Origin: a virus
Lineage: Duplodnaviria > Caudoviricetes
IMG/VR virus record: IMGVR_UViG_3300027843_000012
Coordinates: 1 to 30,457 of that record
Direction: 5' to 3' (one strand)
DNA: 30,457 nt
The notes beneath the pieces were generated by a model. It had not been told where the DNA came from. It did no database searches and saw nothing but the letters and a program-made list of their open reading frames with translations. Both the position numbers and the translations under genes were made by a program. Shown here piece by piece: positions 1 through 30,457 of the stretch (positions are counted from its first letter, which is position 1; every line of letters starts with the position of its first letter).

Positions 1-3000
1 TTTTTCTTTTTCTTCTTTGTCTTTAATGAAACTTACTTTTGCTTTATTTTGTGAATATCTATAAATTTTTTCTATTGCTTTTTCTTTTGACATTTCATCT
101 TCGTCAGTTGTTGTGTCTGGTAAAGATTTATAATAACTAGATTTAAATAATGCTTCTAGTGCATTATAATTAGATTTCCCATCAATTTTTGCAAATTTTT
201 CATATTGTTTTGGCGTTAAATTTATTTCTTCTTTATCGTTTGAAAAAGATGTGCTACTTACACTTGGTAATATTTTTGTATTTTGTGTTATTTCAAATAA
301 TTTAGCAAGTTCTTTATCTACTTTTGTCTCGTTTATATCTTTTATATATGATGGAGATACAAAGTTTTGTAAAGCAGCAGTTAGTGTATCACTTGTTTGT
401 TTTCTACCATAAGCATCAATATATGCTGGAAGTGTTTTACTTGCGAAAGGAACTTTTGCTATTTGTTTATTTAAAAACATTTGTACATTTTTAGGTGTGT
501 CTTTGTTTTTATCTGCCATAGTTGACCTTCTTGTAGTATCAATAGTTCTTGCAAATTGACCCATTAAAGTTGGAACATATTGTCCAGCATAGTTAAACGA
601 AGTATTTGCTATTAAGCCTTCTATTTTGTTGTCTTCATAAGAACTTAGTGTTGTGTTTATTCCTTGTAATAAAGACATTTCTGTTAAAGGGTCAAGCATC
701 TTACTAGCACTATCTAATAATTGCCAACCATTTATTTCTTTATCTTCTTCCATTGCTTTTTGAATTTCAACTCCTAAGAATATTGGAATTCCTATTGGTG
801 CAACCCAATCAAGAGAATAAGATTTTCCACCTATGTTAAGAGAATATCTTTGATTACCTTGAAGTTCACCAAATTTCTTTTCTTTATCATCTTCTGGACC
901 ACTAGCAGTTAGTATTCCTAATGCAGATAATAACATTCCTAGTGCAGTTGCACTTGTTCCTGTTAATCCTTTTGATAAGTTGTCTATGTATTTTGTTGCT
1001 GTTATTTCGTTGTTTTTTAATTTAACACTGTCTCTACTTAATGTTTTAATAAGTCCCAATGGTGAGTATTCAAGTCCAGTAGTTAATATGTTTGCTGGTG
1101 TTTTCTTATATGGAACAACCCCACTTATTGCTTCTCTAACAATAGGGTTAGCATTTCTTTCTGTACTAGATATATAATTTGCAAGAGCATTAAATTGTTT
1201 AAAAGTTGCTTCTAATGCTTGTGACACGGCATAACTTCTTGCTTTTTCAAGAGCAACGTTTGCTTGTGTTGTACCACTATTTAAATAGTCTGGAGTTAAG
1301 TTATTCGCTGCCATATAATTTGCTAATGTTCTTTCATAAACACCATTTGAAAATATTTTATCTCCCCACTCTAAACTTTTACTATTAAGTTCTGCCAAGA
1401 AATTCAATATTTTTCCATCAAACGCTCTTTTATTTTTGTTAATAAGGGATTTTGTATCGTATTTATCTCCGCTTAATCTATCAGCAACTTCTTTAACATC
1501 AAGTTTGGCAAATGTTTTTTGTTCTGGTGTTGCTTTCTTTAATGTTTTAGTTCTTTCTGCTGGATTAACAATAGTTTCAATGACTTTTGCTGTGAAGTTC
1601 TTTTGCGCTCTAACTGGTGTAAATATTGCATTTGCAACTAAGTTTTTTATGTGTGTTTTAGGATTTCCTAACATTGCTAAATATCTCCAAGACCTTGCTT
1701 TGTCTGCAAAAGATAATGGCATTTGTTGTGATATTTCTTGTATTGCATTTGCAACTGCTAAATCAAGTTCTTCTGTTGTTTTAGCATTTAAAATACTATC
1801 TTTAACTTCTTTACTTAATTTTATTTTTGGTTTTTTATCTTTATATCTTTTTTCTATATTTTTATTTTCTCTATAAATAATATTTGTTAAAGTCTGTAAG
1901 CGACCTCTTGGAGATAATTTATTTACCAAAGATAATGCTTGTATAGATTGTCCTAATTCAGTTGCCATAATAGAAACTTGACTTATAAGATTAGTAACTT
2001 TATCTAAATCTCCTTTTGCTTGTGCCTCTCTAATTAGAAGTTCAGTATTAACTATATCTTGTTTTGTAAATCTTTCACCTAATTCAAATTTGGTTTCAAT
2101 AGAATTGAGTAAATTATCATAACCGACTTGTTTTAAAGTGCTTTTACCTTTTTTAATAGCATCTTTATCTCCTTGTACAACATAATCAGTTTCCTCTATA
2201 AGTTTTTTAGTTTTTTTACTTAAAAGTGTACTTGATTTTATTGTTTTTTCAAAACCTCTTGTTTTAGTTTCTTCTTTTGTTACTTCAGCTTTAAGTCTTA
2301 TGTCTTCGTTTGATGTAGGTTTAAGGTTTGTTGTTTCTTTGATTTGGTTTGGTTCAAATGCAACATAATCATTTCCTGTATCATCAGCAAAATCAAAAAC
2401 ATCTTTTATAATTATCCCATCATATCCATCTCTTTTTGCTATATCTATAATGTCATTTGTTGATATTTGATTATAAAAATCTCCTGTTTTTTCATCTGTA
2501 TAATCAACTAATATTTCTTCATATCCTCTTCCTTCAGCATCTATAACTAGAGGATTTTTAATATTTAAAAAACTTTTAACTAGATATCCTTTTTTTGTAT
2601 CATAGTTATCAAATTCTGCCCATTGTTTTGCATATTGTTTTGCACCATCTTTATAATCTGTAAAAAATACACTTCCTTCAGAGAATTCGTTTATTGGTGC
2701 TGATGTACCATGATAGACAACTAATAAATTTCCATTTTCATCTCTAACTTTACTATCTTTAAAGTATTCTACCACTTCTCTAGGTAGTTTCTTACCTGTG
2801 CTGTCGTAGTTAGATACTACTTCTCCTTTAGAGTTTTTAACTACAAAATCTCCTTCAACTGATAACTGTTGTGTAGAAGTTGTTTCAAACTTACCTTTTA
2901 GTGCTTTTTCGTATAATTTTTCAGCCTTTTTATAAAATGCAAGTGTTTCTCTTTCTTCTTTTGTCATAGTTGCAACATTAGACAATGCTTTAACTCTTTC

Positions 3001-4809
3001 TTTAATATAGTCATAAAACTTTTGTGCCATATTTCTATTATCGTTTGCTAGTCTATTGATAAATGTTTCGTTTGATAATATATTGTCTACTGAAAAGTTA
3101 GCAACTATTTCTTTATATATGTCATTTTCTTGTAATGTTCTACCTTGTTGTGTATAAATAGGTTCATATATACTTCTAATATCTTCTATTGCTTGTTGTA
3201 ATTGTCCTTTTTTATCTAATTCAGTTAATATAAAATCACTAAATCCATCATATTCATCACTATTTTCTACAAAGTGTGAAAATTCGTGCTTAGCAGTTTC
3301 TATATGCTTATTAGGTGTCTTTTCATCAAGATATATTTTGTTATTTATAATAAGTCCAGGCAAGTTAGTTCCTTGTGGAATATTTAACTCTTGTTTTAAG
3401 TTATCCATATTAACTATTGCAAGTTCAACTTTAGCATTGTCTGGTAAAATTGTATTAACTTTATCTATAAAATTAACTACATTTGTATCTTCTGCTGTTA
3501 TTTGTACTACATTTCGCTCTATAACGGGGTTTATTTGACTTGTAAGAGGTGTTTGTGTAGTTGTTGGTGTATTTATATTAGTTTGAGGAATTGTTGTTGT
3601 AGGTGCTTCTAATTGAGTTTGAGTAGGTGCTTCTGGTTTTGTTCCAATTTTATTAAGTCCTGTATTTATAGATGAACCTAAAACATTTGTTGCTCCACCT
3701 AGTAATAATGCTCCTGCTCCACCTAATATTGCACTTTGTTGTAATCTTGCAGCATCTTGTGAACTATCTCTTTTTATTCCTGCTTGTTGTGTCGCTCTTT
3801 TTTCTCCTTCAATAGTTGATTTTTCTTGTAGCGTTTCTTCTATTGCTTCTGTTGGAATGTTTGCTAAATAAGATTTACCAGCCTTTTTAAGCCAACTTTC
3901 TACCATTTCTCCACCATATTTTTTAACTAAAGAAGATTTAACTGCTCCTGTAAGTTTAGAAAACTGACCCATAGTAACTAGGTCTATAATACTTTCTCCG
4001 CCTTCTATTCCTGCATTGATAAGTCCTACATTTTTTGCTTCTTTTTTGGCAATATCTTCTGGAACTCCCATTTCAATCATTGTTTGGTATGCACTTCCAT
4101 ATTCCATTTTATAAGTGCTTTCTGCAGTTCCTTTTACATAACCTGCTCCACCTGCTAATTTTGCTCCTCCAATTGCTCCTGCTCCTGTACCTGCTCCTCC
4201 AGTTGCTAAACCTGTAAGTCCAGCCCCTATTAAAGCACCTCCAACAGATAACACACCACCTTGTTTTATTCCTTCAATTTGGCTTTCTACTGAACTTGGT
4301 GCAGATGTTATTGTTTGAGTAATTATATTTTTAGATTTAGTTATCTCTGGGTATTTATTTTCAAACTCTACAATTTGTTTTGATATTTTTTCTACATCAT
4401 TCTTTTCACCTTGTGCTTTTTTATAATACTCAAGAGATAAGTTTTTTTGTAAATCTCCATGCCTATATGCTAATGGTGCTGTTTGAATAGGCTTAACTGC
4501 TTTTTCTTCTACACTTCTACCCATTTGCTTAACTTCACCAAATGCTCCTTGTAGTCCTGCTCCACCACGATTTATAGTTGAAGAAGATAGTTTTTGTGCT
4601 TCTTGTTGTAATTTAGTATTTGCTTTTTGTTGCTCTTTAGTATAGTCTGGCATAGGCGCAAATGAAAAACCTGTTCTTGATGTAGGTTGAGTTATAATGG
4701 GTTCTTGTTTTGGCCTAGATAAATCACCTAATGTTAATTGTTTTGGTTTAGAAGAAGGAGTAGTTGATACTCCTTTTTGTAAATCTCCTAATGTCAGTTG
4801 TTTTGCCAT
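1..4809 (-). CDS. Large polyvalent DNA-ejection/internal virion protein (>1603 aa, runs off the window): Gly-rich hydrophobic N-region, zincin metallopeptidase, ADP-ribosyltransferase (ART-PolyVal-like) and large helical C-terminal region
   Basis: Not in the ORF track. Translated by hand: ATG at 4809 after GGAGG RBS, MAKQLTLGDLQKG..., frame open to base 1 (...RYSQNKAKVSFIKDKEEKEK). HEFSH at 3288-3274 with downstream KEIVAN. VVYHGT (~2720-2704)...FFT...A..YA...FLNIKNPL...GYDGII...DYVAFEPNQIK (~2370-2338). Located at the end of a podoviral virion operon. Confidence 0.88.
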   Translation of the reverse strand, partial: MAKQLTLGDLQKGVSTTPSSKPKQLTLGDLSRPKQEPIITQPTSRTGFSFAPMPDYTKEQQKANTKLQQEAQKLSSSTINRGGAGLQGAFGEVKQMGRSVEEKAVKPIQTAPLAYRHGDLQKNLSLEYYKKAQGEKNDVEKISKQIVEFENKYPEITKSKNIITQTITSAPSSVESQIEGIKQGGVLSVGGALIGAGLTGLATGGAGTGAGAIGGAKLAGGAGYVKGTAESTYKMEYGSAYQTMIEMGVPEDIAKKEAKNVGLINAGIEGGESIIDLVTMGQFSKLTGAVKSSLVKKYGGEMVESWLKKAGKSYLANIPTEAIEETLQEKSTIEGEKRATQQAGIKRDSSQDAARLQQSAILGGAGALLLGGATNVLGSSINTGLNKIGTKPEAPTQTQLEAPTTTIPQTNINTPTTTQTPLTSQINPVIERNVVQITAEDTNVVNFIDKVNTILPDNAKVELAIVNMDNLKQELNIPQGTNLPGLIINNKIYLDEKTPNKHIETAKHEFSHFVENSDEYDGFSDFILTELDKKGQLQQAIEDIRSIYEPIYTQQGRTLQENDIYKEIVANFSVDNILSNETFINRLANDNRNMAQKFYDYIKERVKALSNVATMTKEERETLAFYKKAEKLYEKALKGKFETTSTQQLSVEGDFVVKNSKGEVVSNYDSTGKKLPREVVEYFKDSKVRDENGNLLVVYHGTSAPINEFSEGSVFFTDYKDGAKQYAKQWAEFDNYDTKKGYLVKSFLNIKNPLVIDAEGRGYEEILVDYTDEKTGDFYNQISTNDIIDIAKRDGYDGIIIKDVFDFADDTGNDYVAFEPNQIKETTNLKPTSNEDIRLKAEVTKEETKTRGFEKTIKSSTLLSKKTKKLIEETDYVVQGDKDAIKKGKSTLKQVGYDNLLNSIETKFELGERFTKQDIVNTELLIREAQAKGDLDKVTNLISQVSIMATELGQSIQALSLVNKLSPRGRLQTLTNIIYRENKNIEKRYKDKKPKIKLSKEVKDSILNAKTTEELDLAVANAIQEISQQMPLSFADKARSWRYLAMLGNPKTHIKNLVANAIFTPVRAQKNFTAKVIETIVNPAERTKTLKKATPEQKTFAKLDVKEVADRLSGDKYDTKSLINKNKRAFDGKILNFLAELNSKSLEWGDKIFSNGVYERTLANYMAANNLTPDYLNSGTTQANVALEKARSYAVSQALEATFKQFNALANYISSTERNANPIVREAISGVVPYKKTPANILTTGLEYSPLGLIKTLSRDSVKLKNNEITATKYIDNLSKGLTGTSATALGMLLSALGILTASGPEDDKEKKFGELQGNQRYSLNIGGKSYSLDWVAPIGIPIFLGVEIQKAMEEDKEINGWQLLDSASKMLDPLTEMSLLQGINTTLSSYEDNKIEGLIANTSFNYAGQYVPTLMGQFARTIDTTRRSTMADKNKDTPKNVQMFLNKQIAKVPFASKTLPAYIDAYGRKQTSDTLTAALQNFVSPSYIKDINETKVDKELAKLFEITQNTKILPSVSSTSFSNDKEEINLTPKQYEKFAKIDGKSNYNALEALFKSSYYKSLPDTTTDEDEMSKEKAIEKIYRYSQNKAKVSFIKDKEEKEK

Positions 4810-4821
4810 ATTTAATTCCTC

Positions 4822-5688
4822 CTAACCTGTATAAGGTTGATAATCGTTTTTTGTTCCATCCCAATACCATAATGTAGCATTATTTCCTGTTCCTTTAGCC
4901 CATACTTTTTGGTCTTGTCCATTTACATTTTTAATAACTTCACTATCTACTAATTTAGTTCCTTTTATGTTGTTTGGTTGGTAACCATTACTAAATGCGT
5001 TTTTAGGGTCATATTTTTTTTCTGTGTCTAATAAATTCTTATTAACAGTTCCTGTGAAAGGATTTGTTCCTACATTAAAACTTGCTTGTGTTATACTTCC
5101 ATCTTGGTTAGGTATATTATAAACTACCTTACTACCACTCTTAACTCCTTGAAGTCCTGTTTGATAAGATAAAGGTATATTTGATATTTTAGTTATTTTA
5201 CCAACATTATTTTGTGCTGTTTTTCTAGCATCTGCTATTGCTTTTTGTTTTGCTTCTTCTTGTGCTTGTTTATAATTGAATACATTTTTCATATAATCTA
5301 AATTTATTGCACCTTGTTGTTTAGATAATTCTGCTCCTGTTTGCATTTCTAAATTAGTTCTTTGATTTTGTATTCCTTGCATTGCTTCATTTTCTGCAGT
5401 TTGAATTGTTCCTAGATTTTGATTTAATTGATTTGTTCTAGCAATTTCTCCTTCTCCTGCTGTACCACTTGATGTTAAACCACGATTTGCTAAAAATTCT
5501 GCAAAGTTTTTTGCTCCCATTTGACTTCCTGTACTTGCTTGTTGTCTTTGTAAAGCATATTTAGGTTTTAATTGTGCTTCTTGTTGTGACAAAGTTGTCA
5601 TTCCTATTTCTTTTTGTTTTTGCAATTCTTCTGTTGTCGTTTTTATTTGGGCATCTCTTAATGCTTGAAGTTCTTGTTCATAGTTCAT
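4822..5688 (-). CDS. Putative ejection/pilot (internal virion) protein
   Basis: Q/E/A-rich coiled-coil N-half with an 'ANRGLTSSG' motif. Lies between tail genes and the giant ejection protein, as P22/T7 ejection proteins do (synteny inference). Confidence 0.55.
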   Translation of the reverse strand: MNYEQELQALRDAQIKTTTEELQKQKEIGMTTLSQQEAQLKPKYALQRQQASTGSQMGAKNFAEFLANRGLTSSGTAGEGEIARTNQLNQNLGTIQTAENEAMQGIQNQRTNLEMQTGAELSKQQGAINLDYMKNVFNYKQAQEEAKQKAIADARKTAQNNVGKITKISNIPLSYQTGLQGVKSGSKVVYNIPNQDGSITQASFNVGTNPFTGTVNKNLLDTEKKYDPKNAFSNGYQPNNIKGTKLVDSEVIKNVNGQDQKVWAKGTGNNATLWYWDGTKNDYQPYTG

Positions 5689-6083
5689 TTAGTTTTACCT
5701 CCTTTTATGTATTCTTCTTTCAATTCTTGTTCGTAAAGTTCTTTTAATACCTTATATTGAGCAGACACTTCGCCGTTTAATCTTAATTCATCTACATATT
5801 TTTGTCCTGCTTTAACTCTTTCACTTAATGGTAAGCAAGAATTAGTTACTGCTGACTTTAAATTTTGTATATGTATTTCATCCAATTGTATTTTATGTTC
5901 CTTTAATTCTGTTCTTATTTCATTTATTTCAATTTTAGTTGGTTCATTTAACCACTCTCTAAAACCATTAAAAGGATTATATTTTGTAAATGTTTGGATT
6001 ATAACTGCTAAAGAAGTCATAAGTGTTGCTCCCCCTACTATAATATTACTATAAAATTGTATATTTGTAAATAGTTCACTCAT
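5685..6083 (-). CDS. Small membrane-anchored coiled-coil protein (possible holin-like or lysis accessory)
   Basis: Start likely ATG 6083 (ATGA overlap with the upstream stop) rather than 6140. One N-terminal hydrophobic helix (NIIVGGATLMTSLAVII) followed by a charged helical region. Confidence 0.5.
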   Translation of the reverse strand: MSELFTNIQFYSNIIVGGATLMTSLAVIIQTFTKYNPFNGFREWLNEPTKIEINEIRTELKEHKIQLDEIHIQNLKSAVTNSCLPLSERVKAGQKYVDELRLNGEVSAQYKVLKELYEQELKEEYIKGGKTK

Positions 6084-6655
6084 ATACTTTGTTTCCACAC
6101 TCCAGAAACTTTTGTATATACTCCAATTGCTTGTTTCCATACTCCACTTACTTTAACATAAGTTAGTCCCTGTTTCCATATTCCAGATACTTTTGTGTGT
6201 AATATTCCTCTAGGTATAAGAGTTAATGTTGCTGTGCCACTTGCTGATACATTGCCAGGTCCAAAACCTGCGCTTGGTAAACTAAATGACATTGATATAG
6301 AACAATCTTTACTTCCATCTTCATTATGGTCTACATATACTTCTTTATATGCTGGTGATAATTGTTCTATAATGTTTTCTGCCACTCTACCAGTAGGACT
6401 ATCTCCTAAAGAGTAAGTCCAACCGCTATCAGTGTTTGAATTGAAGTTTCCATAAGAATAAGGTGTTCCATTTATTGTTATTGTCATTCCTGATGCTGTC
6501 CCATTCCAATCATATGCTGGAGTTAAAGTATCTATGATAGGTATAACTCTAACTAAACTTCTATTATTTTCTGTGTCAACAGATATTTCTTGCCAATAGA
6601 TAAAACTTCTGTTTCTATCTGCATTTTGAGATACTGTTCCTTGTATTAGTCCCAT
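6080..6655 (-). CDS. Minor tail/structural protein, DUF859-like beta domain with three C-terminal KVSGxWKQ repeats
   Basis: 'ISVDTENNRSLVRV...ITING...VYVDHNEDGSKDCSIS...SGTATLTLIPR' resembles the DUF859-type N-domain. Three KVSG(I/V)WKQ repeats at the C-terminus. Confidence 0.55.
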   Translation of the reverse strand: MGLIQGTVSQNADRNRSFIYWQEISVDTENNRSLVRVIPIIDTLTPAYDWNGTASGMTITINGTPYSYGNFNSNTDSGWTYSLGDSPTGRVAENIIEQLSPAYKEVYVDHNEDGSKDCSISMSFSLPSAGFGPGNVSASGTATLTLIPRGILHTKVSGIWKQGLTYVKVSGVWKQAIGVYTKVSGVWKQSI

Positions 6656-6666
6656 ATATTCACGAC

Positions 6667-7059
6667 CTAACTATACTTAATCCAGATATCTCCATCGCTT
6701 CCACCACTAGGTGAACCTGTTGATACTGTAATATTTCGTGTTGCAATACTTCCTAATCCTAAATTAGTTCTTGATGTTGAAGCACTTGTAACATCACTTA
6801 AGTTGTTTGCTTTAACTAAAAGTGTGCTAACATCTATTCCATCAAGTTCTGCTTCAATGTCTGTTATATCGCCTTGTATTCCTGTTATAAGTGTATCTAA
6901 TTCTTCTGTTAATGTTGAATTTATATAAGTTTTTAAGTCTGCTCCTGTTTGGTCAAACTTTGCTTTGAATGTTTGTGTTGTAAGTCCTTCTGCTGAACTA
7001 GGTGTATCGCTTAAAGACTGAATGTTATTTACAACAACCGCTGTTTTTGTAAGTCCCAT
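6667..7059 (-). CDS. Small tail-fibre/needle-associated structural protein
   Basis: Coiled coil followed by the fibre-type motifs KANNLSDV...RTNLGLGSIAT and PSGGSDGDIWIKY. GGAG RBS. Confidence 0.55.
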   Translation of the reverse strand: MGLTKTAVVVNNIQSLSDTPSSAEGLTTQTFKAKFDQTGADLKTYINSTLTEELDTLITGIQGDITDIEAELDGIDVSTLLVKANNLSDVTSASTSRTNLGLGSIATRNITVSTGSPSGGSDGDIWIKYS

Positions 7060-7073
7060 ATTTAATTTCCTCC

Positions 7074-8930
7074 TTATTTACTTTCACTACCTAATTCAAC
7101 TTGCATATCAACTTCTAATATCTTGCAAGTTTCGGTAGAACTTGAGTTTTTTATTACCATTTTTAAATAACTAAACTTTTTGGCTTTTAGTTTTAATCTA
7201 AATGGTGTCGGGTTGAAGTTTACTCTAAAACTCCAATTTGGTAAAATGAATGTTGTTTTATTTATTTCTAATAATGCTAAACTTGATGTTATTGTTTGGT
7301 CTACAAGTCCATATTCTTTATCTGTTATATAATTGAATGTTGCACTTGCTTTTGTTTGTGGTTGAATTGCTACCCATATCTTGTTTAAAGTTTTCTTTAA
7401 TGATATTGCACCAAAGTCTATAAATCCACTTTCAAAGTAAGCATTTATTGTTGTTCCATCAAATGTTACAAAGTCTTGAGAGAACTTAACTACTTTACCT
7501 GTGTCTGTTCCCATATATAAAATGCCATTTATTGTAAAGAAACAAGTTATATTATCTGCTAATAAATGTCTTGAGAACACCCTTTGTTGATTATTACCAT
7601 CACTTAATCCATAATGCCATATATAAAGTTTATTTCCTACTATTAACCAATATTGGTCTTCTTCTTCATAGTCATAAGTTATAGCATTTTCAAGCGTTAA
7701 ATCTTCTAAGTCAAACCATATTTTTTCACTTATGTTATCTACATTTCTTTCATCTCTAACTGTTGTAGTGTTGAATACTTGTAGTCCTTTATCTATTACA
7801 ACTGGTTTGTTATCTATTACTTGTCCTTGTCCTAATGCTACATTTCCAACTGTATCGTTAAGTGGAAATACAGGAAAAGATACTATTGTAACTCCGTTTA
7901 TTTCTACACTTTCATAATTAGAATAAAAACTCTTATTATCATCTTTACTTATAATCATTCTACTTTGTTGTTTTGATATATTAGTAACTGCACTATTTGA
8001 TACTCCAACATCATTGAACTTGATAGAAGGGAAGTATTCTGCACTTGGTACTCCATCTGCTAAATCACTAAATCTTATTCTGTTTTGTTCTGTTGGGTTT
8101 CCGTACAAGAAAACTCTTGTATCGTTATTAGGTCCAAATGCAATAAGTTCTTTATGTTTAACTATCTTATCTCTATCACCTGTACCTTTAGTCCAATATA
8201 TTTCTACATTATCTAATCCAGTTGTAGGAAAGTTACCTGCTGTGAAAGTAACTACTCCTGTTGTTAAGTCAACTGTATAATGTGTTGTAACTGTCTTTAA
8301 AACTCCACCTACATAAACACTATCTACACTCGTTAAAGATGTTTCTGGTAGTTTATATGTTGCTGTGCCATCTCCGTTGAATGTCATTCGTTTCTTACCT
8401 GTTAAAAGGTTTAATGCATCGTAAGATGTTCCTGCTCCTGTACTAGGTGTTCCAGATATTAAAATTTTTGGAATATAACCTACTACATCTGCTATTGTAC
8501 TTGTTCCAGCCCAAGACTTATACTCTGCTCCATTTAAGATATATACTTTACCTGCAAAAGGTAAAAATCTTGTTGTAGCATTTGTTAATGTACCGAGGTC
8601 GGTACAATGTGTTGTAAATGTGTCAGTGTCCCATTCTGCTTCATCACTCCAATAGTCATTGTCTATTTTATATATATGTCCATCTGTTGCTATTAAGAAG
8701 TGAAATTCATTGTTTAATTCTCCGTACCACATTCCCTTTATAGGTTTAGTTGTATTTAAAAATTTCATATAACCATACATTTTTTCTAACTTATGATTTT
8801 CTGTTATAAAATAGTTAGTCATATTTGGACTTTCTCCAAGAATTAGTTGTGTTTCTCCTGTTAGATTAAGTCCATAGAACTTTTTTATCTTAACTGGTTG
8901 TGGTATTGATTTTTGTTGTATTGTTGCCAT
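7074..8930 (-). CDS. Tail nozzle / head-stabilization protein (P22 gp10 / T7 gp12-like beta-propeller)
   Basis: ~618 aa, beta-rich. N-terminal FYGLN...ESPNMTNY...LEKMYGY and C-terminal YFESGFIDFG...KKTLNKIW motifs typical of this family. Start moved to ATG 8930 (GAGG RBS upstream). Confidence 0.72.
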   Translation of the reverse strand: MATIQQKSIPQPVKIKKFYGLNLTGETQLILGESPNMTNYFITENHKLEKMYGYMKFLNTTKPIKGMWYGELNNEFHFLIATDGHIYKIDNDYWSDEAEWDTDTFTTHCTDLGTLTNATTRFLPFAGKVYILNGAEYKSWAGTSTIADVVGYIPKILISGTPSTGAGTSYDALNLLTGKKRMTFNGDGTATYKLPETSLTSVDSVYVGGVLKTVTTHYTVDLTTGVVTFTAGNFPTTGLDNVEIYWTKGTGDRDKIVKHKELIAFGPNNDTRVFLYGNPTEQNRIRFSDLADGVPSAEYFPSIKFNDVGVSNSAVTNISKQQSRMIISKDDNKSFYSNYESVEINGVTIVSFPVFPLNDTVGNVALGQGQVIDNKPVVIDKGLQVFNTTTVRDERNVDNISEKIWFDLEDLTLENAITYDYEEEDQYWLIVGNKLYIWHYGLSDGNNQQRVFSRHLLADNITCFFTINGILYMGTDTGKVVKFSQDFVTFDGTTINAYFESGFIDFGAISLKKTLNKIWVAIQPQTKASATFNYITDKEYGLVDQTITSSLALLEINKTTFILPNWSFRVNFNPTPFRLKLKAKKFSYLKMVIKNSSSTETCKILEVDMQVELGSESK

Positions 8931-8944
8931 TTCTTTCCTCCTAA

Positions 8945-11900
8945 CTAACAATATATGCTTGTTGCTTTGATTACTGTCTTTTGAATAGCACCACCATTAT
9001 ATATTCCTGTTATTGGTGCTTGTGTTGTTCTTGTGTTTAAATACATATTCATTTTAACATTTGTTGCTATTCGTTTATTAGCATATACCGATTGATACCC
9101 AATTTGTACCACTGGGTTAGCATCTATACCTCTTGTGAATTCTGCATCACTTTCTGTATTATTAGCAGTTGATAATGTTGTGTAACAATTACATCCTGCT
9201 GCTGTCGCTCTTGTTGCTGCTATTAAAACTGAATACGATGTATCCCACATTCCTATATGGATTGGTATCAATGCACTTGATAAATTATACCAAGTCGAAC
9301 CTGTTGGGTTTGCTTGAGATACATTGCTTGAATATACACTCATTAAACTCCATTTATCACAATTTCCATTATAACCTTGCGGATTTTTAACTTTGCTATA
9401 ATAAACATTTGATATTGTACTATTTGCAAGTTGAAAGTCTGTACCTCCATATAAAGTCAATGTACTTATTGTTGGATTTGCGTGAACTAAGAATATTTTA
9501 TCTATGTTTATACTTCCTGTTCCTTGTGCAGTTCCTAATTCGTATTTATCTCGTATTGTTTTTTCGTCTAATGCATATCCGTTGATAAGGAATAAGTCAT
9601 CTATTTGACCGTTCATAAATGCTGTGTTTGTTCCTGTATTGTTTTCACAACCTATTCGTACATAATTTGTTGCTGCATATGTTGGAGTAACAGCATAAGT
9701 AGCCATTTCTAAATTTCCATCCAAATATACTTGAGCATAATTATTGTTGAATGTTGCCACCACATAGTGCCATTGATTATCTGTTACTACAGTTGTTCCT
9801 ATTAGAGCAGTTGAAGCACCGGGGGCATTATTTCCTATATATAAAGCAATAACATTTATTGCACCAATATCTAGTATAATTCCATTTGCATTCGTATTGT
9901 CAGACCAAGATTGAAATAATGTTTTTGTAGTTCCTGTTGTTGATGTTTTAAACCAACAACCTATTGTAAATGCTCCTGTAGGTTTTAATAAAGCAGCATC
10001 CGTAATTGACAATGCTTGGTTTGTACCATTCAATGTAAGTGCATTACCAAACTTACCAGCAGTATATGTTGGTGTTCCTATGTTTGCCATAGTGAAACTT
10101 CCTACATCAGGAGAACTATTTGTATCAAAACTCCAATATCCTGTTAATGCTTGTGCTTGAGTAAGTTTTATCTTATCGCCTTTACCTACAATGCCTCGTA
10201 AGTCTTGTTCTGTATTTACGTAAAATGTAGGACTATCTGCACTTCCATATGCAACTATTCCTGGTACAGAACTCCATCCACCTGCATCAGGTAGTCCGCT
10301 ATCTTTCATTGCTTTAGGAGTTATATATTTTATATCGTTAGTACCTGTTATAACATCTGTTCCTATTGCTTTAGGTAATATCAGACCATTCCAATTTAAT
10401 TGTCCAAATCTAGTTGCTCCATTTCCATTTATACTTCCTGTTCCATCCCAATATTGATAATAGAACGAACTATCTAATCCATCTAAAGTTGCATTTAAAG
10501 AATAAATACCACCTAAGTCTATTGAACCAAATCTCATTGCCATTTTTACTAAGTTTAGGTTTCCGTTACCTACAAATGTTAAATTATACAAGAAACTCAT
10601 AACAGGACTAGAAGCAAATAAGTTTCTATAACTAGTTCCATCAAAAGTTAATTGATAACCATTTGAATATAACATTGCTGGAGTTAATATATTTATATCT
10701 CCATAAGGTTCTATAGTTTTATTTCCGGTTAAATATAATATTCCGTTTACAACAATGTTTTTAACACTTTGCGAAGTATCTTCACAAGCAATTTCAAAAC
10801 TTGTTATGCTGTTTACTTCATATATTGTATTTATTGTTTTTCCAGTTGTTCTACTATCAACATACAATTTTGTTGCTGGTTCGTAGTCTTGGTCTGGTGT
10901 AAATACCGTTGTGTTGTTAAGTTGTAATACATTTGATTTTAAAGCGAATTGACTTGAATATGCAATCCAGTCTTGTTGTGATATTCCTTCTATTGTATCT
11001 ATATCCATAACATATTGATACTTTCTTATTCCTGTTCCTATAAACATTGTATAAGTTCCTATTTGCAATATGTTAATATATAATGCACCATTTACTGATA
11101 TTTGGCTACCTTCAAAATAAAGTTTGTTATATATGTTAGTTGTTCCTGTACCAGATAATGTTAATGTATAATTACCACTAAATATGCAGTTATTAAACAC
11201 ATTATTTGTTCCTGATACTGTTATTGTTTCGTTTGCTGATATATTGAATAAGTTGGTATTTATGAAAATGTTTTTAACACTTTGTGATGTATCTTCTAAT
11301 GCTACTTTAAACTCTGCATAACTTGATACTTCATATATTGTAGGTTTTTGTTCTACTGCACTTAACGGATTAGTTGATGTTCCATCTCCTGTTAGTGTAG
11401 TATCGTGATTAACTGATGCAAGGAAATTACCAGATGTAGATGCTGTTTGATTAAGTCTTGTTCCTGTAATATCTTGTATGCTTGTTATAGTCCAGTTATT
11501 ACCACTTACTCCTATAATTATTTTAGCAAAGAATACAAATTCACTTACTAATAAACTACTGTCTCCGTGTGTTAAATCATTTGGTGTTAATACTTCTATT
11601 TCTGTTAATGTTCCAACTTTTTGTGGTTGAACGAACATATATCTATACAACTGACTATTAGTATCACTTGTTGTTGGAATAGCAACTACAAATATTGCTC
11701 CATATTGATTATTAGACATTGGTGTTTGTACCCAATTACTTCCATTAAATTCGTTCCAATAAGGTATATTACCATTAAGTGCTATTATATCGTTTTGTAG
11801 TGTTGTTAGACTTCTTATTCCAGCACCACTTAAATACCTATGTGTATATTGTTTTGTTGTTAATGCTGATATTGTAGTCGTTAAGTCTTCATCTCGTACT

Positions 11901-12727
11901 GTTGTATCACTTATATCTACTCTTCTATTAGCAACAGTTGTACTATTTAAAACATAAGATGAGAATGTACCTCCACCAGTTTTATATGTTCCTATTGTTT
12001 CGTGAAATTCTTTATGAGATTGCCATTGCATAAATCCGTGAACTTCTCTTATTGCTATATCGTGTGAATTATATTGAATAAATGCTATTTGCAAACAATC
12101 AAATGTCCAAGGCTCTGTTGTGAATGTTATTCCATTTTCACAATAATGTAAGAAATAAGTTCCTGCTACATCAGCATGTGCTGGACTTTCCCAACCATTA
12201 GTTAATGCAGATACTAATTCACCTTTATAATATGCTTGAAATGTTCCTGTTAAAGTAACTTTTCTAGTAGTTGCATTATAAGATACATTTATATTTTCGC
12301 AATTAGTAAATCCTGTTGTTTCTTTTTTTATTTCTCTCTCGTTATATAAACTAGCTAACTTTGTGTCTATCTGTGCGTGTGTATTAGTTCCTATATCTGT
12401 TAATATTGTATGTGAGTGTGTATGTAGTGTTGTTGTTCCACCATCTGTTAAATCTGTTTTTTGTGTAGCAGATAGGTACTTATTTGTAGTACCCTCTCCT
12501 ATATCATCTGTATCTAATACTACAACTCCTGTTTGTCCATTAACACTATCTACATCTCCACCTTCAGGAGTTACCCATTCAGTATCGTAATCTGTTGCAC
12601 TTGCTTTTGCTAGTACTTGTCCTGTTGCTCCTCCTGTAGGAACACCATTTTCTGCTTCACTAGTATCTACTGTTGCAAAGTATTTTTTACCTGAACTATC
12701 TATATCTTGTAATACTGTAATTGCCAT
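8945..12727 (-). CDS. Tail fibre / receptor-binding protein with LamG (ConA-like lectin) domain
   Basis: Fibre motifs GVPTGGATGQVLAKASATDYDTEW, VDSVNGQTGVVVL, DTTLTGDGT..NPL, EPATKLYVD. LamG signature (GKFGNALTLNG, FTIGCWFK, DNQWHYVVAT, YLDG, MNGQIDD) at ~10150-9540. Confidence 0.85.
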   Translation of the reverse strand: MAITVLQDIDSSGKKYFATVDTSEAENGVPTGGATGQVLAKASATDYDTEWVTPEGGDVDSVNGQTGVVVLDTDDIGEGTTNKYLSATQKTDLTDGGTTTLHTHSHTILTDIGTNTHAQIDTKLASLYNEREIKKETTGFTNCENINVSYNATTRKVTLTGTFQAYYKGELVSALTNGWESPAHADVAGTYFLHYCENGITFTTEPWTFDCLQIAFIQYNSHDIAIREVHGFMQWQSHKEFHETIGTYKTGGGTFSSYVLNSTTVANRRVDISDTTVRDEDLTTTISALTTKQYTHRYLSGAGIRSLTTLQNDIIALNGNIPYWNEFNGSNWVQTPMSNNQYGAIFVVAIPTTSDTNSQLYRYMFVQPQKVGTLTEIEVLTPNDLTHGDSSLLVSEFVFFAKIIIGVSGNNWTITSIQDITGTRLNQTASTSGNFLASVNHDTTLTGDGTSTNPLSAVEQKPTIYEVSSYAEFKVALEDTSQSVKNIFINTNLFNISANETITVSGTNNVFNNCIFSGNYTLTLSGTGTTNIYNKLYFEGSQISVNGALYINILQIGTYTMFIGTGIRKYQYVMDIDTIEGISQQDWIAYSSQFALKSNVLQLNNTTVFTPDQDYEPATKLYVDSRTTGKTINTIYEVNSITSFEIACEDTSQSVKNIVVNGILYLTGNKTIEPYGDINILTPAMLYSNGYQLTFDGTSYRNLFASSPVMSFLYNLTFVGNGNLNLVKMAMRFGSIDLGGIYSLNATLDGLDSSFYYQYWDGTGSINGNGATRFGQLNWNGLILPKAIGTDVITGTNDIKYITPKAMKDSGLPDAGGWSSVPGIVAYGSADSPTFYVNTEQDLRGIVGKGDKIKLTQAQALTGYWSFDTNSSPDVGSFTMANIGTPTYTAGKFGNALTLNGTNQALSITDAALLKPTGAFTIGCWFKTSTTGTTKTLFQSWSDNTNANGIILDIGAINVIALYIGNNAPGASTALIGTTVVTDNQWHYVVATFNNNYAQVYLDGNLEMATYAVTPTYAATNYVRIGCENNTGTNTAFMNGQIDDLFLINGYALDEKTIRDKYELGTAQGTGSINIDKIFLVHANPTISTLTLYGGTDFQLANSTISNVYYSKVKNPQGYNGNCDKWSLMSVYSSNVSQANPTGSTWYNLSSALIPIHIGMWDTSYSVLIAATRATAAGCNCYTTLSTANNTESDAEFTRGIDANPVVQIGYQSVYANKRIATNVKMNMYLNTRTTQAPITGIYNGGAIQKTVIKATSIYC

Positions 12728-12742
12728 AGTATTCCTCCTCTA

Positions 12743-13630
12743 TTAAAAGTCCATATCTGCACCGTAATAATCTATAATTTCAGTTCTTTCTGCTGGTCTT
12801 CTTTTTTGTAGTGTTTGTTTTAATTCATTATATTTACTTTCTAGATAACTTGCTATTGCACTATTTTCATTTAGCATAAGTTTAGCACCTAATCCGTAAG
12901 GTATAACTGTTCTACATATATTTGTATCAAGTTCTAATGTATCAGTTATAGAAGTAATCATTGTTAGTATAGGTCTATATACTATTCTTATATTTCCTTC
13001 AAAATCATAAGGTATATATAAATTCTTACCTTCAAATTGATAAAAACAATTCCCTTTATCAAATGCTATTTCTTCTAACTCATCATAGTCTGTTGGTAAT
13101 GATACTGATATTAACTCTCTATATTCTGGTACAATTCCATAAAAGTTTTCTTTATATAATGCATAATTAGTATAATTATAGAAATAACTTCCGCTAAATC
13201 TTATTCTACTATCTGTTGCACCTGCTGTTGGTGTTACTTTACCTTTATAATTAGTAAATGCTGTTATTGTAGTTGGTACGTTTATAGTTTCTAGTACATT
13301 CCAAGTATCTGTATAATCTTCTATATATACTGTACAAGGTCCATCTACATCAAATGTATAAGCCATTACATTACCACCTATTGAATATGATATATCTTCT
13401 GTATTGTGTTCTTTTATTTCTTTACTACCTAACATTGGTGTTACTGGTTTTCTACTATATGTTGTTGTTTTAAAATAATCTGTCATTGGTAGTAATTCGG
13501 TTTGTATTGCATTTAGTAAATAAGGTGTTTTTGCTTTATAGTCTGCTGTGCTATTTACATCAAATGTTTCATTTATTGGCACTTCATCTATAAGTGTCAT
13601 TGTTATTTCCCAAATTTTTTCTGCTGTCAT
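12743..13630 (-). CDS. Head-tail adaptor protein (P22 gp4 / T7 gp11-like) with inserted beta domain
   Basis: Helical N-terminus (..LIDE..YKAK..YLLNAIQTEL) and C-terminus (IPYGLGAKLML...KYNELK) flanking a beta-rich insert. Position upstream of fibre and nozzle genes. Confidence 0.6.
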   Translation of the reverse strand: MTAEKIWEITMTLIDEVPINETFDVNSTADYKAKTPYLLNAIQTELLPMTDYFKTTTYSRKPVTPMLGSKEIKEHNTEDISYSIGGNVMAYTFDVDGPCTVYIEDYTDTWNVLETINVPTTITAFTNYKGKVTPTAGATDSRIRFSGSYFYNYTNYALYKENFYGIVPEYRELISVSLPTDYDELEEIAFDKGNCFYQFEGKNLYIPYDFEGNIRIVYRPILTMITSITDTLELDTNICRTVIPYGLGAKLMLNENSAIASYLESKYNELKQTLQKRRPAERTEIIDYYGADMDF

Positions 13631-13633
13631 TTT

Positions 13634-15367
13634 TTAATCTTCCTCCATTCGTTTGATTAACTTGTGTTCTAATAATATTCTTATTCTTTCTCCAGAATAT
13701 AATTTTGCTTCTTCTCCTGCTTCTACAAAGTTATTTTCTTCATCTCTTATTCTTTCTACTGCAATCCATCTATCTGGTTTATCTTCATAAAAAGTTCCAT
13801 CAAATACATAATTGCTTTTTTGAAATTTTCCAAGTAATGGTAACCATAATTTTTCATACTCATACTTTATAGGTTCAAATGTAATTCTTTTTAATTTAGA
13901 TATTACTTCATCCATATTAGACATATCCATTTCAAGTATAAATCCTGTTTTATCTTTTACGAACGATTGTTCGTATATACTTGGATAATTTGTTGCTATT
14001 ACAGGAACTCCTAATGATAATGCTTCTTTAGTTGCATAACCATCTGCTTCTGTATTAGATAATTGAATTAAGAAATCTGCTTTTTTTGTTTCTTCTAATA
14101 TATCAAGATTTGGTATTTTATATACTAAATTTGGTATATCATCTTGTTTAACATCAGTTGTATATACTTCCCATATATAAGGTATCTTCAATTCATTCAT
14201 TCGTTCTGCAAATGCTTTCATTCTCCAATAACCTTTTTCCCAACTTAATCTAGTTGTAGATATAAAATGTAGTTTCTTGTCTTTTCTTACTTCTCTTTTT
14301 ATATTATGAACTAATAAATTATGTATAGTCACGCATTTTTCATCTGGTAATTGTTTTAAGAATGACCTAGCACTTGCTTCACTAACACATATTGTTAGAG
14401 TTGTTTTAGGATGTTTAACATATTTCCAACCCATTGCATCATAATCTGTGTGGCACATATCATAGTAATTACCACTTATTGCAGTTACATCATCTGCTAT
14501 ATTTTTATTAAAGTTACAATTCAAGAATGTTTCACACTCTATTTTTTCACCATAATATCTTTGACATCTTACATATTTTCTATATCTATTTAATTGTATT
14601 GGGTCTGCTTCATCATATAAGAACAATATATCGTATTTGTCGTGAAATTCTTTTACAAACTCATAAACAAATGTTTCTACTCCACCAATTTTACTTATAA
14701 ACCTTAAAAACATTACTATTTGTGCTTTTAAAGGTCTTAAAGATGTTATTTCACCTTTACAATACTTATCTGTAAGGCTATCTTCTCTACCTACATTATA
14801 TATATACATAATATCTGTTATGTTCTTTTTCTTACCATTACGAACTCTAGTATTAAAATCCCAATCTTCTCCATATTGTAAATTCTTTTTAAATCTGTTT
14901 TTTCCTATTATTTTCCTACTATATACACAATTCCATACACTTTTATTGAATTCTGGTGGTTCATTAGCAATTATGTACTCGTTTCCTTTAGTATCTTTCC
15001 AAGATAGATAGCAATAATCATAATCTTCTTTAATTGATAATATATTTTTGATATAATCACCGCTTACACTATCATCACTATCTATAAATGCTATATATTG
15101 ACCTTTTGCATTATTTAAACCTATATTTCTTGCATTAGATACTCCACCATTGTCTATATGGAACACTTTTGCAGGTAATTTATCAAGTTCTTTCTCATAA
15201 CATCCATCATCTATCAATAAAACCTCTACATTTTCATTTAATTGAGGTTCTAAAACTTTAAATAACTCTTTTGTATAATCTAAAGTCTTATAATATGGAA
15301 TGATTATTGATAATTTAATCGCAAAATCCTCTTTTTTCGTAATCAATTTCAATTCCTTCTTTCTCAA
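13634..15367 (-). CDS. Bifunctional glycosyltransferase: GT2 (GT-A) + GT4-like (GT-B) + small C-terminal domain
   Basis: KLSIIIPYY...IDDG...NGGVSNARNIG...AFIDSDD (GT2). IGGVETF...RLSWEKG...ADFLIQLSNTEADGYATKEALSLGVPVIAT (GT-B, E-X7-E). Start codon uncertain (15367/15352/15346 TTG or 15319 ATT). Confidence 0.9.
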   Translation of the reverse strand: MRKKELKLITKKEDFAIKLSIIIPYYKTLDYTKELFKVLEPQLNENVEVLLIDDGCYEKELDKLPAKVFHIDNGGVSNARNIGLNNAKGQYIAFIDSDDSVSGDYIKNILSIKEDYDYCYLSWKDTKGNEYIIANEPPEFNKSVWNCVYSRKIIGKNRFKKNLQYGEDWDFNTRVRNGKKKNITDIMYIYNVGREDSLTDKYCKGEITSLRPLKAQIVMFLRFISKIGGVETFVYEFVKEFHDKYDILFLYDEADPIQLNRYRKYVRCQRYYGEKIECETFLNCNFNKNIADDVTAISGNYYDMCHTDYDAMGWKYVKHPKTTLTICVSEASARSFLKQLPDEKCVTIHNLLVHNIKREVRKDKKLHFISTTRLSWEKGYWRMKAFAERMNELKIPYIWEVYTTDVKQDDIPNLVYKIPNLDILEETKKADFLIQLSNTEADGYATKEALSLGVPVIATNYPSIYEQSFVKDKTGFILEMDMSNMDEVISKLKRITFEPIKYEYEKLWLPLLGKFQKSNYVFDGTFYEDKPDRWIAVERIRDEENNFVEAGEEAKLYSGERIRILLEHKLIKRMEED

Positions 15368-15971
15368 AGAATGGTATTATCTCTTTACACCACTGACCTT
15401 GTTTAATACTCCAAGGTTGATGATTGTAATAACCTATATCTATAATAAAATCCTCACAATTTACATAAAATTCGTAAGGACTATCAACTGGTGTTAATTC
15501 CCAATCCCAAGCACTTTCGTTTTTTTGTAGCCTTTCAATAAGTTTTAATCTATTGTGAATACTTGGTTGGCAACTATTTAAATACATTGTCTTGTTTAAC
15601 CTTTTTTTAAACCCATTTAAGACACTTTCTTCACAAGGCAATTCATAACACTTCTCAAAGTTAAAAACTGCTGTATTGTCATTAAAAATACTTATAATAG
15701 TGTCTATTCGTGTTTGGTCTACATAATCTCTTATAAAAAAGTCTTCTAACATTACTAATACATATTCTGTATCTATTTTTTCTAATGCATTTCTAAATCT
15801 TTCTGTCCAAGTTCCTTTTTCTTTTGTCGTATCAAAATACGAACATTCTTTCGTTTCTGTACATATATAAGTTTTATAAGGACAATCTTTCCAATACTTC
15901 TCTTTTAGGTTATAAAAAGGTTCCCAACAATCTTCGTAATTATCACTAGACATTATCAGTAAACTAACCAT
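15315..15971 (-). CDS. Putative GT-A-fold glycosyltransferase
   Basis: SSDNYEDCWEPF...WTERFRNALEKIDTEYVLVMLEDFF (DxD-like E-D motif after a hydrophobic strand), AWDWE. Lies between two sugar genes with overlapping stop/start codons. Confidence 0.65.
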   Translation of the reverse strand: MVSLLIMSSDNYEDCWEPFYNLKEKYWKDCPYKTYICTETKECSYFDTTKEKGTWTERFRNALEKIDTEYVLVMLEDFFIRDYVDQTRIDTIISIFNDNTAVFNFEKCYELPCEESVLNGFKKRLNKTMYLNSCQPSIHNRLKLIERLQKNESAWDWELTPVDSPYEFYVNCEDFIIDIGYYNHQPWSIKQGQWCKEIIPFFEKEGIEIDYEKRGFCD

Positions 15972-16860
15972 ATATTAACTCCGTTAATTCTTTTTTTGTA
16001 AATCTCTTTGCATTATCACTTGTTAAAGGTTCATCGTGTGTATAGTTTTCTATATCTTTTGATACCCTATAATAATTACCTATAAGTTCACTGTGGTTAA
16101 GTTCGTTTATTGTTAATAACGCTTCATCTGTCTTTTCTATACAACGAAGTCCTGTTGTTATTTGATTACTACTTATACAATCTGCTATTTCACCTATTGT
16201 ACAAGATTTATTATTGAATACAAACAAGTCTTTATGTTTACCATTTTCTAAAGCGTATAACACTAAATCTATTGCTTCATCTATTGTCATAAAAAATCTA
16301 GTTATATTTCTATCTGTTATTGTTAAAGGCTTACCTTCGCTTGCTAATTTTTTGAATATAGGAATAACACTTCCATTACTTCCTACTACATTTCCATATC
16401 TTGTTGTTATCAAAGATGTTTCCTTATTGTCTACACATTGTGCGAACATTTCCATAAACATTTTAGTGTTTCCATATATTGTTGTTGCATTAGTCGCTTT
16501 ATCTGTACTAAGTAACACAACTTTTTTAACTTTATTTTCTATACTAGCAAGCATTACATTTATACTTCCATCAATATTAGTTCTTTTTGCTTCTAAAGGG
16601 AACGCTTCACATTTATCTATAAACTTCATTGCTGCACTATGTAGTACATAATCAACTCCATTTGTTGCAGATAACATTGTATCGTAATCTCTTATATCTC
16701 CTATAATGTATTTAACTCTACTATCATTATGTTCCATTTTGCTTTCTAATTGTGATTTCTCACTGCGATTTAAAACTCTTATTTCTTCTACATCTGTCTT
16801 AAGTAGTTTCTTAATCATTGCATTTGCAAAAGTTCCATTTCCAGTTATTAGATATTTCAT
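15964..16860 (-). CDS. UDP-GlcNAc 4,6-dehydratase-like extended SDR (CapE/FnlA/PseB, Polysacc_synt_2 family)
   Basis: Degenerate Rossmann LITGNGTFA, GDIRD, HSAAMK, STDKA, YGNTK (YxxxK), TRYGNVVGSNGSVIP, TRFFMT. AAGGAGG RBS. Confidence 0.9.
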   Translation of the reverse strand: MKYLITGNGTFANAMIKKLLKTDVEEIRVLNRSEKSQLESKMEHNDSRVKYIIGDIRDYDTMLSATNGVDYVLHSAAMKFIDKCEAFPLEAKRTNIDGSINVMLASIENKVKKVVLLSTDKATNATTIYGNTKMFMEMFAQCVDNKETSLITTRYGNVVGSNGSVIPIFKKLASEGKPLTITDRNITRFFMTIDEAIDLVLYALENGKHKDLFVFNNKSCTIGEIADCISSNQITTGLRCIEKTDEALLTINELNHSELIGNYYRVSKDIENYTHDEPLTSDNAKRFTKKELTELIYG

Positions 16861-16886
16861 ATTATTCCTCCTTAATCAAATAATTC

Positions 16887-16914
16887 ATAGGAACTATGTT
16901 TCCATAATTCCCAT
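16887..16914 (-). promoter_or_regulatory. 12-bp hairpin with GAAA tetraloop after the capsid gene (mRNA stabiliser or partial terminator)
   Basis: Minus strand AUGGGAAUUAUG-GAAA-CAUAGUUCCUAU with two G-U pairs. Followed by only a weak U-tract (GAAUUAUUU). Confidence 0.6.
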
Positions 16915-16926
16915 AGTATTAGTTGA

Positions 16927-17766
16927 CTAACTTAATAGTGCTTTTCCTGATACATAGATTGCATTAACTTTTTGGTTAATTACAAATGCATCATAGATTA
17001 CTCTACCTTCAATAACAACTCCTGAGAAACCTTGTACATTATCTCTAATGAAGTATTCATCAAGTTTTTCTGCTGCTACTGTTGCAGATGGGTGTGTTAA
17101 GATGAAATCAACTTGTGGTGCTAAATATGATGATGGTACTGGTACTAATTTAACTCCATCAACCATTCCTACCATTCCGTTAATTCTATCTTTCATTGCT
17201 ACTTCACTTGCTAACATAAATGAAGTATCTTGTTTGATAAATGAATAGAAAGCATAAGAGCAAAATGCTATTCTTCCAGATACTGGAACTTTTGCATCTC
17301 CTAATTTTTCTTGTCCTGCTAATAGTTTTTTGTAAGCATTTGATGCTGTTGTTGTTTCATAAGCATAGTATCCATTAGCGATTGCTGCTGTGTACATTTT
17401 TCTTAATCTATATGTGTCAATTTCTGGTGTTACTTGTTCATCAATTTCCATTTTAAGGAATTCTCCTGCTTTAACTGCTCCGTTTGTACTCATAAGAGTA
17501 TATTTGTCAATTGAAGTTGAGAATGAACGGTCTTTTGCAAGTGTCATAGTTTGTACTACATTTTGTAATTCACTTGGTGTTCCGTATCTATTTGATGTTG
17601 CTGATTTGTTATAATCTGCTAATGCTTGAGTTGTTAATCCAAATACTGATATTGCATTAACTCCTACCCAATCAAAGTCCTTGTTTACTGCTGCTTCTGT
17701 TAAAGAACCAAGAGTAAATGCTTTTGCTATTTTACTTGCATATTTTGTTGCATAATTTATTGCCAT
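16927..17766 (-). CDS. Major capsid protein (HK97 fold, P22 gp5 / N4 gp56-like)
   Basis: MAINYATKYASKI..., LADYNKS..NRYG, DRSFSTSIDK, PEIDTYR, GMVGMVDGVKLVPVPS, EGRVIYDAFV. Directly downstream of the scaffold gene. Confidence 0.9.
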   Translation of the reverse strand: MAINYATKYASKIAKAFTLGSLTEAAVNKDFDWVGVNAISVFGLTTQALADYNKSATSNRYGTPSELQNVVQTMTLAKDRSFSTSIDKYTLMSTNGAVKAGEFLKMEIDEQVTPEIDTYRLRKMYTAAIANGYYAYETTTASNAYKKLLAGQEKLGDAKVPVSGRIAFCSYAFYSFIKQDTSFMLASEVAMKDRINGMVGMVDGVKLVPVPSSYLAPQVDFILTHPSATVAAEKLDEYFIRDNVQGFSGVVIEGRVIYDAFVINQKVNAIYVSGKALLS

Positions 17767-17798
17767 TTTTATTCATTCCTTTTGTTGCACTGAGTTGT

Positions 17799-18620
17799 CT
17801 ATTTTTTTCCAAATAATCCTTTTAGGAAGTCATCTTCTTGTTCTGTGACAACTCCTCCATGCTCTCCAGTTTCTTTTACTGGATTTTGTTTAGTGGCTTT
17901 TTCGTTTTGTTTTGCTATTTCTAATTGTTTCATTAGTTCTACATTTTGCCATTGTAAGTATGCTGATATCTTATCATCTGCTATTACAACTTCTTTAGGT
18001 AAATTTGCTAAGTCTACATTTGGGAACCTTTTTACGAATTCCTCGTGCTTAGCAGTCTTTTCCTGTTCTGCTTTGGTTTGTTTTTCCTTAAGTTCCATTT
18101 GATTTATTTTTCTTTCTAATTCATCTGTCTTCTTAAGTTTAGTAATCATATCTTTTACGATATCTTCACTTACTCCGTTTTCTACAAGTTCATTATATCT
18201 TTCTTCATATACTTTCTCACGTTGTTTTTCTTCTTGTTCTTTTACAAGTTTGATAAACTCTTTTGTAGTCAATCCGTTTTCTTCGGCTTTAGTTTTTAAA
18301 TAAGTCATTTCTTCACTTGATGATAATTCATTTAGTTGTTCTTGTACCTTATCATAATTCAAGCCTTTTTGGAAATTGGTGATTATTTCATCTACACTGT
18401 TAATTGTAACAGGTTCGTGATTAAACTTTATCTTTCCAGATAATTCATTTAAAAACGTTGAATAATCAATTTCCTTTACCCCTTCCTCTGTTGTCGCTTT
18501 TGGTGTTGCTTCTTCAGTTTCTTGAGTAGTTGATACTTCTGTTTCTATACCGAAATCAGTAATATCAAGTGCTAGGTCATTTGAAACCTCAACTGGTGTG
18601 TCTAGTGTTTCTTGTTCCAT
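17799..18620 (-). CDS. Capsid scaffolding protein
   Basis: Acidic N-terminus, QKGLNYDK motif, long coiled coil, C-terminal EDDFLKGLF. Immediately upstream of the major capsid gene. Confidence 0.75.
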   Translation of the reverse strand: MEQETLDTPVEVSNDLALDITDFGIETEVSTTQETEEATPKATTEEGVKEIDYSTFLNELSGKIKFNHEPVTINSVDEIITNFQKGLNYDKVQEQLNELSSSEEMTYLKTKAEENGLTTKEFIKLVKEQEEKQREKVYEERYNELVENGVSEDIVKDMITKLKKTDELERKINQMELKEKQTKAEQEKTAKHEEFVKRFPNVDLANLPKEVVIADDKISAYLQWQNVELMKQLEIAKQNEKATKQNPVKETGEHGGVVTEQEDDFLKGLFGKK

Positions 18621-18666
18621 ATTTTATTCTCCTTCTCTACTTTGGTTGGTAGTATGTCTTCTTTAT

Positions 18667-18691
18667 TAAGGTCTAGACTTCAAAGACCTTA
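18667..18691 (-). promoter_or_regulatory. Hairpin in the scaffold-gene leader
   Basis: 8-bp perfect inverted repeat TAAGGTCT/AGACCTTA with a 9-nt loop and no U-tract. Confidence 0.35.
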
Positions 18692-18695
18692 TTTA

Positions 18696-18935
18696 TTATT
18701 TTGCTTCGTTCATTGAAGTTATGATTTCTTCCATTTCTTTAATGTCGGCATCATACCTTTCACAAACTTGTTCTTTTTCAGTTTTATAAGCAGATAATGC
18801 TTCTTCTAGTTTTACTTTATCTCTTACTACTGTATCAAATACTACTTCAACTTTTTCTCCTGTTAAAGTTTCGTATTCTTTAATTCCTTTAATTTCAAAT
18901 TCTGTTCCTTCTAGTTTTTTTGCTATGTATTTCAT
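18696..18935 (-). CDS. Hypothetical protein (79 aa, C-terminal coiled coil)
   Basis: AAGGAG RBS; fits tightly in the operon. Confidence 0.7.
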   Translation of the reverse strand: MKYIAKKLEGTEFEIKGIKEYETLTGEKVEVVFDTVVRDKVKLEEALSAYKTEKEQVCERYDADIKEMEEIITSMNEAK

Positions 18936-18947
18936 TTTGTTCTCCTT

Positions 18948-19601
18948 CTATTTTATATCTCTTATAAATACCCAAGACATTATCTCTTTTAATAATACCT
19001 TATCTGCTTTGATTTGAAGCACTGTATATGGTTTTTCTTTATATCTTAATGGAATTGTTTGACCTGTTGCATATTTACTTGCAGTAAGCCTTATTTTAAC
19101 TTTAGAACCTATGCTAAGTCCTATTACAGGTTTAGTTATTGGTGTTGGTATAACTTTTGGTATTCCAAAGTAAGTATAGAAACTTGTAACAGTTCCACCT
19201 GTTGTTTCTATTCCAAACCATTTATTACCATTATATATACTTATATGAGTTGAGTTTTCATTGATAAAACCTATTCTCTTTATTCCCATATCTTCTGCAG
19301 TTATACAAACTACTCTTGAAGGTATGATTTTATTGTTTATATCGTAGCACTTGATGTCGGCTGCCATTCCTTTTGTATGGTCATCAGTAGAGTACCCACC
19401 CACCTTTATTGAGTGAGCAGGTGTTCTATAACCACTATTGACTGTTATTCTTTTACAATTTAGTTTTGAATATATAGCTTCTAATACTTCTATTAGTTTA
19501 GGTTCTATAAGCATTTCATTACTATATGAACTTGCAAATTCCCAAACTTGAAAGTGTTTAGATAAATATTGTTTTCCTTGTGTCTTTTTGTTATAAGTCA
19601 T
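18948..19601 (-). CDS. Endolysin: peptidase M15A (LAS Zn peptidase) with C-terminal SH3-like cell-wall-binding domain
   Basis: LSKHFQVWEF, VNSGYRT..H...VGG....HTKGMAADI, HI motif. P/T linker, then IGSKVKI...YTVLQI...VLLKEIMSWV. Confidence 0.85.
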   Translation of the reverse strand: MTYNKKTQGKQYLSKHFQVWEFASSYSNEMLIEPKLIEVLEAIYSKLNCKRITVNSGYRTPAHSIKVGGYSTDDHTKGMAADIKCYDINNKIIPSRVVCITAEDMGIKRIGFINENSTHISIYNGNKWFGIETTGGTVTSFYTYFGIPKVIPTPITKPVIGLSIGSKVKIRLTASKYATGQTIPLRYKEKPYTVLQIKADKVLLKEIMSWVFIRDIK

Positions 19602-19759
19602 TATTTCACTTCCTTAGTCTTTGTAAAATAGAACCCAAGTACTAATGTCATTACTGGCATAAATACATCGCTTTTAATATCTCCTGTAAATACTAAGTAA
19701 CTGAATAGTATCATCATCGTTAAAGTTATGATTGATTTTATCTTTAATAGTTCTTTCAT
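19601..19759 (-). CDS. Holin (52 aa, two transmembrane helices)
   Basis: Below the ORF-track cutoff. MKELLKIKSIITLTMMILFSYLVFTGDIKSDVFMPVMTLVLGFYFTKTKEVK; AAGGAG RBS; TAATG coupling to the endolysin start. Confidence 0.75.
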   Translation of the reverse strand: MKELLKIKSIITLTMMILFSYLVFTGDIKSDVFMPVMTLVLGFYFTKTKEVK

Positions 19760-19771
19760 TTTATCTCTCCT

Positions 19772-21466
19772 TTATTGAGGCATAGTTTGTTGTCCTTGTC
19801 CCATTAGTTCCATTACCGCTGCTTCAAATTGGTCATCTGGTAATTGTTTTAATTGTGCTTGTGTTTGTGGGTCTAGTGTTTGGAAGAATGCCATCATCTG
19901 TTCGTATTTCTCGTTGCTTTGTCCTTGCATTTGTCCTTTTATTTCACTTATTAGTTTTTGTTTATCTGGTATTAAACTATCATCTACTCTATCTAGATAT
20001 TGTAAAAATGTTATCATTTGACTAGATAATAAGTTATCTAATGTGTTGTTTGTTGCTATATCACTATAATAACCGCTTGGCCCTATGTCTAGTTTACTAT
20101 TCATATATGTAGTCTTTAATGTATTGAAGTCATATTCTACTATACTTCTTTCTCCATTTTGTTCTACTACTATAGGTCTTATTCCATAGTTATTGATTAT
20201 CATTTCTGCTATAACATCTGTCATTTCTTTTAAGAATGTATAGAAACTTGCTCTTACATTTTCTAATGGAACTGCTGTTGCTTTTTGTACTGCTATAATT
20301 GCTGATGTATTCTCTGGTCTAGCATTACCTAACGCACTATCATTTACTCCTAACATTTCTTGAGTATATGTTTTAATTAGTTCTATTACTGAACTTACAT
20401 TGTTCGCTGGAAGTGCTACTTGTAGATATTTTGCTACATCTTCTATTCTTTGTCCTTGTTCTAGTGATACACCTACTGGTACACCTATTTGAGAAGTCCA
20501 TTGCCCTCCTACTGATTTTTTATCGTATATAAGAGTTGGATAAGCATTTAATGAAGTGTGGTAAGCATACATAGAGAATATTTTATTTAATGCTATCTGG
20601 TTAGGTATTATTCCTGATGTTTCTGCTCTACCATGATAACTATTCTTTATTGTTTCCCAATTTCCAAATGCTATAGGGTATTTCTTTATTCCCATAGGTA
20701 CATCTTTATAGATATATGTTTCTTGTGTTAGTTTAGATACTACTACTTCACCTTTTTTATTCTTTTTGTATAAGTAAATATATAATGCTTTACCTGTGTC
20801 ATCACCTTTGATTTCAAGTTTTCCATTATCTCCTGCCATATATTGGTATTCAGTATCTTCATTTATAGTTTTCTTTGCTTCTTCTTTTAGGTTAGATACT
20901 AAGTCACGACCTACTATGATTATATAAGGTTGTTTCTCTTTATTAGAGCAGTTAGGATTACCAAACATTATGTTTTGTCCATCTATCATCTCTATTTTAA
21001 TTTTACCTTTATATTCTCCATATTGCCCGTTGTATAGACTTTCTCTTGGGTCAAATATAATGTGTGTAGCATAATCTCCTGTATCAAACCCATCTGCTAG
21101 TAAGTCTCTTTGTTTATGTTCTATTCCAAACTCATCTAATACACACTTAACTTCAGTTGATAATATCTCACTTGCTATTATAGTGTCATCCATAGAACCA
21201 TCTTCTTTATATTCAATAGGTTCAAACTTAACAGATATATTAGAACTTGCTATACTCGCTATCTTGAATTGTTTTACTCTCTTTATGATATTGAATACAA
21301 ACTTAGGTATTCCAGTTTCTTTTGAGTTTCTCCATTGGTCTCCATTAGCAAATGCTAAATTAGCATCAATAGTTTCATAATAACCTTTACCATTTATCTT
21401 TAGTGTTTGGTTATAGTCTATTCCAGATTGATACTTACTCCAATCTTTTTGTGTTTCATTATTCAT
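19772..21466 (-). CDS. Portal protein (P22-like)
   Basis: FANGDQW...FVFNIIKR, YPIA..NW, SYHGRAET..IIPNQ..LNK, EMLGVND..LG...ENTSAI. Downstream of terL. Confidence 0.88.
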   Translation of the reverse strand: MNNETQKDWSKYQSGIDYNQTLKINGKGYYETIDANLAFANGDQWRNSKETGIPKFVFNIIKRVKQFKIASIASSNISVKFEPIEYKEDGSMDDTIIASEILSTEVKCVLDEFGIEHKQRDLLADGFDTGDYATHIIFDPRESLYNGQYGEYKGKIKIEMIDGQNIMFGNPNCSNKEKQPYIIIVGRDLVSNLKEEAKKTINEDTEYQYMAGDNGKLEIKGDDTGKALYIYLYKKNKKGEVVVSKLTQETYIYKDVPMGIKKYPIAFGNWETIKNSYHGRAETSGIIPNQIALNKIFSMYAYHTSLNAYPTLIYDKKSVGGQWTSQIGVPVGVSLEQGQRIEDVAKYLQVALPANNVSSVIELIKTYTQEMLGVNDSALGNARPENTSAIIAVQKATAVPLENVRASFYTFLKEMTDVIAEMIINNYGIRPIVVEQNGERSIVEYDFNTLKTTYMNSKLDIGPSGYYSDIATNNTLDNLLSSQMITFLQYLDRVDDSLIPDKQKLISEIKGQMQGQSNEKYEQMMAFFQTLDPQTQAQLKQLPDDQFEAAVMELMGQGQQTMPQ

Positions 21467-21650
21467 TTGTTGGTCCTCCTATTGCTATTGCTTCGTTGTA
21501 TTCCATTATTGCATTTACATCATCATTCTTCTTTTTGTATTTAAGTTCTTGTTCTTTAGTTATCTTGTAGTCTTTTGTCATAGGTCTTATTTTATAACCT
21601 ACTGCAAATCCTATAATCATTGCTACGTTCCATATTATTAAGTATTCCAT
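21459..21650 (-). CDS. Small membrane-anchored protein between terL and portal
   Basis: N-terminal hydrophobic helix (YLIIWNVAMIIGFAVGY); abuts or overlaps both neighbours; GGAGG RBS. Confidence 0.65.
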   Translation of the reverse strand: MEYLIIWNVAMIIGFAVGYKIRPMTKDYKITKEQELKYKKKNDDVNAIMEYNEAIAIGGPTNE

Positions 21651-23129
21651 TTAATAACCTCCATCATAATTTATAAATTCTGGGGTTGCTCTTTCAACTC
21701 CCATTTCTTCAAGTATATTCTTTTGTCTTCTTATTGCATATAATTCAGCATCAGTTACATTTCTCATTGTTGCATCTATTGTCTTTAATCTATTAAGTGC
21801 TTGTGATGTACTATCTACTTCATCATCGTGTGCCATATTGGGAAATCCTACAAGTTCATTAACATAGTCGTTAGTCCATTCTCTTTGTGGTATATATACA
21901 TTACCACTTTCAAATAATGGTGCCACTGCATTTACTCTCGCTATCTTTCCGCCCTCTGGCTTAATTTCTATAATGCTATCCATTTCTAATCTTAACATTG
22001 ATATAATAGCACTACCATTTGCTTTATCTTCTATCAATACACTATTAACAGGATGTTTTAGTCTTATACTTCTTATTGCTTGCATTGTAGTAGGAAAGTC
22101 CATTCGTGCTTTTAATCTATCTATCAAGTAGTAGTTATGATTTAGTTTACCCCACACTTGTATTGCTACATAGTCATTCTTTTCTCCATCTTTAAACGTT
22201 GCGTCTACCGATATACATTTATAAGCCATTTGAGGTAGCGTATCATAATACTTAATCCAGTGTCTTTTAATCATATTACCTTCCATTGCTGTTGGTCTTC
22301 CTTGAAATAACGCATTCCAAGTCATACTTCCTTCTTGTGATGTATATGATGTCTTAAACTCTTTTAACCAAGCATTATCTTTACCTATCTCTGGAAATAA
22401 TGCATCTCCTTGTTGTCTACCTAAGATGTCATTTTCTTCTGCTTCACAAGGTATATTTATATAAGTCCACTTATGAGGTTCATTTGCCATAAGTCTTCCC
22501 GCTAAATCATCTTCACTCCATCGTGTTTGTATTAAGATAACACTACCAGAAGCCGATAAACGAGTGTGTAGAGAGTTTAACCATTCATCCCATAGTTTAT
22601 TCCTATATGTTTCACTATTTGCTTCTTCTCGGTTCTTAATAGGGTCATCTATGATTATAAGGTCTGCTGGTTGTCCTGTGATACCTGCCATTATACCTCT
22701 ACTTATCATTGTACCTTTATGTTCTTCTATTTCAAACTCACTATCACTCATACTTGATTTACTTAATGTTATTCCAAACAATTGTTCGCCATATTGTTCT
22801 ATCTTTTGTTTGTTTCTTCTTCCAAATCTTCTTGCTAAGTCTTCTCCATATGATGCTTCTATAACTCTTTTACTAGGATATTTACCTAAATAATAACTTG
22901 GTAGTGTTTCAGTAACTGTCTGGCTCTTTCCGTGTTGTGGTGGCATTGATATAATTAGTCTTTTAATATCTCCGTTAATTACTTTCTCTATATAGTCACA
23001 TACTAGTTCTAAATGTTTACTTCTTAACCATCTTCCCTCGTGTACGTAATCTACATAGTCTATATAACTTCTTCTTGCTAATTCTTTCTTTGCTTCTCCT
23101 CTTACATATTCAGGTATCATTCTAACCAC
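21651..23129 (-). CDS. terL: Terminase large subunit
   Basis: Walker A MPPQHGKS, Walker B LIIIDDP, motif III IQTRW, LFQGRP, nuclease motifs SVDAT...IEDKANG...HDDEVDSTSQ. Confidence 0.96.
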   Translation of the reverse strand: MVRMIPEYVRGEAKKELARRSYIDYVDYVHEGRWLRSKHLELVCDYIEKVINGDIKRLIISMPPQHGKSQTVTETLPSYYLGKYPSKRVIEASYGEDLARRFGRRNKQKIEQYGEQLFGITLSKSSMSDSEFEIEEHKGTMISRGIMAGITGQPADLIIIDDPIKNREEANSETYRNKLWDEWLNSLHTRLSASGSVILIQTRWSEDDLAGRLMANEPHKWTYINIPCEAEENDILGRQQGDALFPEIGKDNAWLKEFKTSYTSQEGSMTWNALFQGRPTAMEGNMIKRHWIKYYDTLPQMAYKCISVDATFKDGEKNDYVAIQVWGKLNHNYYLIDRLKARMDFPTTMQAIRSIRLKHPVNSVLIEDKANGSAIISMLRLEMDSIIEIKPEGGKIARVNAVAPLFESGNVYIPQREWTNDYVNELVGFPNMAHDDEVDSTSQALNRLKTIDATMRNVTDAELYAIRRQKNILEEMGVERATPEFINYDGGY

Positions 23130-23511
23130 CTGCTAATTTCTTTAATTCCTCTACTGATAGTTTCTTTAAGTTCTCTTGTGTCTTATCTTCTAACTTAACA
23201 TTACTATCAACTTCTGTTTTATCTCTATAGTTAAATTTGTTCTTCATATAGAATATTTTAAATGTATCATTTATCTTTGCATTTATAGTTGCATCCTCTA
23301 ATTTTTGTTGAATTTTCTTATAAGTGTCAAAGTAATATTCCTCTTGATTATAGAATGTTTCTCTTGTTATATCTGCATATACACAAAATCCTGCAATGTT
23401 AGGTAAGTATTCTATTTGTTTGCAGTAGTCTATATAGTTATTAAATGTATCTATGAATTCCTTTTCATCTTTAAAACTTCTAGGATGTCCTTTGCCTCTT
23501 TTTTCTTCCAT
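23122..23511 (-). CDS. terS: Terminase small subunit (P22 gp3-like)
   Basis: GHPRSF...PNIAGFCVYADITRETFYN (HTH)...IFYMKNKFNYRDK; overlaps the terL start. Confidence 0.85.
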   Translation of the reverse strand: MEEKRGKGHPRSFKDEKEFIDTFNNYIDYCKQIEYLPNIAGFCVYADITRETFYNQEEYYFDTYKKIQQKLEDATINAKINDTFKIFYMKNKFNYRDKTEVDSNVKLEDKTQENLKKLSVEELKKLAGG

Positions 23512-23589
23512 TGTTATATCACTTCCTTTTCGTACATATGTTCGTGTATATTTGGTTTTACCTAATTTGCTTTTGTTGTTATATGAGAA

Positions 23590-24290
23590 TTACTTTTTAT
23601 TTCGTTGTGGCGAAATTACTTTTAATTTTTAATAGTTATTCCGTTACAAAGGAATAAGTTTTATCGGTTATTCTTATAAAAGGTCGTATATTCGTGACCT
23701 TTGAGTTGTCGACACTTTGTCGTTATCTTGTTTACTTTGTTCATTGTAAGATAATAAATTCATTATCATTCATAATGCTAGAAACGTATTTCGTGTCCTT
23801 TGACATTTTGCATTACTATATTTCACTTTTCTTGCGTACCAAGATATTTACTATCCTACAATCAGCAAGTAAATGCTGATGCCTAAAACAATAGTTAATT
23901 ATAGTGTCTTTCATAACTACTGGCGGTCTATTGACATTACGTCTCGACTAAACACTACATCGTTTTAAAGGTCTTCTTTTGAGTAGATACAGATTTGCAC
24001 TGTATATGATGGGTTTCATTGAAATTGATTACATCCAATCAATAAGGCTTTCCCTATGTAATTAGGGTTCATCGTGCCTTTTCCGCGTCTAACTATTCCG
24101 CCACTACTCATATTAAGGCGTTATTCTCAGAAATACACCGAAGGCTACGCTACCAAAACTTTAGCTAAGTTTGGAACTTATATCGTTCCTATTAGACTAG
24201 CATCCTAAGTCTGCATATAAAGTCCTCAATAGGCTGAGTATACCTAACAAACATTACTAATCTAATAGCAAGGAATAAATCCTACTTATA
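23590..24290 (-). ncRNA. Putative large structured non-coding RNA (boundaries approximate)
   Basis: Only long ORF-free stretch in a tightly packed operon. At least 12 stems, three candidate pseudoknots, several stems whose G-U pairs work only on the minus strand, a UACG tetraloop and an embedded tRNA-like module. Confidence 0.6.
23980..24110 (-). ncRNA. tRNA-like element (class II fold) lacking a canonical anticodon arm
   Basis: Acceptor UGAGUAG/CUACUCA; U8G9; D-arm GCG-GAAUAGUUAGA-CGC; variable arm AUGA/UCAU; T-arm AUACAG-UGCAAAU-CUGUAU; 131 nt; no encoded CCA. Confidence 0.7.
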
Positions 24291-24402
24291 ATTTTTATTT
24301 AATATACCACCTTTGTACCCCTGCGTTTGTTTTGTGGTATTCCCGCCCCTGTATAGTCCTTATGCTGTGCATTGTTGATTATACCTCTCCTATTTATATA
24401 TT

Positions 24403-24819
24403 CTATTGTTTTTTGTAAATTAGACTTTTTACTTTATATGGACTTTTTTTAAATATTAAAAGGTTGTCCTTTGTACTATCTATTATATAGCCCATTTCCA
24501 TTACTTCTTGTTCTAACCAAGTGTGAAATGCTACCTTCATATAAAATGGGTCATCTTTAATATCTAACATATGTTTATACTCTTTTAAGTATTCTATTAT
24601 TCTTCTTCTTTTGTATTTGTCATCATCACTTAGTATATGTACTCCACTATGTTCTAAATGACAGGCTAGACTTCCGTTTTCTAAGTTAGTTGGTCCGCCA
24701 TTTTTCTTTTCTTCTATGTGGTGCATTGTTAGAGGATTTCTAAATGTTACTGTTCCCCCTAACATACATACTGATAAATACTTTTGTTCTAATTGTTCTC
24801 TTACTTGTGTGTTTGTCAT
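24403..24819 (-). CDS. HNH endonuclease
   Basis: LTMHHIEEKKNGGPTNLENGSLACHLEHSGVH matches the HH-x-GG-x-N-x-H core. Located near the terminase genes. Confidence 0.8.
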   Translation of the reverse strand: MTNTQVREQLEQKYLSVCMLGGTVTFRNPLTMHHIEEKKNGGPTNLENGSLACHLEHSGVHILSDDDKYKRRRIIEYLKEYKHMLDIKDDPFYMKVAFHTWLEQEVMEMGYIIDSTKDNLLIFKKSPYKVKSLIYKKQ

Positions 24820-24820
24820 A

Positions 24821-26134
24821 CTACATCTCCTTAGTTAGTACTTTTTTTTTACTCTCAAAGTTGATATTATACTGAGTTGTCATTCCATATTCTTTATGCC
24901 ATATAAATAGTTCGTGTTTTTGTGTTGCTCCTACAAATCTTTCGTGATAGTGCCAAGCATCTGTTCCTGATGGACTACCAACTCTGCGAGTTATAAGTCC
25001 GCTGTCATCATCTACCACCATTTCTTTATGTAAGTGTCCTAAATGCAATTCTCTAAATGTTGATTTTCCCCATTCTTCATTAAATTCAGTTGATATACTT
25101 TTCATAAGTCTTTTTAAATTAGGGTCGCCATGGTTAGTAAATATTGCACACTTCCCGAATGTATAACATTGTGTTTCTTTATAGTCATTGCTAAAATTTA
25201 TAATCTTGTCGTTATCAAAGTATTGTTGTAATGCACTATATAAGTAAAACTCTGCCATATTACCGTGATTACCTTGTACTAACTTAACATCTATGTTATT
25301 AAATTGTTCTCTTAATGTTATTATCGCTTCTTTATATAGTTTTAATCCCACATTAAACATTTTTTTCCAACGAACATCGTTTTGCTGACTTGTCCCCGCT
25401 GTGGTAGTATTGTTTACTGTATCACTATTGAAGAAGTCATTACCTATATATAATACTGCTCTACTGCATTTTTCTATGTCTTGTTTGTATTTAATCTCTT
25501 GTATTATTTTATAAAATCTATCTTGTGCTATATGTTGGTCATAGTCTTGTCCTGTATCTCCAGACCAAGCTAATTTACCCAAATGTAACTCAATAGCAGG
25601 TATTTCAAATAACTTATCTTCATCTAGTCCTTTTTGTTTTGGTTTAGATAATAGTTTTATTGGTTTAATTGCTTTTGACATTTCTTCTTTAATAATAGCC
25701 ATATATTCTTCTCTACGAAGCTCAGTCTTTAATAAAGGTTTAATTACTGCTCTTATAGTTGTACATACTCTATTGGTTGCTTCATCTTTGATTGCTACTT
25801 CCCATTTACCAAATCTCCAAGATTGTAATGTCCATTCGTTAGGGTCGTATCCAAATTTCTTTAATACGCTTTCTGGTGTCTTTTTCTCGTTTTCATCAAA
25901 CCATACTTCTTTTTGTAGTTCTACACTTCCATTTGCATAGTGCATTTCATATTCTTCTTTAGATACTTCGTTTTGCATTGTTGCTGTATCTTCTTTTAAA
26001 TTGCTATGTCTTTTTCTTAAAGCATTACCTGTTAGATTTAAATTAGTTTGGTTGTTAAAACTCTTTGCTGCTTGTTCCCAAGTTAATGCTCCTGATTTTA
26101 CTTTTTCTCCTAGTTCTTTTATTAGTTCGTACAT
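24821..26134 (-). CDS. Calcineurin-like metallophosphoesterase with N-terminal HTH
   Basis: ELHLG, GNDFFN, GNHG, NHGD and GHLH metal-binding motifs; N-terminal TWEQAAKSFN...TGNALRKR HTH-like segment. Confidence 0.85.
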   Translation of the reverse strand: MYELIKELGEKVKSGALTWEQAAKSFNNQTNLNLTGNALRKRHSNLKEDTATMQNEVSKEEYEMHYANGSVELQKEVWFDENEKKTPESVLKKFGYDPNEWTLQSWRFGKWEVAIKDEATNRVCTTIRAVIKPLLKTELRREEYMAIIKEEMSKAIKPIKLLSKPKQKGLDEDKLFEIPAIELHLGKLAWSGDTGQDYDQHIAQDRFYKIIQEIKYKQDIEKCSRAVLYIGNDFFNSDTVNNTTTAGTSQQNDVRWKKMFNVGLKLYKEAIITLREQFNNIDVKLVQGNHGNMAEFYLYSALQQYFDNDKIINFSNDYKETQCYTFGKCAIFTNHGDPNLKRLMKSISTEFNEEWGKSTFRELHLGHLHKEMVVDDDSGLITRRVGSPSGTDAWHYHERFVGATQKHELFIWHKEYGMTTQYNINFESKKKVLTKEM

Positions 26135-26179
26135 ATTATACCCCTTTTCAAAGCAAGTTATTCCTTATGTTCTACATTT

Positions 26180-26209
26180 ATTATAACATATATTTCAACA
26201 AATTTACAA
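26180..26209 (-). promoter_or_regulatory. Leftward sigma-A-type promoter
   Basis: Minus strand TTGTAA (26209-26204), 18 nt spacer, TATAAT (26185-26180) with extended -10 TGn; ~45 nt upstream of the phosphoesterase ATG. Confidence 0.65.
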
Positions 26210-26236
26210 TTTTACAAAAAACTTTTTCAAAAAGTG

Positions 26237-26265
26237 TTGACAACAAATCACAAAGGTGGTAATAT
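26237..26265 (+). promoter_or_regulatory. Rightward sigma-A-type early promoter
   Basis: TTGACA (26237-26242), 17 nt spacer, TAATAT (26260-26265) with extended -10 TGn; A/T-rich UP-like region upstream. Confidence 0.75.
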
Positions 26266-26296
26266 GGTATTAACACAAGGAAAGGTGGAATGAAAA

Positions 26297-26473
26297 ATGA
26301 ATAAGAAAGAATTAGAAATGGAGTTATTGAATTTGCTTAACACTACCAACTTGAAGAATACAAAACAAATTGTTAGACAATATAATACAAACAAAACAAC
26401 TTTAACAAGAGCGATTGAATTAACAAAAAAACTAATAAGTGATGGAAGATTATCAATGAAAGAGGTGAAATAA
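26297..26473 (+). CDS. First early gene, 58 aa, possible HTH protein
   Basis: Not in the track. MNKKELEMELLNLLNTTNLKNTKQIVRQYNTNKTTLTRAIELTKKLISDGRLSMKEVK; AAAGGTGG RBS. Confidence 0.6.
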   Translation: MNKKELEMELLNLLNTTNLKNTKQIVRQYNTNKTTLTRAIELTKKLISDGRLSMKEVK

Positions 26474-26640
26474 TATGAAACAAACAATGATTTTAGAAAT
26501 AATTTATGTATCTCCTGCTTCAAAAACAGAGGTTAAAAAAAATGAAAAAGGAACATTAGAAGAACTAATAAAAATTATAAAAAAATATTCAGTTTATCAA
26601 ATTATTAAACTAGAAATGAAAGAGGTGAAATAATATGAAA
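26455..26640 (+). repeat. 26-bp perfect direct repeat AATGAAAGAGGTGAAATAATATGAAA at 26455-26480 and 26615-26640
   Basis: Two identical copies 160 bp apart, each spanning RBS, stop and next start. Confidence 0.9.
26475..26633 (+). CDS. Hypothetical protein, 52 aa
   Basis: Not in the track. MKQTMILEIIYVSPASK...LEMKEVK; GAGGTG RBS. Confidence 0.65.
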   Translation: MKQTMILEIIYVSPASKTEVKKNEKGTLEELIKIIKKYSVYQIIKLEMKEVK

Positions 26641-26832
26641 TTAAAAAAAGGAATTAGAAAAACAATATTACTTGCAAGTGTATCACTTATACTACACGAC
26701 TTCTATAAGATAGGAATAGAACCATTTATAACAGGTTATACAACGAGTTTTACTTGGTTAGGTCTTATTACATTAGTAATTGCATTTGGTCTTGCAGAAT
26801 GGTCTTATGATAGTTTGAAAGGTGGTAAGTAA
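26635..26832 (+). CDS. Small two-TM membrane protein
   Basis: Two hydrophobic stretches; GAGGTG RBS. Confidence 0.7.
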   Translation: MKLKKGIRKTILLASVSLILHDFYKIGIEPFITGYTTSFTWLGLITLVIAFGLAEWSYDSLKGGK

Positions 26833-26833
26833 T

Positions 26834-27007
26834 ATGAAAAAATATTTCATTATACATTCTCCTGCATATAAACATTATCAACCAGAAGAAAAATACGATA
26901 TATGTTTCAAAACAAAATTAGTAAGTCTGCCCGGAATTATAGTAAAAGAAAGTTTCAAAACAGAAACTCAGGCAAAAAAAAGACTTAAAGAATTAGAGAA
27001 GGAATGA
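26834..27007 (+). CDS. Hypothetical protein
   Basis: Start likely ATG 26834 after AAAGGTGG; C-terminal FKTETQAKK helix. Confidence 0.6.
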   Translation: MKKYFIIHSPAYKHYQPEEKYDICFKTKLVSLPGIIVKESFKTETQAKKRLKELEKE

Positions 27008-27279
27008 AGAATAATATGAAAAATTTAAATATAACAAAAGATGATATTACAAGAGTATTAGAAAGTGAGTTGGGAGATATGAGTTCAAGAGATTTAGAAA
27101 AATTAGTTAGAGATTATTTAAATGGAAATGTGAGAAAAGAAGAACTTATGAAAGCATTTGATTTAGTTGAATGCCCTATATGCGGAAATATTGAATTAGA
27201 AGAAGATACTGAATATCATACTTGGGACATAGGCGAAGTTGAAGAGAAAATATGTCAAGGTTGTAGAGAAGATGAATAA
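27004..27279 (+). CDS. Zinc-ribbon protein
   Basis: CPIC...CQGC pairs; ATGA overlap with the upstream gene. Confidence 0.65.
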   Translation: MKNNMKNLNITKDDITRVLESELGDMSSRDLEKLVRDYLNGNVRKEELMKAFDLVECPICGNIELEEDTEYHTWDIGEVEEKICQGCREDE

Positions 27280-27436
27280 AGTAGATTGGGAAAAGAAAGT
27301 TCCAAAGTCTAGTCTTACAAACAAAGAGTGGTATGAAATATTTATCACTCTCCGTAAGATAGGAATTAAACACGATGAACTAGAATTGTTAACAGTTGCT
27401 GATAAAGTAAAGAAAGGATTAGAGGTGATTAGATGA
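27272..27436 (+). CDS. Hypothetical protein
   Basis: Start likely ATG 27272, overlapping the upstream gene end. Confidence 0.55.
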   Translation: MNKVDWEKKVPKSSLTNKEWYEIFITLRKIGIKHDELELLTVADKVKKGLEVIR

Positions 27437-27723
27437 GAAAAATATCTAAAAAGTATGTTATTAAAATGTATGAACTATTACAAACAACTAAAATGCCTTT
27501 TATATACGAAAATAATTTCCATAGTGAGGGTGACCCTTTTGGTGCATTATTTGTAATAACCGAACACTCATTCACTATTGTCGGGACAGATTGGACAGAT
27601 ACAGGTAGCGAAACATTTTATTTTAGAAGTATTGATGAGTTTTATAATATATTTAAGAAAGAAAGAATTTATAGAATTCCTTTATTACAAATGATAAAAA
27701 AAATAGAAAAAAATAAGGAGTGA
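27433..27723 (+). CDS. Hypothetical protein
   Basis: GAGGTG RBS; fits the operon packing. Confidence 0.65.
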   Translation: MRKISKKYVIKMYELLQTTKMPFIYENNFHSEGDPFGALFVITEHSFTIVGTDWTDTGSETFYFRSIDEFYNIFKKERIYRIPLLQMIKKIEKNKE

Positions 27724-27727
27724 TTAG

Positions 27728-27913
27728 ATGAGATTTATATATGAAAGTGAACATGAAGGTAGTTGCGATAACTTTAGAATAATTGAATATTTATATCTTA
27801 GGTGCCGATTAAAATATAACTCAATTGTTGAAGATACACAAGACGAAATAATGTGGCTTATAAAAGATTATAATTCATACGAAGAAATGAGGGATTATTA
27901 TGTTAAAGGTTAA
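27728..27913 (+). CDS. Hypothetical protein
   Basis: AAGGAG RBS. Confidence 0.6.
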   Translation: MRFIYESEHEGSCDNFRIIEYLYLRCRLKYNSIVEDTQDEIMWLIKDYNSYEEMRDYYVKG

Positions 27914-28196
27914 AGAGTCGGTTGGTTTAAAAGAATTGGAAAAGTTTGGATATGTTATAACTTATTATGATGGAATAATACACGCAATAAAGAGTATCAA
28001 ATTAGATTATAATAGTCACATAGATATACACATAAACAATAATAATAGTATATGGTTTAGAAAAAAAATTGAAACGATAGGTTTTTCTGCAAGTACTCAT
28101 TTATCACAAAAAGAATTTGGTTTTTTCAAAACAAGATACTATCTTAAAGATTTAATAAAAAACAAGTTAATAGAAAAGGAGAATGAAAATGAATAA
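27900..28196 (+). CDS. Hypothetical phage protein
   Basis: MLKVKESVGLKELEKFGY...LKDLIKNKLIEK; GAGG RBS. Confidence 0.65.
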   Translation: MLKVKESVGLKELEKFGYVITYYDGIIHAIKSIKLDYNSHIDIHINNNNSIWFRKKIETIGFSASTHLSQKEFGFFKTRYYLKDLIKNKLIEKENENE

Positions 28197-28374
28197 AGAA
28201 TACATGTTAGAACAAATAAACAAGTTAAAGGTTTACACAGAAAATAGTTGTACTGTAACACCAAACAATACTTACCGCTACTCATTTGAAACAATTAGTA
28301 AGACCGAAGTAATTAAATTGATTGAAGAATTAGATGTCAAAGTAGATTACATAAATAAGAAAGAAGGTAAGTAA
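28183..28374 (+). CDS. Hypothetical protein
   Basis: AAGGAG RBS (start may be the second ATG). Ends ...INKKEGK like 28540-28932. Confidence 0.6.
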   Translation: MKMNKEYMLEQINKLKVYTENSCTVTPNNTYRYSFETISKTEVIKLIEELDVKVDYINKKEGK

Positions 28375-28529
28375 TGACTGCTAAAGAAATGTTTGAAGAA
28401 TTAAATTTTAAATATGAATTTAACGAAAACTCAGAACAAATATGTATATACAACGAAGATAATGATAAATGGTTATGGGTTTATCTAGACAGAAAAACAT
28501 TTTATTTTTACGATGATTATATAGAATAG
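28374..28529 (+). CDS. Hypothetical protein, 51 aa (MTAKEMFEEL...)
   Basis: Not in the track; TAATG coupling to the upstream gene. Confidence 0.6.
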   Translation: MTAKEMFEELNFKYEFNENSEQICIYNEDNDKWLWVYLDRKTFYFYDDYIE

Positions 28530-28539
28530 GAGAATAGAT

Positions 28540-28932
28540 ATGAATAAAATGATAAGTTTTAGAGATTTAATAGATTTAGAACCTAAACCAAAGCAAGTTA
28601 AGTATGCTGGAGATATGTATACATATAATAAAAAAGAAAACCGATACGAAACAACATACAAATATTTAACAAACATTATTCTTGTTAGCAATACAATAAA
28701 ACCAAACATAGAAATAATAGAAGAAGATTTATGTGAGAAATGTGGCAAAGGACAAAAAGAGTTCTTGTCTGATTATCCTAATTTGTGTTATCAATGTGCT
28801 AAAGAATTTTATAAAGTAGAAGATGTCGTGATTGAACCTATTGATTTAAAAGGAAATAGATTATATGACCCAACAATAGTAAACAAAATAAACGAAATAA
28901 TCACACACATAAACAAGAAAGAAGGTAAGTAA
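28540..28932 (+). CDS. Hypothetical protein with inserted zinc ribbon; paralog of 29187-29519
   Basis: CEKC...CYQC; N-terminus nearly identical to the paralog. Confidence 0.7.
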   Translation: MNKMISFRDLIDLEPKPKQVKYAGDMYTYNKKENRYETTYKYLTNIILVSNTIKPNIEIIEEDLCEKCGKGQKEFLSDYPNLCYQCAKEFYKVEDVVIEPIDLKGNRLYDPTIVNKINEIITHINKKEGK

Positions 28933-28933
28933 T

Positions 28934-29086
28934 ATGTTAGTATATGTTATAATGCGACATTTTCCATATGAAATTCCAGAAGTGGTGAAAGTAGTTAAAA
29001 CAGAGAATGAAGCAATAAAATATTGCAATGAACATCAATATGAAGACAAGCAAAATTATATGTTTGTTATAACGGTGTTGGAATGA
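28934..29086 (+). CDS. Hypothetical protein, 50 aa
   Basis: Not in the track. MLVYVIMRHFPYEIPEVVKVVKTENEAIKYCNE...; AAGG RBS. Confidence 0.6.
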   Translation: MLVYVIMRHFPYEIPEVVKVVKTENEAIKYCNEHQYEDKQNYMFVITVLE

Positions 29087-29190
29087 TAACTAAAATATAC
29101 AACTACATATTCCCTATATGTTATATACACGATAGTTTGAATAGATTTATTTGTAAAAAAAGAATGTGGAGATGGAGGATAAATAGATGA
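29083..29190 (+). CDS. Possible 35-aa basic peptide
   Basis: Exactly fills the gap with ATGA overlaps at both ends; weak RBS. Confidence 0.35.
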   Translation: MITKIYNYIFPICYIHDSLNRFICKKRMWRWRINR

Positions 29191-29519
29191 GTAAAATGAT
29201 AAGTTTTCGAGAACTAATAGATTTAGAACCTAAACCAAAGAAAGTAATTTATAATAATGAACCTTATAAATATAATGGAGAAGAATATATTAGAAGTGTT
29301 GGTTATAATTTTGAACCATTATTAGAAAGTTTAAAAACAATTCATATGAGTGTTCATAACATAGAAATAATAGAAGAAGATAAACCTTTGATTGAACCAT
29401 TGACAGATACTGCTTATAGTGATGAAACTTTTGGTTATAATTGGGATAAGAAAGAAACAATATTAAAAAATAAACTAAACGAAATAATAGACTACATAAA
29501 TAGTAAAGGAGATAAATAG
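29187..29519 (+). CDS. Hypothetical protein; paralog of 28540-28932
   Basis: GGAGG RBS; shared MISFRxLIDLEPKPK, NIEIIEED and NEII..IN motifs. Confidence 0.7.
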   Translation: MSKMISFRELIDLEPKPKKVIYNNEPYKYNGEEYIRSVGYNFEPLLESLKTIHMSVHNIEIIEEDKPLIEPLTDTAYSDETFGYNWDKKETILKNKLNEIIDYINSKGDK

Positions 29520-29696
29520 ATGGAAAAAAGGGATATATTTTTAATAATAGTATTTTTAGTGGTAATAATTGAAATATATTTTTCTATTAAGATTATGTTT
29601 AAAACTGATACTTGCAAAACAATAACAGGATACGAAACAAGAAATTGCACGATTTACAGCGATGGAACTGAAGATTGTGAGATAGAAAGAGGTTGA
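29520..29696 (+). CDS. Small membrane-anchored protein, 58 aa
   Basis: Not in the track. MEKRDIFLIIVFLVVIIEIYFSIKIMF...; AAGGAG RBS. Confidence 0.6.
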   Translation: MEKRDIFLIIVFLVVIIEIYFSIKIMFKTDTCKTITGYETRNCTIYSDGTEDCEIERG

Positions 29697-29699
29697 AAT

Positions 29700-30026
29700 A
29701 TGGGTTGTTGGACAAATGTTCATTTGAACGATAATTGTAAGATGGGAGAGTATTTAATTGGTAGCGGGGAACTAGATAGATTAAGTGAAAAGTGGGTTGA
29801 TAGTTATGAAATGTTTGATGAGTGCTTACAACCAGTAGCTGAAAAATACAATTTACTTCAAGATAGTTTTACAGGATACGACTTCTTATTTCCTAAGGAT
29901 ATTTTGATAAAAGAAAGAGAAAATATAAAATTCACATGGGAAACTAAACCTGATTGGATTGATGGAGTAATAGAATATATGAATAAATACAATCTATATG
30001 ATATTTGGTTGGGAATAGATTTTTAA
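29700..30026 (+). CDS. Hypothetical acidic protein
   Basis: GAGGT RBS; 108 aa. Confidence 0.65.
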   Translation: MGCWTNVHLNDNCKMGEYLIGSGELDRLSEKWVDSYEMFDECLQPVAEKYNLLQDSFTGYDFLFPKDILIKERENIKFTWETKPDWIDGVIEYMNKYNLYDIWLGIDF

Positions 30027-30050
30027 AAATATTTAGAAAGAGGTTAATAC

Positions 30051-30206
30051 ATGCACTTGAAAATAGGGGAATACATAGAAAAATATAAAACTAAAAAAGA
30101 AGCAAAAAGAGAATACAAAAATTACAAGTTAATGGGATATGAGGTGGAATATGTTAGTTCTAAAATGGCACACAAACAATCGTTATTATCAAAACAGAAT
30201 AGATAA
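30051..30206 (+). CDS. Hypothetical protein, 51 aa
   Basis: Not in the track; GAGGT RBS; YKTKKEAK motif. Confidence 0.5.
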   Translation: MHLKIGEYIEKYKTKKEAKREYKNYKLMGYEVEYVSSKMAHKQSLLSKQNR

Positions 30207-30318
30207 TGAGTTAATACATACTACACAATTAAAGTCGGAGGCAAAGCACTTTAAGAATGCAAGAGTGTTAAAAGGTCGTTTAAGAGATAAAACAAAGTGG
30301 GTGAGGGAATATGTATAA
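30151..30318 (+). CDS. Hypothetical protein, 55 aa
   Basis: Not in the track; GAGGTGG RBS; overlaps the upstream ORF by 56 nt. Confidence 0.5.
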   Translation: MLVLKWHTNNRYYQNRIDNELIHTTQLKSEAKHFKNARVLKGRLRDKTKWVREYV

Positions 30319-30457
30319 GATTTATAATAAAGTTCCTAGGAATGCCACTTATGGAAGTCTAGCAATAAAGTTAGGTATGCCAAGAGAAACAATATCACGA
30401 ATATTGAATGGAAGTCAGTATTGTAGTAAACCTTATGCTCTTGCTATATGTAGTGTT
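30311..30457 (+). CDS. Cro/XRE-family HTH protein (runs off the window)
   Basis: MYKIYNKVPRNATYGSLAIKLGMPRETISRILNGSQYCSKPYALAICSV...; LA..LG..RETISRILNG HTH signature. Confidence 0.75.
   Translation, partial: MYKIYNKVPRNATYGSLAIKLGMPRETISRILNGSQYCSKPYALAICSV

Follow-up and report, generated by a model that had tools for sequence, protein, structure and literature searches.

The window analyzed here, 30,457 nucleotides in length, is the whole of virus record IMGVR_UViG_3300027843_000012, which is 83% complete. On its minus strand, 891 nucleotides (23512-24402) separate an HNH endonuclease gene from terS. The earlier note described this gap as flanked by these two genes and as lacking a convincing ORF. 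Both descriptions hold: Pfam PF01844 and PF16677 match the respective neighbors, and minus-strand ORFs of at least 50 codons are absent. The plus strand contains two short ORFs of 59 and 61 amino acids, neither of which has a match in PHROG. The features of the locus are as follows, in the 5' to 3' direction of the minus strand, with z-scores relative to shuffled sequence.

24821-26134, minus strand: exonuclease gene, preceding the HNH gene
24403-24819, minus strand: HNH endonuclease gene (PF01844), upstream neighbor of the gap
24301-24309, minus strand: candidate extended -10 promoter (TG-n-TATATT, 5 of 6 to consensus, without a good -35)
24295-24400, minus strand: folded stretch beyond the boundary set earlier (z -3.27), overlapping the promoter candidate
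24166-24290, minus strand: unit 1, a long helix whose 14-bp core (24268-24255 with 24202-24189) is predicted to close a weakly supported inner fold
24112-24165, minus strand: spacer, identical to junction (b), in which a stable fold is unsupported
23980-24110, minus strand: tRNA-shaped element of 131 nucleotides, assigned by family membership; acceptor, D, and T stems all appear in the local fold
23885-23966, minus strand: unit (d), an interrupted helix of 8 bp and 8 bp with a possible UAGUUA/UAACUA pseudoknot
23743-23880, minus strand: unit (e/f), in which a 17-bp helix containing two G-U pairs comes after a hairpin (23880-23861)
23700-23728, minus strand: stand-alone copy of a palindrome from Bro-N genes (PADLOC PDC-S13); core with at most 1 mismatch, 28 of 36 nucleotides against the best bacterial copies
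23679-23702, minus strand: stand-alone copy of an imperfect palindrome from KilA-N genes (PADLOC PDC-S22); core with at most 1 mismatch, 30 of 36 nucleotides
23599-23657, minus strand: two hairpins (23657-23636 and 23616-23599), from the hairpin scan and fold probabilities
23531-23544, minus strand: LexA-box-like site directly ahead of the terS start, 1 mismatch to the presumed Bacillota consensus
23122-23511, minus strand: terS gene (PF16677), downstream neighbor of the gap; terL, portal, and head genes are next

Extended -10 sites of the kind found at 24301-24309 number 13 on the minus strand of the window, this one included. Transcription from it would begin near 24294, which is the onset of folding. 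The LexA-box-like site ahead of terS is one of four in the window (23531-23544, 13960, 15840, and 22775) with no more than 1 mismatch to what we take to be the consensus, and the copy at 13960 is perfect. Two stretches outside the gap are also worth describing. Positions 1-4800 form approximately 4.8 kb nearly devoid of ORFs of at least 50 codons counted from a start codon, with ordinary folding. At 13634-16860, glycosyltransferase and nucleotide-sugar epimerase genes are located directly 3' of the major head gene, within the structural operon, and hint at possible glycosylation of the virion.

The earlier note could not place the region in a known family by eye, and the database searches agree. 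No Rfam family, with GOLLD and ROOL among the models, matches the gap at the gathering level, and at E ≤ 10 just three chance-level matches appear (snoRNA, miRNA, and DicF fragments). ARAGORN calls no tRNA or tmRNA in the gap, and the window is without a true tRNA. The tmRNA, Y RNA/YrlA, and phi29 pRNA models (Rfam/ARAGORN) have no match in the gap; the tmRNA model is positive in a control locus. Ribozyme core motifs (HDV-like, hammerhead, twister, pistol, and hatchet) were not found on the minus strand by Rfam or by a crude test with a descriptor and known core motifs. A twister-like ribozyme was considered for unit 1 and rejected, its core motifs being missing.

Searches by similarity gave little for the gap as a whole. 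A blastn search against 50,697 phage records returned no match. The gap flanks were compared with the loci of the tRNA-like family described below (approximately 120 viral, 101 genomic) and with 104 terL-related loci, and no homologue was found. Identical copies aside, the closest relatives by terL are at 74-81% in that gene, and the metagenome scan gave five loci; the exonuclease-based scan of genomes confirmed zero relatives. Pattern scans using the T arm of the window copy, unit (d), and unit 1 recovered the phage itself only among the viral contigs and fetched loci. The upstream part of the gap gave 11 matches in 401 genomes and was set aside, since all of the 8 contexts inspected were AT-rich chance. 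For 24295-24400, likewise, AT-rich chance matches only were obtained.

The folding signal of the gap is strand-biased. All motifs that the earlier note had listed, (a) to (g), are present on the minus strand at their positions, and the 14-bp stem of (a) has its two U-G pairs. The expectation that the region folds better than shuffled controls is confirmed for the minus strand (z -4.72, equaled by 0 of 20 shuffles); the value for the plus strand is -1.88. This is the lowest z of 20 sampled windows of 701 nucleotides, the runner-up being -3.4. The region contains 17 hairpins with at least 5 Watson-Crick pairs against 6.8 ± 2.6 in shuffles, and 0 of 1000 shuffles reach 17. Of 200 shuffles, 2.5% contain a 14-bp helix with at most two G-U pairs; two such helices are present on the minus strand of the region, and the plus strand lacks them.

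This signal is uneven and is carried by unit 1 and unit (e/f). Unit 1 has z -3.69 on the minus strand versus -1.64 on the plus strand, with a probability of 0.96 for the core and at most 0.25 for the inner stems. Unit (e/f) has z -4.14 versus -1.82. Its 17-bp helix (23862-23846 with 23759-23743, pair probability 0.93) was overlooked earlier and encloses the UCUUG/CAAGA hairpin and the (f) region. The long helices of both units contain two G-U pairs each and hold on the minus strand only.

The remaining motifs fared less evenly. The GCGU/ACGC three-way junction (b) has z -0.29 and a pair probability of 0.03, and the (f) junction (z -1.19) is not confirmed as a fold. The UUAUCUU/AAGAUAA hairpin of (g) has a probability of 0.0, and its UUAUCUU is used by the 17-bp helix. 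For (d), the stems are well predicted (0.84 and 0.88), with a z of just -1.12 against shuffles. The pattern of pseudoknot (e) is present and occurs in 0.9% of 1000 shuffles; the structure is outcompeted by the 17-bp helix, which it excludes because both need AGUAAA. Given the rarity of the pattern in shuffles, a switch between the two is still conceivable. Predicted pairing is mostly internal to the units, the exceptions being pairs between (b) and the tRNA-like unit and a few between (b) and the 3' end. No homologue was found for unit 1 or unit (e/f), and since units 1, (d), and (e/f) are without homologues, their independence and their folds are argued from energy alone.

The tRNA-like module (c) of the earlier description corresponds to the 131-nucleotide element. 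Its acceptor is 7 bp in length (24110-24104 with 23986-23980). The D arm (24101-24085) is of the leucine type, with G19 changed to U. A 79-nucleotide insert (24084-24006) ending in CAU replaces the anticodon arm. The T stem has 6 bp (24005-24000 with 23992-23987) and the loop UGCAAAU, and there is no CCA.

Elements of this architecture were searched for with a pattern of D arm, 60-90 nucleotides, and T loop in viral sequence, and with a spacing of 65-95 nucleotides in the genomic scan. The viral family comprises approximately 550 stretches, an estimate from 14 of 64 parts, with 120 among the matches listed; the genomic family comprises 101 stretches, mostly Bacillota by title. The insert length of 55-90 nucleotides is bounded by the search pattern. 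The same pattern partly fixes the D arm and T loop, whose invariance therefore cannot count as independent evidence. The stems provide other evidence. All 7 acceptor positions are paired in 157 of 198 distinct elements and all 6 T-stem positions in 182, and CCA is encoded in 3 of the 198. Clustering of the 197 usable inserts gives 137 clusters; the window insert is on its own. Over these clusters, acceptor pairs 1-6 are paired in 88-98% versus 39-58% in shuffled sequence, U48 is kept in 135 of 137, and the discriminator is A in 70, U in 38, G in 18, and C in 11 (A in the window copy). An alignment of 32 rows, picked by hand, has 98.4% of cells paired versus 71.7% when shuffled and 34-45% when slid, and 11 of 16 pairs change on both sides. 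By these counts, covariation of the 7-bp acceptor helix and the 6-bp T helix extends over the 137 unrelated inserts. On R1, a model derived from the 32-row alignment, the window copy, a training member, reaches 87.6 bits and three held-out members reach 70.8-78.1 bits; T5 RNA1 and a true tRNA-Leu, both outsiders, score 25.8 and 18.7.

As far as annotation is concerned, Rfam leaves the element uncovered in every family locus among 36 loci scanned, and ARAGORN leaves it uncalled in 60 loci. Rfam 15 does not contain the class, and matches in named phages lie mostly where nothing is annotated. The literature searches turned up no description of a family with UGCAAAU and 7+6 helices; the catalogue of 10,006 RNAs in PMC10690425 may include it, although the files searched from it have no occurrence. 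By the spread of its sequence pattern, the UGCAAAU tRNA-like family is a widespread, unannotated phage class.

The window copy belongs to this family by its 7-bp acceptor, 6-bp T stem, YAU before the T stem, and leucine-type D arm. It is unusual in one position. G18 and G19 are both present in 195 of the 198 elements, and U19 is unique to the window copy, where the G19-C56 elbow pair would therefore break. When folded in isolation, the element forms as drawn. In the energy model of the whole 705 nucleotides, its acceptor stem has a probability of 0.01 because spacer (b) competes. The unique U19 and the loss of the acceptor to the spacer both count against a working elbow in this copy.

The element is also found apart from the rest of the gap. 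Among relatives with a long upstream stretch, the closest (L002/L235; terL 81%, exonuclease 49%) has an element whose acceptor is identical to that of the window, with a compensated T-stem pair and a different insert. It is located 22 nucleotides 3' of a TTGACA-N18-TATAAT promoter, upstream of the exonuclease; the spacer of this promoter contains a LexA half site. On the same contig (L002, L235, and L269; identical in L127), the pre-terS gap at L002 2780-3260 is approximately 480 nucleotides in length with z -4.18. It differs from the window fold and has no Rfam hit and no match in the other fetched loci.

In other phages the element keeps varied company. It is found among true tRNAs in 16 of 60 loci. 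In L196 its immediate neighbor is a tRNA, in phage Lenus it sits between two tRNA-Arg, and in L022 it is part of a 17-tRNA array. ROOL is a separate neighbor in 3 of 16 loci (L162, L209, and L196; 104-198 bits), so the ROOL model works on such DNA. Terminator-like hairpins within 200 nucleotides are found downstream of the element in 20 of 94 cases and upstream in 4 of 94. Directly upstream, 19 of 61 loci have a gene of the late-activator type; directly downstream, 10 of 63 have one for HNH, terminase, portal, or scaffold. Loci L014 and L066 share flanking modules in a different order. In locus L029, exonuclease, island, and terS follow one another as they do in the window, the island itself being different. 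The family model matches in 4 of 100 terL loci. The element changes position between related phages. The earlier proposal of one multi-pseudoknot RNA of approximately 700 nucleotides and a new class is not supported, since no homologue of the whole was found and the closest relative has the tRNA-like unit alone, elsewhere. The evidence does support the second option then offered, in which several RNAs are arrayed where the packaging operon begins.

Three other loci merit description. In L061, three tandem tRNA-like elements (1339-1824; 33-78 bits with model R1) lie among real tRNAs. A conserved non-coding sequence separates the element from the following tRNA in L162 (1336-1600) and L209 (1190-935); it has no Rfam hit, and ROOL is upstream in both loci. 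In the control locus L144 (1311-1643), the tmRNA begins directly 3' of a tRNA-like element whose T arm is identical to that of the window.

The 3' end of the gap resembles bacterial gene sequence. In 401 genomes of one order, the downstream part (23978-23590) has 36 matches, distributed over 35 genomes; 8 of them, in 7 genomes, fall on 23704-23679. Seven of these 8 are in the frame of KilA-N genes, 3 of them stop-interrupted, and 1 lies just 3' of a KilA-N stop codon. The remaining 28 matches, of which 6 were inspected, are scattered and were set aside as chance. The KilA-N copy in the window retains the asymmetry of the bacterial site and overlaps the Bro-N copy by a few bases. For the Bro-N palindrome, a 21-base pattern has approximately 150 genomic matches, with approximately 0.3 expected under uniform composition, and a peptide motif that we take to be that of Bro-N is present in 84 of the 120 pattern matches listed. 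Domain tests of the palindrome-bearing ORFs are positive for Bro-N in 18 of 18 and for KilA-N in 6 of 6; PADLOC assigns 7 of 7 to PDC-S13 and 5 of 5 to PDC-S22, which are defense candidates by library label only. Because the two 3' hairpins match palindromes of bacterial genes, RNA structure is not required there.

Neither a Bro-N nor a KilA-N domain was found in the record, and tblastn around the palindromes detects no decayed gene of either kind. As the record is 83% complete, a phage-encoded Bro-N or KilA-N gene may lie in the missing part. Thirteen other viral copies of the Bro-N site were found, 2 inside Bro-N genes and 11 outside, several of them beside promoters or start codons; no other viral copy of the KilA-N variant was found. 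With 4 mismatches allowed, a search of 2.1 Mb of further island and terL loci did not find the palindromes, which leaves this record as the only one in which they have been seen alongside the tRNA-like element. The literature searches yielded no description of these palindromes.

Several observations accompany these sites. In L594, L600, L596/L599, and L598, stand-alone phage Bro-N palindromes either immediately precede start codons or have another, different palindrome next to them, and look like operators or decoy pairs. A second KilA-N palindrome copy in L450 (1197-1225) starts right past the stop codon of the KilA-N gene that contains the first. A 14-nucleotide direct repeat is present in the window at 23803-23785 and 23704-23685 (minus strand), and its first copy resembles a partial second KilA-N site. 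The hexamer CACGAA, which we take to be the site of yeast Swi4 (with a KilA-N-like domain), has three copies within 250 nucleotides before terS and 12 in the window. For the hairpins at 23599-23657, a RhuM-type half site was tried and rejected, with 1 match versus 1 control in 301 genomes, inside an unrelated ORF.

Two predicted strand-biased helices accompany two gene-derived palindromes in the gap. The tRNA-like frame, as its conservation pattern indicates, is free of decoding or charging features and moves as a unit. In our judgment the gap is probably a mosaic, with parts independent of one another arranged in the packaging-operon leader around a tRNA-shaped processing handle. The minus strand would be transcribed from the candidate extended -10 at 24309 or from an operon promoter at 26209, and the element would then fold into a tRNA elbow. 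RNase P and RNase Z are the established tRNA-processing enzymes of Bacillota. RNase P would cut at 24110, and RNase Z after approximately 23979, as there is no encoded CCA. Processing would free a stable RNA of approximately 131 nucleotides that is non-decoding and has a variable cargo, and the same cuts would split the late leader, parting unit 1 from the terS leader. The palindrome copies would be binding sites, more likely as DNA, for host Bro-N and KilA-N proteins; once bound, they may function as decoys or as operators, much like the BstA aba element.

The mosaic has to be weighed against other accounts. A single ornate RNA of approximately 700 nucleotides and a new class (GOLLD- or ROOL-like, or a packaging RNA) with several pseudoknots would account for the z of -4.7 with its strand bias, for the promoter candidate at the 5' edge, and for a length near the ROOL mean of 581 nucleotides given in PMC5737381; tRNAs can also occur in the GOLLD linker, according to 10.1101/2024.12.08.627333. 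We nevertheless consider it unlikely, because the Rfam matches at E ≤ 10 are three and at chance level, no homologue of the whole region was found, predicted pairs are mostly confined to units, pseudoknot (e) is outcompeted, and the tRNA-like unit and the palindromes are distributed separately and are unrelated to each other. Slightly less improbable is a decaying relic mixed with DNA signals (pac/terminase or repressor sites) or captured fragments, with little functional RNA. The U19 of the window copy, palindromes that are equally effective on either strand, the CACGAA copies before terS, and the LexA-like box would all suit such a relic. Decay does not agree with an acceptor intact at 7 of 7 and a T stem at 6 of 6, with a T-stem pair compensated relative to L235, with G-U pairs that hold the two long helices together on the minus strand only, or with the failure of tblastn to find a decayed KilA-N or Bro-N gene around the palindromes.

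Two further accounts give the tRNA-like RNA itself the active role. It could be a decoy for defense proteins that sense or cut tRNA, or a substrate of LeuRS; the leucine-type D arm, the kept A15-U48 positions, and its place among real tRNAs in 16 of 60 loci point that way. A73 is an identity element for LeuRS, and charging is disfavored by the unconserved discriminator and the rarely encoded CCA, while the anticodon region is unrelated between the 137 clusters. We regard this account as improbable, to the same degree as the ornate RNA. A cloverleaf carrying loops that act as antisense guides, comparable to the c4 RNA that RNase P processes in phage P1, would fit a constant frame with a hypervariable insert. 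It is very improbable, given that the longest insert match has a mean of 6.51 within its own ±1.2 kb and 6.50 in other loci, that 0 of 94 inserts have a match of at least 12 nucleotides within their own ±1.2 kb, and that the window insert has no long match elsewhere in the window. A bolder extension of the mosaic takes the late leader as a counter-defense cassette that combines a tRNA scaffold freed by RNase P and RNase Z with mimics of the PDC-S13 and PDC-S22 self-recognition palindromes. The scaffold, with its 13-bp acceptor/T helix and its occurrence in hundreds of Bacillota phages, would display swappable RNA cargo, and the fused mimics would switch off the PDC-S13 Bro-N and PDC-S22 KilA-N proteins as aba silences BstA. 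This is speculative and rather doubtful.

A common but unannotated phage RNA class is now defined with covariation. Culturable carriers such as Lactobacillus phiJL-1 and Lenus make the role of T5-type tRNA-like RNAs testable. The palindromes supply exact candidate target sites for two uncharacterized defense candidates, PDC-S13 and PDC-S22. If they are decoys, mimicry of the internal site of a defense gene would be a general route of counter-defense.

Among known systems, class II tRNA-Leu (RF00005) resembles the element in D-arm sequence, A15/U48, G18, C56, U54/A58, and the 7-bp acceptor. Canonical tRNA-Leu has a 7+5 acceptor/T helix, a UUC T loop, and A73. The element differs in having no anticodon arm, G55, a 6-bp T stem (7+6, loop UGCAAAU), and a variable discriminator (A73 in 70 of 137 clusters). 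The canonical anticodon stem of 5 bp and loop of 7 nucleotides are replaced by a branched insert of 79 nucleotides.

ROOL (RF03087) has a cut-off of 99.1 bits, a length of approximately 581 nucleotides, six junctions, and three pseudoknots. ROOL and GOLLD occupy non-coding islands near tRNAs in phages and prophages (PMC5737381; 10.1101/2024.12.08.627333); the gap is likewise a non-coding phage island, in a window without a true tRNA. Both RNAs also assemble by themselves into cages. ROOL and GOLLD are single conserved folds, whereas the gap is a mosaic whose flanks have no homologue. The ROOL model has no match in the window at the gathering level or at E ≤ 10 and is positive in 3 of 16 loci; the Rfam model of the GOLLD 3' domain, which has no positive control among these loci, has no match in the window.

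For the palindromes, the nearest system is BstA, a KilA-N-like defense protein suppressed, also in trans, by a short DNA that overlaps its own gene, as reported in PMC8585504. According to the same report, this aba element measures 63 bp, has direct repeats at its ends, and belongs to a gene of the prophage itself. The window sites share with aba a sequence found in the interior of a KilA-N or Bro-N gene. They differ in being stand-alone palindromes from the middle of PDC-S22 and PDC-S13 genes. By analogy, they may serve as decoys.

The closest counterpart of the element is RNA1 of phage T5 (AY543070, 30501-30644), annotated as 'tRNA-like stable RNA with unknown functions'. RNA1 has a leucine-type D arm, a 7-bp acceptor, a long insert for the anticodon arm, and no CCA, and it is found among other stable RNAs and tRNAs. 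It differs in its loop (UUCAACU) and 5-bp T stem, the family having UGCAAAU and 6 bp for a helix of 13 bp (7+6). The shared design is a tRNA frame with an insert in place of the anticodon arm, and on this likeness the element, a member of no Rfam family, would work like the tRNA-like stable RNAs of T5.
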